Sequence record: OR906198.1 | Source: Escherichia phage BP32 | DNA: 64,000 nucleotides | Direction: 5' to 3' (one strand) | Part shown: positions 1 through 64,000 of the stretch, one piece after another | How the letters are laid out: the number at the start of each line of letters is the position of its first letter | Numbering within the stretch: position 1 is the first letter of the stretch | The notes under the pieces: generated by a model | What the model was told of the DNA's origin: nothing | Databases searched by the model: none | The model's input: only the letters and a program-made list of their open reading frames with translations | Position numbers and translations under genes: made by a program

Positions 1-171
1 GCCGAGTGGTTTAGTAATTCAGGCGAACAGCAATTTAATGAAGCGTGGAACATGGGTGATATTAGTGGAATTTATCCTACAACAGAAATTTCTGTTCAGG
101 GATATGGCATTCATGAACCTATTCGTTTAGTTGAATATGATTTATGTACTGGTGAGGAAGTCAAATATGAT
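1..171 (+). CDS. hypothetical protein, 5-prime truncated at window edge
   Basis: frame 1 open from window start to TGA 169-171; stop overlaps next start (ATGA). Confidence 0.4.
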
Positions 172-433
172 TGAAGACATTAAGGGTTATAAGCCACATA
201 CTGAAGAGAAAATCGGTAAAGTGAATGCTATCAAAGACGCTGAAGTTCGTTTAGGACTTATCTTTGATGCTTTATATGATGAATTCTGGGAAGCACTAGA
301 TAATTGTGAAGACTGCGAACTCACAAAGAATTATGCTGAAAGCCTCGATCAGTTAACTATTGCTAAAACGAAACTCAAAGAAGCCAGTATGTGGGCTTGT
401 CGTGCTGTGTTCCAACCAGAGGAAAAATATTAA
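167..433 (+). CDS. vs.4: small early protein, candidate cyclic-oligonucleotide sponge (Acb2 / T4 Vs.4-like), 88 aa
   Basis: GAGGAAG RBS 8 nt upstream of ATG 167; position two ORFs upstream of regB as recalled for T4 vs.4; Tyr8 and Lys23 match my unverified recollection of Acb2 ligand-binding residues. Confidence 0.5.
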
Positions 434-711
434 TGGCTCAATTAAGCGCAGGGTTTGGTTATGAGTATTATACTGCCCCTCGTCGTGTATCTGTCGCTCC
501 TAAGAAAATTCAAAGTCTTGATGACTTCCAAGAAGTAGTCCGTAAAGCTTTCCAGGACTACGCACGTTATCTTAAAGAAGATTCACAGGACTGTCTCGAA
601 GAAGATGAAATTGCTTACTATGAGCAGCGTCTTGAACAGCTTAAAAACCTACATGAGGTTCGTGCAGAAGTTTCAAAGTCTATGAATAAATTGATTAGAT
701 TTAAAGAATAA
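433..711 (+). CDS. hypothetical early protein (vs.3 position), 92 aa
   Basis: ATG overlaps upstream stop (TAATG); GAGGAAAAA RBS; acidic protein. Confidence 0.55.
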
Positions 712-713
712 CT

Positions 714-743
714 GTTTACTTTTCCTCTTGACTGTGGTATAAT
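714..743 (+). promoter_or_regulatory. T4-type early promoter (GTTTAC, 17 bp, TATAAT)
   Basis: gtttacttttcctcttgactgtggtataat immediately upstream of regB. Confidence 0.7.
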
Positions 744-770
744 TTTTCTATCAGTTAAGAGGAGAATAAC

Positions 771-1232
771 ATGACTATCAACACAGAAGTTTTTATCCGT
801 CGAAATAAGCTCCGTCGTCACTTTGAGTCGGAGTTTCGTCAAATTAACAATGAGATTCGTGAGGCATCAAAAGCAGCAGGGGTCTCATCGTTTCATCTAA
901 AATATTCTCAGCATCTTCTTGATCGTGCAATTCAACGGGAGATTGATGAGACATATGTTTTTGAATTATTCCATAAAATAAAAGACCATGTTTTAGAAGT
1001 TAATGAATTTCTGAGTATGCCTCCGCGTCCTGACATTGATGAGGATTTTATTGATGGGGTTGAATATCGTCCTGGACGTTTAGAAATCACAGATGGAAAT
1101 CTTTGGCTTGGATTTACAGTTTGTAAACCTAATGAGAAGTTCAAAGACCCGTCACTTCAGTGCAGGATGGCAATCATCAACAGTCGTCGTTTACCAGGAA
1201 AGGCTTCTAAAGCAGTAATTAAAACTCAATGA
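771..1232 (+). CDS. regB: RegB sequence-specific endoribonuclease
   Basis: 153 aa as in T4 RegB; protein sequence recognised; AGAGGAGA RBS; own early promoter. Confidence 0.85.
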   Translation: MTINTEVFIRRNKLRRHFESEFRQINNEIREASKAAGVSSFHLKYSQHLLDRAIQREIDETYVFELFHKIKDHVLEVNEFLSMPPRPDIDEDFIDGVEYRPGRLEITDGNLWLGFTVCKPNEKFKDPSLQCRMAIINSRRLPGKASKAVIKTQ

Positions 1233-1239
1233 GGTAAGC

Positions 1240-1785
1240 ATGAGAAAAGCACTACTCGCTGGTCTATTGGCCATTTCTATGATGGCACATAGCTCCGAGC
1301 ATACTTTCAGTAATGTCCAACTCGATAACATGCGTTACGCGTATCAATTCGGGGAACAATTTTCTAAGGATGGAAAATATAAAACACACAAAAATATCCA
1401 CAAGAGCGGATTGGGTCATATAATGGCTGCTATTTTATGGCAAGAAAGCTCTGCCGGAGTTAATTTAAAATCTAAACCAAAGCATCATGCCTATGGAATG
1501 TTCCAAAATTATTTGCCTACTATGCGAGCAAGAGTTAAGGAACTTGGTTATAATATGACCGATGCTGAAATAAAAAGAATGTTGAATAAACGGTCCAATT
1601 CAGCTTCCTGGGCGTACATTGAACTTTCTTATTGGTTAAATATACATAAGGGCGATATAAGAAAGGCGATATCCTCTTATAATTCGGGATGGAATGTTAA
1701 AGCAGGTTCTAAATATGCTTCTGAAGTCCTAGAAAAGGCTAATTACCTTAAAAATAATAAACTTTTGGAAATAGTAAATGACTAA
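1240..1785 (+). CDS. secreted lytic-transglycosylase-like protein (SLT/lysozyme-like fold), vs.1 position
   Basis: N-terminal signal peptide; WQESSAG motif resembling the catalytic E-S motif of soluble lytic transglycosylases. Confidence 0.6.
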   Translation: MRKALLAGLLAISMMAHSSEHTFSNVQLDNMRYAYQFGEQFSKDGKYKTHKNIHKSGLGHIMAAILWQESSAGVNLKSKPKHHAYGMFQNYLPTMRARVKELGYNMTDAEIKRMLNKRSNSASWAYIELSYWLNIHKGDIRKAISSYNSGWNVKAGSKYASEVLEKANYLKNNKLLEIVND

Positions 1786-2119
1786 AATTTTGGTTTTATG
1801 TATAGGATTAATTTCATTTTCTGCGTTAGCAAATACATCATACACTGAAATTAGAGAGTATGTAAACCGTACTGCCGCGGATTATTGTGGGAAAAATAAA
1901 GCATGTCAAGCCGAATTTGCGCAGAAATTAATATATGCATATAAAGATGGAGAAAGAGATAAATCAAGTAGATACAAAAATGATACATTGTTAAAACGAT
2001 ATGCTAAAAAGTGGAATACCTTAGAATGTTCAGTTGCGGAGGAGAAAGATAAAGCCGCCTGTCATTCAATGGTTGACCGTTTGGTAGATTCTTATAATCG
2101 AGGATTGAGTACTAGATGA
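1778..2119 (+). CDS. hypothetical secreted protein (vs position)
   Basis: 113 aa ORF with N-terminal hydrophobic signal-like segment; ATG overlaps upstream stop. Confidence 0.5.
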   Translation: MTKILVLCIGLISFSALANTSYTEIREYVNRTAADYCGKNKACQAEFAQKLIYAYKDGERDKSSRYKNDTLLKRYAKKWNTLECSVAEEKDKAACHSMVDRLVDSYNRGLSTR

Positions 2120-2595
2120 TTGTAAAATATATCAAGGGCGATATTGTCGCCCTATTTCTTCAAGGTAATATTATTGCGCACGGGTGCAATTGTTTTCATA
2201 CAATGGGCTCTGGCGTAGCAGGTCAATTAGCAAGAGCCTATCCCAAAATTTTAGAAATAGATAAAACCACTACTGAGTACGGTTCTCGTGATAAATTAGG
2301 CGATATGTCTATTGTTTTTAAACATAATCCTACGGGATTTGGTATATGCTATAACTTGTATACGCAATACGAACCGGGTCCTAATCTTGATTATGGTGCT
2401 TTAGTAAACTGCATGATAGAATTAAATCTACAGGCAGAGACCCTTTTGTTTAAACCAGTAATTTATATTCCACGCATAGGTTGTGGTATTGCTGGTGGTG
2501 ATTGGGATAAGGTTTCTAAATTAATCGACATGTTTACTCCTGATATTGATTTAATAGTGGTGGATTATGAAAGTACATTACCCGCATCCGTTTGA
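2116..2595 (+). CDS. macrodomain protein (ADP-ribose binding/processing fold)
   Basis: GDI..(10)..IIAHGCNCFHTMGSGVAGQL and later IGCGIAGGDWDKV align by eye to the macrodomain NAAN...GGGV and G-x-G-x-G motifs. Confidence 0.6.
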   Translation: MIVKYIKGDIVALFLQGNIIAHGCNCFHTMGSGVAGQLARAYPKILEIDKTTTEYGSRDKLGDMSIVFKHNPTGFGICYNLYTQYEPGPNLDYGALVNCMIELNLQAETLLFKPVIYIPRIGCGIAGGDWDKVSKLIDMFTPDIDLIVVDYESTLPASV

Positions 2596-2779
2596 TCCTA
2601 AAAACAAAGTGGAAATTATTCGTCAATGGGAACGCATTTGCCGTACTAAATGTCCAATTAATAGTCCTCATGATGTAGATAAAGACTATATAGGAACATT
2701 CGTTGAATATACCTTTATTGATAAGAAAGGTCGTAAACAGCACGTAGAAGAATATTGCTTAAAGGTTACATGGTTATGA
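2567..2779 (+). CDS. hypothetical protein
   Basis: 70 aa ORF overlapping upstream gene end; no recognisable motif. Confidence 0.45.
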   Translation: MKVHYPHPFDPKNKVEIIRQWERICRTKCPINSPHDVDKDYIGTFVEYTFIDKKGRKQHVEEYCLKVTWL

Positions 2780-2982
2780 GCCAAACTAGTATTCTTAAAA
2801 ATGCTCATTGTGAAAAGTGTAAATGGCCGGTTGTTTTTGCTTTATGTAATGATGAAATGGCTTGTGATTTCGATTATTGGTGCTATTGTTCTAATAAAGG
2901 ATGCATCAATCATAAAGGTGAAGGATTTTATTCAGGATTTTATCCTTATCCTGATTTCGTTAAAGAAGGTAAACCAAAATGA
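2770..2982 (+). CDS. small Cys-rich protein, possible metal-binding
   Basis: AAGG RBS 7 nt upstream of ATG 2770; CxxC plus several further Cys in 70 aa. Confidence 0.5.
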   Translation: MVMSQTSILKNAHCEKCKWPVVFALCNDEMACDFDYWCYCSNKGCINHKGEGFYSGFYPYPDFVKEGKPK

Positions 2983-3155
2983 ATGATGATTTAAAATATC
3001 AATTATTACGTGAACTTGATGTTTTGATTGAACTTTCTGCACAAAAAGGATTTATAATTGGATCGGGTCAAAAAGACCCCAACGGTCATTCAATCGTAGC
3101 GGTTATGAATCAGAAACGAGTCATTTTAAAACTTTTGGGGATTGACATACTGTGA
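2979..3155 (+). CDS. hypothetical small protein (58 aa)
   Basis: ATGA start/stop overlap with upstream ORF; below the 60 aa cutoff of the ORF track. Confidence 0.4.
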   Translation: MNDDLKYQLLRELDVLIELSAQKGFIIGSGQKDPNGHSIVAVMNQKRVILKLLGIDIL

Positions 3156-3337
3156 GCCTAAGCAAAGAACAAAAAGATAAATTGTTTGAGCTTATCCATG
3201 AACTTCTAGATGAGCATACAGAAGCAAACACCTTTTATGATGAATACGGCCCGCTATCTCCCGAACAGCAGGAAGAATTTGCTGATCGGTTTGATAAGAA
3301 AGAAAATGAATTAATAGCTTATGTGAATACGCTTTAA
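3152..3337 (+). CDS. hypothetical acidic protein (61 aa), possible GTG start
   Basis: GTGA overlap with upstream stop; highly acidic. Confidence 0.4.
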   Translation: MSLSKEQKDKLFELIHELLDEHTEANTFYDEYGPLSPEQQEEFADRFDKKENELIAYVNTL

Positions 3338-3346
3338 GAAGGTGAT

Positions 3347-3928
3347 ATGGCGAGTTTAATTTTTACTTATGCAGCAATGAATGCTGGAAAATCTGCTTCT
3401 CTTTTGACTGCTGCGCATAATTATAAAGAACGTGGAATGAGTGTATTAGTTCTTAAGCCTGCTATTGATACTCGCGATTCTGTCTGTGAAGTCGTTTCTC
3501 GCATTGGAATTAAGCAGGAAGCGAATATTATTACGGATGATATGGATATTTTTGAGTTTTATAAATGGGCTGAAGCACAAAAAGATATTCATTGCGTATT
3601 TGTAGATGAAGCTCAGTTTTTAAAAACTGAACAGGTGCATCAATTAAGCCGAATTGTCGATACATATAATGTTCCTGTTATGGCTTATGGACTAAGGACT
3701 GATTTCGCTGGAAAATTATTTGAAGGTTCTAAAGAACTTTTGGCGATTGCAGATAAACTTATTGAACTAAAGGCAGTTTGTCATTGTGGTAAAAAAGCGA
3801 TTATGACAGCTCGATTAATGGAAGATGGAACACCAGTTAAAGAAGGTAATCAAATTTGTATTGGTGATGAAATTTATGTTTCTTTGTGTAGAAAACATTG
3901 GAATGAATTAACTAAAAAGCTCGGTTAG
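3347..3928 (+). CDS. tk: thymidine kinase
   Basis: 193 aa; P-loop NAGKSAS; C-terminal Cys cluster; sequence recognised as T4 Tk; AAGGTGA RBS. Confidence 0.97.
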   Translation: MASLIFTYAAMNAGKSASLLTAAHNYKERGMSVLVLKPAIDTRDSVCEVVSRIGIKQEANIITDDMDIFEFYKWAEAQKDIHCVFVDEAQFLKTEQVHQLSRIVDTYNVPVMAYGLRTDFAGKLFEGSKELLAIADKLIELKAVCHCGKKAIMTARLMEDGTPVKEGNQICIGDEIYVSLCRKHWNELTKKLG

Positions 3929-3937
3929 TGCAAAAGT

Positions 3938-3945
3938 TATAAATA
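3938..3945 (+). promoter_or_regulatory. T4 late-promoter consensus TATAAATA
   Basis: exact TATAAATA about 25 nt upstream of ATG 3971. Confidence 0.4.
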
Positions 3946-3970
3946 GGTTTATCTAACTAAAGGGGTATAT

Positions 3971-4183
3971 ATGCTACAATTAACTGAAAAGCAACTTCGC
4001 AATCTTACTGTTCTTCAATTAGATGAAATTCGTAGGGAAGTTGGAAATATCATTTCAGCTTTGCGTCGAGAAGTATCACTCAACCAATCTCCGGCAGACT
4101 ATACTAGATTGCGAAATTTTGAAAAATACCTTGATAAAGTTAAGGCCGTGCATCGGCATAAAGTAAATACAGGACAAAAATGA
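3971..4183 (+). CDS. hypothetical protein
   Basis: 70 aa; AAGGGG RBS. Confidence 0.55.
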
Positions 4184-4195
4184 TAGGAGGCCTTT

Positions 4196-4489
4196 ATGGC
4201 CTTAAAAGCAACGGCACTATTTGCCATGCTAGGATTAGCGTTTGCTTTATCTCCACCAATTGAAGCGAATGTCGATCCTCATTTTGATAAATTTATGGAA
4301 TCTGGTATTAGACATGTTTATATGCTTTTTGAAAATAAAAGCGTAGAATCATCTGAACAGTTCTATAGTTTTATGCGAACGACCTATAAAAATGACCCGT
4401 GCTCTTCCGATTTTGAATGTATAGAACGAGGCGCGGAGATGGCACAATCATACGCTAGAATTATGAACATTAAATTGGAGACTGAATGA
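4196..4489 (+). CDS. hypothetical secreted protein
   Basis: 97 aa with cleavable-looking signal peptide; GGAGG RBS. Confidence 0.6.
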   Translation: MALKATALFAMLGLAFALSPPIEANVDPHFDKFMESGIRHVYMLFENKSVESSEQFYSFMRTTYKNDPCSSDFECIERGAEMAQSYARIMNIKLETE

Positions 4490-4872
4490 AATTCAGCGAC
4501 TTTTCACAAAGTGGAAAACCTTCAAAGGCAGATGAATATTTAGGTTTATTAATGGCTGCGCAAGCTTATTTTCATTCTGCGCATTTTGAAACTAAAAGTT
4601 ATGCTAGACACAAAGCATACGATTTTATTTTCTCTGAGTTGCCAGATTTGATTGACAAATTTGGTGAGCAGTATTTGGGGTATTCTGGTAGAAAATACAC
4701 ACCTTCAATTCCAGATGCTAGTAAACTTCCTACCGACACAATTAAAATGATTGATCGTATACTAGACCAATCTAACAGCATTTATAAAGAAATGCCTCCA
4801 GCCATTCAAAGCACGATAGATGATATTACTGGGATGTTTTACCAGAGTAAATATCTTCTTTCCCTCGAATAA
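4486..4872 (+). CDS. hypothetical protein
   Basis: 128 aa; GGAG RBS; start overlaps upstream stop. Confidence 0.6.
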
Positions 4873-4876
4873 CATT

Positions 4877-4899
4877 AGTCTCCTTCGGGAGACTTTTTT
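4877..4899 (+). terminator. rho-independent terminator hairpin (TTCG loop)
   Basis: agtctcc-ttcg-ggagact followed by T6. Confidence 0.75.
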
Positions 4900-4909
4900 C
4901 ATTTTACCG

Positions 4910-4939
4910 GTTTACTTTCCATTTGAGCTGTGATACTAT
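4910..4939 (+). promoter_or_regulatory. T4-type early promoter
   Basis: gtttac...17-18 bp...tactat directly after the terminator. Confidence 0.6.
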
Positions 4940-4967
4940 ACAACCATCGGATAAAGAGGAGAACATC

Positions 4968-5156
4968 ATGAAAATTGAAGCACTCAATCAAGAAGGAAAT
5001 ATCTACGTCATCATTAATGGTGATTTTTTCGTCGACATGGATGAAGTTACTAGTGAAGAACTTGTAGAACTTCTTAAGAAACGTTATGATATGTGTGATG
5101 AAGCTGCAACTCACATGGCGTGTGCAATATTCTCTCTTTCATATGTGGTGGAATAA
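4968..5156 (+). CDS. hypothetical acidic protein (62 aa)
   Basis: AGAGGAGA RBS before ATG 4968. Confidence 0.6.
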
Positions 5157-5359
5157 TGATTAGTATTGAACAAGCAGATAAAATTAAAGAATTGGTAGCT
5201 TTAATTCGCAAAGCAGATGAGGAACTTAGTGACTTTGCTTGGTTTTCGTCAGGCATTGCAAATAAAGGTATTGAAGAATTTGAAGCTAAAGTTGATAATG
5301 CTGTAGAAGCTTTAGATATGTTTCTTGATGAAATTATCGATCACAATACGAGAGTTTAA
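5156..5359 (+). CDS. hypothetical protein (67 aa)
   Basis: TAATG overlap with upstream stop. Confidence 0.55.
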   Translation: MISIEQADKIKELVALIRKADEELSDFAWFSSGIANKGIEEFEAKVDNAVEALDMFLDEIIDHNTRV

Positions 5360-5361
5360 GT

Positions 5362-5556
5362 ATGCTGACACACGAACAGTTTGAAAAAATCATTAAATTA
5401 GCACGTGATGTTGAAATAGATTCATATCAATTAGCAGTTGAGCACTGTGAAGGATATTCATACGAAGGTATAGCAGCAGCTAAAAAGGATTTGGATAAAT
5501 CTAAAGCTAAGTTAGTTCAATATCTTGAAATGATTAGGTGGAATAATGAAAACTGA
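5362..5556 (+). CDS. hypothetical protein (64 aa)
   Basis: ORF track; compact spacing. Confidence 0.55.
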   Translation: MLTHEQFEKIIKLARDVEIDSYQLAVEHCEGYSYEGIAAAKKDLDKSKAKLVQYLEMIRWNNEN

Positions 5557-5719
5557 AAAGCAGATGTTTTTAATGAAGCTAATTGAAGAATATGCTAATG
5601 CAGTTTCTGACTATGAGTATTCTGCTCGGGAAAGAGGTACAGCTTTCGCAAAGGAAGAAATGAAAATCATGGTTGATGCTCACACAAAACTCCAGAATTT
5701 TATTGAAAACGTCATTTAA
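5546..5719 (+). CDS. hypothetical small protein (57 aa)
   Basis: AGGTGG RBS; overlaps upstream gene end in another frame. Confidence 0.45.
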   Translation: MKTEKQMFLMKLIEEYANAVSDYEYSARERGTAFAKEEMKIMVDAHTKLQNFIENVI

Positions 5720-5721
5720 TG

Positions 5722-5751
5722 GTTTACAAGTTGGCAAGGTTATGGTATAGT
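5722..5751 (+). promoter_or_regulatory. T4-type early promoter
   Basis: gtttacaagttggcaaggttatggtatagt. Confidence 0.65.
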
Positions 5752-5779
5752 AATCTTGTCAACTGTCAAGGAGAAGAGA

Positions 5780-5884
5780 ATGAAAGTTTTGTTTGTTGTG
5801 TATGTGATGATTCAATATAATTACCCAATGTTTACTTATAATCTGGTGAACAACATTATTGATATTATTCAAAGGAGTATGTAA
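5780..5884 (+). CDS. tiny hydrophobic peptide (34 aa)
   Basis: strong AAGGAGA RBS right after the early promoter. Confidence 0.35.
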   Translation: MKVLFVVYVMIQYNYPMFTYNLVNNIIDIIQRSM

Positions 5885-5886
5885 TT

Positions 5887-6441
5887 GTGAGTGAGTCGAA
5901 GAGAATCAATATGAAACGATTAGTATTAGAAGTTAGTCCGCTTTTTGGTGAATTGGCTATAGAAAAAGTAAATAACATGTATCGTTTGACGCAAGAAGAC
6001 GATATGCTATATTTTACGCCTAGTGAAATCATTCATTTAACCCAAATTGAATATCCTTATACCGATAAAATAGTAAGCATCAATGATGAGCATAAAATTC
6101 ATTTTTGTTCTTTATGCTCGGGATTTAGTATTAAAAGTGAGTCAATATGCTTATCAATTGATAATTGGGATAATTTTATAACTAAGATTAAATATTTTTA
6201 TTATTCTAATGAAAGGAAACATAGTTTAAAATGGTTTAAAAAATGTAATGCTATTATTACTAACACTTGCAATCAGAACGGTGAAACTATTTTAAACGTA
6301 TCAAAATGTTATGAAGATGGAGATGTCTTAACTATTCGTCAATCGGTAAATGATGTTAATGTTGTTGTATTAAACAAAGAAGAAGCTGTTTTATTAAAGA
6401 CTTATCTTGATTCTGTCATTCCAACTATGATTTCAAAGTGA
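5887..6441 (+). CDS. hypothetical protein, paralog A
   Basis: 184 aa; C-terminal segment similar to the next ORF; start uncertain (GTG 5887 or ATG 5911). Confidence 0.55.
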   Translation: MSESKRINMKRLVLEVSPLFGELAIEKVNNMYRLTQEDDMLYFTPSEIIHLTQIEYPYTDKIVSINDEHKIHFCSLCSGFSIKSESICLSIDNWDNFITKIKYFYYSNERKHSLKWFKKCNAIITNTCNQNGETILNVSKCYEDGDVLTIRQSVNDVNVVVLNKEEAVLLKTYLDSVIPTMISK

Positions 6442-6447
6442 GGAAAT

Positions 6448-6969
6448 ATGTTTATTTCAAGTGGAAGTGGTTTAATTCGTGTTGAATTTAAAAATGACAT
6501 CTTCCTTATTCAAGGAGATGATATTATTAAAATGAGTTATGACGAAATCAAGAAAATTTGTCACGCTCTTGAAAGTCATGGAAAGGAAAATGCTACTATC
6601 GATATAGGTGATTTATGGGTAACGCTTTATGAAGTATCCGAAGGATTTAACATTGAAGATGAAAATAACATTTTAGCTATTGATAAAAGGACCGATTTGT
6701 TTGATGTGTTAAAAGTTTATGAACAGTCAAACGGTGGAAGAAAAGCCGTATTGATTTATCAAAAACCGCATTCATGTGGAACTGCTTCAATCATTTCAAA
6801 TATTGAAGATGAAACTGATACCTATATGTGTGTTTTGAAAGCTGGTGGTGACCGTCATCCGGATTTTATTTCTATTCGTCAAAACAATGGAGAAATTTCA
6901 TTATCAAAATCAGAAGCTGAAGCTATGATTAAGTATTTAACAACTGTTACACCTTCAATGAAAGGATAA
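6448..6969 (+). CDS. hypothetical protein, paralog B
   Basis: 173 aa; C-terminus resembles that of the preceding ORF. Confidence 0.55.
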   Translation: MFISSGSGLIRVEFKNDIFLIQGDDIIKMSYDEIKKICHALESHGKENATIDIGDLWVTLYEVSEGFNIEDENNILAIDKRTDLFDVLKVYEQSNGGRKAVLIYQKPHSCGTASIISNIEDETDTYMCVLKAGGDRHPDFISIRQNNGEISLSKSEAEAMIKYLTTVTPSMKG

Positions 6970-6971
6970 TT

Positions 6972-7418
6972 ATGATTATTAATGAAAACTCTTGGCACGT
7001 TCGTATGCATGATTTCTTTTACTGGCAGCGTCCGAATTCTTTGTGTAAATATTTCTGGAAAATGGCGTGGACGTTCTTAGTTATCGGTGTTATTTGCACA
7101 TCGGGGCTATTAGGTAGTTGGGTGGTAGGACAAGCTATTTTAAGTCAATTTGGTGTTACAGGATTCTGGCTTCTACATGCAGGCGGAACCGTATTTGGTG
7201 TACTGATATTTGCTACGATTGTCATTATTGCAGTAGGTATAGCATATATTGTAGCTAAGATTTCAGGTTTATGGGAAGGAGTCAGGTATGATAGAGCGTG
7301 GAAGCGTCAACAAGACGAAGAAAACGGTATTGAACATCCTAAGAGTGTAATCGTTGAATACCTTAAAGCTAGTAAATCTAAAATCTGCCCTATGATAGAA
7401 TTTAAGGATGTTAAATGA
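6972..7418 (+). CDS. membrane protein (2-3 predicted TM helices)
   Basis: long hydrophobic stretches. Confidence 0.6.
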   Translation: MIINENSWHVRMHDFFYWQRPNSLCKYFWKMAWTFLVIGVICTSGLLGSWVVGQAILSQFGVTGFWLLHAGGTVFGVLIFATIVIIAVGIAYIVAKISGLWEGVRYDRAWKRQQDEENGIEHPKSVIVEYLKASKSKICPMIEFKDVK

Positions 7419-8425
7419 AAACAGTAATGAAAAGCTATTTTGGTAGTCATCTTTATGGAACTTCTACTCCAGAATCTGATGTAGATTTCAAAGAAATCTT
7501 TGTTCCTCCTGCTCGCGACATTCTTATCGGAAATGTTAAAGAGCATATGAGTAAAAACACTAACAACACATCATCTAAAAACACTAAAGATGATATTGAC
7601 CATGAACTATACAGTCTTAAGTATTTCTTTAAATTAGCAGCAGATGGTGAAACTGTAGCATTGGATATGCTCCATACTCCACCTGAACTGGTAGTTAAAT
7701 CTGATTTGCCTGATGTATGGAAGTTTATTCAAGACAATCGTTCTCGTTTTTATACGACTAACATGAAATCCTATTTAGGATATGTCCGCAAGCAAGCTTC
7801 TAAATACGGTGTCAAGGGTTCTCGTTTGGCTGCATTGCGTGATGTATTGAAAGTAGTTAATCAAATCCCTGATCAGTGGGTTGATTATCAAGAAGACGGT
7901 TCCATTAAGCAACGTCGTACTAAAGTTGAAGATATTAAGCATCGTCTTCCAGAGAACGAGTTCTGTGAATGGGTGTTCCATAATCACGAGAAAACAGGCC
8001 CGCAAACGTTCTATACTGTGTTGGGTCGTAAATATCAGACAACGCTTTCTCTTATTGAGCTTAAGCAGTCACTGAACAAATTAGATGCTGAATACGGCGA
8101 ACGTGCTCGTAAGGCTGAAGCGAATGAGGGCATTGACTGGAAAGCTCTTAGTCATGCTTGCCGTGGTGGACTCCAACTATTGGAAATTTACAAAACTGGT
8201 GATTTGGTTTATCCACTCCAAGATGCTCCATTTATTCTCGACGTGAAGTTGGGTAAACATCCATTTAAAACTGTTCAAGAGTTTTTGGAAGATGTGGTCG
8301 ATCAAGTAGAAGCAGCATCCATTGAAGCTTCTAAGAACGGTATGCAGCAAAAAGTAGACATGAGTTTCTGGGATGACTTCCTTGAGAGGGTTTATCTTGA
8401 AAACCACCGAAGTTATTATAAATGA
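7415..8425 (+). CDS. nucleotidyltransferase-fold protein (Pol-beta superfamily motif)
   Basis: N-terminal FGSHLYGTSTPESDVDF fits the hG[GS]x(9-13)DxD signature; 336 aa. Confidence 0.55.
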   Translation: MKTVMKSYFGSHLYGTSTPESDVDFKEIFVPPARDILIGNVKEHMSKNTNNTSSKNTKDDIDHELYSLKYFFKLAADGETVALDMLHTPPELVVKSDLPDVWKFIQDNRSRFYTTNMKSYLGYVRKQASKYGVKGSRLAALRDVLKVVNQIPDQWVDYQEDGSIKQRRTKVEDIKHRLPENEFCEWVFHNHEKTGPQTFYTVLGRKYQTTLSLIELKQSLNKLDAEYGERARKAEANEGIDWKALSHACRGGLQLLEIYKTGDLVYPLQDAPFILDVKLGKHPFKTVQEFLEDVVDQVEAASIEASKNGMQQKVDMSFWDDFLERVYLENHRSYYK

Positions 8426-8428
8426 TAA

Positions 8429-8452
8429 GGGAGCCTTCGGGCTCCCTTTTTT
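8429..8452 (+). terminator. rho-independent terminator (TTCG loop)
   Basis: gggagcc-ttcg-ggctccc followed by T6. Confidence 0.8.
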
Positions 8453-8476
8453 ATTTCAAAAATTTTTCATAAAACT

Positions 8477-8506
8477 GTTTACAAGCATAAAGCTTTATGG
8501 TACTAT
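8477..8506 (+). promoter_or_regulatory. T4-type early promoter with conserved leader
   Basis: gtttac...17 bp...tactat; leader to ATG 8541 nearly identical to the one at 35241-35291. Confidence 0.65.
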
Positions 8507-8540
8507 ACAACTATCAACTGATACGGATTTGGAGAATAAA

Positions 8541-9509
8541 ATGAAAACTGTAACTATCAATAAAGGTATCTACTTCGGTAAAGAAATCTCTGGAACTTTT
8601 GAGCTCTTAGGCGAATGGTTCCCAGATAATGCTCCGGTAGATGCACAAGGAGATGGTAAAGTTTTTGTTGAAATTGACGGTAAACGTCGCGGTGTTTGGG
8701 TTTACAAATCAGATATTTCATATGATGGTGTAAAAGTTGAAGAAGTTAAAGAATCATATGAAGATATGAAAACCCGCATTAATAAAAGATTTAATGTTAT
8801 GGGAATGATGACGAATGGTATTATTAATGGAAATATTCGTTCATTAATTATCTCTGGCGCAGCAGGTATTGGTAAAACGTATTCTTTAGATAAAGCTTTA
8901 AATAAAGCAAATGATATTGGATACATTGAATATAAAAGCATTAATGGTAAAATCTCTGGTATTGGTCTTTATGAGCAGCTTTGGAATAATCGTGAAGAGA
9001 ACTCTGTCCTTTTGATTGATGATGTGGATGTTTTCTCTGATATGGACATTCTTAATCTTCTGAAAGCTGCTCTGGACACTGGAGAGACCCGTAAAGTCTG
9101 CTGGAGCACTGCATCTTCTTACTTAGAAGAAAAAGGCATTGACCGTGAGTTTGAATTTAAAGGAACGATTGTTTTTATCACAAACGTTGATATTGACCGC
9201 GAATTAGACCGTGGTACTAAACTTGCCCCACACTTACAAGCATTAGTGTCCCGCTCAGTTTATTTAGATTTGGGTGTTCACACTAATGAAGAAATTATGG
9301 TCAGGGTTGAAGATGTTATTCTTTCAACCGACATGATGCAAAAGCGCGGTCTTTCTGATGAAGAAACTTATAAAGCATTATCATGGATGAAAGTTAATGT
9401 TAATCGTTTACGCAATGTTTCACTGCGTACTGCTCTTTATCTTGCTGACTTTATTATGACCGACAAAAACGGTTGGGAAGAAATTGCTGAGGTTACTCTT
9501 CTGAAATAA
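8541..9509 (+). CDS. AAA+ ATPase (Walker A/B)
   Basis: Walker A GAAGIGKTY, Walker B LLIDDVD; GGAGA RBS; the listed start at 8373 was rejected because it reads through the terminator and promoter. Confidence 0.7.
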   Translation: MKTVTINKGIYFGKEISGTFELLGEWFPDNAPVDAQGDGKVFVEIDGKRRGVWVYKSDISYDGVKVEEVKESYEDMKTRINKRFNVMGMMTNGIINGNIRSLIISGAAGIGKTYSLDKALNKANDIGYIEYKSINGKISGIGLYEQLWNNREENSVLLIDDVDVFSDMDILNLLKAALDTGETRKVCWSTASSYLEEKGIDREFEFKGTIVFITNVDIDRELDRGTKLAPHLQALVSRSVYLDLGVHTNEEIMVRVEDVILSTDMMQKRGLSDEETYKALSWMKVNVNRLRNVSLRTALYLADFIMTDKNGWEEIAEVTLLK

Positions 9510-9610
9510 TTCATAAGAGGACTTCTATGACAAAAAGGCAGTTCAGAAATAGATTATATGGACTGCCATTAAAAAGATGACTAGAATTAAACTGGTGAAT
9601 GGAGGTAGTG

Positions 9611-9913
9611 ATGTTATACTCAAAGGCTCGTGAAATTTACGAAACTAAAATTAAAGAAGCAGTATTTCAATTCGCAACGACAATGCGATGGACAAATGAC
9701 TGGGAGTATTCAAAAAATCATAAGAAGCCCATGGTGACAAGAAAGGCTCATATGTTAGTGTTAATAGACCGTGAGCAGATTAAAGCCCGAGAAGCCCTCC
9801 AGAATCATAAAAAGGCTGCCTTTGAATGGTTTATGGATAATACTGCTCCTGAGACTAAGAAAGCGGTAAGTGCATGGTTCAGTGGAAAAAATTGTGAAAG
9901 AAGTTTCTTTTAG
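9611..9913 (+). CDS. hypothetical protein (100 aa)
   Basis: GGAGG RBS 5 nt upstream of ATG 9611. Confidence 0.55.
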   Translation: MLYSKAREIYETKIKEAVFQFATTMRWTNDWEYSKNHKKPMVTRKAHMLVLIDREQIKAREALQNHKKAAFEWFMDNTAPETKKAVSAWFSGKNCERSFF

Positions 9914-9915
9914 TT

Positions 9916-9945
9916 GTTTACAAGACTGTTCCTCTGTGGTACTAT
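9916..9945 (+). promoter_or_regulatory. T4-type early promoter with conserved leader
   Basis: near-identical copy of 63098-63157. Confidence 0.65.
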
Positions 9946-9973
9946 ACAACTATCAACTACGGAGGAACAGAAA

Positions 9974-10501
9974 ATGAACGCTAAAGATATTTTCAACTTG
10001 GTAAATTACAACGATGGTAAATTTAAATCTGAAGCACAAAGCAAGTTCTTTAACGACATCTCAATCGGAGGTGAAATCACTGTTGATGGAGGACAAATTT
10101 ACAAATCCCGTTGGAATTGGATCGTTATTATTGATGAGATCGGTATTGTAGAAATTTACAAGAATACGAATAAAAATAGTACATTACACTGGTCTCGTGA
10201 TACTAACGAACAGTACAAAAAGGATAAAGCATCTAAATTATCTCGTGTAACTCAAGAAGATATTGAGTTCATCAAGAAAGATATTTTAATGTATGATAAC
10301 TTAATTGCTGAAGAGCAAGCTGTTATTGATAAATTTGACGAGATTAAAGCTTCTCGTGAAATTCCTGATTTTATGAAAGAATCAGTAAATGAACGATACA
10401 CTCTCATTTCAGAGCGTATTGAAACTTACAAAAAGCAAAGAGCTGAACGCCAAAATACTCTTCGGAAGTTTGAAGAACGGTTAAAGACGGTACTCGCATA
10501 A
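9974..10501 (+). CDS. hypothetical protein with C-terminal coiled coil
   Basis: GGAGG RBS; 175 aa. Confidence 0.6.
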   Translation: MNAKDIFNLVNYNDGKFKSEAQSKFFNDISIGGEITVDGGQIYKSRWNWIVIIDEIGIVEIYKNTNKNSTLHWSRDTNEQYKKDKASKLSRVTQEDIEFIKKDILMYDNLIAEEQAVIDKFDEIKASREIPDFMKESVNERYTLISERIETYKKQRAERQNTLRKFEERLKTVLA

Positions 10502-10556
10502 CCGCTTTATACCAAGGATGGTATAATGGTTCTAAGCCCTTTTAATTGAGATTATT

Positions 10557-10964
10557 ATGAAACAGCTGATAATTAAAAGATTGAATTTATTGATATGTTG
10601 TTTATGTGTAGTAGTTGCATATGGTTATTACGCAATTAATGATTATATGCATTATAAAGATTATGATGTTACTGTAGTTAATACCATTACAGGAACACAA
10701 GGAAAAGGGTCTAGTTTATCGTTTATTGCCGTATATGAACTCAAAGACGGTTATAGATTTAGTGAATATATTTCACCAGAGATGTATTCGTCAATAGAAA
10801 AAGGTGATAATATTACTGTAAGTTTACGTCCTTTCGACGTAAAACAGACATTGTTTGATAATATTGTTTGGTTCTTTGGAATGGTATTAGTTCAATCTGT
10901 GTGTGGTGCTTATATAGTCTTTTCCATCATATTCTGTGTATTTAGTAAAATTGAAATTGAGTGA
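10557..10964 (+). CDS. membrane protein (N- and C-terminal TM helices)
   Basis: hydrophobic segments flanking a soluble domain. Confidence 0.55.
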   Translation: MKQLIIKRLNLLICCLCVVVAYGYYAINDYMHYKDYDVTVVNTITGTQGKGSSLSFIAVYELKDGYRFSEYISPEMYSSIEKGDNITVSLRPFDVKQTLFDNIVWFFGMVLVQSVCGAYIVFSIIFCVFSKIEIE

Positions 10965-10971
10965 GGAAAAT

Positions 10972-11859
10972 ATGTCAGTCGTAATTAATAATGTCAATGC
11001 AGTAATTAAATCTTTAGTTAATAAAAAATCAAATGAATGGACTGTACTTCAACACGACGAGTCAGATAAATTTTTTCATAAATTTAACCCAGTACTAAAT
11101 TTAAATGTTATTGATAAAGATGTTCACGCCGAAATTTTAGATAAGTTTAAAGTTGATATTGGATTTGGATTAGAAAAACATTTACAACGAACAAACGGGT
11201 CTGGAATGCTTTTATCTAATCGCATCATGAAAGCCCTTAATAAAATTGGAGCGTTGTCTCGCATTAACGCGAGTGAAATTCTTCGCAATTATAATAAAGG
11301 ATATGACCTTTATGGTCGACTAATGCCGAAATTATCATTTGACCAAATGATCGCAGATTTGTGGGAAAATCAACGACGATTATTAGCATTAGGCGCTCGA
11401 TTAGCTAAAGGTCTAGATAAACAAATGATTTTTAAAACTAATAATACAGAAGACCTTAAATGCTTTAAATTTAGTACTCGTGGAGATGATTATTACGTCA
11501 GAGCTCGCTCTACAGATTATGTTAATATGGGGCATCATCTCTGTTTAGCTTTTGAAATTTTAAAAGAAGCTGGAACATTAGAATATGTGTCTGGTGCTAA
11601 ATGTCCGATTGGTTCAAGTTGTATTTTAATTTATCGCCCGGATGAATCCAGTTCAACTAAATTGCCTACAAAACCTGTACCAGTTCATAGTAATGAAAAA
11701 CATTCTGAACAAATTGATTATTTTAATAAGCAAATTGAAGAGCTGAATATTTCTATTCAACAATATGACGATGAAATCTTTAGACTATCCGGATTGAGTA
11801 GTAAAGCTAAATCTGAACGTGAAAAATTAATTAAAATTGTTGATTTACTTAAATCTTAA
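10972..11859 (+). CDS. hypothetical protein, paralog family member 1 (C-terminal coiled coil)
   Basis: GAGGAAAA RBS; 295 aa; shares central region and coiled-coil tail with the next three ORFs. Confidence 0.6.
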   Translation: MSVVINNVNAVIKSLVNKKSNEWTVLQHDESDKFFHKFNPVLNLNVIDKDVHAEILDKFKVDIGFGLEKHLQRTNGSGMLLSNRIMKALNKIGALSRINASEILRNYNKGYDLYGRLMPKLSFDQMIADLWENQRRLLALGARLAKGLDKQMIFKTNNTEDLKCFKFSTRGDDYYVRARSTDYVNMGHHLCLAFEILKEAGTLEYVSGAKCPIGSSCILIYRPDESSSTKLPTKPVPVHSNEKHSEQIDYFNKQIEELNISIQQYDDEIFRLSGLSSKAKSEREKLIKIVDLLKS

Positions 11860-11867
11860 GGAACACC

Positions 11868-12896
11868 ATGAAAACTCGTTCTCAAATTGAAGATATGGTT
11901 CGTAATGCCAGTTATACTCGTGATGTTATGACATTTTTGTGTGAAAATAATTTAGACCTTAATAAAGTTAATTGTTCCATTCACGCCTTTAAACATCTGA
12001 ATAGCAGTGAATGGGTGCGTAATTTTAGCGAAGCAGGGTATATTACACAAATGACGGCTCGTGAGCAGCTCACTGATTTCTGTAAAACTATCGATTATAA
12101 AAATCCTCTATTTGTTCAAGGCGTTGGTCAAAGTAAGGTCGATTTATCATCTGGATTTTTTAATCCAAATCATTATCGTATTGAATGGAGATTTATTGCT
12201 CTGTTCCGCAAGCAACTAAAACAAATTTTATCAACTGCGAGTCGATTAAAAGGTTCTGATATTAACTTAAAGAATCTGAAATTTGATGGTTATACTCTTC
12301 AGATGGAAGTAAGACCATTAAAAGAAAATAATAGAACTGCACGAATTAGCTTTAAACCTAATACAAAAAATTCTCTTTCAATTTGTGAATGCCTTAAATC
12401 GCAGTTGACAGAAGCATTTAAGTATATGGATGTTGTTGCTGCTGTCCAGTCTAAGATTTCACAGCGTTTCGAACTATTTAAATTAGACACAACAACATAT
12501 AAACTTGATATGATCGTTTCATTTAAATACGATTTTTTGAGAAAGGACGAAGTCACACAAGAGAAAAAGCAGGAAGTGCAAGATAACTTAAATTTAAATT
12601 TATCCAATTACTCATCAAACGATCCTAAATTTTGGATGTATAGTTCAGGTAATAAAGATGCATGGAAATTCAATAAAGTGAATTTTCTTCCTATTGAAAA
12701 TCCGAGTCTTAAACCTGTTGAAAAATGGCATGCAGATGCGATTGAAAAGTCTATCAAGGCAGTAGATGATGAACTCGTTAAAGCAACTAATGAAGTGTTA
12801 GAAGCTGAAAAGATGCTAGAAAAAGCTCAAGAAAAAGTCAAAAATCTCACGAAGCAACGTTCTAAACTGAACAATGCACTAAATGCACTGAACTAG
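11868..12896 (+). CDS. hypothetical protein, paralog family member 2
   Basis: 342 aa; AAGGA RBS; coiled-coil C-terminus. Confidence 0.6.
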   Translation: MKTRSQIEDMVRNASYTRDVMTFLCENNLDLNKVNCSIHAFKHLNSSEWVRNFSEAGYITQMTAREQLTDFCKTIDYKNPLFVQGVGQSKVDLSSGFFNPNHYRIEWRFIALFRKQLKQILSTASRLKGSDINLKNLKFDGYTLQMEVRPLKENNRTARISFKPNTKNSLSICECLKSQLTEAFKYMDVVAAVQSKISQRFELFKLDTTTYKLDMIVSFKYDFLRKDEVTQEKKQEVQDNLNLNLSNYSSNDPKFWMYSSGNKDAWKFNKVNFLPIENPSLKPVEKWHADAIEKSIKAVDDELVKATNEVLEAEKMLEKAQEKVKNLTKQRSKLNNALNALN

Positions 12897-12925
12897 TTTA
12901 CTTTACCACAGGGATGTGGTATAAT
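12896..12925 (+). promoter_or_regulatory. T4-type early promoter
   Basis: gtttactttaccacagggatgtggtataat; one mismatch from the promoter at 58099. Confidence 0.7.
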
Positions 12926-12953
12926 GTTCTTACTTTCTACTGAGGAGATTAAT

Positions 12954-13955
12954 ATGACTCGTAACGAATATATCAAATCATTCAATAGCGTTATTGATGA
13001 TAAAGCTATACCGATGTTTGGCCAAAATAGCGTTCTTTCTATTATCAATCAATGGCTCAATAGTGTTGATGCAGGTATTGTTTCTTCTACTAAATTTATT
13101 CATGAAATTCGTAAAATTTCTAGTCGTGTAGATAAAGATGTTATCAAGAAAACCTTTAAAGAGTCTCGTCTTCTTTCATATTTGGTTAATCGGGATATTC
13201 TTGGTAATTTTGGGAAAGAAATTAAACGAACCAAAGATGTAGTAGGATATAATTGGTTCGGTGATGTTAATACTTATCATCTTAATACTAAAGAAGACCC
13301 TGAGAATATTTTTACTCGTCGTTGGGTTAGTGAATTTAGGAGTTTTACGAAGCAAATTCTAAAATCAGCTTCTAAATTATGTTATGGCGATTATCGTCAA
13401 ATTCATCCCTTAGCTGATGATATGATTATAGCAGAAGAATATGAGCTTGATAAAAACAAAGTAGCTATTTTTATTAATTACAGATTTTTTACACCAGAAA
13501 CTAACCAAAGGAATATTAATAAATTTTTCTCAATTGCTAGCACTATAACTCGTCAATTAGAGACTGCACTACTTTGTATGGAAACGGTAGAAAATATTCA
13601 TACTTATCCTTTTAAGAATATGTGCGGCTGGGAAGGATATAAAATTGTAGTTAGTCTTCGTGAAGTGAAATGTGCTTATTCACCGACTGATAAAGAAATT
13701 TACCAACAAAAATGCGAAGAAATTGTGAATACTCCTAAAGAAGAAACTACCCTTGAGGAACTAATGGAATGTCTTGATGATTCGCCTGAACCGGTAGAAA
13801 TTCGTCCAGAAGTTATTGCATTAGAAAAAGCTTATAAAGAAGTTTTAGAAATTTCTAATAAAGCGCAGAAAGAATATGAGAAGGCTAAAAGGATTTGGGA
13901 AGAATCTGTTAATCGCTTGGATCGTCTTGAACAAGCTTTACAGTTAATTAAGTAA
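12954..13955 (+). CDS. hypothetical protein, paralog family member 3
   Basis: GAGGAG RBS; 333 aa; FRSFTKQILKSASKL resembles FRKQLKQILSTASRL of member 2. Confidence 0.6.
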   Translation: MTRNEYIKSFNSVIDDKAIPMFGQNSVLSIINQWLNSVDAGIVSSTKFIHEIRKISSRVDKDVIKKTFKESRLLSYLVNRDILGNFGKEIKRTKDVVGYNWFGDVNTYHLNTKEDPENIFTRRWVSEFRSFTKQILKSASKLCYGDYRQIHPLADDMIIAEEYELDKNKVAIFINYRFFTPETNQRNINKFFSIASTITRQLETALLCMETVENIHTYPFKNMCGWEGYKIVVSLREVKCAYSPTDKEIYQQKCEEIVNTPKEETTLEELMECLDDSPEPVEIRPEVIALEKAYKEVLEISNKAQKEYEKAKRIWEESVNRLDRLEQALQLIK

Positions 13956-14007
13956 TTTAAAGCCAAGGATGGCTCGGAGTATAAATCATTAACTAAGTGA
14001 GAAGAAC

Positions 14008-14937
14008 ATGAAAACTCGTAAACATTATATTGATTATTTTGACAGTCTTATTACTAAACATCGTAATTATCAGATCGGGCACAGAGCAGTAATCAATAAT
14101 ATTCTTCGTGATTTCCTTCAATATGTTGGCCAGGAAAATCATATCTGTAAAGATACTCAAAACGCTTATTCTCATTCGTTGGGCAATTTGCTTCAATGGT
14201 TTAAACGTTCTCGTCTGTTATCTTCTACTGTAGCTAGTGATAACATTAAAAACTTTATGAAGCCGAGCTTCATTAAATCTGCGACATCTATAACCGATTT
14301 GGTTGAATTTACTATTGTTAACGATGTTAAAAAGACCCATTTGGCTGATTGGTTATCTACCATTCCTGAAACTAAATTTGCTGATAAATTCGCTTGTCAA
14401 TTCAATGACCAAGTGAATATGCTTTTTAAGCATGCTCGTAAACTATTTACCGCGGGTGATGACCGTACAAATACAGTTCATGTTAAGGACTGGGTTATTG
14501 CTGATGAAGTAACACACAAGCCAGGTGGTTCATCAGTATTAATTAATATCCAGGTTCCTTATTATTACTCACGTAATCTCGGCACCATGACAGCTAGAGA
14601 AATTAATAAGCATAACAAAACTATTCGTTCGTTGTCTTATAAACTCTGCACGATGGTGGAGATGATGGACGTAGTGGAAATGTATGACGAAACCGAAGAT
14701 AATGGTTCAATGTTATACAGTTCACGCATTCTAATTAAACTGAAGAACCCTAATACGTATAAGCCAGTTGTAAAAGAACCTAAAATAGAAAAGGTTGATA
14801 ACTTGAGCGAAGAACGTGAATACCTCAAATCTCGACTAGTTGAAGTTGAAGCTCAGATTGCCGAACACACTAAATTGTTAAAAGCTCTTAATGCAAAAGC
14901 AAATGGTTTACGTAATGCTATTGAGGTATTGAAATGA
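14008..14937 (+). CDS. hypothetical protein, paralog family member 4
   Basis: 309 aa; N-terminus MKTRKHY resembles member 2; coiled-coil C-terminus. Confidence 0.6.
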   Translation: MKTRKHYIDYFDSLITKHRNYQIGHRAVINNILRDFLQYVGQENHICKDTQNAYSHSLGNLLQWFKRSRLLSSTVASDNIKNFMKPSFIKSATSITDLVEFTIVNDVKKTHLADWLSTIPETKFADKFACQFNDQVNMLFKHARKLFTAGDDRTNTVHVKDWVIADEVTHKPGGSSVLINIQVPYYYSRNLGTMTAREINKHNKTIRSLSYKLCTMVEMMDVVEMYDETEDNGSMLYSSRILIKLKNPNTYKPVVKEPKIEKVDNLSEEREYLKSRLVEVEAQIAEHTKLLKALNAKANGLRNAIEVLK

Positions 14938-15251
14938 AAAAGCGTCTATTAGAAGATATTGCAGCTTCAAGTAATTCCAGTCTAATTAAAATTATTATGG
15001 CTGGTGAAGAAGACGATTTAGAAATGCGTGGAAAGATTCATGGTTGTGACGATCTAGACTTTAAACCTCCTGCTTGGGATGCCATTATGGCTATGGTTGA
15101 ACGCCGCGAAAGGGCTTCTAAGAATGTTCCGAACTGCCCAAAATGTGGTACTAAACAGGTCCAATTGGTCAATTGGCATAAACCAGAACTTGAATATAAA
15201 TGTCGTCATTGCAAACACCGATTTAACCGAGAAGAAAATGCCCAAGCGTAA
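14934..15251 (+). CDS. zinc-ribbon protein
   Basis: C-terminal CPKCG...(14)...CRHCKH; 105 aa. Confidence 0.55.
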
Positions 15252-15480
15252 AGAATATATGGAGATTGCTGAAAAAGCAGTCCGTGAATTAGCAATAGCT
15301 TATTATAATGAACACGGTAAATTTCCTGATAGATATAGCGTTCTTAAATCTGCTTTAACTCGTTCATATAAAAATATGCTATCAGAAGTAAGTGATATTA
15401 TATACAAACATAAAGAACAAACGGGCCAAAGTCTTGATTATGACGAGACTTTTAAACAAGTACTAGGAATTAAGGAATAA
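15238..15480 (+). CDS. hypothetical protein; start uncertain
   Basis: in-frame ATGs at 15238 and 15259; weak RBS. Confidence 0.4.
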
Positions 15481-15481
15481 T

Positions 15482-15745
15482 ATGTTTAAAGTATATGGTT
15501 ATGATAGCAACATCCACAAATGTGTGTATTGCGATAATGCAAAACGTCTTTTGACTGTGAAGAAACAGCCGTTTGAATTTATCAACATTATGCCGGAAAA
15601 AGGTGTTTTTGATGATGAGAAAATTGCTGAACTTCTGACTAAACTAGGTCGTGACACTCAAATCGGATTGACGATGCCTCAGGTATTTGCTCCTGATGGA
15701 AGTCATATTGGTGGATTTGACCAATTGCGGGAATACTTTAAATGA
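15482..15745 (+). CDS. nrdC: thioredoxin/glutaredoxin for ribonucleotide reductase
   Basis: 87 aa; CVYC active site; sequence recognised as T4 NrdC. Confidence 0.95.
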   Translation: MFKVYGYDSNIHKCVYCDNAKRLLTVKKQPFEFINIMPEKGVFDDEKIAELLTKLGRDTQIGLTMPQVFAPDGSHIGGFDQLREYFK

Positions 15746-15957
15746 TGCTCGAAGGAACTGATTATATCCATGACTACCGCGGAAGCGCGGTATATGTGGG
15801 TGATGAGGTTGCAGTTTATTATGGGTATGGAACTTTGATGACAGCAAAGGTTATTCAAATTAAAAATGGCCGTGCTAAACTCGAAGTTTATTATTCTAAT
15901 GGTGAAAAGTCTATTTCTAAATGGAAATACGGCGATTGTATGGTCAAATTGGGGTAA
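15742..15957 (+). CDS. hypothetical protein (71 aa)
   Basis: ORF track; start overlaps nrdC stop. Confidence 0.5.
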   Translation: MMLEGTDYIHDYRGSAVYVGDEVAVYYGYGTLMTAKVIQIKNGRAKLEVYYSNGEKSISKWKYGDCMVKLG

Positions 15958-15959
15958 AT

Positions 15960-16130
15960 ATGATTTACGATATTAGTGTATCAAGAACTCCGTCAATGGT
16001 TACTATTCCAGCTGAAGAATTAGATCGTCTTCAGAAAATTGAAGAACTTCTTTGGGAAATTGAATCTGATTTGCCATCAGGATTAGAATCCTGGATTGAT
16101 TATGAAGAACTTAATAAATTGCGAAATTAA
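15960..16130 (+). CDS. hypothetical small protein (56 aa)
   Basis: in-frame ATG with GGGG RBS. Confidence 0.4.
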   Translation: MIYDISVSRTPSMVTIPAEELDRLQKIEELLWEIESDLPSGLESWIDYEELNKLRN

Positions 16131-16140
16131 GTGGTGACAA

Positions 16141-16461
16141 ATGACTATTGAAAATAAATTAGATGTTGATGCAGTTCTGAGTGAAATCATCGAAGACCAT
16201 GATGCATTTTCAGAAAACTATGATTTCGATTTTTCGGATTATCTTAAACCTGTCGAAATAGAAGACTGGGTACAAGATGGCAAATGCCAATATCGGCAGT
16301 GTGTTTATTTTAGCCCAAAACATAATGTACATGTTTCCGTAAATGAATGCCGTTCAGGTTCTTACCATTCTGACTGGTATTATGCAGTTCCGACTGTTGA
16401 ATTAGTCGAGCCCCGTGAACGTGTAGTAACTCAGACAATACGAGAATGGATTACGCTATAA
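16141..16461 (+). CDS. hypothetical acidic protein
   Basis: 106 aa ORF. Confidence 0.5.
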   Translation: MTIENKLDVDAVLSEIIEDHDAFSENYDFDFSDYLKPVEIEDWVQDGKCQYRQCVYFSPKHNVHVSVNECRSGSYHSDWYYAVPTVELVEPRERVVTQTIREWITL

Positions 16462-16584
16462 AACCTTGGTGGGCGGCTAGATGGGAAACAGTAGAGCCAG
16501 AGCCGGAAGAACCGGTTTACACTGATGAAGAAACAGTATATAATGAACCAACGATAAATGACTTAATTGATATGGAGATGGGAC

Positions 16585-17031
16585 ATGATTACAGTAGATA
16601 AGTGGTTTAGAATTAATCGTGCTGATAAAGGGCTGTGTAATTACTGGCCGGAACTTAGTGCAGGTACTGTCTTTAAAGTTCGTGAACTCGCAAAAGAATG
16701 CGAAGATGATATAGAACCTGATACTGGAATTATTGAAATTGAACTTTCTGATGGAAAGATTATTAACATCTATGATAAGCCAATTACGTATTGGTGCTTA
16801 TGGAATACTGAATCAGTAGAAAATGGCGAAATTGAAGAAGTTGTAGAACGAGCTGATCAAGCTCTTCATAAACCTAAAGCTGGATTTCAGGGTGAACGCA
16901 TTTCATATGCATTATCTAAATCGGCGTTGAAAAAAGATATTGATGATTATGAAGGAAATTTGATGCAAGCTGCGGCAGAATATATTGAATGGCTTGAAAC
17001 TCAAATTTCTTTTTCTGACCGAGCGTTTTAA
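16585..17031 (+). CDS. hypothetical protein (148 aa)
   Basis: GGAG RBS before ATG 16585; the listed TTG start at 16567 is less likely. Confidence 0.5.
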   Translation: MITVDKWFRINRADKGLCNYWPELSAGTVFKVRELAKECEDDIEPDTGIIEIELSDGKIINIYDKPITYWCLWNTESVENGEIEEVVERADQALHKPKAGFQGERISYALSKSALKKDIDDYEGNLMQAAAEYIEWLETQISFSDRAF

Positions 17032-17049
17032 TACTTGAAAATAATAAAT

Positions 17050-17077
17050 ACCCTTATCTATTTAAGGTAAGGGTTTT
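17050..17077 (+). promoter_or_regulatory. stem-loop overlapping the gene 49 ribosome-binding region
   Basis: acccttA ... Taagggt inverted repeat followed by TTTT, 3 nt before ATG 17081. Confidence 0.45.
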
Positions 17078-17080
17078 ATT

Positions 17081-17554
17081 ATGTTATTGACTGGCAAATT
17101 ATACAAAGAAGAAAAACAAAAATTTTATAATGCGCAAAATGGTAAATGCTTAATTTGCCAACGAGAACTAAATCCTGATGTTCAAGCTAATCACCTCGAC
17201 CATGACCATGAATTAAATGGACCAAAAGCAGGAAAGGTACGTGGATTGCTCTGTAATCTCTGCAATGCTGCGGAAGGTCAAATGAAGCATAAATTTAATC
17301 GTTCTGGCTTAAAGGGACAAGGTGTTGATTATCTTGAATGGTTAGAAAATTTACTTACTTATTTAAAATCCGATTACACCCAAAATAATATTCACCCTAA
17401 CTTCGTTGGAGATAAATCAAAGGAATTTTCTCGTTTAGGAAAAGAGGAAATGATGGCTGAGATGCTTCAAAGAGGATTTGAATATAATGAATCTGACACT
17501 AAAACACAATTAATAGCTTCATTTAAGAAGCAGCTTAGAAAGAGTTTAAAATGA
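17081..17554 (+). CDS. 49: endonuclease VII (Holliday junction resolvase)
   Basis: 157 aa; sequence recognised; Cys cluster and HLDHDHE motif. Confidence 0.95.
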   Translation: MLLTGKLYKEEKQKFYNAQNGKCLICQRELNPDVQANHLDHDHELNGPKAGKVRGLLCNLCNAAEGQMKHKFNRSGLKGQGVDYLEWLENLLTYLKSDYTQNNIHPNFVGDKSKEFSRLGKEEMMAEMLQRGFEYNESDTKTQLIASFKKQLRKSLK

Positions 17555-19368
17555 CAATTGAAAAAGAAATTGAAGGATTAATTCATAAAACTAATAAAGA
17601 CCTTTTGAACGAGAATGCTAATAAAGATTCTCGTGTTTTTCCAACTCAACGGGACCTTATGGCTGGTATTGTGTCTAAACACATTGCCAAAAATATGGTC
17701 CCGTCTTTTATTATGAAAGCGCATGAAAGCGGAATTATTCATTTCCATGATATTGATTATTCCCCTGCTCTTCCATTTACTAATTGCTGTTTAGTAGATT
17801 TAAAAGGAATGCTTGAGAACGGATTTAAGCTCGGTAATGCACAGATTGAAACTCCTAAATCAATCGGCGTTGCTACTGCAATTATGGCGCAAATTACTGC
17901 ACAGGTTGCTTCCCATCAATATGGTGGAACGACTTTTGCGAATGTAGACAAAGTACTTTCTCCTTATGTTAAACGCACCTATGCAAAACATATTGAAGAT
18001 GCAGAAAAATGGCAAATCGCTGATGCGCTGAATTACGCCCAGTCTAAAACAGAAAAAGACGTATACGATGCATTCCAAGCTTATGAATATGAAGTAAATA
18101 CTCTCTTTAGTTCAAACGGACAAACGCCCTTTGTAACAATTACATTTGGCACGGGAACTGACTGGACTGAACGAATGATTCAGAAAGCAATTCTGAAAAA
18201 TCGTATCAAAGGTCTTGGTCGTGATGGGATAACTCCTATTTTCCCTAAGCTTGTTATGTTCGTTGAAGAGGGTGTTAATCTTTATAAAGACGATCCGAAC
18301 TATGATATTAAGCAGCTTGCTCTAGAGTGTGCAAGTAAAAGAATGTATCCTGACATCATTTCGGCTAAGAACAATAAAGCTATCACAGGTTCATCTATTC
18401 CTGTTTCTCCAATGGGTTGCCGCAGTTTCTTAAGTGTATGGAAAGATTCGACTGGTAATGAAATTCTTGATGGACGTAATAATCTTGGCGTTGTAACACT
18501 GAATCTTCCTCGTATTGCGTTAGATTCTTATATTGGAACACAGTTCAATGAACAGAAATTTGCCGAATTGTTCAATGAACGAATGGATTTATGTTTTGAA
18601 GCTTTGATGTGTAGAATCAGTTCCTTAAAAGGAGTTAAAGCTACTGTTGCTCCTATTCTTTACCAAGAAGGTGCATTCGGGGTTCGTCTTAAACCTGATG
18701 ACGATATAATTGAGTTATTTAAAAACGGTAGAAGTTCAGTGTCCCTAGGATACATTGGTATTCACGAATTGAATATTCTTGTCGGTCGTGATATTGGACA
18801 AGAAATTTTAACTAAAATGAATACTCATCTTAAACAATGGACTGAAAGAACCGGATTTGCTTTTAGTTTATATTCTACTCCTGCTGAAAACCTGTGCTAT
18901 CGCTTCTGTAAACTTGATACCGAAAAATATGGAAGTGTAAAAGATGTTACCGATAAAGGCTGGTACACTAACAGTTTCCACGTTTCAGTAGAAGAAAATA
19001 TTACTCCGTTTGAAAAGATTTCTCGCGAAGCACCGTATCATTTCATTGCGACAGGTGGTCACATTTCTTATGTTGAACTTCCTGATATGAAAAATAACCT
19101 AAAAGGTCTTGAGGCTGTATGGGATTATGCTGCACAACATTTAGATTATTTTGGTGTTAATATGCCAGTAGATAAATGTTTTACATGCGGAAGTACCCAT
19201 GAAATGACTCCTACTGAAAACGGATTTGTTTGTTCTATTTGTGGAGAAACTGATCCTAAAAAGATGAACACAATAAGAAGAACATGTGGCTATTTGGGAA
19301 ATCCGAATGAACGCGGATTTAATCTTGGCAAAAATAAAGAAATCATGCATAGGGTTAAACACCAATGA
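17551..19368 (+). CDS. nrdD: anaerobic ribonucleoside-triphosphate reductase
   Basis: 605 aa contiguous ORF; C-terminal Cys cluster and glycyl-radical-type tail RTCGYLGN. Confidence 0.97.
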   Translation: MTIEKEIEGLIHKTNKDLLNENANKDSRVFPTQRDLMAGIVSKHIAKNMVPSFIMKAHESGIIHFHDIDYSPALPFTNCCLVDLKGMLENGFKLGNAQIETPKSIGVATAIMAQITAQVASHQYGGTTFANVDKVLSPYVKRTYAKHIEDAEKWQIADALNYAQSKTEKDVYDAFQAYEYEVNTLFSSNGQTPFVTITFGTGTDWTERMIQKAILKNRIKGLGRDGITPIFPKLVMFVEEGVNLYKDDPNYDIKQLALECASKRMYPDIISAKNNKAITGSSIPVSPMGCRSFLSVWKDSTGNEILDGRNNLGVVTLNLPRIALDSYIGTQFNEQKFAELFNERMDLCFEALMCRISSLKGVKATVAPILYQEGAFGVRLKPDDDIIELFKNGRSSVSLGYIGIHELNILVGRDIGQEILTKMNTHLKQWTERTGFAFSLYSTPAENLCYRFCKLDTEKYGSVKDVTDKGWYTNSFHVSVEENITPFEKISREAPYHFIATGGHISYVELPDMKNNLKGLEAVWDYAAQHLDYFGVNMPVDKCFTCGSTHEMTPTENGFVCSICGETDPKKMNTIRRTCGYLGNPNERGFNLGKNKEIMHRVKHQ

Positions 19369-19835
19369 ATTATGATAGATTTTATCCTTGCGATTTTGTG
19401 AATGGCCCTGGATGCAGGGTCGTTCTTTTCGTTACAGGTTGTTTGCATAAATGCGAAGGGTGTTATAATAAATCAACGTGGAATGCTAGAAATGGCGTTC
19501 CATTCACTGGTGAAACACTGGAACAATTAATTGAATGTTTGAATAATGATTATATAGAAGGATTAACTATAACTGGAGGAGACCCTCTTTATCCTGATAA
19601 TCGAGATGTTGTTCATTGCATTGTTCAAACAGTAAAAAATCTTTATCCAAATAAAAGCATTTGGTTGTGGACAGGATATAAATTTGAAGATATTAAACAA
19701 CTAGAAATGCTTAAATATGTTGATGTTATTATTGATGGGAAGTATGAGAAAAATCTTCCGACCAAAAAGCTGTGGCGAGGTTCAGATAATCAGCGACTTT
19801 GGTCAAATACCGATGGGGTGTGGAAACATGATTAA
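19365..19835 (+). CDS. nrdG: anaerobic RNR activating protein (radical SAM)
   Basis: 156 aa; Cys-rich N-terminus (CLHKCEGC). Confidence 0.93.
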   Translation: MNYDRFYPCDFVNGPGCRVVLFVTGCLHKCEGCYNKSTWNARNGVPFTGETLEQLIECLNNDYIEGLTITGGDPLYPDNRDVVHCIVQTVKNLYPNKSIWLWTGYKFEDIKQLEMLKYVDVIIDGKYEKNLPTKKLWRGSDNQRLWSNTDGVWKHD

Positions 19836-19949
19836 ATTGAATTATATTATGGACACTATAAATGATATGATTTTTCATTTTGGTCCAGAATTTTATTCGC
19901 AGTATAGTTTAGTACTTATCAATGCTTGGTTAATCAATTAAGGGTAAAT

Positions 19950-20162
19950 ATGTATAAATTTCGTAAAGGTTTAGCTGATTTTCTTACAACCGTAACGTTC
20001 TTTTTGTTTATGGCAGTTGGAGCTATTTTCCTTATTCCTTTTATTGCTATATTTTTCGTGATTAGTTTGATTTCTCCAGAAAAAGGACTATCTTCTAGCG
20101 AATTCAATGAGCGTCTGGATAAAATTACTAACAAGCTGAATGCTGCTCTTAGTAAGGAATAG
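19950..20162 (+). CDS. small membrane protein
   Basis: AAGGG RBS; hydrophobic core. Confidence 0.5.
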   Translation: MYKFRKGLADFLTTVTFFLFMAVGAIFLIPFIAIFFVISLISPEKGLSSSEFNERLDKITNKLNAALSKE

Positions 20163-20164
20163 TT

Positions 20165-20473
20165 GTGAAACAAAACAAGATTGAAGTCTATGGAATTCCA
20201 GATGAAGTAGGTCGTTGTCCTGGATGTCAATCAGTTACAAAACTTCTAAAGGAGCTCAATGCTCCTTTTACTTTCTATAAAGTTCTTACAAATAATGGTA
20301 AGATTGAGTATGATCGTCCACTGATTGTATCTCTTGCTAAACGAGCTGGATTCACATCTCTTAACATTCGTTATCCAGTCATTTTCATCAATGATTCTAG
20401 ACAAAAGAACATTAAACACTTCAAAGAAACTCTCATTTCACTTGGATATGATAGAGATATCATAGAAGATTAA
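20165..20473 (+). CDS. nrdH: glutaredoxin-like redoxin (NrdH-like)
   Basis: CPGC motif in a thioredoxin-fold sized protein (102 aa); GTG start; position next to nrdG. Confidence 0.6.
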   Translation: MKQNKIEVYGIPDEVGRCPGCQSVTKLLKELNAPFTFYKVLTNNGKIEYDRPLIVSLAKRAGFTSLNIRYPVIFINDSRQKNIKHFKETLISLGYDRDIIED

Positions 20474-20477
20474 GATG

Positions 20478-20499
20478 GGCCCTCTGGGCCTTTCTTTCT
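20478..20499 (+). terminator. terminator-like GC hairpin
   Basis: ggccc-tct-gggcc followed by a T-rich run. Confidence 0.45.
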
Positions 20500-20571
20500 C
20501 ACATTCTGTATATTACCATTCTAAGCTATCGTTCCCTTCTTATCATTCCCTAAAATAATTTTCACAAAGTT

Positions 20572-20601
20572 GTTTACAAGAAGTTTAAACTGTGGTATTA
20601 T
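20572..20601 (+). promoter_or_regulatory. T4-type early promoter
   Basis: gtttacaagaagtttaaactgtggtattat. Confidence 0.7.
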
Positions 20602-20631
20602 TAACATATGAATTGCCTTTGAGGATTTGAT

Positions 20632-20814
20632 ATGGTTGTGGTTGATAAAGAAATTAAAAAGGGACAATATTATTTTATTAATGGTAATGTTGTTCGTGTT
20701 ACTTATGTAAACGGTTTTGAAGTTTATTATCTTATACTCAAGTTACATAAACAGATGATTTGTGATCGTGCTGTATTTAGTTCAGTTGCTAAGGAAATTA
20801 AACTCCATGGGTAA
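20632..20814 (+). CDS. hypothetical protein (60 aa)
   Basis: GAGGA RBS. Confidence 0.5.
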   Translation: MVVVDKEIKKGQYYFINGNVVRVTYVNGFEVYYLILKLHKQMICDRAVFSSVAKEIKLHG

Positions 20815-21100
20815 AACGTATCGTCGTAAAGATTTAAAAGTACGTGATTATGACTATTTCGGAAAGCGTAAAGCTCCTGATGGTGTAAGTCATAAAGATA
20901 TGGTTGAAAACATTTTTCGCTCTGATAAATGGCGTAGAATGAAAGGCATTGATTCAGAAGTTAAAGATGAGTTAAATCGTCAATTGCGTGGTGAAGTAAG
21001 AAAGTTGAAAAAATCAGTTTACATTGACGATGATTTTGATTACAATACTTCTCAACGAGTTGCTAAGCGTAAATCAAACGAGTGCTATCGTTACAGCTGA
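20807..21100 (+). CDS. hypothetical basic protein (97 aa)
   Basis: AAGGA RBS before ATG 20807. Confidence 0.55.
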   Translation: MGKTYRRKDLKVRDYDYFGKRKAPDGVSHKDMVENIFRSDKWRRMKGIDSEVKDELNRQLRGEVRKLKKSVYIDDDFDYNTSQRVAKRKSNECYRYS

Positions 21101-21107
21101 GGAAAAT

Positions 21108-21239
21108 ATGAATATCAAACGCATGCTTTTTAAACAAGGATTATACACTTTAAATATTGCTCCAAAAGGCGATACGACCAAGTGGTCAGTAAATGACTGG
21201 ATTAAATTCATTGATGAAAACGGTAACTGGAAAATTTAA
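21108..21239 (+). CDS. hypothetical small protein (43 aa)
   Basis: GAGGAAAA RBS. Confidence 0.4.
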   Translation: MNIKRMLFKQGLYTLNIAPKGDTTKWSVNDWIKFIDENGNWKI

Positions 21240-21440
21240 ATGAATCCTGAATCTAAATTATCACAACGAATTGCCGAAGCTCGTCGTCAGTTCTTTGAAA
21301 ATATGATAGCCCAAGGTATTGATGACGAAGTTTTTCTGAACTGGTTTTGGAATCACAAATATTCAAGCTGTTCAGGGGCAATATTAATATCAGCCGCAAT
21401 GATGTATGAAGGCTGGAAAGGTGCCAAACAGTTTAGCTAA
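21240..21440 (+). CDS. hypothetical protein (66 aa)
   Basis: ORF track. Confidence 0.5.
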   Translation: MNPESKLSQRIAEARRQFFENMIAQGIDDEVFLNWFWNHKYSSCSGAILISAAMMYEGWKGAKQFS

Positions 21441-21457
21441 GGGCTTCGGCCCTTTTT
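21441..21457 (+). terminator. rho-independent terminator (GCTTCGGC hairpin)
   Basis: gggc-ttcg-gccc followed by T5. Confidence 0.75.
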
Positions 21458-21492
21458 GGATAATAAAATTTTAACGCAATTGAGGATAATGT

Positions 21493-21819
21493 ATGACTAT
21501 TCAAATTAAAAACGCCATCAATTCTTATGCATATGATAAAGTAGTTTCTCTGCTAGAAAAAGGCGATATTGTAACTCCTCAAATTTTGGATAAATGGGAA
21601 AAAGAGCTTCATCAGACGATGAAACAGAATGATCAGAAGATTGGACGAAATACTGTCCGTGAATTGATGGTTCAATATATCTTGTCAGAATTTGATGTTA
21701 AAGCTTTTGGTGTAGAATCTAAAGCTTATCAAAAGCATGAAATTTCTGATAAAACTATTCGTCGTATGAAAAATCAACGCAAGAAAAAATTTGCTGATCT
21801 GAAAATTACTAAGGTATGA
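21493..21819 (+). CDS. hypothetical protein (108 aa)
   Basis: GAGGA RBS. Confidence 0.55.
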   Translation: MTIQIKNAINSYAYDKVVSLLEKGDIVTPQILDKWEKELHQTMKQNDQKIGRNTVRELMVQYILSEFDVKAFGVESKAYQKHEISDKTIRRMKNQRKKKFADLKITKV

Positions 21820-21821
21820 AT

Positions 21822-22037
21822 ATGAATGAAGCTCTTATTAACGATTTGCGTCTTGCCGGATATGAAGTAAATACTAATGGCATTGGTTTAACTCAAATTG
21901 AAGGAAACGGATTCATCCTTGAGTATGAATTTAGCCAATGGTGGTTATATGCTAATTATGGCGAATTAATTGAATATGTCGATCAATTTGATTCACTAGA
22001 TGCAGCTCTTGAAGCGGCTAAGTTGATGAATACATGA
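21822..22037 (+). CDS. hypothetical protein (71 aa)
   Basis: AAGG RBS 8 nt upstream. Confidence 0.5.
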   Translation: MNEALINDLRLAGYEVNTNGIGLTQIEGNGFILEYEFSQWWLYANYGELIEYVDQFDSLDAALEAAKLMNT

Positions 22038-22303
22038 AATTTATTAATATTTCTATTACTATTGAAAATTATGGAATTTTCTATGTTGACCAATATATGA
22101 AAATTTCATTTTTCCCAAATAAGACTGGTGTTGGATATTGGGAAAGCCATGTTTCTGAATTAAATGAAAGTGAATATGTTAGCACACATGAAAAGTTTTT
22201 AGACTTTTTATATCATGCTGATTTAACTAGTCATTACATAGATATTCATGAATTTAAAAAGATGATGGAGAAAGTGTTCCAAGCATACTGTTTACTTAGA
22301 TAA
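22034..22303 (+). CDS. hypothetical protein (89 aa)
   Basis: ORF track. Confidence 0.5.
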   Translation: MKFINISITIENYGIFYVDQYMKISFFPNKTGVGYWESHVSELNESEYVSTHEKFLDFLYHADLTSHYIDIHEFKKMMEKVFQAYCLLR

Positions 22304-22381
22304 CTGATATCCTCTATGCTTTAAGATAGATCTTCAAATATTATGATATAATAGATCTATGAATTGAGCTAAGAGGTGAAA

Positions 22382-22939
22382 ATGTCAGAAACTAAGCCTA
22401 AATATAATTACGTAAACAATAAAGAGCTTTTACAAGCTATTATTGATTGGAAAACAGAATTAGCAAATAATAAAGACCCAAATAAAGTAGTTCGTCAGAA
22501 TGATACTATCGGATTAGCCATTATGCTTATTGCAGAAGGCTTATCTAAACGTTTCAACTTTTCAGGATACACCCAGTCTTGGAAACAAGAAATGATTGCA
22601 GATGGTATAGAAGCTTCTATTAAGGGGCTTCATAATTTTGACGAAACGAAATATAAAAACCCACATGCATATATAACTCAAGCTTGTTTTAATGCATTCG
22701 TCCAACGTATTAAAAAAGAACGTAAGGAAGTTGCAAAGAAATATAGTTACTTCGTTCACAATGTCTATGACAGTCGTGACGACGATATGGTTGCGTTAGT
22801 AGATGAAACTTTTATTCAAGACATTTACGATAAAATGACGCATTACGAAGAATCAACCTATAGAACACTAGGGGCTGAAAAGAAAAGTGTTGTAGACGAT
22901 TCTCCTAGTTTGGATTTTTTATATGAGGCTAACGATTAA
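22382..22939 (+). CDS. 55: late transcription sigma factor gp55
   Basis: sequence recognised ([17 protein letters not shown]...); AGAGGTGA RBS. Confidence 0.95.
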
Positions 22940-23141
22940 CCTCTCCGGATTCTTGGAAGAAATACCCGAAGTTGAAGCTATTCCCTATTTACTTAAAATG
23001 TATCTCAGGGAAGTTTTAGCTCTTGACATTGATATTGATCCAGAAAATCCGTATGATACCGCTTTTAAATCTAATGGTGTAGAATTAAACTATCGGTATC
23101 ATTTAACAGATGATGATTTTTATTTTATATTAGAGAAATAA
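22923..23141 (+). CDS. hypothetical protein (72 aa)
   Basis: ORF track; overlaps end of gene 55. Confidence 0.4.
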
Positions 23142-23142
23142 T

Positions 23143-23460
23143 ATGACTGATAAACCCGAAATTAATGATGAAGTGGAAAAGCTTATTTCTTCTATTGAAG
23201 AAAAGAACCGTCTTGAAGCAGAAAGAAAAGCAAATAAGTTATTGTCTAAAAATAAACGCGAACTGAACCGTCTTTATAAACACGCTCAAATTGCAGCTGA
23301 AAACAATAATTTTGCTCAATACGAATATGCTATCAAGAAAAGTCGGGATATTCTAAAACAGCCATATAATGATGAACTCATTAGTATTCTTTGGAAGACT
23401 ACTAGATCACAGATTGAGGATATGATTGATGCTTACACACGTAAAATTCAAGCGTCTTAA
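23143..23460 (+). CDS. hypothetical coiled-coil protein (105 aa)
   Basis: ORF track. Confidence 0.5.
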   Translation: MTDKPEINDEVEKLISSIEEKNRLEAERKANKLLSKNKRELNRLYKHAQIAAENNNFAQYEYAIKKSRDILKQPYNDELISILWKTTRSQIEDMIDAYTRKIQAS

Positions 23461-23632
23461 AATTAATGCAGGATTTACTGAATCTTTGAATGGTCATCTT
23501 TGTGTGAAAATTTCTGAAAAAGAATACCATGATAGTTCAATTAAAGAAGTTAATCCTCCTATTGTAAGAGCAGACCCTAATATGAAAGTGTGGGTTGATT
23601 CTTATCAAGTCAAAAAATGGTGGCAACTGTGA
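23426..23632 (+). CDS. hypothetical protein (68 aa)
   Basis: ORF track; overlaps upstream ORF. Confidence 0.35.
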   Translation: MMLTHVKFKRLKINAGFTESLNGHLCVKISEKEYHDSSIKEVNPPIVRADPNMKVWVDSYQVKKWWQL

Positions 23633-23635
23633 AAG

Positions 23636-23809
23636 ATGAACACCCAGACTTCTGAAATAGATTATAATAAAATTCGTTCCTCTAAAGTAGAAATGATGAG
23701 ACGTTTTAAAGAGTCTCATGATAAAGCTAAAGCAGAAGGAACTATAACATATAAGCGTATAAAATTTAGAAGCTCTAATGAGCCTCTGTATGGCGTATTA
23801 TGTGGATAG
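23636..23809 (+). CDS. hypothetical small protein (57 aa)
   Basis: in-frame ATG after the upstream stop; weak RBS. Confidence 0.3.
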   Translation: MNTQTSEIDYNKIRSSKVEMMRRFKESHDKAKAEGTITYKRIKFRSSNEPLYGVLCG

Positions 23810-23826
23810 GAGCCTCGGCTCCTATA
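23808..23826 (+). terminator. terminator-like hairpin
   Basis: aggagcc-tcg-ggctcct; weak T-run. Confidence 0.35.
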
Positions 23827-23875
23827 TTGCTTTATAAATTTTTGGTAAAATAAACCAAAACAATGAGGATATTAA

Positions 23876-25078
23876 ATGAAAGTATGCATTTTTATGGCTC
23901 GAGGTCTTGAAGGTTGTGGTGTAACTAAATTTTCTCTTGAGCAACGTGATTGGTTTATTAAAAATGGTCATGAAGTAACTTTGGTTTATGCTAAAGATAA
24001 ATCATTTACTCGTAATTGCGCGCATGATTATAAGTCATTTTCAATTCCAGTTTTATTGGCAAAAGAATACGATAAAACACTTAAGCTGGTAAATGATTGT
24101 GATATTCTAATTATCAATTCAGTTCCTGCTACTTCAGTAGAAGAAGACACTATTAATAACTATAAAAAAATTATTGATAACATTAAACCTTCGGTTCGTG
24201 TTGTAGTTTATCAGCATGACCATTCTTCTCTTTCTTTGCGCCGAAATTTGGGATTAGAAGAAACTGTTCGTCGAGCTGATGTTATTTTTAGCCATTCTGA
24301 TAATGGTGATTTTAATAAAGTTCTGATGAAAGAATGGTATCCGGAAACTGTTTCTCTGTTTGATGATATTGAAGAAGCACCGACCGTATATAACTTTCAG
24401 CCTCCTATGGATATTGCGAAGGTTCGATCAACCTACTGGAAAGATGTTTCTGAAATTAACATGAATATCAACCGTTGGATTGGTCGTACTACTACATGGA
24501 AAGGCTTTTATCAGATGTTTGATTTTCACGAAAAACATCTTAAACCTGCAGGACTAAGTACTATTATGGAAGGTCTGGAACGTTCTCCAGCTTTCATTCC
24601 TATTAAAGAAAAAGGAATTCCATACGAGTATTATCGTCTTCATCAAGTAGACCAAATTAAAATTGCTCCTAATTTGCCGACGCAAATTCTCGACCGTTAT
24701 GTAAATAGCGAAATGCTTGAACGCATGAGTAAATCCGGATTTGGTTATCAGCTGAGTAAGTTGGACAAAAAATATCTACAACGTTCTTTAGAATATACTC
24801 ATCTCGAGCTTGGTGCATGTGGAACAATTCCGGTATTTTGGAAATCTACGGGCGAAAATTTAAAATTCCGTGTTGATAACACTCCGTTAATTTCTCATGA
24901 TAGCGGTATCGTTTGGTTTGATGAAAATGACATGGAATCAACATTTGAACGTATTAAAGAACTGTCATCTGACCGAGCTCTTTATGACCGCGAACGTGAA
25001 AAAGCTTATGAATTTTTGTATCAGCATCAAGATTCAAGCTTCTGCTTTAAAGAACAGTTTGACATTATTACAAAATAA
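23876..25078 (+). CDS. a-gt: DNA alpha-glucosyltransferase
   Basis: 400 aa; sequence recognised as T-even alpha-gt. Confidence 0.95.
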   Translation: MKVCIFMARGLEGCGVTKFSLEQRDWFIKNGHEVTLVYAKDKSFTRNCAHDYKSFSIPVLLAKEYDKTLKLVNDCDILIINSVPATSVEEDTINNYKKIIDNIKPSVRVVVYQHDHSSLSLRRNLGLEETVRRADVIFSHSDNGDFNKVLMKEWYPETVSLFDDIEEAPTVYNFQPPMDIAKVRSTYWKDVSEINMNINRWIGRTTTWKGFYQMFDFHEKHLKPAGLSTIMEGLERSPAFIPIKEKGIPYEYYRLHQVDQIKIAPNLPTQILDRYVNSEMLERMSKSGFGYQLSKLDKKYLQRSLEYTHLELGACGTIPVFWKSTGENLKFRVDNTPLISHDSGIVWFDENDMESTFERIKELSSDRALYDREREKAYEFLYQHQDSSFCFKEQFDIITK

Positions 25079-25079
25079 A

Positions 25080-25094
25080 GGGCTTCGGCCCTTT
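25080..25094 (+). terminator. terminator-like GCTTCGGC hairpin
   Basis: gggc-ttcg-gccc with a short T-run. Confidence 0.5.
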
Positions 25095-25254
25095 AGCTTT
25101 ATACGGAGTTTGATATAATGATATTCCTTGGATATGTGATACTTTTTCTAGCGTTTTATCTATTCACTAGAGCATGTTGGATTGGGTTCTTTAGCACCCC
25201 AGATGGATTTATTTCAATAATTTTATTTTGCATTTCAATGACGGTTCTTGATAT

Positions 25255-25878
25255 ATGAAAAAATATATAACTTATTTAACAATATATAGTGGAGATAAAC
25301 TTCCTCCTTTTTATATTGGATCTACATCTTTAGATAGGCATTTAGCCGGATATCATGGATCAGTTTTATCTAAAAAGTATAAGAAAATTTATAATGAAGA
25401 ACTTTCAAATAACCCACATTTATTTGATTCATGCATTTTAGATGAATTTGATACGCGCGAAGAAGCTATTAAATGCGAGCTATATTATCAACGTTTGCAT
25501 GATGCGGTTAAAAATCCATTATTCTTTAATATGTCATATGCTGCTCCAAAAGGTTCATTTGGAAGAGATATTAAAGGACAAAATCATCCATTATATGGTT
25601 CTCATAATTGTAAAGGAAACATACATTCACATGACCCATTAACAGGAAAATCTGCCTTTTTACCGTATATTCCAGAAGGTTATGTAAAAGGAAGGTCAAA
25701 TAAATTTAAAGCTTCATCACATAATAAAGGTAAAAAATGGTATAATAACGGAGTTAAGCAAATGTTATGTCATGAACCTCCTGGTCCTGAATGGACAAAG
25801 GGAAAAATTAAAGAACTAGTTTCAAAAGCAGCTAAATTAGGATGGAAAAGACACCATGAAAATACTAAACTTGGGTGA
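25255..25878 (+). CDS. GIY-YIG family homing-endonuclease-like protein (Seg/I-TevI-like)
   Basis: YLTIY...(8)...FYIGSTS, then R..H, then FDSCILDEF...E aligning by eye with the I-TevI catalytic domain; 207 aa. Confidence 0.7.
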   Translation: MKKYITYLTIYSGDKLPPFYIGSTSLDRHLAGYHGSVLSKKYKKIYNEELSNNPHLFDSCILDEFDTREEAIKCELYYQRLHDAVKNPLFFNMSYAAPKGSFGRDIKGQNHPLYGSHNCKGNIHSHDPLTGKSAFLPYIPEGYVKGRSNKFKASSHNKGKKWYNNGVKQMLCHEPPGPEWTKGKIKELVSKAAKLGWKRHHENTKLG

Positions 25879-26875
25879 TTGGCATTTAGGCGTTAAAGCT
25901 GATGATGAGTGGATTCGCGGTATTCAAATTGATGGAATTAAGCAAGCGATAGAATATTCTAAGAAAAATGGAATTACGGTATGGATTCAATACGGTGATA
26001 TTTTTGATGTACGAAAAGCGATCACGCATAAAACTATGGAGTTTGCTCGTGAAATAGTTCAAATGCTTGATGGCGCTGGAATCACATTACATACTATTGT
26101 AGGAAATCACGATCTCCACTATAAAAATGTAATGCATCCAAACGCTTCTACTGAGCTTTTGGCTAAATATCCTAATGTTAAAGTATATGATAAGCCTACT
26201 ACAGTAGATTTTGACGGATGTTTGATTGATTTAATTCCTTGGATGTGTGAAGAAAATACTGGTGAAATTCTTGAACACATCAAAACTTCATCTGCTTCTT
26301 TTTGTGTTGGTCACTGGGAGCTGAATGGATTTTATTTTTATAAAGGAATGAAATCTCACGGTCTTGAACCTGATTTCCTTAAGACTTATAAAGAGGTTTG
26401 GTCTGGTCACTTCCATACTATCTCTGAGGCTGCTAACGTCAAATATATTGGGACACCATGGACACTAACTGCAGGTGACGAGAATGACCCTCGCGGGTTC
26501 TGGATGTTTGATACAGAAACAGAACGAATGGAATTTATTCCAAACAACACTACCTGGCATCGTCGAATTCAATATCCATTTAAGGGAAAAATTGACTATA
26601 AAGATTTTACAAATCTATCAGTACGTGTTATAGTAACTGAGGTAGACAAAAATCTGACGAAGTTCGAATCTGAACTAGAAAAAGTTGTGCATTCATTACG
26701 AGTTGTGTCAAAGATTGATAACTCTGTTGAGTCAGATGATAGTGAAGAAGTTGAAGTTCAATCTCTTCAGACGTTGATGGAAGAATATATTAATGCAATT
26801 CCAGACATCACTGATTCTGATCGCGAAGCACTTATTCAATATGCAAATCAGTTATATGTAGAGGCAACACAATGA
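25856..26875 (+). CDS. 47: recombination endonuclease subunit (Mre11-like)
   Basis: 339 aa; phosphoesterase motifs GDWHLG, GDIFD, GNHD. Confidence 0.95.
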   Translation: MKILNLGDWHLGVKADDEWIRGIQIDGIKQAIEYSKKNGITVWIQYGDIFDVRKAITHKTMEFAREIVQMLDGAGITLHTIVGNHDLHYKNVMHPNASTELLAKYPNVKVYDKPTTVDFDGCLIDLIPWMCEENTGEILEHIKTSSASFCVGHWELNGFYFYKGMKSHGLEPDFLKTYKEVWSGHFHTISEAANVKYIGTPWTLTAGDENDPRGFWMFDTETERMEFIPNNTTWHRRIQYPFKGKIDYKDFTNLSVRVIVTEVDKNLTKFESELEKVVHSLRVVSKIDNSVESDDSEEVEVQSLQTLMEEYINAIPDITDSDREALIQYANQLYVEATQ

Positions 26876-27135
26876 CTTTTGATGAATTTAAAAATGTTAT
26901 GATGAGTCAGCATTTTGAATGCGAAGTAAAAGATGATATTGGGCATAAAGAAATTATTGAATATTGGTTTGAACCGTTAGAGGTTGAAGATAATTGTATT
27001 AAAAAGGTTACGGTCTGCACTGACTGGGCTGTATCTTTTAACTTCAACATTTTAGATAATGACACACCTAAATCATTACAAGATATGGCTGTATCTTGTA
27101 TTAAGGATGCATACTGTGAAGTTTTCGACATTTGA
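26872..27135 (+). CDS. hypothetical protein (87 aa)
   Basis: ORF track. Confidence 0.5.
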   Translation: MTFDEFKNVMMSQHFECEVKDDIGHKEIIEYWFEPLEVEDNCIKKVTVCTDWAVSFNFNILDNDTPKSLQDMAVSCIKDAYCEVFDI

Positions 27136-27322
27136 CATTAACGATGAATTCATAGCAAATATTGATTACACCGAAGAAGATTCTAGATATGTTGGAATAA
27201 TTTATATCACATCAAAAGCAGCACAAGGTGTTGTTTGCATGGCTGAATTTGATGAATACTTTTTAGATTATGATGATATGATAGAATGGTCTAAAAGATA
27301 CATTAAAAGGAATCTTTTGTGA
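27107..27322 (+). CDS. hypothetical protein; start uncertain (ATG 27107 or GTG 27116)
   Basis: ORF track; AAGGA precedes. Confidence 0.35.
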   Translation: MHTVKFSTFDINDEFIANIDYTEEDSRYVGIIYITSKAAQGVVCMAEFDEYFLDYDDMIEWSKRYIKRNLL

Positions 27323-29001
27323 AGAATTTTAAACTAAACCGAGTTAGGTATCAAAATATAATGTCAGTAGGTGGAAATCCTATTGACATTCAATTAGATA
27401 AGGTTCAAAAAACTCTTATTACTGGACGAAATGGTGGTGGTAAGTCTACTATGTTAGAAGCCATCACATTTGGGCTTTTTGGCAAGCCATTTCGTGATGT
27501 AAAGAAAGGTCAATTAATAAACAGCACAAATAAGAAAGAGCTTTTAGTTGAACTGTGGATGGAATATGATGAGAAAAAGTACTATATCAAAAGAGGACAA
27601 AAACCAAATGTTTTCGAAATCACCGTTAACGGTACACGTCTTAATGAATCTGCCAGCAGTAAAGATTTCCAAGCAGAATTTGAACAGCTTATCGGAATGT
27701 CATACGCCAGTTTCAAACAGATCGTCGTACTCGGCACGGCTGGATATACCCCTTTTATGGGCCTATCCACTCCTGCAAGAAGAAAACTCGTCGAAGACCT
27801 GCTCGAGGTAGGAACATTAGCTGAAATGGATAAGCTTAATAAAGCACTAATACGTGAATTAAATTCACAAAACCAAGTGCTTGATGTTAAAAAAGATAGT
27901 ATTATCCAACAAATTAAAATATATAATGATAATGTTGAACGCCAGAAAAAATTGTCTGGTGACAATCTTACTCGTCTGCAGAATATGTATGATGATTTGG
28001 CAAAGGAAGCTAGAACGCTAAAATCGGAAATAGAAGAAGCTAATGAAAGATTAGTTAATATTGTTTTAGATGAAGACCCGACTGATGCATTTAATAAAAT
28101 CGGTCAAGAAGCATTTTTAATTAAATCAAAAATTGACTCGTATAATAAAGTCATTAATATGTATCACGAAGGTGGATTATGTCCAACCTGTTTGTCACAA
28201 TTAAGTTCCGGTGATAAAGTTGTTTCTAAAATTAAAGATAAAGTTTCTGAATGCACCCATTCGTTTGAACAGCTTTCAACACATCGTGATAATTTAAAAG
28301 TTCTTGTTGATGAATACCGAGATAATATTAAAACCCAGCAGACGTTGGCGAATGATATTCGCAATAAAAAGCAATCCTTAATCACGACAGTAGATAAAGC
28401 TAAAAAGGTTAAAGCGGCTATAGAAAAAGCATCATCCGAGTTTATTGACCATGCTGATGAAATAGCACTGCTTCAAGAAGAACTTGATAAAATTGTTAAG
28501 ACAAAAACTAATTTAGTAATGGAAAAATACCATAGAGGAATTTTGACTGATATGCTCAAAGATTCTGGTATTAAAGGTGCTATTATTAAAAAGTACATTC
28601 CATTATTTAATAAGCAAATTAACCATTATCTTAAAATAATGGAAGCGGATTATGTGTTTACATTAGATGAAGAATTTAATGAGACAATTAAATCCCGTGG
28701 TCGTGAAGATTTTAGTTATGCTTCATTTAGTGAAGGTGAAAAAGCACGAATTGATATTGCTCTTTTATTTACTTGGCGTGATATTGCTTCTATCGTATCT
28801 GGGGTTAGTATTAGTACATTAATTCTTGATGAAGTGTTTGACGGGTCATTTGATGCCGAAGGTATTAAAGGTGTAGCTAATATTATAAATTCAATGAAAA
28901 ATACTAATGTTTTTATAATTTCGCATAAAGACCATGACCCGCAAGAATATGGTCAACATCTTCAAATGAAGAAAGTTGGTCGATTTACTGTAATGGTTTA
29001 A
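27319..29001 (+). CDS. 46: recombination endonuclease subunit (Rad50-like ATPase)
   Basis: 560 aa; Walker A GRNGGGKST; long coiled coil; CxxC hook; GTG start. Confidence 0.95.
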   Translation: MKNFKLNRVRYQNIMSVGGNPIDIQLDKVQKTLITGRNGGGKSTMLEAITFGLFGKPFRDVKKGQLINSTNKKELLVELWMEYDEKKYYIKRGQKPNVFEITVNGTRLNESASSKDFQAEFEQLIGMSYASFKQIVVLGTAGYTPFMGLSTPARRKLVEDLLEVGTLAEMDKLNKALIRELNSQNQVLDVKKDSIIQQIKIYNDNVERQKKLSGDNLTRLQNMYDDLAKEARTLKSEIEEANERLVNIVLDEDPTDAFNKIGQEAFLIKSKIDSYNKVINMYHEGGLCPTCLSQLSSGDKVVSKIKDKVSECTHSFEQLSTHRDNLKVLVDEYRDNIKTQQTLANDIRNKKQSLITTVDKAKKVKAAIEKASSEFIDHADEIALLQEELDKIVKTKTNLVMEKYHRGILTDMLKDSGIKGAIIKKYIPLFNKQINHYLKIMEADYVFTLDEEFNETIKSRGREDFSYASFSEGEKARIDIALLFTWRDIASIVSGVSISTLILDEVFDGSFDAEGIKGVANIINSMKNTNVFIISHKDHDPQEYGQHLQMKKVGRFTVMV

Positions 29002-29056
29002 TTTATAAGAGATTATGCTTTAATTTATTAGAGTATAATCTCTATGGAGGAAAAAC

Positions 29057-29245
29057 ATGGAATATTCAACTGGACAGCATCTATTAACTATTCCTGAAAT
29101 AAAACGATATATTCTGAGAAATAATTTTTCTAATGAAGAGCATATAGTTACTGAATCTATGCTTAAGAATGCATTTAAAGCAGAATATACGAAAATAATG
29201 TCCAACAGAAATGAAGCTTGGACTGTTACTGATTATTATGACTAA
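29057..29245 (+). CDS. hypothetical protein (45.2 position, 62 aa)
   Basis: GGAGGAAAA RBS; size and position between 46 and rpbA. Confidence 0.6.
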   Translation: MEYSTGQHLLTIPEIKRYILRNNFSNEEHIVTESMLKNAFKAEYTKIMSNRNEAWTVTDYYD

Positions 29246-29254
29246 AGGTGTATT

Positions 29255-29644
29255 ATGACTAAAATTACTGTGAATTATACTGTTGATGTAAAAGATATTC
29301 AGCCAAAACACGTGCGTTCTGAATCAAATCCACAAAACCAAAATAAAATTCGTCGAGCATGGGTTTTGTCTCTTTCTGATAACGCGATGGAAGTTATTCA
29401 GAACAAAATTAAATCTGCACCTGCTCGTCATGCGTATTATGAAGCTATCGATCGTGAAGTGAGTGATAAATGGATTGAACTGATGCGCAAACATACGACA
29501 GAATCTCTAAACGCTGGTGCTAAATTTATTATGACTTCATGTGGTGAACGCCTTGAAGATGATTATTGCGGTAATGCAGATGAACGTCTAATTGTTGCTG
29601 CTCAAATTGTTGCGGAAACAATTGCTGCTGATTTTAATCGTTAA
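29255..29644 (+). CDS. rpbA: RNA polymerase binding protein
   Basis: 129 aa immediately upstream of gene 45. Confidence 0.8.
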
Positions 29645-29668
29645 TTGCTTTATTAAATTAGTTATAAA
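29643..29668 (+). promoter_or_regulatory. candidate middle promoter (MotA box TGCTTTA plus -10)
   Basis: aattgcttta then about 11 bp then tataaa upstream of gene 45. Confidence 0.35.
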
Positions 29669-29699
29669 ATTAAATCTCATTTGAATTGAAGGAAATTAC

Positions 29700-30386
29700 A
29701 TGAAACTGTCTAAAGATACTACTGCTCTGCTTAAAAATTTCGCTACTATTAACTCTGGTATTATGCTTAAATCCGGTCAATTTATTATGACTCGCGCGGT
29801 TAATGGTACAACTTATGCGGAAGCAAATATTTCTGACACTATTGATTTTGATGTAGCAATTTACGATTTGAACGGTTTTCTCGGTATTCTGTCTCTAGTT
29901 AATGATGATGCAGAAATTTCCCAGTCAGAAGATGGTAATATTAAAATTGCTGATGCCCGTTCAACAATTTTTTGGCCAGCAGCCGATCCGAGTACAGTAG
30001 TTGCTCCTAATAAACCAATTCCATTCCCGGTAGCATCTGTTGTTACTGAAATTAAAGCTGAAGACCTTCAACAGCTATTGCGTGTATCTCGTGGTCTGCA
30101 GATTGATACAATTGCTATCACAGTAAAAGAAGGTAAAATCGTAATTAACGGTTTTAATAAAGTAGAAGATTCTGCTTTGACTCGTGTTAAATATTCTTTG
30201 ACTCTTGGTGATTATGATGGTGAAAATACATTTAATTTCATTATCAATATGGCAAATATGAAAATGCAACCAGGAAATTATAAACTGCTGCTCTGGGCAA
30301 AAGGTAAACAAGGCGCTGCTAAATTTGAAGGTGAACATGCGAATTATGTAGTAGCTCTTGAAGCTGATTCTACCCACGACTTTTAA
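29700..30386 (+). CDS. 45: sliding clamp
   Basis: 228 aa; sequence recognised. Confidence 0.95.
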   Translation: MKLSKDTTALLKNFATINSGIMLKSGQFIMTRAVNGTTYAEANISDTIDFDVAIYDLNGFLGILSLVNDDAEISQSEDGNIKIADARSTIFWPAADPSTVVAPNKPIPFPVASVVTEIKAEDLQQLLRVSRGLQIDTIAITVKEGKIVINGFNKVEDSALTRVKYSLTLGDYDGENTFNFIINMANMKMQPGNYKLLLWAKGKQGAAKFEGEHANYVVALEADSTHDF

Positions 30387-30387
30387 T

Positions 30388-30406
30388 AAAGGGCTTCGGC
30401 CCTTTA
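30388..30406 (+). terminator. rho-independent terminator (GCTTCGGC hairpin)
   Basis: aaagggc-ttcg-gcccttt. Confidence 0.65.
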
Positions 30407-30437
30407 TAATTTACACTAAAACTTGAATGAGGAAATT

Positions 30438-31397
30438 ATGATTACTGTAAATGAAAAAGAACACATTCTTGAACAGAAATATCGTCCATCTACTATCGAT
30501 GAATGTATTCTTCCCGCCTTTGATAAAGAAACCTTTAAATCTATTACAAGTAAAGGTAAGATTCCACATATTATTCTTCATTCTCCTTCTCCAGGAACAG
30601 GTAAAACAACCGTAGCAAAAGCATTGTGTCATGATGTAAATGCTGATATGATGTTTGTGAATGGCTCAGATTGTAAAATTGATTTCGTTCGCGGTCCTTT
30701 GACCAATTTTGCTAGCGCAGCTTCATTTGATGGTCGTCAAAAAGTAATCGTTATTGATGAATTTGACCGTTCAGGGTTAGCAGAGTCTCAGCGACATCTT
30801 CGTTCCTTTATGGAAGCTTATAGTTCAAACTGTAGTATTATTATTACTGCTAACAATATTGATGGTATTATTAAACCACTTCAGTCACGCTGTCGAGTTA
30901 TTACATTCGGTCAACCGACCGATGAAGATAAAATTGAAATGATGAAGCAGATGATTCGTCGATTGACTGAAATCTGTAAGCATGAAGGAATTGCTATAGC
31001 TGATATGAAAGTTGTAGCAGCTTTGGTTAAAAAGAATTTTCCTGATTTTCGTAAAACTATTGGTGAGCTCGATAGTTATTCATCTAAAGGTGTTTTGGAT
31101 GCTGGTATTTTATCACTGGTTACTAACGATCGTGGTGCTATTGATGATGTTCTTGAATCTCTCAAAAATAAAGATGTTAAACAGCTCAGAGCTTTAGCAC
31201 CAAAATATGCAGCTGATTATTCGTGGTTCGTAGGTAAACTTGCCGAAGAAATCTATACACGTGTAACTCCACAGAGTATTATTCGTATGTATGAAATTGT
31301 TGGTGAAAATAACCAGTATCATGGAATTGCGGCTAATACGGAATTACATTTAGCATATCTTTTCATTCAATTGGCATGCGAAATGCAGTGGAAGTGA
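30438..31397 (+). CDS. 44: clamp loader large subunit
   Basis: 319 aa from ATG 30438 (GAGGAAA RBS); Walker [11 protein letters not shown]. Confidence 0.97.
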
Positions 31398-31398
31398 T

Positions 31399-31962
31399 AT
31401 GAGCTTATTTGAAGATGATATTCAATTAAACGAGCATCAAGTTGCTTGGTATTCAAAAGATTGGACAGCTGTCCAATCTGCTGCTGATTCTTTTAAAGAA
31501 AAAGTTGAAAATGAATTTTTTGAAATAATTGGAGCTATCAATAATAAAATTAAATGCTCTATTGCTCAAAAAGATTATTCAAAATACATGGTTGAGAATG
31601 CATTATCACAATTTCCGGAGTGCATGCCAGCTGTATATGCTATGAATTTAATTGGATCAGGTTTAAGCGATGAAGCCCATTTTAATTATCTGATGGCTGC
31701 TGTTCCTCGGGGTAAAAGATATGGTAAATGGGCAAAACTGGTTGAAGATTCTACCGAAGTATTGATTATTAAGTTACTTGCTAAGCGGTATCAAGTTAAT
31801 ACAAATGATGCAATTAACTATAAATCAATTCTTACTAAAAATGGAAAACTTCCTTTAGTATTAAAAGAACTAAAAGGTTTAGTCACGGATGATTTTTTGA
31901 AAGAAGTGACTAAGAATGTAAAAGAACAGAAACAACTCAAAAAACTAGCATTGGAATGGTAA
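31399..31962 (+). CDS. 62: clamp loader small subunit
   Basis: 187 aa; position between 44 and regA. Confidence 0.9.
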
Positions 31963-31963
31963 A

Positions 31964-32332
31964 ATGATTGAAATTACTCTTAAAAAACCTGAAGATTTTC
32001 TGAAAGTAAAAGAAACCTTGACTCGTATGGGAATTGCTAATAATAAAGATAAAGTTCTGTATCAGTCCTGCCACATTCTTCAGAAAAAAGGACTATACTA
32101 TATCGTTCATTTTAAAGAAATGCTTCGTATGGATGGTCGTCAAGTTGAAATGACAGAAGAAGATGAAGTTCGTCGTGATTCGATTGCATGGCTGTTAGAA
32201 GATTGGGGACTGATTGAAATCGCTCCCGGTCAAAGAACTTTTATGAAAGATTTAACTAATAACTTCCGAGTTATTTCTTTTAAGCAAAAACATGAATGGA
32301 AACTCGTTCCTAAATATACGATTGGTAATTAA
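31964..32332 (+). CDS. regA: translational repressor RegA
   Basis: 122 aa; sequence recognised. Confidence 0.9.
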   Translation: MIEITLKKPEDFLKVKETLTRMGIANNKDKVLYQSCHILQKKGLYYIVHFKEMLRMDGRQVEMTEEDEVRRDSIAWLLEDWGLIEIAPGQRTFMKDLTNNFRVISFKQKHEWKLVPKYTIGN

Positions 32333-32336
32333 GCAA

Positions 32337-32356
32337 GGGGCTTCGGCCCCTTATTT
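32337..32356 (+). terminator. rho-independent terminator (GCTTCGGC hairpin)
   Basis: ggggc-ttcg-gcccc followed by ttattt. Confidence 0.7.
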
Positions 32357-32373
32357 GGAGTATAATATATCAA

Positions 32374-32410
32374 GAGCCTAATAACTCGGGCTATAAACTA
32401 AGGAATATCT
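32374..32410 (+). promoter_or_regulatory. gene 43 translational operator (gp43 autoregulatory RNA hairpin)
   Basis: agagcctaataactcgggctataaactaaggaatatct directly before ATG 32411; matches my recollection of the T4 operator. Confidence 0.6.
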
Positions 32411-35107
32411 ATGAAAGAATTTTATATCTCTATTGAAACAGTCGGAAATAGCATTGTTGAACGTTATATTGATGAAAATGGAAAGGAACGTACTCGTGAA
32501 GTAGAATATCTTCCGACTATGTTTAGGCATTGTAAGGAAGAGTCAAAATACAAAGACATTTATGGTAAAAATTGCGCTCCTCAAAAATTTCCATCAATGA
32601 AAGATGCCCGAGATTGGATGAAACGAATGGAAGACATCGGTCTCGAAGCTCTTGGTATGAACGATTTTAAACTCGCTTATATCAGTGATACATATGGTTC
32701 AGAAATTGTTTATGACCGAAAATTTGTTCGTGTAGCTAACTGTGACATTGAGGTTACTGGTGATAAATTTCCTGACCCAATGAAAGCAGAATATGAAATT
32801 GATGCTATCACACATTATGATTCAATTGACGACCGTTTTTACGTCTTTGATTTGTTGAATTCAATGTACGGTTCAGTATCAAAATGGGATGCAAAGTTAG
32901 CTGCTAAGCTTGACTGTGAAGGTGGTGATGAAGTTCCTCAAGAAATTCTTGACCGAGTAATTTATATGCCATTTGATAATGAGCGTGATATGCTCATGGA
33001 ATATATTAATCTCTGGGAACAGAAACGACCTGCTATTTTTACCGGTTGGAATATTGAGGGATTTGACGTTCCGTATATCATGAATCGTGTTAAAATGGTT
33101 CTCGGTGAACGTAGTATGAAACGCTTCTCTCCAATCGGTCGAGTAAAATCTAAACTAATTCAAAATATGTACGGTAGCAAAGAAATTTATTCTATTGATG
33201 GCGTATCTATTCTTGATTATTTAGATTTGTACAAGAAATTCGCATTTACTAATTTGCCATCGTTCTCTTTGGAATCAGTTGCTCAGCATGAAACCAAAAA
33301 AGGTAAATTACCGTACGATGGTCCTATTAATAAACTTCGTGAGACTAATCATCAACGATACATTAGTTATAACATCATTGACGTAGAATCAGTTCAAGCA
33401 ATTGATAAAATTCGTGGGTTTATCGATCTAGTTTTAAGTATGTCTTATTATGCTAAAATGCCTTTTTCTGGTGTAATGAGTCCTATTAAAACTTGGGATG
33501 CTATTATTTTTAACTCACTGAAAGGTGAACATAAGGTTATTCCTCAACAAGGTTCGCACGTTAAACAAAGTTTTCCAGGTGCATTTGTGTTTGAACCTAA
33601 ACCGATTGCTCGTCGATACATTATGAGTTTTGACTTGACGTCTCTGTATCCTAGCATTATTCGTCAGGTTAACATTAGTCCTGAGACTATTCGTGGACAG
33701 TTTAAAGTTCATCCAATTCATGAATATATCGCAGGAACAGCTCCTAAGCCAAGTGATGAATATTCTTGTTCTCCGAATGGATGGATGTATGATAAGCATC
33801 AAGAAGGTATCATTCCAAAGGAAATCGCTAAAGTATTTTTCCAGCGTAAAGATTGGAAAAAGAAAATGTTCGCTGAAGAAATGAATGCCGAAGCTATTAA
33901 AAAGATTATTATGAAAGGTGCAGGGTCTTGTTCAACTAAACCAGAAGTTGAACGATATGTTAAGTTCAATGATGATTTCTTAAACGAATTATCGAATTAC
34001 ACTGAATCTGTTCTTAATAGTCTGATCGAAGAATGTGAAAAAGCAGCTACACTTGCTAACACAAATCAGCTGAACCGTAAAATTCTTATTAACAGTCTTT
34101 ATGGTGCTCTTGGTAACATTCATTTCCGCTATTATGATTTGCGAAATGCTACTGCTATCACAATTTTTGGTCAAGTTGGTATTCAGTGGATTGCTCGTAA
34201 AATTAATGAATATCTGAATAAAGTATGTGGAACTGATGGTGAAGATTTCATCGCAGCAGGTGATACTGATTCGGTATATGTTTGTGTAGATAAAGTAATT
34301 GAAAAAGTAGGTCTTGACCGCTTTAAAGAACAAAATGATTTAGTTGAATTCATGAATCAGTTCGGTAAGAAAAAGATGGAACCTATGATTGATGTTGCAT
34401 ATCGTGAGTTATGTGATTATATGAATAACCGCGAGCATCTGATGCATATGGACCGTGAAGCTATTTCTTGTCCTCCGCTTGGTTCAAAGGGTGTTGGTGG
34501 ATTTTGGAAAGCGAAAAAGCGTTATGCTCTGAACGTTTATGATATGGAAGATAAGCGATTTGCTGAACCGCATCTAAAAATCATGGGTATGGAAACTCAA
34601 CAGAGCTCAACACCAAAAGCAGTACAAGAAGCTCTCGAAGAAAGTATTCGTCGTATTCTTCAGGAAGGTGAAGAGTCTGTCCAAGAATACTACAAGAACT
34701 TTGAGAAAGAATATCGTCAACTTGACTATAAAGTTATTGCTGAAGTAAAAACTGCGAACGATATAGCGAAATATGATGATAAAGGTTGGCCAGGATTTAA
34801 ATGCCCGTTCCACATTCGTGGGGTGCTAACTTATCGTCGAGCTGTTAATGGTTTAGGTGTAGCTCCAATTTTGGATGGAAATAAGGTAATGGTTCTTCCA
34901 TTACGTGAAGGAAATCCATTTGGTGATAAGTGCATTGCTTGGCCGTCGGGTACGGAACTTCCAAAAGAAATTCGTTCTGATGTACTGTCTTGGATTGACT
35001 ACTCAACTTTGTTCCAAAAATCGTTTGTTAAACCGCTTGCGGGCATGTGTGAATCGGCAGGTATGGACTATGAGGAAAAAGCTTCGTTAGACTTCCTGTT
35101 TGGCTGA
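32411..35107 (+). CDS. 43: DNA polymerase (family B)
   Basis: 898 aa; exonuclease and polymerase motifs (DTDS); sequence recognised. Confidence 0.98.
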   Translation: MKEFYISIETVGNSIVERYIDENGKERTREVEYLPTMFRHCKEESKYKDIYGKNCAPQKFPSMKDARDWMKRMEDIGLEALGMNDFKLAYISDTYGSEIVYDRKFVRVANCDIEVTGDKFPDPMKAEYEIDAITHYDSIDDRFYVFDLLNSMYGSVSKWDAKLAAKLDCEGGDEVPQEILDRVIYMPFDNERDMLMEYINLWEQKRPAIFTGWNIEGFDVPYIMNRVKMVLGERSMKRFSPIGRVKSKLIQNMYGSKEIYSIDGVSILDYLDLYKKFAFTNLPSFSLESVAQHETKKGKLPYDGPINKLRETNHQRYISYNIIDVESVQAIDKIRGFIDLVLSMSYYAKMPFSGVMSPIKTWDAIIFNSLKGEHKVIPQQGSHVKQSFPGAFVFEPKPIARRYIMSFDLTSLYPSIIRQVNISPETIRGQFKVHPIHEYIAGTAPKPSDEYSCSPNGWMYDKHQEGIIPKEIAKVFFQRKDWKKKMFAEEMNAEAIKKIIMKGAGSCSTKPEVERYVKFNDDFLNELSNYTESVLNSLIEECEKAATLANTNQLNRKILINSLYGALGNIHFRYYDLRNATAITIFGQVGIQWIARKINEYLNKVCGTDGEDFIAAGDTDSVYVCVDKVIEKVGLDRFKEQNDLVEFMNQFGKKKMEPMIDVAYRELCDYMNNREHLMHMDREAISCPPLGSKGVGGFWKAKKRYALNVYDMEDKRFAEPHLKIMGMETQQSSTPKAVQEALEESIRRILQEGEESVQEYYKNFEKEYRQLDYKVIAEVKTANDIAKYDDKGWPGFKCPFHIRGVLTYRRAVNGLGVAPILDGNKVMVLPLREGNPFGDKCIAWPSGTELPKEIRSDVLSWIDYSTLFQKSFVKPLAGMCESAGMDYEEKASLDFLFG

Positions 35108-35120
35108 TAGAATAAATCTA

Positions 35121-35141
35121 GGGACCTCCGGGTCCCTTTTT
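35121..35141 (+). terminator. rho-independent terminator
   Basis: gggacc-tccg-ggtccc followed by T5. Confidence 0.8.
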
Positions 35142-35224
35142 CATACAAGTAATATAAATCTATACTTAGGAAAAATAGATGATTCTGGGCCCTTTGAATT
35201 CATTAAAAATTTTTTCACAAAATG

Positions 35225-35254
35225 GTTTACATCCCGGTTCCTTTATGGTACTAT
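35225..35254 (+). promoter_or_regulatory. T4-type early promoter with conserved leader
   Basis: gtttac...17 bp...tactat; leader nearly identical to 8492-8543. Confidence 0.65.
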
Positions 35255-35288
35255 ATAACTATCAACTGATACGGATTTGGAGAATGAA

Positions 35289-35669
35289 ATGAAAATCGCT
35301 ATTTTGGTTATTGCATTGGGTCTTACTGGTTGTGTAGCTCAAGGACCAGTAGTAAATCAGTCTGATGTAGGAAAAATTGTAAACTGTTCAAGCAAATTTT
35401 ATAATCCTAATGTTAAGTGTTATAAAGAAGCTCCAAAACAGACAGTAGAACAAATGCAGGCGAATTTTGACGAAGCTATTCGTCCAGATGAATCTGCCCA
35501 AGCATATCGTAATTCAGATGTAATTACACGCGAAGAAAAAATTGAAAGCTACTGCGCTGAACTTTGGGCTAATTGGGCTAATAATTACCAATGGCGTACT
35601 GGTAAAAATGCTCCGATGGAGTATGTAGTGAATTCTTATAATTCATGTGTAAAAAATTTGACTAAGTGA
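35289..35669 (+). CDS. predicted lipoprotein
   Basis: signal peptide with lipobox LTGC; GGAGA RBS; 126 aa. Confidence 0.6.
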   Translation: MKIAILVIALGLTGCVAQGPVVNQSDVGKIVNCSSKFYNPNVKCYKEAPKQTVEQMQANFDEAIRPDESAQAYRNSDVITREEKIESYCAELWANWANNYQWRTGKNAPMEYVVNSYNSCVKNLTK

Positions 35670-35676
35670 GGAAAAC

Positions 35677-35928
35677 ATGGAAACTTTAGTAGCAGGTTCA
35701 ATTTTTATGGTTTTAGTTTCAGGCGTGTTGGCTATTATTATATACATGCTTCCATGGTTCATCGCCTTGATGCGTGGGTCAAAATCGACAGTAGGAATCT
35801 TTTTTACATCTTTACTGTTTAACTGGTCAATCATTGGTTGGTTTATTACATTTATTTGGTCAATTGCGGGTGAAACCAAAAAGTCTGCACAGCCAAATCA
35901 AGTAATTATCATCAGAGAGAAGGAATGA
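35677..35928 (+). CDS. imm: immunity to superinfection membrane protein
   Basis: 83 aa, two TM helices; position between 43 and 42. Confidence 0.8.
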   Translation: METLVAGSIFMVLVSGVLAIIIYMLPWFIALMRGSKSTVGIFFTSLLFNWSIIGWFITFIWSIAGETKKSAQPNQVIIIREKE

Positions 35929-36074
35929 AAAGCAAAATTATAGCAGTGTTGCTTTTAATCTTGATGATTATAATAAGTATATACTATAGTGTAACGGTTC
36001 CTTGCATGATTCCAACTATTATTTTAGGTTGGGGTTTATTACTGTTACAAGTTAAATATGAATGTATCAATTGA
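35925..36074 (+). CDS. small hydrophobic peptide (49 aa)
   Basis: ATGA overlap with imm stop; below the ORF track cutoff. Confidence 0.4.
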   Translation: MKSKIIAVLLLILMIIISIYYSVTVPCMIPTIILGWGLLLLQVKYECIN

Positions 36075-36081
36075 GGTTTAA

Positions 36082-36822
36082 ATGATTAGTGACTCTATGA
36101 CAGTTGAAGAAATCCGTCTTCATTTGGGGCTTGCATTAAAAGAAAAAGATTTCGTAGTTGATAAAACTGGTGTTAAAACTATTGAAATTATTGGCGCATC
36201 ATTTGTAGCAGATGAACCGTTTATTTTTGGCGCTCTTAATGATGAATACATTCAGCGTGAACTTGAATGGTATAAATCTAAGAGCTTGTTTGTTAAAGAT
36301 ATTCCAGGTGAAACACCAAAGATTTGGCAGCAGGTAGCATCTTCTAAAGGCGAAATTAACTCGAATTATGGTTGGGCTATCTGGTCAGAAGATAACTATG
36401 CTCAGTATGATATGTGTTTAGCTGAACTTGGTCAAAATCCTGATTCTCGGCGTGGTATCATGATTTATACTCGTCCATCCATGCAGTTTGACTACAACAA
36501 AGATGGTATGTCAGATTTCATGTGTACGAATACAGTACAGTATCTGATTCGTGATAAGAAAGTCAATGCAGTAGTTAACATGCGCTCAAATGACGTGGTC
36601 TTCGGATTCCGCAATGATTATGCGTGGCAAAAATACGTACTAGATAAATTAGTATCTGATTTGAATGCAGGTGATTCAACTCGTCAGTATAAAGCAGGTT
36701 CCATTATATGGAATGTCGGAAGCCTTCACGTGTATTCTCGTCATTTTTATTTGGTCGACCATTGGTGGAAAACTGGCGAAACTCATATTGCGAAAAAAGA
36801 TTATAATGGTGAGTGGAAATGA
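36082..36822 (+). CDS. 42: dCMP hydroxymethylase
   Basis: 246 aa; thymidylate-synthase-like fold; sequence recognised. Confidence 0.95.
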   Translation: MISDSMTVEEIRLHLGLALKEKDFVVDKTGVKTIEIIGASFVADEPFIFGALNDEYIQRELEWYKSKSLFVKDIPGETPKIWQQVASSKGEINSNYGWAIWSEDNYAQYDMCLAELGQNPDSRRGIMIYTRPSMQFDYNKDGMSDFMCTNTVQYLIRDKKVNAVVNMRSNDVVFGFRNDYAWQKYVLDKLVSDLNAGDSTRQYKAGSIIWNVGSLHVYSRHFYLVDHWWKTGETHIAKKDYNGEWK

Positions 36823-37661
36823 TTCAATTCGTAATTCCAAGCTATCAACGTGTAGGGGCAGTTTCTGCCCTTGATATGTTTCCATCTGATTATGAACCAC
36901 ATATTGTAGTACGTGAACATGAAGAAAAAGCTTATTATGACGCTTACGGGTCTAGAGCTAAAATTATAACTATTCCTGATGATGTCAATGGAATTGCTGG
37001 TACTCGTAAAGCGATTACTGATATGTATGCAGGTCAGCGAATTTGGATGATTGATGATGATACTACTATTCGTATGAGTTCAATGCGAAAGAAAGATGAT
37101 CGTCGCTGCGTAGATAAAATTAATCAGTTAACTCGTGAACAATTCTATGAATTGATTCAATACGTTGAAGATGCCATGGATTGCGGGTATTATCACGGTC
37201 ATGCTCGTTTACCTATTTTTAAAATTACTTCATCTTGGGGTAATTATCGTGAAAATTCATATGGATTCACGAATACATGGTATGACCTTGGAAAACTTAC
37301 AACAGAACAAATTGGGTATGGAAAAATTGATTTATGCGAAGATATGTATGCATTTCTCAATTTAATTAATCAAGGTTATCCGCATTTGGCCTTGTTCAAA
37401 TATCTGGTTGTATCCGGAAAAGCACAGGCTCCCGGTGGATGCAGCTCAATTCGTAGTAATTCTAAGCATAATAGAGCTCTTGAGCAAATCAATAAAGAGT
37501 TTCCAGAGCAAGCTCGTTGGAAAACTTCTAATATTGAAAAACGAAAATCATTAGGTGAAGAAGACGAGCCATTAAAGGTTCTTCGCATGTGTGTTTCGCG
37601 CAAAGAAAAGTCAGAAGCGTTTCATAAGTTTAATGCTATTCATCCAATAGCAGTTGATTAA
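36819..37661 (+). CDS. GT-A-like glycosyltransferase at the beta-gt locus (not T4 beta-gt; possibly a T2/T6-type beta-glucosyl-HMC-alpha-glucosyltransferase)
   Basis: 280 aa with DDD motif (WMIDDDTT); sits between 42 and uvsX; sequence unlike T4 beta-gt as I recall it. Confidence 0.55.
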   Translation: MIQFVIPSYQRVGAVSALDMFPSDYEPHIVVREHEEKAYYDAYGSRAKIITIPDDVNGIAGTRKAITDMYAGQRIWMIDDDTTIRMSSMRKKDDRRCVDKINQLTREQFYELIQYVEDAMDCGYYHGHARLPIFKITSSWGNYRENSYGFTNTWYDLGKLTTEQIGYGKIDLCEDMYAFLNLINQGYPHLALFKYLVVSGKAQAPGGCSSIRSNSKHNRALEQINKEFPEQARWKTSNIEKRKSLGEEDEPLKVLRMCVSRKEKSEAFHKFNAIHPIAVD

Positions 37662-37738
37662 TGCCTAAATTTATTGTGTTATAATTACCCTATCTTTAAC
37701 CAGTGAGGAAAATATAATGATGCCTATGGAAAAAATGA

Positions 37739-38920
37739 ATGTCTATTGCAGATTTAAAATCCCGTTTGATTAAAGCTTCCACTTCTAAAATGACTGCTGA
37801 ACTGACTACATCTAAATTCTTTAATGAAAAGGATGTAATCCGTACAAAAATTCCAATGCTCAATATCGCTATTTCCGGCGCGATTGATGGTGGTATGCAG
37901 TCTGGTTTAACCATTTTTGCAGGTCCTTCTAAACACTTTAAATCAAATATGTCTTTGACTATGGTTGCGGCGTATTTGAACAAATATCCTGATGCGGTTT
38001 GTCTATTTTATGATAGCGAATTTGGTATTACTCCAGCTTATTTGCGATCCATGGGAGTTGACCCGGAACGAGTAATTCATACACCAATCCAGTCAGTTGA
38101 ACAACTGAAAATTGATATGGTGAATCAGCTTGAAGCTATTGAGCGCGGTGAAAAAGTTATTGTATTCATCGACTCAATCGGTAATATGGCTTCTAAGAAA
38201 GAAACGGAAGATGCCTTGAATGAAAAATCTGTGGCAGATATGACTCGTGCTAAATCACTGAAGTCATTATTCCGTATTGTTACTCCTTATTTTAGTATTA
38301 AAAACATTCCATGTGTTGCGGTTAACCATACAATTGAAACAATTGAAATGTTTAGTAAAACCGTGATGACAGGTGGTACAGGCGTAATGTATTCGGCTGA
38401 TACTGTATTCATTATCGGTAAGCGTCAGATTAAAGATGGTTCTGATCTTCAGGGGTATCAATTTGTTCTAAATGTAGAAAAATCTCGTACCGTCAAAGAA
38501 AAAAGTAAATTCTTTATTGATGTTAAATTTGACGGTGGTATCGATCCTTATTCTGGATTGTTAGATATGGCTCTTGAATTAGGATTTGTAGTAAAACCTA
38601 AAAATGGTTGGTATGCTCGTGAATTTCTTGACGAAGAAACCGGCGAGATGATTCGCGAAGAAAAATCTTGGCGCGCAAAAGATACCAATTGCACTACATT
38701 CTGGGGTCCTTTATTTAAGCATCAACCATTCCGAGATGCTATTAAACGTGCTTATCAGTTAGGTGCTATTGATAGTAATGAAATTGTTGAAGCTGAAGTC
38801 GACGAATTGATTAACTCAAAGGTTGAAAAATTTAAATCTCCAGAAAGTAAAAGTAAATCAGCAGCTGATTTAGAAACTGACCTAGAACAGTTAAGTGGTA
38901 TGGAAGAATTTAATGAATAA
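37739..38920 (+). CDS. uvsX: RecA-like recombinase UvsX
   Basis: 393 aa; Walker A GPSKHFKS; sequence recognised. Confidence 0.97.
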   Translation: MSIADLKSRLIKASTSKMTAELTTSKFFNEKDVIRTKIPMLNIAISGAIDGGMQSGLTIFAGPSKHFKSNMSLTMVAAYLNKYPDAVCLFYDSEFGITPAYLRSMGVDPERVIHTPIQSVEQLKIDMVNQLEAIERGEKVIVFIDSIGNMASKKETEDALNEKSVADMTRAKSLKSLFRIVTPYFSIKNIPCVAVNHTIETIEMFSKTVMTGGTGVMYSADTVFIIGKRQIKDGSDLQGYQFVLNVEKSRTVKEKSKFFIDVKFDGGIDPYSGLLDMALELGFVVKPKNGWYAREFLDEETGEMIREEKSWRAKDTNCTTFWGPLFKHQPFRDAIKRAYQLGAIDSNEIVEAEVDELINSKVEKFKSPESKSKSAADLETDLEQLSGMEEFNE

Positions 38921-39251
38921 AGATGATTTAGATTTAGAAATTATCGATGAATCCCCCTCTTCGGAGGGGGAAGAAGAAAGAAAAGAACGTCTTTTTAATG
39001 AATCTCTTAAGATAATTAAATCTGCCATGGAAAATGTTATCCAGGAGATTGTCATTAAACTAGAAGATGGTTCTACACACATTGTGTATGTGACAAAATT
39101 AGATTGGGTTGATGGAAAAGTCGTAATGGACTTTGCTGTTCTTGACCAAGAAAGAAAAGCTGAGTTAGCTCCTCATGTAGAAAAATGTATTACAATGCAA
39201 CTACAAGATGCATTTAATAAAAGGTCAAAGAAAAAATTTAAATTCTTTTAA
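38913..39251 (+). CDS. 40: gp40 head assembly protein
   Basis: ATG overlaps uvsX stop; position between uvsX and 41. Confidence 0.7.
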   Translation: MNKDDLDLEIIDESPSSEGEEERKERLFNESLKIIKSAMENVIQEIVIKLEDGSTHIVYVTKLDWVDGKVVMDFAVLDQERKAELAPHVEKCITMQLQDAFNKRSKKKFKFF

Positions 39252-39260
39252 GGAGTAAGT

Positions 39261-40688
39261 GTGGTAGAAATTATTCTTTCTCATCTCATATTTGATCAAG
39301 CTTATTTTTCAAAAGTTTGGCCATATATGGATTCAGAATATTTTGAAAGTGGTCCAGCTAAAAATACATTCAAATTAATTAAATCTCATGTTAATGAGTA
39401 CCATAGCGTTCCATCTATTAATGCGTTAAATGTTGCATTAGAAAATAGTTCATTTACTGAAACAGAATATTCTGGTGTAAAAACACTTATTTCAAAACTA
39501 ACCGATTCTCCGGAAGACCACAGCTGGTTAGTAAAAGAAACAGAAAAATATGTTCAGCAAAGGGCGATGTTTAATGCTACGTCTAAAATAATTGAAATTC
39601 AAACTAATGCTGAGCTTCCTCCGGAAAAACGAAATAAGAAAATGCCAGATGTAGGTGCTATTCCTGACATCATGCGCCAAGCATTATCAATTTCATTTGA
39701 TAGCTACGTTGGTCATGATTGGATGGATGACTACGAAGCACGTTGGCTATCTTATATGAATAAAGCTCGTAAGGTTCCATTTAAACTCAAAATTCTAAAT
39801 AAAATTACTAAAGGCGGAGCTGAAACTGGAACACTGAACGTTTTAATGGCTGGTGTTAACGTCGGTAAGTCATTAGGTCTGTGTTCATTAGCAGCAGATT
39901 ATTTGCAGCTCGGACATAATGTTCTTTACATTTCCATGGAAATGGCAGAAGAAGTTTGTGCTAAGCGTATTGATGCTAATATGCTTGATGTTTCTCTTGA
40001 TGACATTGATGATGGGCATATTTCTTACGCTGAATATAAAGGAAAAATGGAAAAATGGCGTGAGAAATCTACTCTTGGACGTTTAATCGTTAAACAGTAT
40101 CCTACTGGTGGAGCAGACGCTAATACATTTCGGTCGCTTTTAAATGAATTAAAGCTCAAGAAGAATTTTGTTCCAACAATCATTATTGTTGACTATCTAG
40201 GTATTTGTAAATCTTGCCGCATCAGAGTTTATTCAGAAAATAGTTACACAACTGTTAAAGCTATCGCAGAAGAATTACGTGCTCTGGCTGTTGAAACCGA
40301 AACTGTTCTTTGGACTGCAGCACAGGTTGGTAAACAAGCTTGGGATTCTTCTGATGTTAACATGAGCGATATTGCAGAATCTGCCGGTCTTCCAGCAACA
40401 GCCGATTTTATGCTTGCGGTCATTGAAACCGAGGAGTTAGCAGCTGCTGAACAACAACTCATTAAGCAAATCAAATCACGATATGGTGATAAGAATAAAT
40501 GGAATAAGTTTTTGATGGGTGTTCAAAAAGGAAATCAGAAATGGGTAGAAATTGAACAAGATTCTACTCCAACTGAAGTGAACGAAGTGGCAGGTTCACA
40601 GCAGATTCAAGCTGAGCAGAATCGCTATCAAAGAAACGAATCCGCTCGAGCTCAGTTAGATGCTTTGGCAAATGAATTAAAATTTTAG
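39261..40688 (+). CDS. 41: replicative DNA helicase (DnaB-like)
   Basis: 475 aa; Walker A GVNVGKS; GTG start; sequence recognised. Confidence 0.97.
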   Translation: MVEIILSHLIFDQAYFSKVWPYMDSEYFESGPAKNTFKLIKSHVNEYHSVPSINALNVALENSSFTETEYSGVKTLISKLTDSPEDHSWLVKETEKYVQQRAMFNATSKIIEIQTNAELPPEKRNKKMPDVGAIPDIMRQALSISFDSYVGHDWMDDYEARWLSYMNKARKVPFKLKILNKITKGGAETGTLNVLMAGVNVGKSLGLCSLAADYLQLGHNVLYISMEMAEEVCAKRIDANMLDVSLDDIDDGHISYAEYKGKMEKWREKSTLGRLIVKQYPTGGADANTFRSLLNELKLKKNFVPTIIIVDYLGICKSCRIRVYSENSYTTVKAIAEELRALAVETETVLWTAAQVGKQAWDSSDVNMSDIAESAGLPATADFMLAVIETEELAAAEQQLIKQIKSRYGDKNKWNKFLMGVQKGNQKWVEIEQDSTPTEVNEVAGSQQIQAEQNRYQRNESARAQLDALANELKF

Positions 40689-40717
40689 TTTACAAGCTGA
40701 CAAGACTATGGTATAGT
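40688..40717 (+). promoter_or_regulatory. T4-type early promoter with inverted repeat around the -10
   Basis: gtttacaagctgacaagactatggtatagtagtcttg; caagact/agtcttg inverted repeat. Confidence 0.65.
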
Positions 40718-40747
40718 AGTCTTGTTGGTTAAATTGGGGAAATTATT

Positions 40748-40939
40748 ATGGAATTAGCAAAGATTGTTTTTATTGGCTGGTTTGAAAATGGTAATATGTT
40801 TACCAAAGAAATCACTATGGATGTGTCTGATAAAGATCAAATTCTATGGGTCACTTCACAACTTGCTGAAGTTAATAAAGCTTTAGTTAAAGCATTTGTT
40901 AATGATAAAAAAGTTTTTGAATCTGATTGGCGAGGGTAA
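40748..40939 (+). CDS. small early protein, Dmd-like by position and size (candidate antitoxin against RnlA/LsoA-type toxins)
   Basis: 63 aa, first ORF downstream of gene 41 with its own early promoter; identity not verified. Confidence 0.4.
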   Translation: MELAKIVFIGWFENGNMFTKEITMDVSDKDQILWVTSQLAEVNKALVKAFVNDKKVFESDWRG

Positions 40940-40940
40940 T

Positions 40941-41183
40941 ATGCATACGGTTTTATTTAAACCTACTCCGTATAATGTTAGGAAAAATACTCAATTCAAA
41001 GCACTTGTTGCAGATACGTGGGAATTGGTGTTAGATATTCCAGCAGAAGAAAGTCCTCCATTTGGTCGAGTGGAATTTATTAAGTTTGCTGTGCGCCCTA
41101 CGAAGCGACAGATTCGTCAATGCAAAAGATACTTTCGTAAAATCGTCAAGTTAGAGAAACAGTTATTGATGCTAGTAAAATAG
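40941..41183 (+). CDS. hypothetical basic protein (80 aa)
   Basis: GAGGGTAA RBS. Confidence 0.5.
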   Translation: MHTVLFKPTPYNVRKNTQFKALVADTWELVLDIPAEESPPFGRVEFIKFAVRPTKRQIRQCKRYFRKIVKLEKQLLMLVK

Positions 41184-41185
41184 TA

Positions 41186-41215
41186 GTTTACAAGCTGATA
41201 GAGTTGTGTTATAGT
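41186..41215 (+). promoter_or_regulatory. T4-type early promoter with 10 bp inverted repeat
   Basis: gtttac...tatagt; agctgataga ... tctatcagct. Confidence 0.65.
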
Positions 41216-41246
41216 AATTCTATCAGCTAATCGCGGAGAAAAGAAA

Positions 41247-41501
41247 ATGATGCTAGTTAATAGAGAATATCAGTTTAAATCAGAAGAAGATTTGGAAAAA
41301 TTCGCAAGTGGTTGTGAACTGAATAGACGCACAGCTAAAGTCATAGGATTAAAACCCTTTACAGTTCTAGATTGTGAAGTTTCTAAATTCCGCAGAGGGT
41401 GTTCTATTAGCGGTCATGCTCTGGTTGATGGGAACACATTTTTCTTTGTTTTTAGCGTCAGAGAACTTTTATTGATTAACGAACTTGAGGAAATAAAATA
41501 G
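41247..41501 (+). CDS. hypothetical protein (84 aa)
   Basis: GGAGAAAA RBS. Confidence 0.55.
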   Translation: MMLVNREYQFKSEEDLEKFASGCELNRRTAKVIGLKPFTVLDCEVSKFRRGCSISGHALVDGNTFFFVFSVRELLLINELEEIK

Positions 41502-41558
41502 TTTACTTTTGTTGGAAATTGAGATACTATATAAACATAAACTACTGAGGAGATTATC

Positions 41559-41852
41559 ATGAAAAAATTTGTTTTTGCTGCAATTTTTGCTTTGGCTTCT
41601 TGTACTGCTCAGCCTGCTATGGCGGGTTATGATAAAGATTTGTGCGAATGGTCTATGACTGCAGATCAGACTGAGGTTGAAACTCAGATTGAAGCAGATA
41701 TTATGAATATCGTTGAGCGTGATCGCCCTGAAATGAAAGCTGAAGTACAAAAACAGCTTAAGTCTGGTGGTGTAATGCAGTATAATTACGTTTTGTATTG
41801 CGATAAAAACTTCAATAATAAAAATATCATCGCTGAAGTGGTAGGTGAATAA
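41559..41852 (+). CDS. sp: periplasmic protein Spackle (inhibits tail lysozyme; superinfection exclusion)
   Basis: 97 aa with signal peptide; sequence and size match my recollection of T4 Sp. Confidence 0.75.
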   Translation: MKKFVFAAIFALASCTAQPAMAGYDKDLCEWSMTADQTEVETQIEADIMNIVERDRPEMKAEVQKQLKSGGVMQYNYVLYCDKNFNNKNIIAEVVGE

Positions 41853-41864
41853 TTAGAGGTTAAT

Positions 41865-42029
41865 ATGAAAACATATAAAGAATTTATCAAAGAAGATATG
41901 GTCGCTGGAGATTCAGGTGGTAATCCTGAAAATATCTCTACTGGAACAACATCAGGTGCTGTAGTAAATAAAGGCCCTGAACAGATTCCTAAAAAGAAAA
42001 AAGAGGAATCTAAAGAAAAAGAAGAGTAA
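41865..42029 (+). CDS. hypothetical small protein (54 aa)
   Basis: AGAGG RBS; Lys/Glu-rich tail. Confidence 0.4.
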   Translation: MKTYKEFIKEDMVAGDSGGNPENISTGTTSGAVVNKGPEQIPKKKKEESKEKEE

Positions 42030-42031
42030 AA

Positions 42032-43060
42032 ATGTCATCAATACCTTGGATTGATAATGAGTTTGCATATCGTGCATTAGCTCATTTACCTAAATTCACA
42101 CAAGTAAATAATAGTTCAACTTTTAAATTACGGTTTAGATGCCCTGTTTGTGGAGATTCAAAAACCGACCAAAATAAAGCCCGTGGATGGTATTACGGTG
42201 ATAATAATGAAGGAAATATTCATTGTTATAACTGCAACTATCATGCACCAATCGGAATATATTTAAAGGAGTTTGAACCCGATTTATATCGTGAGTATAT
42301 CTTTGAAATAAGAAAAGAAAAAGGTAAAAGTCGTCCAGTAGAAAAACCTAAAGAACTTCCTAAACAACCTGAGAAGAAAATAATTAAATCTCTTCCGTCA
42401 TGCATTAGATTAGATAAACTGGCGGAAGACCATCCAATTATAAAATACGTAAAAGCTCGCTGTATTCCAAAGGATAAATGGAAATATCTTTGGTTTACAA
42501 CCGAATGGCCTAAATTAGTTAATAGCATAGCACCAGGAACATACAAAAAGGAAATACCTGAGTCTCGTCTTGTTATTCCAATTTATAATGCTAATGGAAA
42601 AGCCGAGTCTTTTCAAGGACGTGCATTAAAGAAAGATGCTCCTCAAAAATATATCACCATCAAAGCTTATCCTGAGGCAACAAAAATCTATGGAGTTGAA
42701 CGAGTTAAAGATGGTGATGTATATGTTCTAGAAGGACCTATAGATTCACTTTTTATTGAAAATGGTATAGCTATTACAGGTGGTCAATTAGACCTAGAAA
42801 TTGTTCCATTTAAAGATAGACGTGTATGGGTTTTAGATAATGAACCTCGTCACCCTGATACTATTAAACGAATGACTAAATTAGTTGATGCAGGAGAAAG
42901 GGTTATGTTTTGGGATAAATCTCCCTGGAAATCAAAAGATGTTAATGATATGATTAGAAAGGAAGGTGCAACCCCTGAACAAATTATGGAATATATGAAA
43001 AATAATATTGCCCAAGGGTTGATGGCTAAAATGCGGCTATCTAAATATGCTAAGATTTAA
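42032..43060 (+). CDS. 61: DNA primase
   Basis: 342 aa; zinc-binding motif CPVCGDSK; Toprim-like region. Confidence 0.93.
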   Translation: MSSIPWIDNEFAYRALAHLPKFTQVNNSSTFKLRFRCPVCGDSKTDQNKARGWYYGDNNEGNIHCYNCNYHAPIGIYLKEFEPDLYREYIFEIRKEKGKSRPVEKPKELPKQPEKKIIKSLPSCIRLDKLAEDHPIIKYVKARCIPKDKWKYLWFTTEWPKLVNSIAPGTYKKEIPESRLVIPIYNANGKAESFQGRALKKDAPQKYITIKAYPEATKIYGVERVKDGDVYVLEGPIDSLFIENGIAITGGQLDLEIVPFKDRRVWVLDNEPRHPDTIKRMTKLVDAGERVMFWDKSPWKSKDVNDMIRKEGATPEQIMEYMKNNIAQGLMAKMRLSKYAKI

Positions 43061-43257
43061 ATTAACCCAACTAAAGCAAATGCTAAATCTACGAATGTAT
43101 CAAGAGTAATTACTGGAATACTAACGCCATGAGCAATAGCAACTGGCGATAAAACAAAATTCCAAAGTAAAATTCCTATCATAGCAGAAATAGTAAAAGC
43201 TATACGTTTTTTATTACCTTTGATGGCATTAACAAGTGCCATTAATTTTTGTACCAT
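43057..43257 (-). CDS. small membrane protein on the opposite strand (66 aa, 2 TM)
   Basis: only minus-strand ORF lying in an intergenic gap; AAGGAGG RBS 8 nt upstream; ATAAATA late-promoter-like element upstream. Confidence 0.5.
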   Translation of the reverse strand: MVQKLMALVNAIKGNKKRIAFTISAMIGILLWNFVLSPVAIAHGVSIPVITLDTFVDLAFALVGLI

Positions 43258-43306
43258 GCGTCGTCCTCCTTTAAATTAAATATTTATCGCAAATTTTACA
43301 AAATTT

Positions 43307-43336
43307 GTTTACTTTCTCAGCTTGTTGTGGTATTAT
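43307..43336 (+). promoter_or_regulatory. T4-type early promoter
   Basis: gtttactttctcagcttgttgtggtattat. Confidence 0.65.
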
Positions 43337-43361
43337 AAAATAAACTGCTGAGGATAATATA

Positions 43362-44701
<1,340 letters not shown>

Positions 44702-44702
44702 C

Positions 44703-44725
44703 TGCTTATATTCAAATGATATAAT
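44703..44725 (+). promoter_or_regulatory. candidate middle promoter (MotA box TGCTT plus -10 TATAAT)
   Basis: ctgcttata then 12 bp then tataat upstream of gene 56. Confidence 0.4.
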
Positions 44726-44759
44726 TATTTAACTTATTAATGAATTGAAAGGAAAAATA

Positions 44760-45278
44760 ATGGCTTACTTTAATGAATGTTCACAACTGATTGAAGGCGC
44801 TGATAAAGCTCAAAACGAATACTGGGATATTCTCGGTGATGAAAAAGACCCGCTGCAGGTTATGCTTGATATGCAGAAATCTTTACAGGTTCGTTTAGCT
44901 AAAGATAAACCTGAATATAACCGTCATCCTGATGATTTGGCTACTGCTGGTGAAGTTGTTGATTGGCTACGTAATCAGAAAGATTATATTGACGATGAAT
45001 TCCGTGAACTTCTGACATCTCTTGGCGGTATGAGCAATGGCGAAAAAGATGCATCTGCTGTATGGAAGCCTTGGAAAGCTCAACACGGTGAACGCCGCGA
45101 AACTCTAATTACTGATTTGTCTCCACAAGACCAGTTGGAAATTAAATTCGAAATGATTGATATTCTTCATTTCGTTCTGAACATGTTCCAAGGTCTTGGT
45201 CTTACGGCTGAAGAAATCTTTAAACTTTATTATCTGAAAAATGCTGAAAACTTCGCTCGTCAAGACCGAGGTTATTAA
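44760..45278 (+). CDS. 56: dCTP pyrophosphatase (dCTPase/dUTPase)
   Basis: sequence recognised; AAGGAAA RBS before ATG 44760. Confidence 0.93.
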   Translation: MAYFNECSQLIEGADKAQNEYWDILGDEKDPLQVMLDMQKSLQVRLAKDKPEYNRHPDDLATAGEVVDWLRNQKDYIDDEFRELLTSLGGMSNGEKDASAVWKPWKAQHGERRETLITDLSPQDQLEIKFEMIDILHFVLNMFQGLGLTAEEIFKLYYLKNAENFARQDRGY

Positions 45279-45322
45279 TAGCTCGTTTATTTAAACGACG
45301 ACTTAAAAGCCGTGAGAATTAT

Positions 45323-45330
45323 TATAAATA
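45323..45330 (+). promoter_or_regulatory. late promoter TATAAATA
   Basis: exact consensus about 30 nt upstream of soc. Confidence 0.6.
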
Positions 45331-45360
45331 ATCATGTAATTTAAATAAAAGGAGAATTAC

Positions 45361-45606
45361 ATGGCTAGTACTCGCGGTTATGTTAATATCAAAACATTTG
45401 AGCAGAAATTAGATGGAAATAAGAAAATTGAAGGAAAGGAAATTTCAGTAGCTTTCCCTCTTTATTCTGACGTTCACAAAATTTCTGGCGCTCATTACCA
45501 GACATTCCCTTCAGAAAAAGCAGCATATACTACTGTATATGAAGAAAATCAGCGTACTGAATGGATTGCTGCAAACGAAGATTTGTGGAAAGTAACTGGC
45601 GGTTAA
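45361..45606 (+). CDS. soc: small outer capsid protein
   Basis: 81 aa; sequence recognised. Confidence 0.93.
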   Translation: MASTRGYVNIKTFEQKLDGNKKIEGKEISVAFPLYSDVHKISGAHYQTFPSEKAAYTTVYEENQRTEWIAANEDLWKVTGG

Positions 45607-45614
45607 TAATTCAA

Positions 45615-45638
45615 GGACTTCTTCGGGAGTCCTTTTTT
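45615..45638 (+). terminator. rho-independent terminator
   Basis: ggacttc-ttcg-ggagtcc followed by T6. Confidence 0.8.
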
Positions 45639-45648
45639 CATTTAAACG

Positions 45649-45678
45649 GTTTACTTTCCAAAATGAGTATGGTATAAT
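45649..45678 (+). promoter_or_regulatory. T4-type early promoter
   Basis: gtttactttccaaaatgagtatggtataat. Confidence 0.7.
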
Positions 45679-45704
45679 AGAATTATCTTATAGAGGAGAG
45701 CGCT

Positions 45705-45911
45705 ATGTTAAATCGTTGGATTAAACCAAATGAAGATTTAGATATTATCATTTCACGACATGTAATGAAGAAATATGAACTACAGCCATGGTCTACAGAA
45801 GTTGTTGTGCATTCATTTATGATGTACGCAGATGGTTCTGTCGAATTTAACGCAGAGATTCGATATGATTATGGTGAGAAGCAAGTTGAATTCAAGAGAG
45901 GCTTTTTGTAA
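45705..45911 (+). CDS. hypothetical protein (68 aa)
   Basis: AGAGGAGAG RBS. Confidence 0.55.
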   Translation: MLNRWIKPNEDLDIIISRHVMKKYELQPWSTEVVVHSFMMYADGSVEFNAEIRYDYGEKQVEFKRGFL

Positions 45912-46252
45912 TGTTTATCTTTAATTGGTTTAAAAATTTCTTTACAGATTTTTTCTCTACAGCTCCTGGAGAAGGTGTAGTTCCTATTTCAAACGACTAC
46001 CTTCCTTTAACTGTAGTTGAATATGTTTATATGGGAGATGGAACAGTAGAAGCAGTTACTATGACTTATGAAGAAGCCCAAGAATATTATAAAAATCCTT
46101 GGCGCTGGTCAACACCTACTACATCATCTAATACACAGAATACACAGTCTAGTTCTGATTCATATGACACTAATGTTCCTGTTCATGTATGGACGGGCGA
46201 TTCGTGTGGAAGTTCTTGTGATTCTAGTTGTTCATCTACATCTTGTGATTGA
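45911..46252 (+). CDS. hypothetical protein with Cys/Ser/Asp-rich C-terminal tail
   Basis: 113 aa ending [18 protein letters not shown]. Confidence 0.5.
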
Positions 46253-46260
46253 GGAAAATT

Positions 46261-46746
46261 ATGGAAGCGATTTTGTTTGAAATGTATATTAGCAGTAATA
46301 GCATGTCGTTTGCTAAAGATGTTCCAATTACCGTAGCAGTAATGATTGATAAAAGATATGATAATAGCATGTATCTAGTAGAAGATTTTATTTCAATGCC
46401 AGTTCCAGAAGATGTTGAAATAAAACTTAAAAAGATCGGAATTATTGAAACTGTACGAAATTCTCCATTTATGTCAATTCAAGCATTTACTAAATCTAAC
46501 TATATTGATGTTGCTGAAGCATATTATAACAATAAACCGCTGCCATTATATTCATATGATTCAATATATGACTGGAAAATAGATAAGGGAAATAAATTTA
46601 TAATTACGGAAGAAAATGCGCTATCATATTTTATTACTTCTTTATGGAATAATTTAAATCCAAATTTGCTAAAAATTCATAAATTTGATGATGCTCCTAC
46701 TGTTGTTTTAGGTAAAATAAATGAAAGTTCTGAAGAAAATGTTTGA
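46261..46746 (+). CDS. hypothetical protein (161 aa)
   Basis: GAGGAAAA RBS. Confidence 0.55.
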
Positions 46747-46924
46747 ATGGTTCAGTAGACCAAACTCAATGTACATTGATGATGGTTGGGTTGAACAAGC
46801 AAATAAAGAAATGCAGAACGAATCGGAAGAATGGATGAAATCAATGATTAGTGCTGAGAAAGAAAAGAAATTAGAACGCTCAGCTCTTAAATTGATGAGA
46901 GACATCTATGGGGATAAATCATGA
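46721..46924 (+). CDS. hypothetical protein (67 aa)
   Basis: ORF track. Confidence 0.4.
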
Positions 46925-47085
46925 ACAGAGATATGACGTTAGAAGAGGCCAAGGCTAAAGCAAATGAAGCATTGGATTTGCTTCTTAAAATTGGCAGTAA
47001 AATGATGGAAGAAAATGAGAAATATATCCAGGAAAACAAAATTCTTGACGGTCCATTAGTAGGCAAAAGGAAATCACATGATTGA
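46921..47085 (+). CDS. hypothetical small protein (54 aa)
   Basis: ATGA overlap; GGGGA RBS. Confidence 0.4.
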
Positions 47086-47548
47086 AGTAGCAAAACATTA
47101 TTCAATAGAATTTATGTCTAAAGAAGGTAAATCAGTAAATACGCTTGACAAAAAGTGCTCATTAATTATTCCTTTGGCAGAAAATCCGGATATTTTAATT
47201 AAAGATATAAAAGAAAGAAAATATCCAGAAAATGTTATCCTAATTATAAAGCATACTGAAGATATTTTGCAGAATACTGATTCACCATTTTCTTCTTCTG
47301 AGGCTTTAACTATCAAAGGCTATAAAAGAGCTCATGAATATGGTCTTTTTAGCCTGTTTGAAGATGATAAGGTTAAATTAGCGAGTCAACCTTTTAAAAG
47401 TAAAACATTCATTATTGAAGATATTAAAGATATAAATGCATTTGTTAAGATGGTCTGGGCTCATTTTGATGTTGGACTACGCTGGAGAATGTCCGAAGAA
47501 GAAAGAAAGACTATTGAAACTAATCGTTATTTTGGTTTTTATCGCTAG
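47078..47548 (+). CDS. hypothetical protein (156 aa)
   Basis: AAGGAAA RBS. Confidence 0.55.
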
Positions 47549-47556
47549 GAATTAAT

Positions 47557-47739
47557 ATGGATTTATTTGAGATGTTAGAAGATAATCATTCTACGAATAT
47601 CCAGAATGATTCTAGTGATTATAAGAAAGAATACCGTATAGTATTACAGAATTATGGAATTGAAGCCCCAGATGCTCTTCTAGAAGAACTAGCTTCATAC
47701 CATCTTGACCCTCCGCCCTGGGCTCCCTGGGCAAAATAA
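47557..47739 (+). CDS. hypothetical acidic protein (60 aa)
   Basis: AGGA RBS. Confidence 0.5.
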   Translation: MDLFEMLEDNHSTNIQNDSSDYKKEYRIVLQNYGIEAPDALLEELASYHLDPPPWAPWAK

Positions 47740-47750
47740 TTCAAAAAGTT

Positions 47751-47780
47751 GTTTACTTTCCTTTCTAACGATGATATGAT
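47751..47780 (+). promoter_or_regulatory. T4-type early promoter
   Basis: gtttactttcctttctaacgatgatatgat. Confidence 0.55.
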
Positions 47781-47806
47781 AGCTTCTGAAGTATATGGAG
47801 GCTATC

Positions 47807-48430
47807 ATGATTATTAATCTTGCAGATGTTGAACAGTTATCTATAAAAGCTGAAAGCGTTGATTTTCAATATGATATGTATAAAAAGGTCTGTGAAAAAT
47901 TTACTGACTTTGAACAGTCAGTTCTTTGGCAATGTATGGAAGCCAAAAAGAATGAAGCTCTTCACCGGCAATTGAATAAAATCGTTAAAAAGCATTTAAC
48001 TAAATCACCTTATCAGCTATATCGTGGTATATCAAAATCGACAAAAGAGCTCATTAAAGATTTACAAGTCGGAGAAGTGTTTTCAACGAACAGAGTAGAT
48101 TCATTTACTACTAGTTTGCACACAGCATGTGGTTTTTCTTATGTTGAGTATTTCACTGAAATAATATTTCGCTTAAAAACTGATAAAGCTTTTAATTATT
48201 CTGACCATATCAGCGATATTATACTTTCTTCTCCTAATACTGAGTTTAAGTATACATATGAAGATACTGATGGATTAGATTCAGAACGTACTGATAACTT
48301 AATGATGATTGTGCGTGAACAAGAATGGATGATTCCAATTGGAAAGTATAAAATAACTTCTATTTCAAAAGAAAAATTACACGATTCATTTGGAACATTT
48401 AAAGTGTATGATATTGAGGTAGTTGAATGA
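47807..48430 (+). CDS. modB: ADP-ribosyltransferase (R-S-ExE type)
   Basis: 207 aa from ATG 47807 (GGAGG RBS); motifs R (LYRG), STS-like (FTTSLH), ExE (REQEWMIP). Confidence 0.75.
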   Translation: MIINLADVEQLSIKAESVDFQYDMYKKVCEKFTDFEQSVLWQCMEAKKNEALHRQLNKIVKKHLTKSPYQLYRGISKSTKELIKDLQVGEVFSTNRVDSFTTSLHTACGFSYVEYFTEIIFRLKTDKAFNYSDHISDIILSSPNTEFKYTYEDTDGLDSERTDNLMMIVREQEWMIPIGKYKITSISKEKLHDSFGTFKVYDIEVVE

Positions 48431-49029
48431 AATATTCAGCAATGCAATTAAAAGATTTTAAAATCAAATCAATGGATGCATCGGTGCGTGCTTCTATTCG
48501 TGAAGAATTACTTTCTGAAGGATTTAATTTATCTGAAATTGAACTTTTAATTCATTGTATTACTAATAAGCCAGACGATCATTCTTGGTTAAATGAAATA
48601 ATCAAATCTCGTTTGGTTCCAAACGATAAACCTCTTTGGAGAGGTGTTCCAGTTGAGACTAAGCAGGTGTTAAATCAAGGAATTGATATTATTACATTTG
48701 ATAAAGTAGTATCAGCTTCATATGATAAAAATATAGCTCTACATTTTGCTTCTGGATTAGAATACAACACACAAGTTATTTTTGAATTCAAAGCTCCTAT
48801 GGTATTTAATTTCCAGGAGTATGCTATAAAAGCTCTACGTTGTAAAGAATATAGTCCAAGTTTTAAGTTTCCAGATAGCCATCGCTATCGTAATATGGAA
48901 TTAGTTTCAGATGAACAAGAAGTAATGATACCAGCTGGAAGTGTATTTAGAATTGCGGATAGATATGAGTATAAAAAGTATTCAACATACACTATCTATA
49001 CTCTTGACTTTGAAGGATTTAATCTATAA
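48427..49029 (+). CDS. modA: ADP-ribosyltransferase (R-S-ExE type)
   Basis: 200 aa paralog of the preceding gene; motifs LWRG, SASY, DEQEVMIP. Confidence 0.75.
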   Translation: MKYSAMQLKDFKIKSMDASVRASIREELLSEGFNLSEIELLIHCITNKPDDHSWLNEIIKSRLVPNDKPLWRGVPVETKQVLNQGIDIITFDKVVSASYDKNIALHFASGLEYNTQVIFEFKAPMVFNFQEYAIKALRCKEYSPSFKFPDSHRYRNMELVSDEQEVMIPAGSVFRIADRYEYKKYSTYTIYTLDFEGFNL

Positions 49030-49084
49030 TGGAAGGACTTAGATTCATTATACCATGAAAGTTTTAAAGCATTTTCATAAAGTT

Positions 49085-49114
49085 GTTTACAAGCTGAAGT
49101 AAAAATGATATAGT
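49085..49114 (+). promoter_or_regulatory. T4-type early promoter
   Basis: gtttacaagctgaagtaaaaatgatatagt. Confidence 0.65.
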
Positions 49115-49144
49115 ATAAGTAGTTAACCCGTCCGTGAGAAAAAT

Positions 49145-49891
49145 ATGAAACTGACTAATAATCAAATTCGTAAAATTAAACGTCGTCTAGAGCATACTCA
49201 GGCATCTGCTAAAAGACGTTCTAAAGATTTTAACTTAGACTTTAATTACATTAAAAATATTTTAGATCAGAAAGTTTGCGCTTACTCGGGAGAACCTTTT
49301 GATAATCGTATTGAAGGAGAGAAATTATCATTAGAACGTTTTGATAATAACGTTGGATACATTAAAGGGAATGTTATTGCAGTAAAGAAAAAGTATAATA
49401 CATTTCGTTCTGATTATACTTTAGAAGAGTTGATTGAAAAGCGTGATTTATTTGCTTTGCGAATTGGTCGTTCATCTGCGAAAAAAGTTCATAAACTAAA
49501 TTTAGATGAAAAGAAATGGGCTAAAATCAAAAAGACTTATAATCAAATTAAATCTATACAGAAAAAACGTGAAAACCGAATTGAGCACATTTCTCAGCTT
49601 TCTAAATCAAAACAAACTTCTGACGTTAAGCTAACGATTATAGCACTTAAAGCTCGTATTGATGGTTCTCGTATAGCAGAAGGTGCTGAAGTTGTTAAAT
49701 TGAACGTTCTTCTTAAAGGCTCGGATTGGAAAACTGTGAAAAAGTTGTCAGAAGCAGAAATGCAATATGATATGTGTGATAAAATTATTCAAGGTATAGA
49801 GCGGTATCAAAACTTGTCTTTTATTGATAAACTTAAACTGAAAAGAGGATACCCGCTAAATTGTTCAATTTTTAAACTTATCCGAGGATAA
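49145..49891 (+). CDS. hypothetical basic protein (248 aa), Srd position
   Basis: position between modA and dda; identity not verified. Confidence 0.5.
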   Translation: MKLTNNQIRKIKRRLEHTQASAKRRSKDFNLDFNYIKNILDQKVCAYSGEPFDNRIEGEKLSLERFDNNVGYIKGNVIAVKKKYNTFRSDYTLEELIEKRDLFALRIGRSSAKKVHKLNLDEKKWAKIKKTYNQIKSIQKKRENRIEHISQLSKSKQTSDVKLTIIALKARIDGSRIAEGAEVVKLNVLLKGSDWKTVKKLSEAEMQYDMCDKIIQGIERYQNLSFIDKLKLKRGYPLNCSIFKLIRG

Positions 49892-49892
49892 T

Positions 49893-50204
49893 ATGTTTTA
49901 TGTATATGCGATAGTGTATAGAGATAAAGATGGATTTGCGGTGCCTGTTCCTCTTGATGAACATCGCCCTGCTGTATTTTTTGAAAGGGAGATTGCTGAT
50001 AAAGTATTTACAACTCTTAAAGAGCAGTATCAACTAGCTTTAGGTATGGGAATTCCGAGATTAGTTGAGACTCCACGTAAGTTTTGGTTTAATAAAATAG
50101 AAGTTAAACATGTTAAGCCTGATGTAGACACACAAAGATTATATCGGCGAATTTTAGATACTGGGCGTATTGTTAGTATACCAATTGCAGGGAATTTACG
50201 ATGA
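49893..50204 (+). CDS. hypothetical protein (dda.1 position, 103 aa)
   Basis: ORF track; directly upstream of dda. Confidence 0.55.
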   Translation: MFYVYAIVYRDKDGFAVPVPLDEHRPAVFFEREIADKVFTTLKEQYQLALGMGIPRLVETPRKFWFNKIEVKHVKPDVDTQRLYRRILDTGRIVSIPIAGNLR

Positions 50205-51520
50205 CATTTGATGATTTGACCGAAGGCCAGAAAAATGCCTTTAACATTGTTATGAGGGCTATTAAAGAAAAGAAACACCATGTAACTATTAATGGACCTG
50301 CTGGTACTGGTAAGACTACTCTTACTAAGTTCATCATTGAAGCTTTAATATCTACAGGCGAAACTGGAATTATTTTAGCAGCTCCTACACATGCAGCTAA
50401 AAAGATTCTTTCAAAACTATCGGGGAAAGAAGCGAGTACTATTCACAGTATTCTCAAAATTAACCCAGTAACATACGAAGAAAACGTTCTTTTTGAACAA
50501 AAAGAAGTACCGGATTTAGCTAAATGCAGGGTATTAATCTGCGACGAAGTGTCAATGTATGATAGAAAGCTATTTAAAATTCTGCTTTCAACTATCCCGC
50601 CGTGGTGTACTATAATTGGAATAGGCGATAATAAGCAAATTAGACCTGTTGACCCAGGAGAAAACACTGCTTATATCAGTCCGTTCTTTACGCACAAAGA
50701 CTTTTATCAGTGTGAACTCACCGAAGTTAAACGCAGTAATGCTCCTATTATTGATGTAGCTACTGATGTTCGTAACGGTAAGTGGATTTATGATAAAATT
50801 ATTGATGGGCATGGAGTACGTGGATTTACTGGTGATACCGCTTTACGCGATTTTATGGTAAATTATTTTTCAATCGTAAAATCACTAGATGATTTGTTTG
50901 AAAATCGTGTAATGGCATTTACGAATAAATCTGTTGATAAGTTGAATAGCATTATTCGCAAAAAGATTTTTGAAACCGATAAAGATTTTATCGTTGGTGA
51001 AATTATTGTAATGCAGGAACCATTAATTAAAACATATAAAATTGATGGAAAGCCTGTGTCAGAAATTATTTTTAATAACGGACAATTAGTTCGTATTATA
51101 GAAGCAGAGTATACATCAACATTTGTTAAAGCTCGTGGTGTTCCTGGAGAATATCTAATTCGTCATTGGGATTTAACAGTAGAAACTTACGGCGATGATG
51201 AATATTATCGTGAAAAGATTAAAATAATTTCATCTGATGAAGAGCTGTATAAGTTTAACTTATTTTTAGGTAAAACGGCAGAAACTTATAAAAATTGGAA
51301 TAAAGGCGGAAAAGCTCCGTGGAGCGATTTTTGGGATGCTAAATCACAGTTTAGTAAAGTGAAAGCACTTCCTGCGTCAACATTCCATAAAGCTCAGGGC
51401 ATGTCTGTAGATCGTGCTTTCATCTATACACCTTGTATTCATTATGCAGATGCTGAACTAGCACAGCAGCTTCTTTATGTTGGTGTAACACGTGGTCGTT
51501 ATGATGTGTTTTATGTATGA
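50201..51520 (+). CDS. dda: SF1 DNA helicase Dda
   Basis: 439 aa; Walker A GPAGTGKTT; Walker B ICDEVSM. Confidence 0.93.
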   Translation: MTFDDLTEGQKNAFNIVMRAIKEKKHHVTINGPAGTGKTTLTKFIIEALISTGETGIILAAPTHAAKKILSKLSGKEASTIHSILKINPVTYEENVLFEQKEVPDLAKCRVLICDEVSMYDRKLFKILLSTIPPWCTIIGIGDNKQIRPVDPGENTAYISPFFTHKDFYQCELTEVKRSNAPIIDVATDVRNGKWIYDKIIDGHGVRGFTGDTALRDFMVNYFSIVKSLDDLFENRVMAFTNKSVDKLNSIIRKKIFETDKDFIVGEIIVMQEPLIKTYKIDGKPVSEIIFNNGQLVRIIEAEYTSTFVKARGVPGEYLIRHWDLTVETYGDDEYYREKIKIISSDEELYKFNLFLGKTAETYKNWNKGGKAPWSDFWDAKSQFSKVKALPASTFHKAQGMSVDRAFIYTPCIHYADAELAQQLLYVGVTRGRYDVFYV

Positions 51521-51526
51521 TTAAAT

Positions 51527-51787
51527 TTGAGGAAGCTATTCGTGGAAATAACTAAAGACCAGTTTTATCTACTTCAAGATAAAGTGAGCGAAATATATGA
51601 AATAGCTTATAGTAAAAATCGCAAAAACGTGAAAATTGAATCAGGCAAGTTAATGCTTCAATTGGAAGAAATCGAACGAGATTTGATTGCGTTAGAATTC
51701 TTTTGCGGTGAAGTGAAAACTGTCACAATCAGTGATTATGTTTTAGGTGAAATTAGCCATCTTTATAAGGCGATTATTAATGATTGA
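51527..51787 (+). CDS. hypothetical protein (86 aa), paralog of next ORF
   Basis: similar LEEI..D...F motif to the downstream ORF. Confidence 0.5.
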   Translation: MRKLFVEITKDQFYLLQDKVSEIYEIAYSKNRKNVKIESGKLMLQLEEIERDLIALEFFCGEVKTVTISDYVLGEISHLYKAIIND

Positions 51788-52022
51788 ATTAAGTTTACAT
51801 CAGTTTAAATCTCTTATGACAAATGTTAAAGCTGTCATTGAGGAAAATCCAGGACCTGATAATGTTACTATTCGCGAAAAAGCTTCAAAGATAGTATACA
51901 GTCTTGAAGAGATACAAAAAGATATTGAATCTATGGCAAAATTTATTGATGAGCCCATTAATAAAGTTTATATCCAAGATTATACTGTAGGTCAAATTCG
52001 CGATTTAGCAAGGAAAATTTAA
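51780..52022 (+). CDS. hypothetical protein (80 aa), paralog of previous ORF
   Basis: AAGG RBS before ATG 51780. Confidence 0.5.
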   Translation: MIELSLHQFKSLMTNVKAVIEENPGPDNVTIREKASKIVYSLEEIQKDIESMAKFIDEPINKVYIQDYTVGQIRDLARKI

Positions 52023-52705
52023 TGTTTGATTTTATTATAGATTTTGAAACAATGGGAAGTGGTGAAAAGGCAGCTGTTATTGATTTGGCTGTTATTGCCT
52101 TTGACCCTAATCCAGAAGTAGTTGAAACATTCGATGAATTAGTTTCGCGCGGCATTAAAATCAAATTTGATTTAAAAAGTCAAAAAGGACATCGTCTTTT
52201 TACTAAAAGCACTATCGAATGGTGGAAAAATCAGTCTCCTGAAGCTCGAAAAAATATTGCACCGTCAGATGAAGATGTAAGCACTATCGATGGTATTGTA
52301 AAATTTAATGATTACATCAATGCACATAACATCGATCCTTGGAAATCTCAAGGCTGGTGCCGTGGAATGTCGTTTGATTTTCCAATTTTAGTCGATCTCA
52401 TTCGCGATATTCAACGTCTTAATGGCGTTTCTGAGAATGAACTTGACACATTTAAGTTAGAACCGTGTAAATTCTGGAATCAGCGTGATATTCGTACCAG
52501 AATTGAAGCACTTCTCCTTGTTCGTGATATGACCACGTGTCCTCTTCCAAAAGGAACTTTAGATGGATTCGTTGCACATGATTCTATTCATGACTGTGCG
52601 AAAGACATCCTGATGATGAAGTATGCTTTGCGATATGCTATGGGTCTTGAAGATGCTCCGTCAGAGGAAGAGTGCGATCCTCTATCTCTTCCAACAAAAC
52701 GATAA
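52022..52705 (+). CDS. dexA: exonuclease A (DnaQ-like 3-5 exonuclease)
   Basis: 227 aa; DFET motif; sequence recognised. Confidence 0.9.
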   Translation: MFDFIIDFETMGSGEKAAVIDLAVIAFDPNPEVVETFDELVSRGIKIKFDLKSQKGHRLFTKSTIEWWKNQSPEARKNIAPSDEDVSTIDGIVKFNDYINAHNIDPWKSQGWCRGMSFDFPILVDLIRDIQRLNGVSENELDTFKLEPCKFWNQRDIRTRIEALLLVRDMTTCPLPKGTLDGFVAHDSIHDCAKDILMMKYALRYAMGLEDAPSEEECDPLSLPTKR

Positions 52706-52711
52706 AAAGTT

Positions 52712-52741
52712 GTTTACTTCCTCGGTTAGTTGTGGTATTAT
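52712..52741 (+). promoter_or_regulatory. T4-type early promoter
   Basis: gtttacttcctcggttagttgtggtattat. Confidence 0.7.
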
Positions 52742-52768
52742 AACACCATAGCTACTGAGGATAATAAA

Positions 52769-53269
52769 ATGAAAATTTATCGTGTTGAATCATCTTTTAG
52801 TATTCTTAATTGTGAAGATGCTATAACAATACGTCGAAATCTTTGTGTTCAAATAACGCCATACAGGAGTATAATAGATTCATGGAGCGAAGAGTGGTTA
52901 TTACACGTAGGTTATGACAGACCTAATTTTATGCATCATAGCGATGATAATAAAAGAATTCCTTTACCACACGAAGATAAACTATTAGTTAAAAACGCTA
53001 ATATAGTAATTAATACTAAGTTCAAGAAAGATTATGTTGGAGTAGAATATCATATTCCAGGATGGTTTATAGCTCTTTATCATTTTGCTTTCGCTAGTGA
53101 ATATGATATGATGAGATGGTTCACACGAGAAGAGCGGGAAGAATTATCTTCTAAAGGATTTTATCTCGCTGTATACGAAGTTTCTGAAGATGAAGTTATC
53201 ATTGGCGGGCACCAAGTAATGTTCCGCAAATCGCATGCTGAACTCATAGATTTTATTGAAATGAGATAA
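52769..53269 (+). CDS. hypothetical protein (166 aa; motB.2 position)
   Basis: GAGGA RBS. Confidence 0.55.
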   Translation: MKIYRVESSFSILNCEDAITIRRNLCVQITPYRSIIDSWSEEWLLHVGYDRPNFMHHSDDNKRIPLPHEDKLLVKNANIVINTKFKKDYVGVEYHIPGWFIALYHFAFASEYDMMRWFTREEREELSSKGFYLAVYEVSEDEVIIGGHQVMFRKSHAELIDFIEMR

Positions 53270-53271
53270 TT

Positions 53272-53814
53272 ATGAAATTTAATTATAATCCTGAATACAT
53301 ACCAAATCCGGTAGCTAAACTGATTGATTTTGATGTTGTAAGCACTTATGTATGCCCTGTTAAACCACTGGAAATTAAGGAACCTACTATGACTACCGCT
53401 ATTGAAATCGGCAAAACCTACAAACTGGTTGAACCTGAAATTAAAACTAATGCCTTGATTTCCGGCCATAAAACTCTGACTGATGTTTTTGGCGAAGGCG
53501 AATTTACTGTTGAAGACTTTGAAAAAAGTAAATGGTTTACTAAATCTTATATTGTACACGGTCGTCGTTTAGACAATAACAAAATAGAGAAAATCCTGGT
53601 TTATGAAGCAGAGTTCATCCTGTTCCAAGAAGTTGAAGAACAAGACCCTACAGACCTTCTAACTCGTGCGGTAGCTATCAAGACTCCATTTATTTCAGTC
53701 TGTGGTTGGGTAACAGACCAGTGGATTGAAGATGGTGTTGAACTTCTGAACGTTGTTCATGCAGGTGATTTTAGTGTAGTACCTCGTAGTGCGGTGGTAG
53801 CTATTTTGAATTAA
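53272..53814 (+). CDS. MotB-like paralog (180 aa)
   Basis: C-terminal VTDQWIEDGVELLNVV resembles ITDQWVEDGVKLYNVV of the next gene. Confidence 0.55.
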   Translation: MKFNYNPEYIPNPVAKLIDFDVVSTYVCPVKPLEIKEPTMTTAIEIGKTYKLVEPEIKTNALISGHKTLTDVFGEGEFTVEDFEKSKWFTKSYIVHGRRLDNNKIEKILVYEAEFILFQEVEEQDPTDLLTRAVAIKTPFISVCGWVTDQWIEDGVELLNVVHAGDFSVVPRSAVVAILN

Positions 53815-53816
53815 TA

Positions 53817-53846
53817 GTTTACAAACTCTTGGGACCAGAGTATAAT
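53817..53846 (+). promoter_or_regulatory. T4-type early promoter with inverted repeat around the -10
   Basis: gtttac...tataat; ggacc/ggtcc flank the -10. Confidence 0.65.
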
Positions 53847-53890
53847 GGTCCTGTGGAGTATAAAATCTTTTTAACAAGTGAGAGATAACT

Positions 53891-54379
53891 ATGATTATTA
53901 ATATTGGTGAAATTGCTCGTGTATCTGATAAATCCCGTTCTAAAGCAGCAGGAAAATTGGTTGAAATTGTAAGCATTCAGCTTAAACGTGGTGTTAAAGA
54001 CGAAGATTCTGAAGTAAAAGTGCGTATCATTCCTAAAGATGGAAAGTCTAAACCTCAGTTTGGCTATGTTCGTGCGAAATTTCTTGAATCTGCGTTTTTG
54101 AAAGCTGTTCCTGCTAAAGGAATTGAAACGATTGATACTTCGCATGTAGGTGTAGACTTTAAGTGGAAACTCGGTCAGGCTATTAAGTTCATTGCTCCCT
54201 GTGAATTTAAATTTATCAAAGATGATGGTGTGGCTGTTTATACTCGCGCTATGTGCGCATACATTACCGATCAGTGGGTAGAAGACGGTGTTAAGCTGTA
54301 TAATGTGGTATTTTTAGGAACATACAAAGTCATTCCTGAAAGCTGGATTAAACACTATAGCAAAGCTCTCTATGCATAA
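53891..54379 (+). CDS. motB: MotB (modifier of transcription)
   Basis: 162 aa as recalled for T4 MotB; position between dexA and the gene 39 region. Confidence 0.6.
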   Translation: MIINIGEIARVSDKSRSKAAGKLVEIVSIQLKRGVKDEDSEVKVRIIPKDGKSKPQFGYVRAKFLESAFLKAVPAKGIETIDTSHVGVDFKWKLGQAIKFIAPCEFKFIKDDGVAVYTRAMCAYITDQWVEDGVKLYNVVFLGTYKVIPESWIKHYSKALYA

Positions 54380-54404
54380 AGTTTAAAATTTTTTCATAAA
54401 ACTA

Positions 54405-54433
54405 TATACATCAGTAGTTGATTATGGTACTAT
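54405..54433 (+). promoter_or_regulatory. early-promoter-like element inside an 11 bp perfect inverted repeat
   Basis: cagtagttgat-tatggtactatatcaat-atcaactactg; -35 is the variant TATACA. Confidence 0.5.
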
Positions 54434-54476
54434 ATCAATATCAACTACTGATACAGAAAACAACTTGGAGAATAAA

Positions 54477-54746
54477 ATGGAAAACTTAATTATCATCGAA
54501 CAATCTTTCAACGATTATGGTATGGCTTACGGTTATCGTGCGATAATGGAAGATTCTCGTGGATGTGTTATCGATATTGCTGAATGTAAAGATTTACTGC
54601 AGCTTTTGAAGATTGTTCGTAAAAATTGGGATTGTGAAAACATTAAAGTTCGTGTTGTAACGGAAGAAGAAACTGTTTTTCATGATGTAAAATTTGCCAA
54701 AGGTGCTGCTACTATTCTGAAACGCATCGCTCCACTGTTCAATTAA
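54477..54746 (+). CDS. hypothetical protein (89 aa)
   Basis: GGAGA RBS. Confidence 0.55.
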   Translation: MENLIIIEQSFNDYGMAYGYRAIMEDSRGCVIDIAECKDLLQLLKIVRKNWDCENIKVRVVTEEETVFHDVKFAKGAATILKRIAPLFN

Positions 54747-54759
54747 TGAGGAAATTGTA

Positions 54760-54975
54760 ATGAAACGTAAAACTGTTCAGAATTGCACTAATGACGAATT
54801 TGAAGATGTATTATTTGATCCAGATTTGGTAGTGGTTCAAAAGGAACATACTGTTAAGTTTACTCACTTGACTTCGGTTTATGTGTATGAAAAGGTTGGT
54901 GATAAACAACCAATTTACGGTGTATTTCGTGAAATTACTGAAGATGGCACAACTTACTGGAAGGAAATTTATTAA
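54760..54975 (+). CDS. hypothetical protein (71 aa; Cef position)
   Basis: GAGGAAA RBS; size matches my recollection of T4 Cef; not verified. Confidence 0.45.
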
Positions 54976-55394
54976 TGGCTATTAAATTTGAAGTTAATAA
55001 ATGGTATCAATTTAAAAATAAACAAGCTCAAGAAAATTTTATTAAAGACCATACTGATAACGGAATCTATGCACGACGTTTAGGTATAGAACCTTTTAAA
55101 ATTTTAGATGTTGACTATTACGGGCGTCCTACTAAAATTGTGACATCTACTGGCACAATTGGATATTCAACATGTGGTACAGTCATTGACGAAAACTTTA
55201 TCTGGCTCTCTACTAACGAAGCTGAGTTCTTTGATGAAGTTGAAAATCCATACCAGGCTGCTGAAGAACAAGAGCAGGAAGAGCAAGAACAAATAGAAGA
55301 TTTCACAGAATTCCCGGTAATGAAAGTTACTATTGAAAATAATGAACAGGCATGGTCCTTGTATCAGATGTTGAAAGCACACTTTAAGGAATAA
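54975..55394 (+). CDS. hypothetical protein with acidic EQ-repeat (139 aa; GoF position)
   Basis: ATG overlaps upstream stop; [10 protein letters not shown] low-complexity segment. Confidence 0.5.
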
Positions 55395-55396
55395 TT

Positions 55397-55573
55397 ATGC
55401 CAATGTATGATTATAAATGCCAATCCGAAGATTGTGGGCATGAATATGAAAAAATTAAAAAGATTTCTGAACGAGAAAATGATGTTTGCCCTAAATGTCA
55501 TCGTTTGTCTACTCGTCGGCCTTCTGCTCCTAAGCATGTGAATGGTGGATTTTACGACTTACTTAAAGGGTAA
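55397..55573 (+). CDS. small zinc-ribbon protein (58 aa)
   Basis: two CxxC pairs (CQSEDCG ... CPKC); AAGGA RBS. Confidence 0.45.
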   Translation: MPMYDYKCQSEDCGHEYEKIKKISERENDVCPKCHRLSTRRPSAPKHVNGGFYDLLKG

Positions 55574-55575
55574 TT

Positions 55576-55947
55576 ATGTTTAAAATCGGTAAGAAATATC
55601 GTGTTCGCGAAGGTGAAGAAAAGAAATATCTACTTTCTTCTATTTATAGGAATAGTTCTATTAATACTGTAATATCTACAAGCGAATTTATCGTTGAAGA
55701 TATGAAAGGTCATAATGTTACAATGATTAGTACAGCATCTGGAAATGATGGAAAAATTCTTCACAGCTTTCAGAGTAATGTTCTAATTTATGATGAAGAA
55801 TTTGACTTCTTCGAAGAAGTTACAGAAGATTTTGATTTTGGATGCACCATCACTATGAAATCTGGTGACCCTCTTTCATTTACGGTTAAAGATGAAAGAA
55901 GTCGCTTGAGAATTATTAGTCTTCTTCAAGCCATTAAATTTGAGTGA
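55576..55947 (+). CDS. hypothetical protein (123 aa)
   Basis: ORF track. Confidence 0.55.
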   Translation: MFKIGKKYRVREGEEKKYLLSSIYRNSSINTVISTSEFIVEDMKGHNVTMISTASGNDGKILHSFQSNVLIYDEEFDFFEEVTEDFDFGCTITMKSGDPLSFTVKDERSRLRIISLLQAIKFE

Positions 55948-55951
55948 AATT

Positions 55952-56212
55952 ATGAAATATGTTAATCGTTCTATCGCGGCATTAGTATTAGCAGTATCTT
56001 TAGTAGGATGTACTGATGCTGATAATGCAACCAAAGTTTTGTCTTCAAGTGGGTTTACTAATATTGAAATCACTGGATACAATTGGTTTGGTTGCTCTGA
56101 AAATGATTTCCAACACACTGGATTTCGTGCTATTGGACCTACTGGGCAGAAAGTAGAAGGAACCGTGTGTTCTGGTCTATTCTTCAAGGATTCGACTATC
56201 CGTTTTAAATAA
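55952..56212 (+). CDS. predicted lipoprotein (86 aa)
   Basis: signal peptide with lipobox LVGC. Confidence 0.55.
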   Translation: MKYVNRSIAALVLAVSLVGCTDADNATKVLSSSGFTNIEITGYNWFGCSENDFQHTGFRAIGPTGQKVEGTVCSGLFFKDSTIRFK

Positions 56213-56229
56213 AAGGCCTTCGGGCCTTT
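56213..56229 (+). terminator. terminator-like hairpin (GCCTTCGGGC)
   Basis: aaggcc-ttcg-ggcctt followed by ttt. Confidence 0.55.
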
Positions 56230-56281
56230 AGCTTTATGATTACTGGAGTATAATATTCCCGAAACCAAACGAGGATAAGTG

Positions 56282-58099
56282 ATGATTAAGAATGAAATTA
56301 AAATTCTGAGCGATATTGAACATATCAAAAAGCGTAGCGGCATGTACATTGGCTCTTCCGCTAATGAAATGCATGAGCGCTTTCTGTTTGGTAAATGGGA
56401 AAGTGTTCAGTATGTACCTGGTCTTGTTAAGCTTATTGATGAAATTATTGATAACTCAGTAGATGAAGGTATTCGTACTAAGTTTAAATTCGCAAATAAA
56501 ATTAATGTTACTATCAAAAACAATCAAGTAACAGTTGAAGATAACGGTCGTGGTATTCCACAAGCGATGGTTAAAACACCTACTGGTGAAGAAATTCCTG
56601 GTCCAGTTGCTGCCTGGACTATTCCAAAAGCAGGTGGTAACTTTGGTGATGATAAAGAACGCGTCACCGGTGGTATGAATGGTGTTGGTTCTAGTTTAAC
56701 TAACATTTTTTCTGTGATGTTTGTCGGTGAAACCGGCGATGGTCAAAATAATATTGTAGTTCGTTGTTCAAATGGCATGGAAAATAAATCGTGGGAAACT
56801 ATTCCTGGAAAATGGAAAGGAACTCGCGTTACTTTCATTCCCGATTTTATGTCATTTGAAACTAATGAGCTATCTCAGGTTTATCTTGACATTACACTAG
56901 ATCGTCTCCAGACACTTGCGGTAGTTTATCCTGATATTCAATTTACCTTTAACGGTAAAAAGGTTCAGGGTAATTTTAAGAAATATGCACGCCAATATGA
57001 TGAACACGCTATCGTTCAAGAACAAGAAAATTGTTCTATTGCGGTTGGTCGTTCACCTGATGGTTTTCGTCAATTAACATACGTCAATAACATTCATACT
57101 AAGAATGGTGGCCATCACATTGACTGCGTTATGGATGATATTTGTGAAGACCTTATTCCACAAATCAAACGTAAATTCAAAATTGATGTAACTAAAGCAC
57201 GTGTCAAAGAATGTTTGACTATCGTTATGTTTGTTCGTGATATGAAAAACATGCGATTTGATTCTCAAACTAAAGAGCGTCTGACTTCTCCATTTGGTGA
57301 AATCCGTAGTCATATTCAGCTTGATGCTAAAAAGATTTCACGTGCTATTTTGAATAATGAAGCAATTTTAATGCCAATCATTGAAGCTGCCTTGGCTCGT
57401 AAATTGGCGGCAGAAAAAGCAGCAGAAACTAAAGCAGCTAAAAAGGCCTCTAAAGCTAAGGTTCATAAACACATTAAAGCGAATCTTTGCGGTAAAGATG
57501 CTGACACTACTCTTTTCTTGACTGAGGGTGATTCTGCTATCGGATATCTTATTGATGTTCGTGATAAAGAACTTCATGGTGGTTATCCATTACGCGGTAA
57601 AGTTCTTAACAGCTGGGGTATGTCATATGCTGATATGCTTAAAAACAAAGAACTGTTTGATATTTGCGCAATCACTGGATTAGTTCTTGGCGAAAAAGCT
57701 GAAAACTTGAATTATCATAATATTGCTATTATGACCGATGCTGATCATGATGGTCTAGGAAGCATTTATCCTTCTCTGCTCGGATTTTTTAGTAATTGGC
57801 CAGAACTGTTTGAACAAGGAAGAATTCGCTTTGTCAAAACTCCTGTAATCATCGCTCAGGTCGGTAAAAAACAAGAATGGTTTTATACAGTCGCTGAATA
57901 TGAGAGTGCCAAAGATGCTCTACCTAAACATAGCATCCGTTATATTAAGGGGCTTGGCTCTTTGGAAAAATCTGAATATCGCGAGATGATTCAAAACCCA
58001 GTATATGATGTTGTTAAACTTCCTGAGAATTGGAAAGAGCTTTTTGAAATGCTCATGGGAGATAATGCTGACCTTCGTAAAGAATGGATGAGCCAGTAG
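56282..58099 (+). CDS. 39: DNA topoisomerase II large (GyrB-like) subunit, uninterrupted
   Basis: 605 aa; ATPase and Toprim domains (TDADHDG); C-terminal region matches what T4 encodes separately as gp60. Confidence 0.95.
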   Translation: MIKNEIKILSDIEHIKKRSGMYIGSSANEMHERFLFGKWESVQYVPGLVKLIDEIIDNSVDEGIRTKFKFANKINVTIKNNQVTVEDNGRGIPQAMVKTPTGEEIPGPVAAWTIPKAGGNFGDDKERVTGGMNGVGSSLTNIFSVMFVGETGDGQNNIVVRCSNGMENKSWETIPGKWKGTRVTFIPDFMSFETNELSQVYLDITLDRLQTLAVVYPDIQFTFNGKKVQGNFKKYARQYDEHAIVQEQENCSIAVGRSPDGFRQLTYVNNIHTKNGGHHIDCVMDDICEDLIPQIKRKFKIDVTKARVKECLTIVMFVRDMKNMRFDSQTKERLTSPFGEIRSHIQLDAKKISRAILNNEAILMPIIEAALARKLAAEKAAETKAAKKASKAKVHKHIKANLCGKDADTTLFLTEGDSAIGYLIDVRDKELHGGYPLRGKVLNSWGMSYADMLKNKELFDICAITGLVLGEKAENLNYHNIAIMTDADHDGLGSIYPSLLGFFSNWPELFEQGRIRFVKTPVIIAQVGKKQEWFYTVAEYESAKDALPKHSIRYIKGLGSLEKSEYREMIQNPVYDVVKLPENWKELFEMLMGDNADLRKEWMSQ

Positions 58100-58128
58100 T
58101 TTACTTTACCACAAGGATGTGGTATAAT
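58099..58128 (+). promoter_or_regulatory. T4-type early promoter
   Basis: gtttactttaccacaaggatgtggtataat; one mismatch from the copy at 12896. Confidence 0.7.
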
Positions 58129-58153
58129 TAATTGGGCAAATGAGGATATTGAA

Positions 58154-58357
58154 ATGAAATCATATAGAGTAAATTTAGAACTTTTTGATAAAGCAGTTCA
58201 TCGAGAATATAGAATCATTCAACGCTTTTTCGATATGGGAGAAGCCGAAGAGTTTAAAAACCGCTTTAAGGATATTAGAGATAAAATTCAATCTGACACC
58301 GCAACTAAAGATGAACTACTAGAAGTTGCTGAAGTTATTAAACGCAATATGAATTAA
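58154..58357 (+). CDS. hypothetical protein (rIIA.1 position, 67 aa)
   Basis: GAGGA RBS. Confidence 0.55.
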
Positions 58358-58367
58358 TGAGGAAATT

Positions 58368-60545
58368 ATGATTATCACCACTGAAAAAGAAACAATTCTT
58401 GGTAATGGTTCTAAATCAAAAGCATTTAGCATCACAGCATCTCCTAAAGTATTTAAAATTCTATCATCTGATTTGTACACAAACAAGATTCGCGCAGTAG
58501 TCCGTGAATTGATTACCAACATGATTGATGCCCATGCTCTTAATGGAAATCCTGAAAAATTTATCATACAAGTTCCAGGACGATTAGATCCGCGATTTGT
58601 TTGTCGAGATTTTGGTCCGGGTATGAGCGATTTTGATATTCAGGGTGATGATAATTCTCCTGGGTTGTATAATTCATACTTCAGTTCATCTAAGGCTGAA
58701 TCCAACGATTTCATTGGCGGATTTGGTTTAGGTTCTAAATCTCCGTTTAGTTATACTGATACATTTAGTATTACTTCGTACCATAAAGGTGAAATTCGCG
58801 GTTATGTAGCTTACATGGATGGTGACGGTCCGCAAATTAAACCTACATTCGTAAAAGAAATGGGTCCAAATGATAAAACTGGTATTGAAATCGTAGTTCC
58901 AGTTGAAGAAAAAGATTTTAGAAACTTTGCTTATGAAGTTTCTTATATCATGCGACCATTCAAAGATTTAGCTATCATTAACGGTCTTGACCGCGAAATT
59001 GATTATTTTCCGGATTTTGATGACTATTACGGTGTAAATCCAGAAAGATACTGGCCAGATCGTGGTGGATTGTATGCTATCTATGGCGGCATTGTTTATC
59101 CTATCGAAGGTGTTATTAGAGATCGTAACTGGTTAAGCATCCGCAATGAAGTGAATTATATTAAGTTTCCAATGGGTTCACTTGATATTGCTCCATCGCG
59201 TGAGGCTCTTTCACTAGATGATCGTACTCGTAAAAATATTATTGAGCGTGTTAAAGAGCTCAGTGAGAAGGCATTTAATGAAGATGTAAAACGATTTAAA
59301 GAATCTACATCTCCTCGTCATACATACCGTGAATTGATGAAGATGGGATATTCTGCTCGAGATTATATGATTAGCAATTCGGTCAAATTCACGACTAAAA
59401 ATCTGTCATATAAAAAGATGCAAAGCATGTTTGAACCTGACAGTAAGTTATGTAATGCAGGAGTTGTGTATGAAGTAAATCTTGACCCTCGACTGAAACG
59501 CATTAAGCAAAGCCATGAAACTTCAGCCGTTGCATCAAGTTATCGTCTGTTTGGTATTAACACAACAAAAATTAATATCGTTATTGATAATATTAAAAAC
59601 CGCGTTAATATTGTCCGTGGATTAGCACGTGCATTAGATGATAGCGAATTTAATAACACCTTAAATATTCATCACAATGAGCGTCTTCTGTTTATTAATC
59701 CGGAAGTAGAATCACAGATTGATTTACTCCCTGATATTATGGCAATGTTTGAAAGTGATGAAGTTAACATTCATTATTTGTCAGAAATTGAAGCTTTAGT
59801 TAAAAGTTATATTCCAAAGGCAGTAAAAAGTACAGCTCCTCGTCCTAAAACTGCCACTGCATTTAAGTTTGAAATTAAAGACGGGCGTTGGGAAAAAGAG
59901 GAATTGTTTACGCTCACATCAGAAGCAGATGAAATTACTGGTTATGTAGCATACATGCATCGTTCTGATATTTTCTCTATGGATGGTACTACATCGCTTT
60001 GTCATCCATCTACGAATATTTTGATTCGTATGGCTAATCTTATTGGCATTAATGAATTTTATGTTATTCGTCCGCTTTTGCAGAAAAAGGTAAAAGAACT
60101 TGGTCAGTGCCAATGTATTTTTGAAACTTTGCGTGATTTATATGTAGATGCTTTTGATGATGTAGATTATGATAAGTATGTAGGTTATTCAAGTTCAGCT
60201 AAACGATATATTGATAAAATTATTAAGTATCCTGAACTAGATTTTATGATGAAGTACTTCAGTGTAGATGAAGTTTCTGAAGAATATACACGACTCGCTA
60301 ATATGGTTAGTTCATTACAGGGTGTATATTTCAACGGTGGAAAAGATACCATCGGTCATGACATCTGGACAGTAACTAATCTTTTTGATGTATTATCAAA
60401 TAATGCTTCAAAAAACAGTGATAAAATGGTTGCTGAGTTTACCAAGAAATTCCGTATTGTTTCCGACTTCATCGGTTATCGCAACTCTTTAAGTGATGAT
60501 GAAGTTTCCCAAATCGCTAAAACTATGAAGGCCCTTGCGGCCTAA
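58368..60545 (+). CDS. rIIA: rIIA membrane-associated protein
   Basis: 725 aa; GyrB/Hsp90-like ATPase N-terminus; sequence recognised. Confidence 0.95.
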
Positions 60546-60556
60546 TAAGGAAAATT

Positions 60557-61495
60557 ATGTACAATATTAAATGCCTGACCAAAAACGAACAAGCTGAAAT
60601 TGTCAAACTGTATTCAAGTGGTAATTATACCCAGCAGGAATTGGCTGATTGGCAAGGTGTATCGGTTGACACAATCCGTCGTGTTTTGAAAAATGCTGAA
60701 GAAGTTGAGCGCTCCAAAGTTACCATTAGCGGTGACATTACAGTTGAAGTTAAGAGTGATGTAGCTATTGCTCCAGTTGCTAAATCTGACATTATTTGGA
60801 ATGCATCTAAAAAATTCATTTCAATTACTGTTGATGGCGTAACTTATAACGCAACTCCTAATACTCATTCAAACTTCCAGGAAATTCTTAATCTGCTTGT
60901 TGCAGATAAATTGGAAGAAGCGGCACAAAAAATTAATGTTCGTCGCGCTGTTGAAAAATATATTTCCGGTGATGTTCGAATTGAAGGTGGAAGCCTGTTC
61001 TATCAAAATATTGAATTGCGGTCTGGTTTAGTTGATCGTATTCTTGATTCGATGGAAAAAGGTGAAAACTTTGAATTTTATTTTCCGTTCTTGGAAAATC
61101 TGCTGGAAAACCCAAGCCAAAAAGCAGTATCTCGACTCTTTGATTTCTTGGTAGCAAACGATATTGAAATTACAGAAGACGGCTACTTCTATGCTTGGAA
61201 AGTAGTTCGCAGCAATTACTTTGACTGTCACTCAAATACCTTTGATAACAGTCCTGGTAAAGTAGTTAAAATGCCACGTACTCGTGTGAATGACGATGAT
61301 ACACAAACTTGTTCTCGTGGTCTGCATGTGTGTTCTAAATCTTATATTCGTCACTTTGGCAGTTCAACCAGCCGAGTTGTAAAAGTTAAAGTACATCCTC
61401 GCGATGTAGTATCAATTCCAATTGATTACAACGATGCTAAAATGCGTACCTGCCAATACGAAGTAGTTGAAGACGTTACTGAACAATTTAAATAA
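60557..61495 (+). CDS. rIIB: rIIB protein
   Basis: 312 aa immediately downstream of rIIA. Confidence 0.9.
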   Translation: MYNIKCLTKNEQAEIVKLYSSGNYTQQELADWQGVSVDTIRRVLKNAEEVERSKVTISGDITVEVKSDVAIAPVAKSDIIWNASKKFISITVDGVTYNATPNTHSNFQEILNLLVADKLEEAAQKINVRRAVEKYISGDVRIEGGSLFYQNIELRSGLVDRILDSMEKGENFEFYFPFLENLLENPSQKAVSRLFDFLVANDIEITEDGYFYAWKVVRSNYFDCHSNTFDNSPGKVVKMPRTRVNDDDTQTCSRGLHVCSKSYIRHFGSSTSRVVKVKVHPRDVVSIPIDYNDAKMRTCQYEVVEDVTEQFK

Positions 61496-61508
61496 GGGCT
61501 TCGGCCCT
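61496..61508 (+). promoter_or_regulatory. GCTTCGGC hairpin without T-run (RNA stability or processing element)
   Basis: gggc-ttcg-gccc right after the rIIB stop. Confidence 0.35.
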
Positions 61509-61523
61509 TAACTAAGGAAAATT

Positions 61524-61718
61524 ATGTTAGGTTATCAAGCACGAGTAAAAGAAGAATACGATCAATTAATGCTCAAAATTAATGCACTGAGCAAATTTTT
61601 AGAAAGCACAAAGTTTCTAACTATTAATGAAGTTGAACAAGAATTGCTGCTTTCACAGTTTATCTCAATGAAATCTTACGCAGATTGTTTAGAGAAAAGA
61701 ATTGCACAATTCAAATAA
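61524..61718 (+). CDS. hypothetical protein (64 aa)
   Basis: AAGGAAA RBS. Confidence 0.5.
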   Translation: MLGYQARVKEEYDQLMLKINALSKFLESTKFLTINEVEQELLLSQFISMKSYADCLEKRIAQFK

Positions 61719-61720
61719 TT

Positions 61721-61740
61721 AAGGGGCTTCGGCCCTTTTG
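61721..61740 (+). terminator. rho-independent terminator (GCTTCGGC hairpin)
   Basis: ggggc-ttcg-gccc followed by tttt. Confidence 0.65.
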
Positions 61741-61754
61741 TTTTAAGGAAAATT

Positions 61755-62081
61755 ATGATTTATTGTATGAATATCGGTGATTCCGACATAAAAGAAATTT
61801 CTCTACACGGTAATCATCACGCTAATATTGTGTACTGCAATAAATTCGAGTTTGGACATGAAAAACTTGGAGTTCTTTACTGCAATGATGTTATAGTCAT
61901 GGATAAAAAGAATCTCGATGAACTTGATCGTAATTCTTTAGATGAAAATGATCGAATTTATTATGGTACTCTTAAAGTATATAACGCTTATCTTAGTGGT
62001 AAAAAGGAAAGTCTAAATGCAGAAAACGAATCCAGGTTTACAGAGACTATTTCAGATTCCGACATTTACCCTATCGAATAG
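61755..62081 (+). CDS. hypothetical protein (108 aa)
   Basis: AAGGAAA RBS. Confidence 0.55.
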   Translation: MIYCMNIGDSDIKEISLHGNHHANIVYCNKFEFGHEKLGVLYCNDVIVMDKKNLDELDRNSLDENDRIYYGTLKVYNAYLSGKKESLNAENESRFTETISDSDIYPIE

Positions 62082-62574
62082 TGACTTGACTAGTGAAATG
62101 AAGGTCAAAATTGCTGATACAGCAAGATACTCTTTAAAACAAAACCCGAACCAGGATAAAGCAGAAGTTATCGAAAGATGCCGTATCGCTGTGTACGCAG
62201 AGTTTTTTGTAGCAGATTGGCTAAGCGGGTATGTCAACAAAGGCCAAGAGGATGTTAATGATCCGTATACATACGCATGGGATGTATTGGCACATCCAAA
62301 ATACTGCGGGCTTCGTGTAGAAGTTAAGACACATCAAACTGACTCACGTTGGATTTCGGTAACAACAGGATGCAGCGGAGAGTATCCATACGGTTCTGGA
62401 ATAAATCTAGGGCCCATTCTGAATCATCAAGTCGCTGACTGTATAATTATATTCAACACTAAAGAAATTCATCCAGGTGTCATCCAGTACACTCCGAAGT
62501 TCATCGGTGATAGAGAAGACCTTCGTAAGGTTGTAAGAAAAAGCAACTACAACGGATGGTATCTTTCTATTTAA
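62017..62574 (+). CDS. denB: endonuclease IV (cytosine-DNA-specific), assigned by position and size
   Basis: 185 aa as recalled for T4 DenB; located downstream of rIIB; start overlaps upstream ORF by 65 nt. Confidence 0.55.
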   Translation: MQKTNPGLQRLFQIPTFTLSNSDLTSEMKVKIADTARYSLKQNPNQDKAEVIERCRIAVYAEFFVADWLSGYVNKGQEDVNDPYTYAWDVLAHPKYCGLRVEVKTHQTDSRWISVTTGCSGEYPYGSGINLGPILNHQVADCIIIFNTKEIHPGVIQYTPKFIGDREDLRKVVRKSNYNGWYLSI

Positions 62575-62591
62575 AAAATTTTCACAAAACA

Positions 62592-62621
62592 GTTTACATA
62601 CCACAAGGACCGTGGTACTAT
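62592..62621 (+). promoter_or_regulatory. T4-type early promoter with conserved leader
   Basis: gtttacataccacaaggaccgtggtactat. Confidence 0.65.
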
Positions 62622-62648
62622 ACAACTATCAGCTACGGAGGAGTAAAA

Positions 62649-62912
62649 ATGAAATTTAAATTTTATTACGCTAAACATAAAATAACTGATGAGTTTGTGT
62701 CAGTTGAATATTCTAGCGACGATGAAGGTATGATTTATACTCGCTTGGGACTATCGCATTGGGAGTCTGATACGCCTTATTTTTCAACTCCCGAAGAAAT
62801 TACACGCTTAGTTAATGGTCATATGAATGACCACTGGAATGTAATTCTTTCAGATAGTCTTAAAGCGGCTATTAATAGTAATGAAATGAAAATCGCTGAG
62901 ATTGAACTATGA
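62649..62912 (+). CDS. hypothetical protein (87 aa)
   Basis: GGAGGAG RBS. Confidence 0.55.
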   Translation: MKFKFYYAKHKITDEFVSVEYSSDDEGMIYTRLGLSHWESDTPYFSTPEEITRLVNGHMNDHWNVILSDSLKAAINSNEMKIAEIEL

Positions 62913-63097
62913 GTTCATTGTGGTGGTGTTTCGTTTGGTTAATTAGTATTCCATTAATTTGTTTAACATTTACTTTTATGATGAGGTTATTATGAAAATT
63001 TTAAATTCTGTACTTATTGCTTGTGCGTGGTGGGTTGCGCAAGTTTCGGCAGTAGTGATTGGTATTCACATTTATTACGAATATTTTTAAAAAAGTT

Positions 63098-63127
63098 GTT
63101 TACAAGACTGTTCCTCTGTGGTATTAT
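63098..63127 (+). promoter_or_regulatory. T4-type early promoter with conserved leader
   Basis: near-identical copy of 9916-9976. Confidence 0.65.
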
Positions 63128-63154
63128 TACCCTATCAACTACGGAGGAACAGAA

Positions 63155-63268
63155 ATGAAAAAGATTGTTAAAGCTATATGGAATGTAGTTATAATACTAG
63201 TAGTTTTGAGTATATTCCCAATCGTTTTAATGATTGATGTATTAAACGCTTACTTTGGATTTATATGA
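63155..63268 (+). CDS. tiny membrane peptide (37 aa)
   Basis: GGAGG RBS; hydrophobic. Confidence 0.4.
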   Translation: MKKIVKAIWNVVIILVVLSIFPIVLMIDVLNAYFGFI

Positions 63269-63275
63269 GGAAAAT

Positions 63276-63473
63276 ATGAAGCGTAAACGCAGTGCTTTTA
63301 CATTTATTGAATGGTTTTTCGATAATATTTTTCCAGCTTTATTCATTTTCATGCTGATTTTCGCCTTAGGTTCAGTTGTAGTTGGAATCTATTTGATGGC
63401 AGTTGTCGGAATGGATATTCACCAAAATGGTTTGAAATCTGTGGTTGAAACAATTTGGAATGGTGTAAAATGA
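63276..63473 (+). CDS. small membrane protein (65 aa)
   Basis: GAGGAAAA RBS; 2 TM helices. Confidence 0.5.
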   Translation: MKRKRSAFTFIEWFFDNIFPALFIFMLIFALGSVVVGIYLMAVVGMDIHQNGLKSVVETIWNGVK

Positions 63474-63588
63474 TGAATTTGCTGAGCGGTTGGTTTTATA
63501 TTCTCATGTTTTACATTGGCGCAAATTTCCCATATTGGATGGGATGGTCAACAACTGCATTTGGATTTTATACTCCTTGAGGTGAATT

Positions 63589-63804
63589 ATGAAAATTTTT
63601 AAAGATGTAAAAGTTGGTGAAATTTTCTGTTTAGATAATGGTGATCAGTTAATTCGTATTTCGCCTCTTAAGAGCACCAGCGAGAAAATGACAGTTAATG
63701 CTACTTTAGCAAATAACAGTAATGAACGTTTCTGTATTGAAAATGATACTGAAACTTATACTGTAGAAGAGTTTTGGGAATTGAGCGTCGACTGCGACGA
63801 TTAA
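63589..63804 (+). CDS. hypothetical protein (71 aa)
   Basis: GAGGTGA RBS. Confidence 0.55.
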   Translation: MKIFKDVKVGEIFCLDNGDQLIRISPLKSTSEKMTVNATLANNSNERFCIENDTETYTVEEFWELSVDCDD

Positions 63805-63863
63805 TTTATCGGCCGTGTGTATTCATGCGGCCTTGGAGTAGAAAATAATTAGAGGAAATTAAA

Positions 63864-64000
63864 ATGAAATATATGACTGTTACTGATCTGAATAATGCAG
63901 GTGCTACTGTTATTGGTACAATCAAGGGCGGTGAATGGGTTTTTGGAACTCCGCATAAAGACATTTTGTCTAAACCTGGATTTTACTTTTTAGTGAGCAA
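63864..64000 (+). CDS. ndd: nucleoid disruption protein, 3-prime truncated at window edge
   Basis: N-terminus [25 protein letters not shown] recognised; AGAGGAAA RBS. Confidence 0.85.

Follow-up and report, generated by a model that had tools for sequence, protein, structure and literature searches.

Two copies of an early promoter-leader cassette, A and B, lie 53 kb apart in the genome of Escherichia phage BP32 and are nearly identical, and in public genomes of related phages blocks typical of one copy are found at the locus of the other. We explain A and B as paralogous immediate-early cassettes of the T4 type that probably owe their likeness to common origin, to short-patch gene conversion between the two loci, and to a predicted constraint that ties the promoter spacer to the leader. 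Only the conversion between distant copies and the predicted hairpin around an early promoter are new, and modestly so; the rest is ordinary T4 early promoters.

By the window we mean the whole stretch of 64,000 nucleotides that was analysed (record OR906198.1). It comes from a Tequatrovirus, shares 96-99% identity with many T4-like phages and runs opposite to the T4 map. The orthologues of nrdC.9 and nrdC.8 enclose copy A, which matches positions 53869-53979 of the T4 genome (AF158101), and copy B lies between the orthologues of ndd.5 and ndd.4, which corresponds to the T4 ndd.5/ndd.4 intergenic region. A third cassette, C, is found 3' of denB (Table 1).

Table 1. Coordinates of the cassettes, their promoter and hairpin elements and the adjoining genes in the window.
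Feature	Position	Strand	Remarks
nrdC.9 orthologue	9599..9913	+	upstream of A; presumed source of read-through RNA with both hairpin arms
Cassette A, promoter, leader and ATG of nrdC.8	9912..9976	+	begins within the nrdC.9 stop codon
-35 of A, TTTACA	9917..9922	+	17-nt spacer, TG present
-10 of A, TACTAT	9940..9945	+	TGn at 9937-9939
Hairpin A, 5' arm CTGTTCCTCTGTGGT	9926..9940	+	predicted; in the promoter spacer; solely in RNA from upstream promoters
Hairpin A, 3' arm ACTACGGAGGAACAG	9956..9970	+	predicted; with SD GGAGG
SD of A, GGAGG	9961..9965	+	
nrdC.8 orthologue, 175 aa	9974..10501	+	served by cassette A
Cassette C, early promoter and leader	62588..62651	+	3' of denB; -35 62593-62598, -10 TACTAT 62616-62621, ATG 62649-62651
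PST ORF268 homologue, 87 aa	62649..62912	+	only the last 8 codons left in T4
ndd.5 orthologue	62992..63090	+	upstream of cassette B
Cassette B, promoter, leader and ATG of ndd.4	63094..63157	+	orthologous to T4 ndd.5/ndd.4
-35 of B	63099..63104	+	
-10 of B, TATTAT	63122..63127	+	
Hairpin B, 5' arm	63108..63122	+	predicted
Hairpin B, 3' arm	63138..63152	+	predicted; with SD GGAGG 63143-63147
ndd.4 orthologue, 37 aa	63155..63268	+	predicted membrane peptide

The three cassettes share one promoter layout, TTTACA-17-TACTAT in A and C and TTTACA-17-TATTAT in B, with the TG present in all three. The consensus of T4 and PST early promoters is TTTACW-N17-TAYWAT (PMC4122927). Runs of the TTTAAAAAATTTTCACAAAA type lie upstream of B and C, and the A-rich 3' end of nrdC.9 lies upstream of A. 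From the spacing, we infer that transcription starts near A9952 in A and near A63134 in B, giving a leader of about 22 nt, AUCAACUACGGAGGAACAGAAA, in which GGAGG precedes the AUG by 8 nt in A and by 7 nt in B. With the T4 early promoters ('uber' sigma-70 promoters made of UP, -35, TGn and -10 elements) A and B have in common the hexamers, the 17-nt spacer, the TGn, the A/T-rich upstream region, the genomic positions and also the short leader running to a GGAG-type SD. We see no essential difference, A and B being the orthologues in a close relative. Judged by their sequence, they are T4-type early (sigma-70) promoter-leader units, and an earlier sequence-only reading of the window, which had labelled the pair 'promoter-leader', was right in this. 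The host sigma-70 RNA polymerase would bind the extended promoter, with its A/T-rich upstream region, TTTACA, 17-nt TGn spacer and TACTAT or TATTAT, and would start about 7 nt past the -10 hexamer. On the short leader thus produced, GGAGG would then drive translation of nrdC.8 (A) or ndd.4 (B).

How far does the likeness between A and B extend? The earlier reading had placed the near-identical pair at 9911-9976 and 63093-63157, which is correct, and had called for a pairwise alignment. The ungapped alignment of 9912-9973 with 63094-63155 gives 57 identities in 62 positions (92%), copy B having one A fewer than copy A ahead of the ATG. Two exact runs are contained in it, one of 30 nt (9912-9941 = 63094-63123) and one of 24 nt (9950-9973 = 63132-63155), which recurred in 0 of 100 dinucleotide-preserving shuffles even when 3 mismatches were tolerated. 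With so many similar promoters in the window, such a shuffled background is too easy. We therefore took as a fairer background the 21 intergenic early promoter-leader cassettes of the window, all on the + strand, and compared all 210 pairs. A-B ranks first of the 210, with 57/62 where the average over the pairs is 31.4 (z 5.2). The likeness starts about 4 nt 5' of GTTTAC and stops at the ATG, and all five differences fall within the block formed by the -10 hexamer and the discriminator, TACTATACAAC in A and TATTATTACCC in B. It is wider than the promoter hexamers, since the spacer, the leader and the 30-nt and 24-nt runs match beyond them. The genes downstream are another matter: past ATGAA, nrdC.8 and ndd.4 show no similarity, and hence no sign of gene duplication. 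They had been described as two different small genes, which they are as far as the difference goes, but 'small' suits ndd.4 with its 37 aa and not nrdC.8 with its 175 aa.

In principle, two very strong promoters that selection pulls toward one extended T4 early consensus could become alike by convergence, with no exchange between their loci. In fact, the T4 early consensus does reach beyond the hexamers (PMC2988021), and CTATCA recurs after the -10 hexamer in many cassettes of the window. The spacer does not follow this pattern. Over the 17 positions following GTTTAC (offsets counted from its G), A and B are identical at 17/17 against a mean of 7.1 for the 210 pairs, and in the other early cassettes of the window the stretch between the hexamers varies freely. 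Convergence is therefore very unlikely, and it is already contradicted by the swapped multi-base blocks and the cross-locus identities of up to 62/62 that we found in other genomes.

In these genomes, the variable -10 block has changed places. The A-type block (TACTATACAAC) is present at the ndd.4 locus of G8, slur14, UFV-AREG1 and the metagenome contig OBRH01000009, and the B-type block (TATTATTACCC or TACTATTACCC) is present at the nrdC.8 locus of ZN18, ECO07P4/5, DCP2, VIPECOOM01-03, KIT03 and EC121, the A block of KIT03, TATTATTACTC, being the B variant of T2. A swapped block differs at 4-5 positions, and its flanks remain locus-specific. G8 and OBRH01000009 have B copies identical to the A copy of the window at 62/62 positions, and the A copy of ZN18 matches the B copy of the window at 61/62; orthologous copies fall to 54-55/62. 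In the nine genomes read at both loci, A and B agree at 53/62 positions at the least (T4) and at 60/62 at the most. The polymorphisms CAG/CAC and CCTCTG/CCTCCG/CTTCCG are also common to both loci. Because blocks have been swapped both ways between locus-specific flanks, the pattern in these sequences bears the mark of repeated ectopic gene conversion in short patches between A and B. The homology for the exchange would be supplied by the identical arms of 30 nt and 24 nt on either side of the variable -10 block.

These conversions were counted from BLAST identity bands and from 8 sequences read directly. By the bands, the B-type block stands at A in about 16 of 664 records and the A-type block stands at B in at least about 18 records. 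A leader scan of IMG/VR gave 9 loci and the scan of one metagenome gave 16; because these sets are small, population frequencies were taken from the BLAST bands alone. Assembly error is an unlikely source of the wrong-locus blocks in the public genomes, because the isolates that carry them come from different laboratories. The same spacer also occurs outside the two loci in other phages: three metagenomic T4-like contigs carry it at the imm.1 locus, before another leader and an additional small ORF, and at a further locus with non-homologous flanks (L023) it is joined to a leader of the type found at window position 54404.

The sequence-only reading had further suggested that the pair could mediate recombination that moves or duplicates small early genes. 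The first half of this holds, in the form of short-patch exchange in both directions as seen in the swapped -10 blocks; the second half is not supported. Among the genomes read there is no case of a gene moved or duplicated via the A/B pair, no exchange recovered goes beyond a short non-crossover patch of 62 nt or less, and in 29/29 A/B loci (window and other genomes) the adjoining genes stand where T4 has them, only the interior of the cassette differing. A reciprocal crossing-over between A and B, which would relocate or duplicate the adjoining small early genes, is not without precedent: T4-like recombination uses short homologies, close PeSL pairs excise mini-circles (PMC2839356), and gene indels do occur at neighbouring cassettes. 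But A and B are direct repeats, and the 53 kb between them hold genes 43, 41, 61, 44, 45, 62, 42, 46, 47, 55 and 56, among them those for DNA polymerase, helicase, primase, clamp and loader, dCMP hydroxymethylase and gp55. A reciprocal crossover would therefore lose or duplicate these 53 kb, replication genes and gp55 included, and its product would presumably be inviable or impossible to package. Set against the unmoved flanking genes and the unlikeness of nrdC.8 and ndd.4 past the ATG as well, such crossing-over is improbable. What the compared genomes demonstrate is that the A/B pair homogenises itself; the moving of genes is not among its shown effects.

In its general form, the idea that such cassettes recombine is already known, and from the same ndd locus. 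PeSL is the published name of recombining early-promoter cassettes of T4-type phages (Arbiol 2010, PMC2839356; Comeau 2014, PMC4122927), and one of the published examples compares T4 ndd.4/.5 with PST ORF268/269 (Fig. 6A in PMC4122927). PeSL-mediated modular shuffling is backed by experimental mini-circles in RB49 and phi1 (PMC2839356). By promoter, SD, ATG, location and recombination, A and B belong functionally to this class: in both, a repeated early promoter with SD and ATG stands between small non-essential genes of hyperplastic regions, the copies recombine with one another, and gene indels adjoin. Two differences set A and B apart. By definition, a PeSL has a terminator stem-loop directly 5' of the promoter, whereas the strong stem of A and B spans the spacer to the SD; and PeSL recombination excises mini-circles between neighbours, whereas the A/B exchange is a non-crossover patch over 53 kb. 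The upstream-stem consensus in PST and T4 is AGNA-loop-TCNT. In the window, these stems are weak and do not reach significance: the upstream stem of A is an A/U-rich 7-bp stem of the AGAA...TTCT type (-3.8 kcal/mol, z 0.15), that of B has a z of -1.35, and that of C is weak (-1.9 kcal/mol, z 0.06); no terminator-like sites were found upstream of A, B or C, nor between nrdC.9 and A. The conversion between A and B, a third of a genome apart and in both directions, offers direct natural evidence in public genomes and extends the PeSL idea from neighbours and mini-circles to the long-range, non-crossover homogenisation of regulatory DNA.

The strong stem brings us to the third part of the explanation, in which spacer and leader would constrain each other. 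The spacer CUGUUCCUCUGUGGU is the reverse complement of the leader with its SD, ACUACGGAGGAACAG, and the two are predicted to form a 15-bp stem with two G-U pairs, closed by a 15-nt loop in which the -10 hexamer lies together with the predicted start site. This complementarity would allow the hairpin to form in RNA entering from upstream; RNA from the cassette's own promoter is without the 5' arm. The predicted MFE is -28.8 kcal/mol for A (z -6.5) and -23.3 kcal/mol for B (z -5.2), and the hairpins of the T4 orthologues reach z -5.0 and -3.7. In read-through RNA, the predicted P(unpaired) of GGAGG is 0.00. For RNA begun at the predicted +1, B has values of 0.6-0.9 and A has mixed ones, part of its SD being predicted to pair weakly with the coding sequence. 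By burying the SD, the predicted hairpin would restrict translation, and with it cutting by RegB, to transcripts from the cassette's own promoter.

Natural variants largely preserve the stem. Across 20 distinct A/B variants, 97% of alignment cells are paired, 13/13 inner pairs are kept, and 5/5 inner substitutions keep pairing via G-U; pairing fails at the two outermost positions in 3-6 of the 20. Six stem pairs vary, each on one side only, and the shuffles do not separate; since none of the 20 variants has a two-sided compensatory change, the hairpin is not proven by covariation. Strong folding is common among the early cassettes of the window, 10 of the 21 folding with z <= -3.4, a level that 1.7% of random 68-nt windows reach: by prediction, five bury the SD and five more enclose the -10 hexamer. 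Outside Tequatrovirus, the nrdC.8 promoter of Mosigvirus G53 has a different spacer whose stem encloses the -10 hexamer alone, and the ndd.4 cassette is absent from G53. Because the G53 stem leaves the SD free, SD sequestration is not conserved outside Tequatrovirus. The spacer can also occur without the hairpin, because the other leaders that accompany it in L020, L022, L023 and L029 offer the anti-SD arm no partner.

Could the complementarity be a mere passenger or by-product? A and B would then be ordinary paralogous early promoters, alike by descent and conversion alone, and the hairpin would have no function in RNA. The lack of two-sided changes fits this reading, as do the missing SD sequestration at the orthologous Mosigvirus promoter and the non-complementary leaders that stand beside the spacer in other phages. 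It fits less well with a 15-bp stem present at both loci and in T4 (z -5 to -6.5) or with the fact that all 5 inner substitutions retain pairing, and the folding of 10 of the 21 cassettes is hard to attribute to chance. The layout, moreover, agrees with experimentally proven T4 cases (PMC3014915). We regard an absence of RNA function as a real, if rather doubtful, possibility.

Alternatively, the inverted repeat might act as DNA, whether as a cruciform, as a protein-binding dyad that aids promoter melting, or as an endonuclease VII-type target and thereby a recombination hot spot. A 15-nt loop disfavours cruciform extrusion, and two stem positions are G-U, paired in RNA and mismatched in DNA. 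Because G-U pairs hold in RNA and not in DNA, they point to selection at the RNA level. An inverted repeat does flank the -10 hexamer in many cassettes, some of them without involvement of the SD, and the PeSL authors speculated on stem-loops as recombination targets (PMC2839356). All in all, we find a role in DNA quite unlikely. Dispersal in several copies with an internal inverted repeat might also bring to mind a MITE-like mobile element or the target of a homing endonuclease. This is scarcely credible: the boundaries of the repeat coincide exactly with promoter and start-codon functions, all copies are oriented with transcription, and neither Rfam, whose scan of the whole window returned no family at threshold, nor any other source gives a family signal. 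A mobile element was rejected also for having neither terminal inverted repeats nor target duplications.

The predicted A/B hairpin resembles a known mode of control. In T4, occlusion by a hairpin that contains a promoter is known for e, soc, 49 and I-TevI, all with late promoters (PMC3014915). As in A and B, these hairpins have the SD in the 3' strand and the promoter in or over the 5' strand, so that transcripts from the gene's own promoter are without the inhibitory arm and longer upstream transcripts carry it. The promoters differ, however: late ones (TATAAATA) in e, soc, 49 and I-TevI, which delay expression to late infection, and a sigma-70 early one in A and B, where the same logic, if the modelled folds are right, would keep translation to the immediate-early transcripts of the gene itself. 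The A/B hairpin would thus work like this family without being a described member, because its internal promoter is early. In the reviews and other literature searched for an early promoter inside an SD-sequestering hairpin, late-promoter cases alone were found.

The same SD is also a candidate for cleavage. GGAG in the SD of A is a RegB motif too, and an A-rich stretch follows it. In T4, the GGAG of nrdC.8 is one of 26 intergenic sites that RegB cuts in vivo, and it was graded 'moderately cleaved' (PMC1702504). In the window, GGAGGAACAGA matches the RegB/S1 consensus GG*AGRAYARAA at 8/11 positions. It is like the RegB/S1 sites in having GGAG inside the SD of an early gene and then an A-rich stretch, and the T4 nrdC.8 site is itself a member; the optimal site, GGAGAAUAAAA, belongs to the other leader class of the window, for example at 8477 and 35225. 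By analogy with the T4 nrdC.8 orthologue, a RegB/S1 cut at the SD GGAG would help to silence the message after the early period. RegB needs single-stranded RNA, and structure protects (PMC1702504; PMC3014915). Since the GGAG has to be single-stranded, the hairpin would spare the read-through RNA and leave the cassette's own message cleavable.

We tentatively envision that T-even early cassettes are self-insulating modules, with an anti-SD in the spacer that would make them translatable and RegB-cleavable solely from their own promoter; this is quite possible, though we would not yet call it probable. If true, such a design may be widespread, given the five cassettes of 21 that are predicted to bury the SD and the five more that enclose the -10 hexamer, and it would explain how promoter, spacer and leader travel and convert as one unit in modular shuffling. 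A hairpin from spacer to SD gives a testable reason for the 'private' spacers of these promoters and for promoter and leader behaving as one evolutionary unit. If confirmed, it would be an RNA-level insulator that keeps the hundreds of small early genes of T4-like phages independently timed, and it would be relevant to the engineering of genes into these regions.

Cassette C, which is 506 nt from B, had been listed in the sequence-only reading as a third related copy at 62592-62651, and it is indeed one: over 62588-62649, it matches at 44/62 positions (71%). With A it shares the -35, the block of -10 hexamer and discriminator, and CTACGGAGGA; its spacer is its own, and it folds into a 7-bp stem at most. 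A conversion from A was considered for its class-1-like leader and rejected as unprovable: the leader classes differ by two 3-nt indels, which small deletions explain equally well. The denB-ndd interval in which C lies is a hot spot of gene content. T4 retains an 8-codon remnant there, two ORFs are present in PST and VIPECOOM01, one of them in T2, and the other in fPS-65 and the window; the indel junctions fall on microhomologies of SD and ATG. In the record of fPS-65, a 'predicted early promoter' is annotated at the position of C, downstream of denB.

Inverted repeats span further early promoters of BP32 besides the two near-identical cassettes before the nrdC.8 and ndd.4 orthologues (A and B). 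Of the 21 early-promoter cassettes in the window, ten contain an inverted repeat that is significant at z <= -3.4, a threshold reached by 1.7% of random 68-nt windows. In all ten the layout is the same: the promoter spacer provides the 5' arm, the -10 hexamer lies in the loop and the leader provides the 3' arm, while the position of the SD relative to the stem varies from cassette to cassette. Stems of 9-11 bp likewise enclose the -10 hexamer in cassettes of Mosigvirus G53.

Early-promoter cassettes of the window with a significant inverted repeat
Promoter start	Cassette	SD relative to stem
714		within
5722		outside
9916	A	within
40688		outside
41186		outside
47751		within
52712		within
53817		outside
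54404		outside
63098	B	within

Hairpins of another kind, GGGCTTCGGCCC with a UUCG tetraloop followed by T-runs, recur at about 21441, 25080, 30391, 32338, 56215, 61496 and 61724. They constitute repeat families of their own and are likely to be intrinsic terminators or RNA-stabilising stem-loops.

Leaders, too, are shared between cassettes. A second class, CTATCAACTGATACGGATTTGGAGAATAAAATG, is common to several of them (8473-8551, 35221-35302 and 54400-54495), the copies at 8477 and 35225 being identical at 23 of 24 positions. Two 3-nt indels are essentially all that separates this class from the A/B leader. Within it, GGAGAATAAAA is the optimal site described for the RegB/S1 endoribonuclease system (Durand 2006). 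Nor are A and B the only near-identical promoters: 12894-12925 and 58097-58128 match at 31 of 32 positions, with a spacer, CCACAGGGATGTGG or CCACAAGGATGTGG, that is a small hairpin in itself. The 58099 copy lies upstream of the rIIA.1 orthologue; the gene downstream of the 12896 copy has no match within the first 50 kb of T4.

The A/B-type spacer also occurs at other loci. At the imm.1 orthologue promoter (35203-35302), AAGACTGTTCYTC... replaces the window's own spacer in three metagenomic T4-like contigs (L020, L022 and L029), which have an additional ORF of ~80 aa, with a signal-peptide-like N-terminus, between leader and imm.1; the junction lies at the repeated ATGAAAAT. In a further metagenome contig (L023, ULRM01008302.1) this spacer is joined to the leader type of the 54404 cassette (…ACTACTGATATAGAAAACAACTTGGAGAATGAAATG). 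Since its flanks share no homology with the window, the A/B-type promoter module heads one more gene context.

In many deposited genomes matching window 9000-11000, the orthologues of nrdC.8 and nrdC.9 go under the name 'thioredoxin', apparently transferred from the neighbouring nrdC gene; nothing observed in this analysis supports such a function.

Gene content varies in the denB-ndd.6 interval (62575-62912; loci L003 and L013-L016), a hot spot. The window's 87-aa ORF (PST ORF268) is reduced to its last 8 codons in T4; PST and VIPECOOM01 have both ORF269 and ORF268, T2 has ORF269 only, and fPS-65 has ORF268 behind a different leader. The junctions fall at SD/start-codon microhomologies, AAATG or GAGTAAAATG.

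Follow-up and report, generated by a model that had tools for sequence, protein, structure and literature searches.

An early array of four diverged nrdC-region proteins in Escherichia phage BP32 as a candidate counter-defence family

Introduction

T4 nrdC.5 restores infection of cells carrying Dsr1, a SIR2 NADase defence protein (the allele used came from ECOR17), and NrdC.5 supplied alone from a plasmid allows a T4 deletion mutant to plate on such cells (PMC9391042). The sensor of Dsr1 recognises a late product, the major capsid protein. Transposon libraries of T4 and Bas37 show nrdC.2 to nrdC.11 to be non-essential, and T4 tolerates loss of an nrdC.1–6 fragment. Neighbouring genes counter other defences: the Bas37 ortholog of nrdC.8, bas37_0203, which is 528 nt long and occupies the nrdC.8 position, is an inhibitor of Druantia III; T4 nrdC.1 is a Septu inhibitor according to the HIDEN-SEQ preprint; and T6 Gp49.2 is an OLD inhibitor (PMC13096335). 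In the excerpts of the HIDEN-SEQ preprint considered here, values for the array genes nrdC.3 to nrdC.6 and for the corresponding Bas37 orthologs are non-significant in an unspecified host comparison.

Locus organization

The window, that is, the whole stretch of 64,000 nucleotides of Escherichia phage BP32 (OR906198.1) analysed here, shares 95% nucleotide identity with Tequatrovirus genomes and is itself Tequatrovirus. Five of its ORFs, judged by sequence, are orthologs of T4 nrdC.6, nrdC.5, nrdC.4, nrdC.3 and nrdC.2, in that order (Table 1), with synteny kept and protein identities of 80–93% to T4 nrdC.2, nrdC.4, nrdC.5 and nrdC.6. ORF A is ~93% identical to nrdC.6 of T4 and W143 and matches phrog_2257 over residues 1–295 (E 1.3e-149), and PF26899 is present on 109 of 109 clusters of its homologs. 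ORF B, which lies between nrdC.6 and nrdC.4 as in the T4 gene order, is 92.4% identical to T4 nrdC.5 across its full length of 342 aa and matches both PF23882 (E 8e-122, 406.9 bits against a cut-off of 30, residues 1–342) and phrog_2351 (E 2.5e-166). ORF C is 93% identical to T4 nrdC.4 and matches phrog_1435 (E 1e-166), its assignment to PF26897 being a precomputed annotation on close homologs. ORF D shares the phrog_1435 model with ORF C (E 4e-115) and is a class I nrdC.3 allele, sharing ~61% identity with the allele of T4 and 78% with that of Mosigvirus. The array genes are long-known conserved T4 genes and not a new locus; the genes themselves being already known, their four-way paralogy is the modest new point.

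Table 1. Features of the array and its surroundings in the window, orthology being assigned from sequence
Feature	Coordinates	Strand	Description
ORF A, T4 nrdC.6 ortholog	10972..11859	+	295 aa; PHROG 2257, newer Pfam PF26899
ORF B, T4 nrdC.5 ortholog	11868..12896	+	342 aa; Pfam DUF7235/PF23882; PHROG 2351
ORF C, T4 nrdC.4 ortholog	12954..13955	+	333 aa; PHROG 1435, newer Pfam PF26897
ORF D, T4 nrdC.3 ortholog	14008..14937	+	309 aa; PHROG 1435
ORF Z, T4 nrdC.2 ortholog	14934..15251	+	105 aa; four-cysteine zinc-ribbon protein
T4-type early promoter-like site	12896..12925	+	GTTTAC-N17-TGGTATAAT, between B and C
nrdC.8 ortholog (context, outside array family)	9974..10501	+	98% identity to T4 nrdC.8
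nrdC.1 ortholog (context)	15238..15480	+	98% identity to T4 nrdC.1
gp49.2 ortholog (context)	16141..16461	+	94% identity to T4 gp49.2

An early promoter had been placed inside the array by an earlier note on this DNA, and the assignment holds at the level of sequence. The putative promoter matches the consensus, GTTTAC-N17-TATAAT (−35 element, 17-bp spacer and −10 element, with TG upstream), and its spacer contains a hairpin, CCACAGGGATGTGG. Its position is conserved in nine of nine Tequatrovirus loci, including T4, as well as in Gaprivervirus and Dhakavirus.

ORF Z (phrog_1474, E 3e-44; 80% identity to T4 nrdC.2) begins in an ATGA overlap with the stop codon of ORF D. Its description as a zinc-ribbon protein stands as far as its two CxxC knuckles go, read off the sequence as C68-x2-C71-x18-C90-x2-C93, but all matches to curated zinc-ribbon families fall below cut-off, namely Cas12f TNB (22.7 bits; cut-off 26.3), Zn_ribbon_8 (22.5; 34.4) and TIGR02605 (22.8; 31.3); weak matches to TFIIS/TFS-type zinc ribbons are also seen. 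What distant homologs retain is the cysteine-bearing half (residues 48–100). Homologs of Z occur in 1112 phage records, a far wider spread than that of the array families, and in each genus surveyed one lies immediately 3′ of the final ~300 aa gene at this locus.

Sequence evidence for a common family

Direct pairwise comparison recovers a single relationship, between ORFs C and D (BLASTP, 26% identity over 226 aa, E 5e-9; hhalign probability 97%); the other five of six BLASTP pairs, including A against each other member, are non-significant. Comparison of profiles by hhalign links all four proteins. B aligns with C+D over 252 columns with a score of 79.6 (probability 96.9%, E 1.3e-10), against a column-shuffle null of 14.2 ± 2.5 (maximum 25.4), and the A family aligns with B+C+D over 129 columns with a score of 46.0 (probability 82%, E 1e-5), against a null of 13.2 ± 2.2 (maximum 19.5; z about 15). 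The latter alignment covers the central region of A (residues 59–193), outside the tail. Profile–profile scores thus lie 15–26 standard deviations above their nulls, and the aligned part is globular and not the tail. The similarity that the earlier note had proposed to check by alignment, that of four tandem paralogs of ~300 aa, is therefore beyond chance.

Among the 66 long ORFs of the window, each family HMM has another array member as its top non-self match; the A HMM is the exception, ranking an array member second. A is the top non-self match of the B+C+D HMM within the window, yet only at E 0.024. None of the 19 matches of the B+C+D HMM among 1.84 billion representative proteins is A-like. 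A Marfavirus member (P0193 / EK29 4060-5007) is matched by the B HMM as well as by the C+D HMM. With T4 NrdC.5, ORFs A, C and D share only 15–25% identity, and they belong to other Pfam/PHROG families. A is the most diverged array member, its link to the family consisting of the hhalign comparison at 82% probability and predicted-structure evidence.

Predicted structures and C-terminal tails

The AlphaFold2 models of A (pLDDT 78) and B (pLDDT 70, only moderate) show an identical order of secondary-structure elements, and the sequence-profile alignment places every element of A on its counterpart in B. The input alignment of the B model contained C and D sequences, which may have biased it towards a common fold. 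In BFVD, both models match a Klebsiella phage Mineola protein (3.9e-4 for A and 3.3e-8 for B) and an Erwinia phage Cronus protein (4.5e-4 and 1.5e-7), these common neighbours being uncharacterised Straboviridae proteins. The A model also matches a 308-aa Yersinia Tequatrovirus protein (2.6e-3), a presumed nrdC.3 ortholog to judge solely from its length and the phage it comes from. No solved fold is matched by the A or B models.

The architecture common to the family would comprise an N-terminal helical region, a conserved amphipathic helix pair (FRxxxKxIL..A.RL motif), a β-hairpin/helix/β-hairpin core, a probably disordered linker and a C-terminal amphipathic helix closing in L..A(I/L)..LK. 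The tails of A–D, about 45–57 residues long and nearly devoid of Pro and Gly, had been described as coiled coils. In each, heptad periodicity exceeds that of shuffled sequences, at most 4.5% of which reach the observed maximum, and helices are predicted in A (242–271 and 277–294) and B (286–341). The tail of A is modelled as a broken helix or hairpin with no single straight coil, and the top heptad-scoring window of ORF C is internal. Across genera, few parts of the A-family proteins are conserved as strongly as the tail.

Because profile–profile comparison and matching predicted architectures with common third-party structural neighbours agree, the paralogy of A, B, C and D as one very diverged protein family is supported. 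The earlier note had named, as the finding that would overturn its reading, four unrelated conserved T4 genes; they are indeed conserved T4 genes, but related ones.

Distribution, turnover and selection

The family is tiny, as its 19 matches indicate, and restricted to T4-like phages (Straboviridae), with one to four copies per genus. A ~300 aa gene lies directly upstream of the zinc-ribbon gene in seven of seven further genera, the survey covering one or a few genomes of each, but the Aeromonas copy was not recognised as a member of the family. Some natural phages have lost nrdC.4; chimeras of nrdC.4/nrdC.3 and of nrdC.5/nrdC.3 exist, and nrdC.3 occurs as two allele classes with about 61% identity. 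In nine Tequatrovirus genomes, gene-wide dN/dS of the array genes is 0.14–0.27, compared with 0.02–0.09 for nrdC and nrdC.8–10 (0.06 for nrdC.8); gp49.2, at 0.16, falls in the range of the array genes. The family is thus diversified, as had been proposed, and its dN/dS exceeds that of most flanking genes, yet no gene-wide value rises above 1. Since gene-wide dN/dS stays below 1, the 'arms race' suggested for this locus rests on allele and copy turnover and not on demonstrated positive selection. Apparent replacement hot spots, in windows that hold few substitutions, coincide with the equivalent second β-hairpin in B, C and D, and pN/pS is about 0 over the conserved helix pair (A 91–150, B 106–180).

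Discussion

For one member, T4 nrdC.5, an anti-defence role has direct support; for the remaining three the support is inferential. This part of the arms-race proposal finds support because T4 nrdC.5 counters Dsr1, the array is dispensable on laboratory hosts and neighbouring genes inhibit other defences; ORFs A, C and D are good counter-defence candidates because their paralog nrdC.5 has been published as an anti-Dsr1 factor. The published assay set the T4 nrdC.5 allele against one Dsr1 allele, and ORF B of the window differs from the former at about 8% of residues. The explanation that we favour, with a probability of about 0.6, is that of an anciently duplicated T4-like family, early and dispensable on laboratory hosts, whose members act as host-range counter-defence proteins. 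ORF B (92% identity) would do the same anti-Dsr1 job as T4 NrdC.5, most likely as a stoichiometric binder that is already made when the late proteins appear. Direct binding would occupy or lock Dsr1, either at its TPR sensor for the major capsid protein or at its SIR2 effector, so that NAD+ would not be depleted. The C-terminal helix may serve oligomerisation and the variable globular part target specificity; A, C and D would then be specificity variants directed against other defence proteins or other alleles, and the translationally coupled NrdC.2 a conserved partner or accessory. Against this explanation, the basic character of A, B and D would also be in keeping with nucleic-acid binding rather than protein mimicry.

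A more specific version of this explanation appears improbable to us as a whole. It proposes a modular repertoire, with a constant C-terminal-helix scaffold, possibly docked to NrdC.2, carrying swappable heads, each of which would block a different bacterial pattern-recognition protein with a Dsr1/Avs7-type TPR capsid sensor, and with recombination at the conserved ends exchanging head cassettes between phages. If true, it would account for the existence of two nrdC.3 allele classes whose termini are conserved, for both kinds of chimera and for the range of one to four copies.

That the four paralogs are instead subunits of a single-function, hetero-oligomeric early complex, held together by the C-terminal helices and perhaps NrdC.2, with Dsr1 evasion as one read-out, is possible but unlikely. 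All members share a similar C-terminal helix with the terminal L..A(I/L)..LK, the conservation of the A-family tail fits such a contact, every genus surveyed has the zinc-ribbon gene translationally coupled to the final paralog, and the genes form one early block in which they would be transcribed together. However, plasmid-borne nrdC.5 alone rescues the deletion phage, which may have lost other nrdC genes as well, and copy number varies from one to four between genera. Natural phages that lack nrdC.4 or carry nrdC.5/nrdC.3 chimeras also argue against this explanation, since such changes would be poorly tolerated by an obligate complex of fixed stoichiometry.

We regard as distinctly unlikely that the proteins are nucleic-acid-binding early regulators working with the zinc-ribbon protein in host shut-off or RNA or DNA transactions, the Dsr1 effect being indirect. 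The basic isoelectric points of A, B and D (pI 8.9–9.2), the tightly constrained helix pair, and the conservation and wide spread of a partner with weak resemblance to TFIIS/TFS-type and Cas12f TNB zinc ribbons would suit such regulators. Yet C is acidic (pI 6.0), searches for nucleic-acid-binding families and folds detected none, the phages can do without these genes on laboratory hosts, and the sole known phenotype is specific to a defence and to a host strain. Very improbable is a merely superficial likeness of unrelated conserved T4 genes through size, a generic coiled-coil tail and chance motifs. The BLASTP results, the three separate families held by Pfam and PHROGs and the failure of the B+C+D HMM to retrieve any A-family protein would be expected of it, but it is at odds with the profile–profile scores in the globular part, with the identical predicted order of secondary-structure elements and common structural neighbours of A and B, and with bridging members at the same genomic position in other genera.

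The closest described system is T4 NrdC.5 itself (Srikant, Guegler and Laub 2022, PMC9391042), which has its ortholog in ORF B and diverged paralogs in the other three ORFs of the array. DSAD1 of phage SPbeta, which inhibits DSR2 (PMC10981675, PMC11087589), offers a parallel, for here too a large SIR2-NADase defence protein is neutralised by a protein of a phage; neither sequence nor fold similarity to it was found. By analogy, binding to the sensor region in competition with a late structural-protein trigger, as DSAD1 does, is the working model proposed for NrdC.5. Genes nrdC.8, nrdC.1 and gp49.2 share with the array the same early dispensable block and the same kind of function, but they are small and stand outside the array family, to which they are unrelated. 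Comparison of nrdC.8 with the array family profiles by hhalign gives a score within the null range, and nrdC.8 is far more conserved than the array genes in the nine Tequatrovirus genomes. The T4 internal proteins IPI, IPII and IPIII resemble the array in being related, fast-diversifying and dispensable T-even proteins with a conserved module and a variable body, which counter different defences (IPI GmrSD, IPIII an ECOR17 system) and show presence/absence and replacement between phages. They differ in being unrelated in sequence and in being packaged and injected via a capsid-targeting sequence, whereas early promoters drive the nrdC array after injection, and the module conserved in its proteins is a C-terminal helix.

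Identity and layout of the locus

The phage is T4-like and belongs to the genus Tequatrovirus; its 10900-15300 segment shows about 95% nucleotide identity to Escherichia phage Pu-Krd-SF4, and 656 phage records were matched. Synteny and protein identity together assign the five ORFs, namely the four array proteins of about 300 residues (A to D) and the zinc-ribbon protein (Z), as orthologs of T4 genes. The array genes are therefore known ones, which T4 annotation has listed as 'hypothetical' for decades, and the locus contains no new gene.

Positions of genes and sequence elements in and around the array
Feature	Coordinates	Product	T4 ortholog	Remark
nrdC.10 ortholog	8538-9509		nrdC.10	Walker A motif GAAGIGKT
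nrdC.8 ortholog	9974-10501		nrdC.8	Flanks array; Bas37 ortholog inhibits Druantia III
nrdC.7 ortholog	10557-10964		nrdC.7	Small predicted membrane protein, between nrdC.8 and array
ORF A	10972-11859	295 aa	nrdC.6	
ORF B	11868-12896	342 aa	nrdC.5	
Promoter-like site	12896-12925			GTTTAC-N17-TGGTATAAT
Hairpin in promoter spacer	12904-12921			GGGA/AGGA loop
ORF C	12954-13955	333 aa	nrdC.4	
C-D intergenic region	13935-13986			Upstream of nrdC.3; GCTTTA-N12-TAATTT
C-D hairpin	13962-13973			GCCAAGGATGGC
TATAAAT	13980-13986			Late-promoter-like, between C and D
ORF D	14008-14937	309 aa	nrdC.3	
ORF Z	14934-15251 (+)	105 aa	nrdC.2	
nrdC.1 ortholog	15238-15480		nrdC.1	3' of five-ORF block; flanks array; T4 nrdC.1 inhibits Septu
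nrdC	15482-15745		nrdC	Thioredoxin gene, 3' of nrdC.1
gp49.2 ortholog	16141-16461		49.2	Flanks array; T6 Gp49.2 inhibits OLD

Every feature that the earlier note had listed was found in the sequence, and its observation stands as a whole. The ORF sizes agree with its values, members 2 and 4 (B and D) start with MKTR, with C beginning MTR, and the paired internal motifs are present as FRKQLKQILSTASRLKG in B and FRSFTKQILKSASKLCYG in C. Downstream of the array, Z carries the zinc ribbon (C68xxC71-N18-C90xxC93), and its start overlaps the stop of D. The early promoter said to lie inside the array corresponds to a T4-type match whose position is kept in nine Tequatrovirus genomes; the site is also conserved between the equivalent genes of Gaprivervirus and Dhakavirus. 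The loop of the hairpin in its spacer resembles that of the C-D hairpin. The C-D intergenic region also holds a sequence resembling a MotA-box middle promoter; its elements are largely kept among the Tequatrovirus genomes compared, three of which have single-base changes in TATAAAT.

The heptad-like tails attributed to all four proteins are borne out as well. Over the last 45-57 residues of A to D, Pro and Gly are nearly absent and hydrophobic residues show heptad spacing above that of shuffled sequences. AlphaFold2, applied to A and B, predicts helical tails for both, but that of A comprises two helices with a break rather than one straight coil. The T4 RefSeq nrdC.6 (NC_000866, record positions 52066-52893) encodes 275 residues and is devoid of the conserved C-terminal helix, whereas the other eight Tequatrovirus copies encode 295-296 residues and a recent T4 annotation gives 891 nt; the short form reflects a frameshift introduced by sequencing or else a polymorphism of the reference strain.

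The four array proteins form one diverged family

Pairwise alignment and structure prediction, both suggested by the earlier note as checks on its proposed family, were run. By BLASTP, C and D form the sole well-supported pair (26% identity over 226 residues, E 5e-9); a motif of 24 residues links B to C (E 0.006), and no match joins A to any of the other three. Taken as the sole criterion, pairwise BLASTP would thus link C and D only and wrongly reject the family. Database assignments show the same partition, with PHROG 1435 common to C and D, B belonging to Pfam DUF7235 and PHROG 2351, and A to PHROG 2257.

Profiles built from orthologs of four genera, with the A family aligned independently, reveal the deeper relationship. 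Profile-profile comparison aligns B with C+D over 252 columns (probability 96.9%, E 1.3e-10) and the A family with B+C+D over 129 columns of the central globular part (probability 82%, E 1e-5). The corresponding scores, 79.6 and 46.0, compare with column-shuffle nulls (n=100) of 14.2 +/- 2.5 and 13.2 +/- 2.2, respectively. When the family HMMs are run against all 66 long ORFs present in the window, the top match after self is an array member for every HMM but that of A, for which an array member ranks second; the same search reveals no additional family copy elsewhere in the 64 kb. The nrdC.8 product, which also has a helical tail, was considered as a truncated member and rejected, its hhalign scores of 15-19 being within the null range.

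As modelled by AlphaFold2, A (pLDDT 78) and B (pLDDT 70, from an alignment that contained C and D sequences, a weak point of the comparison) display the same order of elements: a helical N-terminus, a helix pair, a β-hairpin, a helix, a second β-hairpin, a disordered linker and a long C-terminal helix. Each A element falls on its B counterpart in the sequence-profile alignment. In BFVD, the two models share their matches to uncharacterised proteins of Klebsiella phage Mineola and Erwinia phage Cronus; the A model also matches a 308-residue Yersinia Tequatrovirus protein, a presumed nrdC.3 ortholog judged solely by length and host phage. We conclude that all four array proteins are homologous, C and D being the youngest pair and A the most distant member. 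The earlier proposal of a diversified tandem paralog family is thereby supported, by profile-profile scores above shuffle nulls and by the common order of predicted elements in A and B.

A weak point of the placement of A is that the B+C+D HMM retrieved no A-type protein from 1.84 billion representatives in a full HMMER search. A homolog search seeded with the mixed B+C+D alignment contributed little: it yielded chiefly B proteins and C-type proteins of Dhakavirus, and its word index caused many known members to be missed. No PDB entry was matched by the sequence of A, B, C or D, and Pfam, NCBIfam and PHROGs yielded no functional domain, only families of unknown function and sub-threshold coiled-coil noise.

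Distribution across T4-like genera

The B/C/D family is very narrow: the full library of 1.84 billion representatives yields 19 matches at E <= 0.001; those inspected are T4-like phage proteins or fragments and one spurious repeat protein. The zinc-ribbon protein is far more widespread (1112 phage records), and its gene lies directly 3' of the last large gene in every genus checked, usually with overlapping stop and start. Copy number varies between genera: four large copies are present in Tequatrovirus, three in Dhakavirus and Gaprivervirus (A, B-type and C-type) and two in Mosigvirus (A-type and D-type). Marfavirus, Moonvirus and Karamvirus each have one recognisable member of about 315-355 residues; the Marfavirus copy (P0193) matches the B as well as the C+D profile, the Moonvirus copy the B+C+D profile, and the Karamvirus copy, which is without annotation in its record, the A profile. 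In Aeromonas phage Aes508 (Tulanevirus), a 301-residue ORF occupies the same position upstream of the nrdC.2-like gene and gave no significant match to the family HMMs. Of the eight T4-like genera checked, seven thus have a recognisable member upstream of the nrdC.2-like gene. Within Tequatrovirus, matched records point to roughly 500-700 alleles per gene. In Enterobacter phage myPSH1140 (3844-4914 of the compared locus), a 356-residue ORF unannotated in GenBank lies directly upstream of that gene and shows a weak collinear match to the nrdC.6-family HMM (E 5.5e-5, small search).

Most of the T4-like genera examined have a member or candidate at the same position, among them phages that infect Klebsiella, Enterobacter and Citrobacter, so that specificities learned in T4 could help to predict the host range of therapeutic phages.

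Diversification and turnover

Gene-wide dN/dS over nine Tequatrovirus genomes is 0.14-0.27 for the four paralogs, 0.02 for nrdC and 0.05-0.09 for nrdC.8 to nrdC.10, while nrdC.7 (0.18) and gp49.2 (0.16) fall in the range of the array. The array proteins thus evolve faster than most of their neighbours, but overall under purifying selection. The nrdC.10 product (98.6% mean identity, dN/dS 0.09) contrasts with the array just downstream.

Within Tequatrovirus, nrdC.3 falls into two allele classes that are about 61% identical, the ends being conserved and the middle replaced, and the allele of D is nearer to the Mosigvirus copy (78%) than to that of T4. In Escherichia phage CJY920 (about 5944-6927 of locus L011), nrdC.4 is absent and its promoter and start region are joined to the nrdC.3 body; a metagenomic protein (P0056) is a chimera of nrdC.5 residues 146-274 and nrdC.3 residues 129-309. 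The nrdC.2 alleles are mosaic and encode 105, 122 or 129 residues; their grouping is discordant with the nrdC.3 classes (compared loci L002, L003, L011, L012 and L017-L020), and this discordance implies that recombination has had breakpoints between nrdC.3 and nrdC.2.

In sliding windows, the helix pair preceding the second β-hairpin is tightly constrained and almost invariant, and apparent replacement hot spots lie at the equivalent predicted second β-hairpin of B (residues 181-210), C (181-210) and D (196-225). There, pN/pS reaches 0.55, 1.7 and 1.1, respectively, on few changes and small counts. This hairpin could form a target-binding surface.

Anti-defence context and proposed function

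An anti-defence role is documented directly for one member. An evolved T4 clone with compensatory deletions lost infection of ECOR17 and regained it when the host dsr1 was deleted; plasmid-expressed T4 nrdC.5 likewise restores infection of Dsr1-carrying cells (Srikant, Guegler and Laub, eLife 2022, PMC9391042). Dsr1 is a SIR2-domain, NAD+-depleting defence protein, and its TPR sensor is reported to recognise phage major capsid proteins (2026 preprint). For the other members, support for the role proposed by the earlier note is circumstantial. In T4 and Bas37, a transposon study finds nrdC.2 to nrdC.11 non-essential on a laboratory host and assigns inhibition of Septu to nrdC.1 and that of Druantia III to bas37_0203; its gene table identifies bas37_0203 as the nrdC.8 ortholog, so its assignment to the array was rejected. 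OLD is inhibited by T6 Gp49.2, and an nrdC.1-6 fragment can be lost from genome-reduced T4. Because the window encodes close orthologs of nrdC.8, nrdC.1 and gp49.2 (98%, 98% and 94% identity), the array sits amid these genes, and the entire interval from nrdC.8 to 49.2 resembles an anti-defence island.

It is shown that the four proteins are related, that their genes lie in an early-gene setting and are dispensable, and that nrdC.5 of T4 has a counter-Dsr1 phenotype. In the most likely mechanism, ORF B would have the same activity as T4 nrdC.5, its product binding Dsr1 before any late capsid protein is present; the C-terminal helix would mediate oligomerisation and the variable globular part specificity, and A, C and D may be aimed at other defence proteins or alleles. 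The conserved coupling of nrdC.2 to the last paralog suggests that NrdC.2 may be a partner. Alternatively, the four paralogs might form a single hetero-oligomeric complex, or the array proteins might have a nucleic-acid-binding regulatory role, as suggested by the zinc ribbon of NrdC.2 and by A, B and D being basic (pI about 9); searches found no known fold or domain favouring either alternative. The same basic pI led us to reject an Ocr-type DNA-mimic mechanism.

Comparison with known systems

The locus was already known and partly characterised, and is no new kind of system. Three points are added here: nrdC.3 to nrdC.6 are shown to constitute one diverged family, a recognisable member is placed upstream of the nrdC.2-like gene in seven of eight T4-like genera, and the family is seen to turn over through loss of copies, replacement of alleles and formation of chimeras. 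No phage has been studied better than T4, yet three of its array genes, nrdC.3, nrdC.4 and nrdC.6, still bear the label 'hypothetical'. Provided that their products are diverged copies of NrdC.5, the anti-Dsr1 protein, these orphans turn into testable counter-defence candidates. The locus also offers a natural example of counter-defence genes diversifying by duplication, allele replacement and chimera formation. Although it shares neither sequence nor fold with the array proteins, DSAD1, the SPbeta-phage inhibitor of DSR2, provides an analogy for the action proposed for NrdC.5 on Dsr1.

Follow-up and report, generated by a model that had tools for sequence, protein, structure and literature searches.

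Why should two early promoters that precede unrelated genes be almost identical over 30 nucleotides, far beyond their functional hexamers? This question arises in a 64,000-nucleotide stretch of Escherichia phage BP32 (OR906198.1), analysed here at its full length and referred to as the window. The window belongs to a Tequatrovirus, that is, a T4-like phage, and its + strand is the direction of early transcription. In the original prediction, made from the letters of this DNA, such identity was taken as the sign of recent copying rather than of convergence.

Two nearly identical early promoters

The two 30-mers, at 12896-12925 (site A) and 58099-58128 (site B), both on the + strand, were found as predicted, with a sole mismatch at position 16, which is G at 12911 and A at 58114. 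No third copy with three or fewer mismatches was found within the window, and none is expected from shuffled sequences. The identity between both sites amounts to 32 of 33 bp, starting 3 bp upstream of the 30-mer at a TAG and stopping at the end of the TATAAT, with sharp edges on both sides. This TAG is in both cases the stop codon of the preceding gene, and its G doubles as the first G of GTTTAC. Therefore, the identity reaches past the 30-mer because both copies take in the TA of the upstream gene's stop codon.

Site A follows the homologue of nrdC.5 (11868..12896, + strand; an ORF annotated as nrdC.5 in relatives), whose TAG stop (12894-12896) extends by one base into GTTTAC; in T4, nrdC.5 is an anti-Dsr1 counter-defence gene (PMC9391042). 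The promoter itself (12896..12925, + strand) consists of GTTTAC, with the -35 element TTTACT at 12897-12902, a 17-bp spacer, and TGg followed by TATAAT at 12920-12925, with a predicted start at ~12932. Downstream of it are the leader Shine-Dalgarno sequence GAGGAG (12942-12947, + strand), which includes a GGA at 12944-12946, and the nrdC.4 coding sequence (12954-13955, + strand). Site B follows gene 39 (56279..58099, + strand), an uninterrupted gene for the large subunit of topoisomerase II (606 aa), whose TAG stop (58097-58099) likewise overlaps GTTTAC. This second promoter (58099..58128, + strand) has its -35 TTTACT at 58100-58105 and TGg plus TATAAT at 58123-58128, with a predicted start at ~58135, and it is followed by the leader Shine-Dalgarno sequence GAGGA (58142-58146, + strand; GGA at 58144-58146) and by the rIIA.1 coding sequence (58154-58357, + strand). 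The expectation that both promoters serve unrelated genes was thus confirmed, as they directly precede nrdC.4 (A) and rIIA.1 (B). A reading frame running through the sites was considered and rejected: both sites come after stop codons, and A and B do not have the same short ATG frames.

Both sites have the arrangement TTTACT-17-TATAAT, with 10 of the 12 hexamer positions matching and a TG before the -10, and each is the best sigma-70 match in its neighbourhood; they are predicted to be strong sigma-70-type T4 early promoters. The counterpart of site A in phage SA20RB was annotated by its depositor as a T4-type early promoter. When the + strand of the window was scanned for GTTTAC-N18-TATAAT-like sites, 14 credible early promoters were obtained, all with a shared design of GTTTAC, then ttt or aag, and then tgtggTATAAT. 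Over the 30-mer, A and B are identical at 29 positions, compared with a mean of 18.8 for all pairs of these promoters and 26 for the next best pairs, so that the possibility named in the original prediction, namely that the 30-mer is the general consensus of early promoters, does not apply. Over the 13 nt after GTTTAC the identity is 12 of 13 (all-pair mean 4.4; next best pairs 9), and at the 14 free positions of the published T4 early consensus GTTTAC-N14-gtggTAttaT (Miller et al. 2003, as quoted in a depositor's note) A and B agree at 13. The likeness between A and B exceeds both chance and consensus by far. No A/T-rich UP-like stretch was found upstream of the -35 at A and B, where coding sequence is present (ctgaacTA and gccagTA, respectively), and most other early promoters in the window carry aaaaagtt upstream.

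Age of the pair

Both copies, exactly two per genome, one preceding nrdC.4 and the other rIIA.1, were detected in 18 of 18 other Tequatrovirus genomes, a panel made up of T4, five IMG/VR contigs and 12 deposited genomes across the identity range, with T2 and KNP5 among them, out of ~500 deposited overall. In these genomes site B was invariant. Site A showed four states in the panel, none of which disrupts the stem described below: tttGcc in most genomes, ttCGcc in DalCa, a state equal to site B in SholemSchwarzbard (A and B identical at 32 of 32 positions), and a loop A-to-G change in the window and in its closest relative, Pu-Krd-SF3. The changes in site A are limited to A10G (a G.U wobble), A16G (in the loop) and T9C (in the outermost pair). 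T4 holds both sites, with a site B equal to that of the window and a site A that reads tttGccacaAgga and departs from site B at another base than the site A of the window does.

As the pair is present in every Tequatrovirus checked, the copying would predate the radiation of the genus, and both copies appear to have been already present in the Tequatrovirus common ancestor. Common descent of the A and B copies is the best reading of these sequences, which are mutual closest relatives and fully identical in SholemSchwarzbard, and to this extent the prediction of copying rather than convergence stands. It does not stand as to "recent", given that, in the comparison with other T-even genomes that had been proposed, T4, T2 and the rest of the panel hold the pair.

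Recent copying or gene conversion within this genome, in which the one-base difference would mark a young duplicate, is consequently improbable. It could draw on position 10 of site A, which is A, as in site B, in the window and in Pu-Krd-SF3 and G in most relatives, on the identity of both sites in SholemSchwarzbard, and on a megablast search with site B as the query, in which a second place was found in ~69 of 498 phage records. T4 also recombines readily at short homologies (PMC9391042; PMC2839356), and a short B-to-A conversion patch is possible in some lineages. Nevertheless, the two loci are the same in all the Tequatrovirus examined, the one difference seen in the window, G16 in the loop, arose privately in site A and is not a remnant of copying, and a lone A/G transition at position 10 requires no conversion. 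In the lineage of the window, the A at position 10 could at most reflect conversion of a short patch by B, or else a simple transition.

A hairpin inside the promoter spacer

The extra identity between A and B corresponds to a 6-7 bp hairpin located wholly inside the spacer, TACCACA-NGGA-TGTGGTA. Hairpin A (12904..12921, + strand) reads TACCACA-GGGA-TGTGGTA, with a hexaloop A-G-G-G-A-U on a C-G pair and its GGA at 12912-12914, and hairpin B (58107..58124, + strand) reads TACCACA-AGGA-TGTGGTA, with a hexaloop A-A-G-G-A-U and its GGA at 58115-58117; both are based on RNAfold and on covariation. Folding of the 30-mers with RNAfold gave -9.1 kcal/mol for A and -8.2 kcal/mol for B, compared with 0 to -3.5 kcal/mol for the other 12 promoters, and the A and B hairpins persisted in a context of 75-81 nt. 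In 10 of the 14 early promoters, the spacer pairs with sequence past the -10, usually covering the Shine-Dalgarno sequence, with energies of -13 to -24 kcal/mol.

Hairpins with other stems and the same loop were found in other genera. At the nrdC.4 promoter the sequence is ATCCA-AGGA-TGGAT in JS10 and ATCC-AAGGAC-GGAT in VR5 (both Dhakavirus) and TTCCA-AGGA-TGGAG in ECML-359 (Gaprivervirus), and at the alt.-3 promoter it is ACACA-TGGA-TGTGT in Mosigvirus and GCAC-AAGGAA-GTGC in Gaprivervirus. In addition, ~8 promoters of an unrelated uncultured phage contig (L151/L153), recovered by a pattern in which the stem positions were left free, carry (C/G)GGCCA-TGGA-TGGCC. The hairpin is kept with compensatory changes across genera with proteins just 44-58% identical.

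For the analysis of covariation, 13 loop-anchored sequences from ~5-6 independent lineages or loci were assembled by hand. In this alignment 92.3% of the cells pair, compared with 64% in shuffles (0 of 500 reach the observed value) and 26-44% with slid partners, and four of the six stem pairs have changed on both sides. All 13 variants read C[A-N-G-G-A-N]G, the invariant letters being C, A, G, G, A and G, and unpaired cells are limited to the A.N position just inside the closing C-G pair.

In the window, hairpins of the form stem-C[ANGGAN]G-stem are found five times on the + strand and not once on the - strand, with ~0.5 expected and 0 of 300 shuffles reaching five. Four of the five are at gene junctions beside -10-like elements; the fifth, at 31884, is in coding sequence and may be due to chance. 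A related GGA hairpin, TTATACC-AAGGAT-GGTATAA, is present on the + strand at 10507-10526 (feature 10507..10527), with a TATAAT (10522-10527) held in its 3' arm and without a good -35. Its core CCAAGGATGGTATAA was found in 13 of 13 Tequatrovirus records, one of them T4, and recurs in Dhakavirus and Gaprivervirus at the orthologous junction. Four copies of a CCAAGGATGG-(a/t)TGGAG-TATAA type were found in Mosigvirus, and JS10 has one more hairpin beside a Shine-Dalgarno sequence with no promoter. The distance from the hairpin core to the -10 is 0, 5 or 6-7 nt depending on the cassette, and tolerance of G.U wobbles is confined to the sense strand. Taken together, the sense-strand wobbles, the strand bias and the variable spacing point to an RNA element on sense read-through transcripts, and not to a polymerase contact or a DNA operator.

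The A/B spacer thus appears to be under selection as a second message. The premise that identity beyond the hexamers implies recent copying fails at this point, because the spacer itself is apparently selected, as its conservation through compensatory changes suggests. The A and B copies would stay alike because almost every base is constrained, by polymerase contacts and by the hairpin.

When IMG/VR was scanned for the hairpin alone, mostly chance matches were obtained, with ~20 of 119 in a promoter or intergenic context. A scan with the loop left free revealed a modest NGGA enrichment (9 of 102, compared with ~3 expected); of the 10 sites in unrelated contigs that lay in a promoter context when the loop could vary on a constant stem, 4 had a loop without GGA. 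No Rfam family was found at the hairpin sites.

Origin of the cassettes

Two small ORFs come between gene 39 and rIIA.1 in Gaprivervirus, Kanagawavirus, Gelderlandvirus, Karamvirus and Dhakavirus, the second of which overlaps rIIA.1, and no promoter between gene 39 and rIIA.1 was found in these five genera. Mosigvirus has another ORF at the position of site B, together with an unrelated stem-loop element. Site B, the rIIA.1 copy, appears to be a novelty specific to Tequatrovirus. As for site A, a promoter with the same ctactgaggag leader is present at the orthologous nrdC.4 junction of Dhakavirus and Gaprivervirus, where orthology is based on the match of JS10_0084 to nrdC.5 and of JS10 nrdC.4 to nrdC.4; there the promoter spacer reads (a/t)tCCAAGGATGGatggag. 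The nrdC.4 position seems to have held a promoter since before the genera split.

A further related GGA hairpin, AGCC-AAGGAT-GGCT, is located on the + strand at 13961-13974 (feature 13961..13985), in the nrdC.4/nrdC.3 junction, and is followed by cggag-TATAAA (13980-13985). The hairpin is conserved across the Tequatrovirus panel. The stretch 13961-13985 reads AGCCAAGGATGGCTcggagTATAAA, with a decayed -35 (TTTAAA) and the same core as the nrdC.4 promoter of Dhakavirus and Gaprivervirus. An ancestral-type nrdC.4 spacer apparently survives in the window before the paralogue nrdC.3.

The ACCACA-type spacer of A and B is closest to the Dhakavirus alt.-3 promoter TAGTTTACaacACCACAAGGATGTGGTACTAT, which is identical to site B at 27 of 32 positions, the overlapping TAG included. 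The T4 alt.-3 promoter keeps TAGTTTAC (atgTAGTTTAC), with an unrelated spacer. As the spacer of site A is closest to the alt.-3 cassette of other genera, cassettes of the A/B kind have probably been exchanged between loci, in the way published for the PeSL cassettes of T4-type phages, which are repeated and exchanged and have a part in gene shuffling (PMC2839356, PMC4122927). This would be a concrete case of promoter-cassette exchange, with the same cassette before different genes in different genera.

Candidate functions of the hairpin

As the predicted start is ~10 nt downstream of the hairpin, the latter would be present only on RNA reading in from nrdC.5 or gene 39. A sequence-conserved loop on a covarying stem suggests a trans-acting reader, for which host CsrA is the most likely candidate. 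The SELEX consensus of CsrA is RUACARGGAUGU, with ACA and GGA invariant, GU conserved, and GGA in a hexaloop closed by AC/GU pairs; RsmE recognises an ANGGAN loop, and in glgC a hairpin site tethers CsrA, whose dimer bridges to a Shine-Dalgarno site over 10-63 nt (PMC7652899). At A and B the sequence is CCACARGGAUGU, which agrees at 10 of the 12 consensus positions, with ACA, GGA and UGU exact and the first two positions different. In the Dhakavirus site A and in the L153 variants, CCA replaces ACA. All 13 variants, including VR5 with GGAC and Gaprivervirus with GGAA, have the GGA in an A-N-GGA-N hexaloop of a short hairpin, as in CsrA binding sites. From the GGA of the hairpin to that of the leader Shine-Dalgarno sequence there are 29 nt at A and 26 nt at B, inside the bridging range.

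Other features of these hairpins fit CsrA less closely. The Shine-Dalgarno sequences that follow hairpins 10507 and 13961 read GAGA, without GGA, so that the bridging geometry is confined to sites A and B. The stems extend 5-6 bp beyond the hexaloop, compared with 4 bp or fewer in most SELEX ligands (PMC7652899), and the non-GGA loops in unrelated contigs indicate that a spacer hairpin can recur without a CsrA-type loop, which lowers our confidence in CsrA. No link between CsrA and T4 gene expression was found in the literature; CsrB is stabilised during T4 infection (PMC9697503), and csrA knock-down results in a broad, probably pleiotropic, phage resistance (PMC7553319). A role of the loop as a Shine-Dalgarno mimic pairing with the 16S was also considered and rejected, given that any of A, G, U and C can stand at its second base, a freedom that breaks the AGGA complementarity and fits A-N-GGA.

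In the proposed mechanism, host sigma-70 RNA polymerase would use the cassette [TA]G-TTTAC-ttt-ACCACA-NGGA-TGTGGT-ATAAT through its -35 TTTACT, 17-bp spacer, extended -10 TG and perfect TATAAT. A GGA-reading factor, most likely host CsrA, would dock on the hairpin, and CsrA could bridge from there to the GGA in the Shine-Dalgarno sequence 26-29 nt downstream. For nrdC.4 and rIIA.1, this would separate the fate of read-through RNA from that of promoter-initiated RNA: CsrA would repress or re-route read-through nrdC.4, rIIA.1 and, in other genera, alt.-3, and the promoter-initiated copies would escape. GGA-hairpin spacers and anti-Shine-Dalgarno spacers could be interchangeable ways to gate translation by transcript origin, one of which would make use of a host protein.

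Three other functions of the hairpin were weighed against docking of CsrA. The phage early endoribonuclease RegB cleaves GGAG/U motifs located between early genes and does not need S1 when the GGA is unpaired (PMC3014915), and cleavage of the read-through loop at GG/AU would separate and inactivate the downstream cistron. The presence of GGAU in 11 of the 13 aligned hairpins, with the GGA unpaired at A and B, is in line with this activity between early genes, but VR5 has GGAC and the Gaprivervirus alt.-3 hairpin GGAA, the strong-site consensus GGAGRAYARAA is unmatched downstream, and secondary structure is said to protect against cleavage (PMC3014915). Moreover, RegB has no stated use for the invariant A that opens the loop or for the closing C-G pair, and we consider a RegB site unlikely. 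A similar objection applies to a plain stem-loop of the PeSL kind that, without a specific protein partner, would attenuate or terminate upstream transcription or stabilise the 3' end of the upstream mRNA, as this would leave the invariant A-N-GGA-N loop across covarying stems unexplained. PeSL stem-loops do terminate in RB49 (PMC2839356), the site A hairpin passes a loose terminator filter, and the same stem with other loops is found in promoters of unrelated phages; however, site B, without a T-run, fails the same filter, and the stems are weak (-3.7 to -10 kcal/mol). Judged as intrinsic terminators, which have a G+C-rich stem and a U-run, both hairpins fall short, with G-C in 3 of 7 pairs and site A marginal. 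A plain stem-loop is therefore considered unlikely.

The third function is a DNA operator, in which the inverted repeat overlapping the promoter would be bound by a dimeric protein. It could draw on the near-perfect 7+7 bp palindrome over the spacer and the -10, and the stem can also be formed by RNA or DNA of the minus strand. Against it, variants with a G.U wobble, T4 site A among them, retain the sense RNA pairing at the expense of the DNA symmetry, the conserved NGGA centre is non-palindromic, all five window instances are on one strand, and the spacing to the -10 varies among cassettes, one hairpin being beside a Shine-Dalgarno sequence with no promoter. An operator is thus very improbable.

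On balance, sites A and B are likely to be old copies of one early promoter cassette, exchanged between loci, with a spacer that encodes a constrained hairpin, to which the docking of CsrA is added by inference. The more specific reading, that the same 30 bp hold two messages, a strong early promoter as DNA and a near-consensus CsrA hairpin on read-through RNA, is put forward as a tentative possibility.

Comparison with known systems

The promoters before nrdC.4 and rIIA.1 are T4's own and of a known kind, and they are ordinary as a pair; repeated promoter-stem-loop cassettes in T4-type genomes have already been published (PMC2839356, PMC4122927). What appears to be new is a structural variant of the PeSL kind of element in which the hairpin is inside the spacer, as no description of a spacer-nested hairpin with an A-N-GGA-N loop, nor of the sequence itself, was found in the literature. 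By this reading, a second message under selection would be held in the "free" spacer of some early promoters, and if it is read by CsrA or another GGA-reader, T4 early expression would be tied to a host global regulator by transcript start. The element is in a counter-defence region, since nrdC.5 counters Dsr1, and the CsrA hypothesis is testable with the standard tools of T4 and E. coli K-12.

Compared with the T4 early promoters (Pe; the "uber" UP/-35/TGn/-10 arrangement, Hinton 2010, PMC2988021), sites A and B show the same GTTTAC/-35, 17-bp spacer and TG plus TATAAT, with the same orientation and placement before early genes, and both sites exist in T4. They differ from Pe in that they lack the A/T-rich UP-like stretch, with coding sequence running to the -35 and the stop codon overlapping it, and in that the 14 "free" spacer positions encode a hairpin.

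With PeSL (Arbiol et al. 2010, PMC2839356; Comeau et al. 2014, PMC4122927) they share an early promoter together with a stem-loop between a stop and the next start, recurrence at unrelated genes and a tie to gene-content differences between relatives. As in the replacements described for PeSL, site B replaces two ORFs of five genera, and the alt.-3 cassettes differ between T4 and other genera; PeSLs have been located at ~50-51 kb of PST, in the nrdC region (Comeau et al. 2014, PMC4122927). However, the published stem-loops adjoin the promoter, are G/C-rich and act as terminators, and in the window most of them flank the -10, pairing with the region of the Shine-Dalgarno sequence, whereas the A/B stem-loop is nested inside the spacer, off the Shine-Dalgarno sequence, and its loop sequence is conserved.

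The CsrA/RsmE hairpins (SELEX ligands, the glgC leader and the CsrB repeats CAGGA(U/A/C)G; PMC7652899) have the same ACA-RGGA-UGU and hexaloop closed by C-G, and the same second GGA in the Shine-Dalgarno sequence, 26-29 nt on in the case of A and B. Unlike them, the A/B hairpins are in a phage promoter spacer, would be present on read-through RNA only and have a longer stem. Finally, the logic by which only read-through transcripts carry the element is the same as that of the T4 gating hairpins (genes e, soc, 49 and I-TevI) and of the anti-Shine-Dalgarno spacers of the window, but those sequester the Shine-Dalgarno sequence directly, whereas the A/B hairpin leaves it free and would need a trans-acting factor.

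Results

The two early promoters that carry the GGA hairpin in their spacers are each preceded by a gene on the + strand. Gene 39, which occupies 56279-58099 upstream of site B, is a single uninterrupted frame of 606 aa in the window, whereas in T4 the region is split into 39, mobA, 60.1 and 60, with translational bypass. The gene terminating at site A (11868-12896) is the homologue of T4 nrdC.5; in experiments, that T4 gene counteracted the Dsr1 defence carried by E. coli ECOR17 (PMC9391042). Downstream of site A, nrdC.4 and nrdC.3 are distant paralogues with 26% identity, and BLASTP revealed no match of nrdC.5 or nrdC.6 to either of them.

Some depositors place the start of nrdC.4 at the ATG of TATAATG, within the -10 element itself (12924, + strand; position 925 in the compared sequence L380), adding 10 codons (MFLLSTEEIN); the T4 annotation uses a downstream ATG. 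The ATG embedded in the -10 would be absent from RNA started at the site A promoter.

On the + strand, two additional A-N-GGA-N hairpins occupy junctions between genes in the nrdC array, and both are kept throughout the Tequatrovirus panel. The one at 10507-10527 contains TATAAT in its 3' arm, and that at 13961-13985 lies upstream of a decayed promoter preceding nrdC.3.

When RNA folding was applied to the 14 early promoters of the window, the spacer paired with sequence 3' of the -10 in 10 of them (-13 to -24 kcal/mol; 714, 5722, 40688, 41186, 43307, 45649, 47751, 52712, 53817 and 63098, all on the + strand), usually covering the Shine-Dalgarno. According to this folding model, the ribosome site of these promoters would be hidden only on read-through RNA, that is, on transcripts arriving from the upstream gene. 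In the GTTTACaaactcttgggaccagagTATAATggtcctgtggag promoter (53817-53860, + strand), the stem flanking the -10 is preserved in Gaprivervirus ECML-359 (near 5437 in L015) through compensatory changes, with arms gggacc/ggtcc in the window and ggggtc/gacccc in that phage.

The uncultured phage contig IMGVR_UViG_3300016464_000352, for which no close relative was found among deposited sequences, holds about eight GGA-hairpin promoters shaped taGTTTACttt(C/G)GGCCA-TGGA-TGGCC-TATAAT (L153, 581-5820; L151, 3077), which adjoin variants of the -10-flanking stem-loop and are each followed by a small ORF. In the Dhakavirus JS10, the hairpin ACCACA-CGGA-TGTGGT (64048-64072, - strand; L023, 740-775) is immediately flanked by a TAA stop on one side and an AGGAGG Shine-Dalgarno on the other, in surroundings without a promoter, and its equivalent in the IMG/VR relatives L111 and L116 has A or T in the loop. 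The arms TACCACA...TGTGGTA also recur in spacers of promoter-like sites in the unrelated viral contigs L308, L313, L317 and L337, enclosing the loops AAAC, GATA, ATTG and GCTG.

Comparison with T4

The T4 alt.-3 promoter (L378, T4 122745-123160, - strand), compared with sequences L022, L377 and L379, retains atgTAGTTTAC, but its spacer is unrelated to the GGA-hairpin spacers found at the same junction in Dhakavirus, Mosigvirus and Gaprivervirus.

Follow-up and report, generated by a model that had tools for sequence, protein, structure and literature searches.

The closest described systems are the free-standing GIY-YIG homing endonucleases of phage T4, SegA to SegF and SegG (gene 32.1), which spread by intronless homing. 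The characterised free-standing Seg enzymes cut hundreds of base pairs from their own genes (PMC2988022), and it is well known that T4 relatives differ in which free-standing homing endonucleases they carry (PMC2988022, PMC2993671). SegH and Hef are homing endonuclease genes described from the nrd region of some T-even relatives (Sandegren et al. 2005, cited in PMC2988022). I-TevI, the endonuclease of the T4 td intron (PDB 1LN0, 1MK0), is encoded within its intron, and a further group, which includes Yersinia phage TG1 gp009 (annotated "GIY-YIG homing endonuclease") and its counterparts in phages HX01 and Bp7, lies upstream of the gene for the large subunit of topoisomerase II.

We analysed a 64,000-nucleotide stretch of Escherichia phage BP32 (OR906198.1), referred to below as the window, which contains a Tequatrovirus (T4-like) segment with the gene order 55, a-gt.5 to a-gt.2, a-gt, 47.1, an inserted open reading frame, 47, 46.2, 46.1 and 46. 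The inserted ORF is an uncharacterised new Seg-like endonuclease gene, a selfish phage gene of a common type that in itself will not surprise a specialist; a search of the literature uncovered no paper in which an endonuclease at the 47.1/47 site is named or characterised, which is not proof that none exists. Like the T4 seg genes it is free-standing and intergenic beside an essential DNA-metabolism gene, encodes about 200 residues, of which the N-terminal part is a GIY-YIG domain and the C-terminal part presumably binds DNA, and is sporadic among close relatives, with the donor apparently protected by polymorphism in the target gene rather than by interruption of the site. Unlike them it occupies the 47.1/47 locus, which is unoccupied in T4, is only distantly related in sequence to SegG, and has its stop codon 23 nt inside the downstream gene. 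The target proposed for it, at most about 20 bp from the insertion, is also atypical of the characterised Seg enzymes with their cuts hundreds of base pairs away (PMC2988022). It resembles SegH and Hef in sitting at a locus that T4 fills differently and in the turnover of endonuclease genes between close relatives, although those two occupy different loci in the nrd region. Unlike I-TevI, the window ORF is not intron-encoded. The features of the locus, in window coordinates, are as follows.

23876..25078: a-gt (Pfam AGT, E 2e-236)
25076-25095, + strand: terminator-like hairpin of a-gt
25096-25119, + strand: T4 middle-promoter-like GCTT(N14)TATAAT, a consensus match only
25118..25258, + strand: gene 47.1, 46 aa, predicted membrane protein (phrog_6693, E 1.5e-31; 100% identical to T4 gp47.1)
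25255..25878, + strand: free-standing Seg-like GIY-YIG homing endonuclease gene, ATG start, 207 aa
25255..25261, + strand: left ATGAAAA copy of the 7-bp direct repeat that bounds the insert
25255..25530, + strand: N-terminal GIY-YIG catalytic domain, aa 1-92, with signature residues Y7, Y20, G22, R28, E75 and N92
25567..25599, + strand: NUMOD3-like motif DIKGQNHPLYG, aa 105-115, which opens the linker/DNA-binding region
25600..25842, + strand: C-terminal presumed DNA-binding region, aa 116-196, two beta-hairpin modules with a conserved NKGKKWYNNG
25856..25862, + strand: right ATGAAAA copy, the start of gene 47
25856..26875, + strand: gene 47, SbcD/Mre11-like recombination nuclease subunit (Metallophos)
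25864..25873, + strand: four silent substitutions in gene 47 codons 3-6 (nt +9, +10, +15 and +18), the putative target region and putative immune allele

An earlier, sequence-only reading had proposed a 207-codon homing endonuclease gene between a-gt and gene 47 that runs 23 nt into the latter. The ORF is present as described, with an ATG start on the + strand, and so is the overlap (25856-25878), which encodes the last endonuclease residues, HENTKLG. Its placement stands on the right, directly upstream of gene 47, but on the left gene 47.1 intervenes and the ORF does not follow a-gt directly. The ORF is not a chance frame, since its protein is already present in the public databases (the exact match in GenBank is a hypothetical protein of phage vB_EcoM_SA20RB), matches PHROG 10820 at E 2e-93, has more than 170 homologues and evolves at a low dN/dS (see below).

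The boundaries of the insertion are precise. In T4 gene 47.1 abuts gene 47 directly, with the TGA of the former overlapping the ATG of the latter and no inserted gene, in agreement with the expectation that T4 has no endonuclease here. In the window the same TGA is overlapped by the ATG of the endonuclease gene, which thus starts at the position of the T4 gene 47 start, while gene 47 starts within the 3′ end of the ORF. Alignment to the T4 junction gives an insert of 601 bp with ATGAAAA at both ends. Codons 7-10 of gene 47 (GDWH) form phosphoesterase motif I.

Assignment of the product to the GIY-YIG nuclease family is clear from the predicted fold and from the family, and weak in the sequence signal of the window protein. 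An AlphaFold (AF2) model has a mean pLDDT of 82.6, above 92 over residues 1-90, and its elements follow the order beta-beta-alpha-alpha-beta-alpha of the GIY-YIG fold, a three-stranded sheet with helices. The three best Foldseek matches in the PDB are entries for the I-TevI catalytic domain (probability 0.93-1.00, E 0.02-0.1); the fourth, at E 2.1, is about a hundredfold worse, and later matches are other GIY-YIG nucleases. A BFVD fold search returned many viral relatives, none of them with names. I-TevI is thus the nearest solved structure, and SegG the nearest T4 relative by sequence profile, being picked up by the family profile at E 1e-6 among 390 ORFs, with the common motifs E..YQ, NP.[YF]FN and G..HP.

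Direct sequence searches give less. Pfam PF01541 (GIY-YIG) scores 19.9 bits over aa 4-84 of the window protein (E 9e-4), below its gathering cut-off of 22.6, and Pfam NUMOD3 is not detected in the window protein; among 40 homologues the GIY-YIG model matches 15 (E <= 0.01) and NUMOD3 19, and one homologue, P0065, exceeds the GIY-YIG gathering score with 25.0 bits. PDB sequence and profile searches with the window protein and its family produced no relevant match, and an NCBIfam search of the window protein no family. The sequence-only reading had aligned the ORF by eye with the catalytic domain of I-TevI. That alignment lacks statistical support as such, since neither BLASTP of the protein nor hhalign of the family alignment matches the catalytic domain significantly; the only segment that hhalign matches is NUMOD3-like (I-TevI SGENNSFFNHKHS), weakly, at 10% probability. 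The identity that the alignment was meant to convey is nevertheless borne out by the fold and by the Pfam matches of the homologues. In the C-terminal half, the motif at aa 105-115 lines up with the first of the NUMOD3 repeats in those relatives that score above the threshold of Pfam PF07460, and the model predicts beta-hairpins with strands at 123-126/133-136 and 161-164/169-172. Neither a zinc finger nor a helix-turn-helix was detected in the window protein, a further difference from I-TevI.

The signature residues are largely retained. Y7, Y20, G22, E75 and N92 are invariant across 40 homologues, and their proposed equivalents in I-TevI, paired by position within secondary-structure elements, are Y6, Y17, G19, E75 and N90. 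The catalytic Tyr and Glu foreseen from the sequence are therefore conserved, whereas the Arg is present in the window protein as R28 (counterpart of I-TevI R27, on helix alpha-1) in a column where family members have R, K, N, Q or E, which leaves the role of R28 as the catalytic Arg uncertain. The helix that bears it is also two residues shorter than in I-TevI. It may be that the active site is of a variant kind in this family and does not require the canonical Arg.

These results bear on the names under which the protein is filed. "HNH endonuclease" is the label of PHROG 10820 and of many RefSeq/GenBank and Pharokka-style records, "hypothetical protein" is used elsewhere, and members of the UniRef cluster are variously named HNH endonuclease, putative homing endonuclease and GIY-YIG domain-containing protein. 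Taken at their word, PHROG 10820 and the records that agree with it would make the ORF an HNH endonuclease, but Pfam contains no HNH family that matches the window protein at E up to 1, all matches of the predicted fold are to GIY-YIG nucleases, the fold is not the beta-beta-alpha-metal one that carries His/Asn/His catalytic residues, and the relatives match Pfam GIY-YIG and NUMOD3. We reject this reading, which has next to no chance of being right; the database label is wrong.

The insert is present in 68 of the 524 phage records that share its flanks, or about one in eight T4-like coliphages, with collinear flanks and precise boundaries as expected of a free-standing mobile gene. The remaining records that span the site, among them T4, T2 and RB51, match as two abutting pieces and have an empty site; comparison of the a-gt/47 junction in related phages thus shows the ORF to be sporadic, and hence not universal in the T-even phages. 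Carrier counts were drawn from GenBank phage records, since IMG/VR gave no more than 28 gene 47 loci, with no Tequatrovirus carrier among them.

Intact Tequatrovirus copies from five genomes give dN/dS values of 0.04-0.08 among themselves and about 0.11-0.19 against Dhakavirus copies; one intact pair differs at 17 synonymous and 6 non-synonymous positions. Such mostly synonymous divergence indicates purifying selection on the protein. Other copies are decayed, with a 124-nt internal deletion in KNP1/KNP5 and a 1-nt deletion in KMB22. In Klebsiella phage KPV15 (L031 2494-3204) the homologue that precedes gene 47 appears as three small annotated ORFs, of which two bear the label "HNH endonuclease", and gene 47 is annotated with a later start; this fragmented homologue is probably a decaying copy.

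The ORF might instead be a domesticated or inactive GIY-YIG relic, retained for the translation signals or coupling of gene 47 or as a DNA-binding regulator. The variable Arg column and the sub-threshold Pfam score would agree with this, as would the position of the gene 47 start inside the ORF, through which simple deletions could harm gene 47 expression. However, the low dN/dS extends over the whole protein including the nuclease domain with its five invariant residues, 87% of close relatives do without the gene, precise loss is viable, and decayed copies occur beside intact ones as expected of a mobile element and not of a required gene. We therefore consider a relic very unlikely.

We compared 1,300 nt on each side of the insertion point in 7 carriers and 13 empty Tequatrovirus genomes, setting aside SHFML-26, which is empty with a carrier allele, to leave 12 empty genomes. 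Of the 2,600 flank positions 377 are variable, and fixed differences between carriers and empty genomes occur only at gene 47 nt +9, +10, +15 and +18. All four are silent, with ATT TTA AAT TTA in T4 and ATA CTA AAC TTG in the carriers. Searches of phage records with short junction queries gave the following counts.

Carrier junctions: carrier-type allele 66, T4-type allele 1
Empty junctions: carrier-type allele 9 (8 phages), T4-type allele 437

Fisher's exact test on this table gives p = 5e-72, a value that describes the table only and overstates independence, as the records are phylogenetically related. The lone carrier with a T4-type allele is Escherichia phage ERS-1 (PP337211.1, L047 1340-2210), an UNVERIFIED record in which the endonuclease gene has several frameshifts; single-base indels lie at homopolymer runs in both the gene and its flanks. 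The frameshifts may thus be sequencing errors rather than decay, which makes ERS-1 weaker as the single exception.

Apart from these positions, empty genomes show hardly any variation in the first 35 nt of gene 47. Of 477 records that match a 54-nt T4-type query containing this segment, 442 are at least 99% identical to the query. The segment is also identical in another genus (L013, L015 and L016) in which the gene 47 protein is only 72-73% identical. Dhakavirus provides a second comparison, where five carrier records have ATT CTT AAT ACG and 22 empty records ATA TTA AAC ACA, with no exceptions. The changes in codons 3 and 5 run in the opposite direction to those in Tequatrovirus, which argues against a directional effect such as better translation and suggests that it is difference from the resident target that matters. 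Carriers thus differ from empty genomes at the putative target sequence, as expected of Seg-type immunity by polymorphism. We infer from these alignments that codons 3-6 of gene 47, just upstream of the GDWH codons, are what the enzyme recognises and that it probably cuts there or close by; the silent changes in these codons would make carriers immune.

All four silent changes are no more than 18 bp from the insert, and tight linkage to a single donor haplotype could give the perfect association without any role in immunity; they could also be the end of a co-converted donor tract. The enzyme would then be an active Seg-type endonuclease whose cut site lies elsewhere, for example in a-gt/47.1 or at a point hundreds of base pairs inside gene 47, in the manner of SegF and SegG. 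The distant cuts of known free-standing endonucleases (PMC2988022) lend weight to this, as does the difficulty of separating positions so close to the insert from it by recombination, and at +124/+125 all 7 carriers have GT whereas 9 of 12 empty genomes have AC. Yet over 1,300 nt to each side fixed differences between carriers and empty genomes are confined to these four positions, four substitutions packed into 10 nt are unusual in a segment that is otherwise near-invariant even in another genus, and the same codons differ in the independent Dhakavirus comparison. We consider a distant cut site unlikely.

Our preferred reading, to which we give a probability of roughly 0.7, is that the ORF encodes an active free-standing Seg-type GIY-YIG homing endonuclease that targets codons 3-6 of gene 47 and to which carriers are immune through silent changes. 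The protein would begin with a GIY-YIG nuclease domain, continue with a NUMOD3-like linker and end in a region that binds DNA, and would be transcribed and translated within the 47.1-47-46 unit. In a mixed infection of a carrier and an endonuclease-free relative the enzyme would cut the relative's DNA at or close to codons 3-6, the putative recognised sequence being ATG AAA ATT TTA AAT TTA GGT GAT TGG, and repair of the double-strand break from the carrier genome would copy the 601-bp insert into the cut genome. The four silent changes would spare carriers from cleavage of their own DNA.

Eight phages combine an empty site with the carrier allele. One of these, SHFML-26, also has flank alleles at -105 and +156 that are otherwise found in carriers only, a pattern consistent with a carrier ancestor having lost the insert precisely, for which deletion between the ATGAAAA repeats would be the simplest route. 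Such a deletion, from ATGAAAA to ATGAAAA, would recreate the empty site exactly. Invasion, purifying maintenance, decay, clean loss and, on the immunity proposed here, residual immunity are all represented in one phage population. In SHFML-26 (Shigella phage; L034 3419-3900), moreover, 46.1 is followed immediately not by gene 46, as in the window and T4, but by a different ORF annotated "homing endonuclease", apparently at a second site of this operon into which endonuclease genes insert.

A broader proposal, for which we see even odds, is that the family is specialised in the first few codons of an essential gene. It would take over the position of the start codon and end inside the gene, with a target at most about 20 bp from the insertion and four silent changes for protection, and ATGAAAA would allow clean excision to yield immune endonuclease-free genomes.

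Dhakavirus (IME08, QL01) and other T4-like contigs have homologues, with about 61-64% amino acid identity, directly upstream of gene 47. The Dhakavirus insert replaces 47.1, so its left boundary differs, whereas its right boundary at the gene 47 ATG is the same as in Tequatrovirus. Members of the sister subfamily upstream of the topoisomerase II large-subunit gene overlap the start of that gene by 8 nt (2498-3181 in both L032, Yersinia phage TG1, and L033, phage HX01), and their catalytic domains are 45-70% identical to that of the ORF. Like the ORF they lie directly upstream of an essential gene and overlap its start; unlike it they end in a different C-terminal region, which contains bona fide NUMOD3 repeats, and have another target gene. 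The DNA-binding region has been exchanged as a module. A comparison of carriers with empty sites yielded no empty allele for this sister subfamily, all 15 matching records carrying the gene.

Combinations of catalytic domains with different C-terminal modules are typical of GIY-YIG homing endonucleases. Residues 116-196 are specific to the subfamily upstream of gene 47, and different C-terminal regions are found in the topoisomerase-upstream relatives and in one IMG/VR contig (L026 2249-3004). The gene on this contig still precedes gene 47, with a 4-nt overlap at the start of the latter; the first ~165 residues of its product are nearly identical to the Dhakavirus copies and are followed by an unrelated, longer C-terminal region, in what appears to be a swap of the DNA-binding module. 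Two paralogous family members (P0048 and P0065), with catalytic domains 42-54% identical, are present on a single 120,510-bp contig labelled Candidatus Izemoplasma sp. MAG. Either the family reaches beyond the T4-like coliphages, or this contig from a Tenericutes-like MAG is a phage.

The window differs from T4 in its other mobile genes. T4 mobB is absent between a-gt.2 and a-gt (23810-23875), and tblastn of the 64-kb window revealed no homologue of T4 mobB, mobC, mobE, segA (with its C-terminal 78 aa as the query), I-TevI or beta-glucosyltransferase. The set of mobile endonucleases in the window is therefore different from that of T4, and there is no b-gt.

The endonuclease gene lies downstream of the terminator-like hairpin of a-gt and of the middle-promoter-like GCTT-N14-TATAAT, and a promoter and a terminator are annotated in the nearly identical records OL960581 and OL960580. 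From its arrangement the gene would be co-transcribed with 47 and 46 from this promoter-like site. The TATAAT -10 element (25114-25120), which is a consensus match only, overlaps the ATG of 47.1, and transcripts starting inside 47.1 could express the endonuclease and gene 47 but not 47.1. A scan for sigma-70 promoters found nothing above shuffle expectation. Hairpin-based translational control is known for some T4 endonucleases. When the RNA around the T4 junction and around the starts of the endonuclease gene and gene 47 was folded, no structure did better than those of shuffled sequences (z +1.0 to +1.6), and so there is no evidence for such control here.

Mislabelling of these genes as HNH or hypothetical is widespread in phage records, RefSeq included. 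The comparison of carriers with empty genomes yields a precise prediction, with codons 3-6 of gene 47 as the target and four named silent bases as the source of immunity. If the family is specialised in the first codons of an essential gene, its geometry would resemble that of intron-encoded enzymes, unlike that of the characterised free-standing Seg enzymes. Where therapeutic T4-like phages are mixed, the gene could skew how the 46/47 region is inherited. With intact, decayed and cleanly lost copies together with putatively immune empty sites, the several hundred Tequatrovirus genomes constitute a natural data set for the life cycle of a homing endonuclease.
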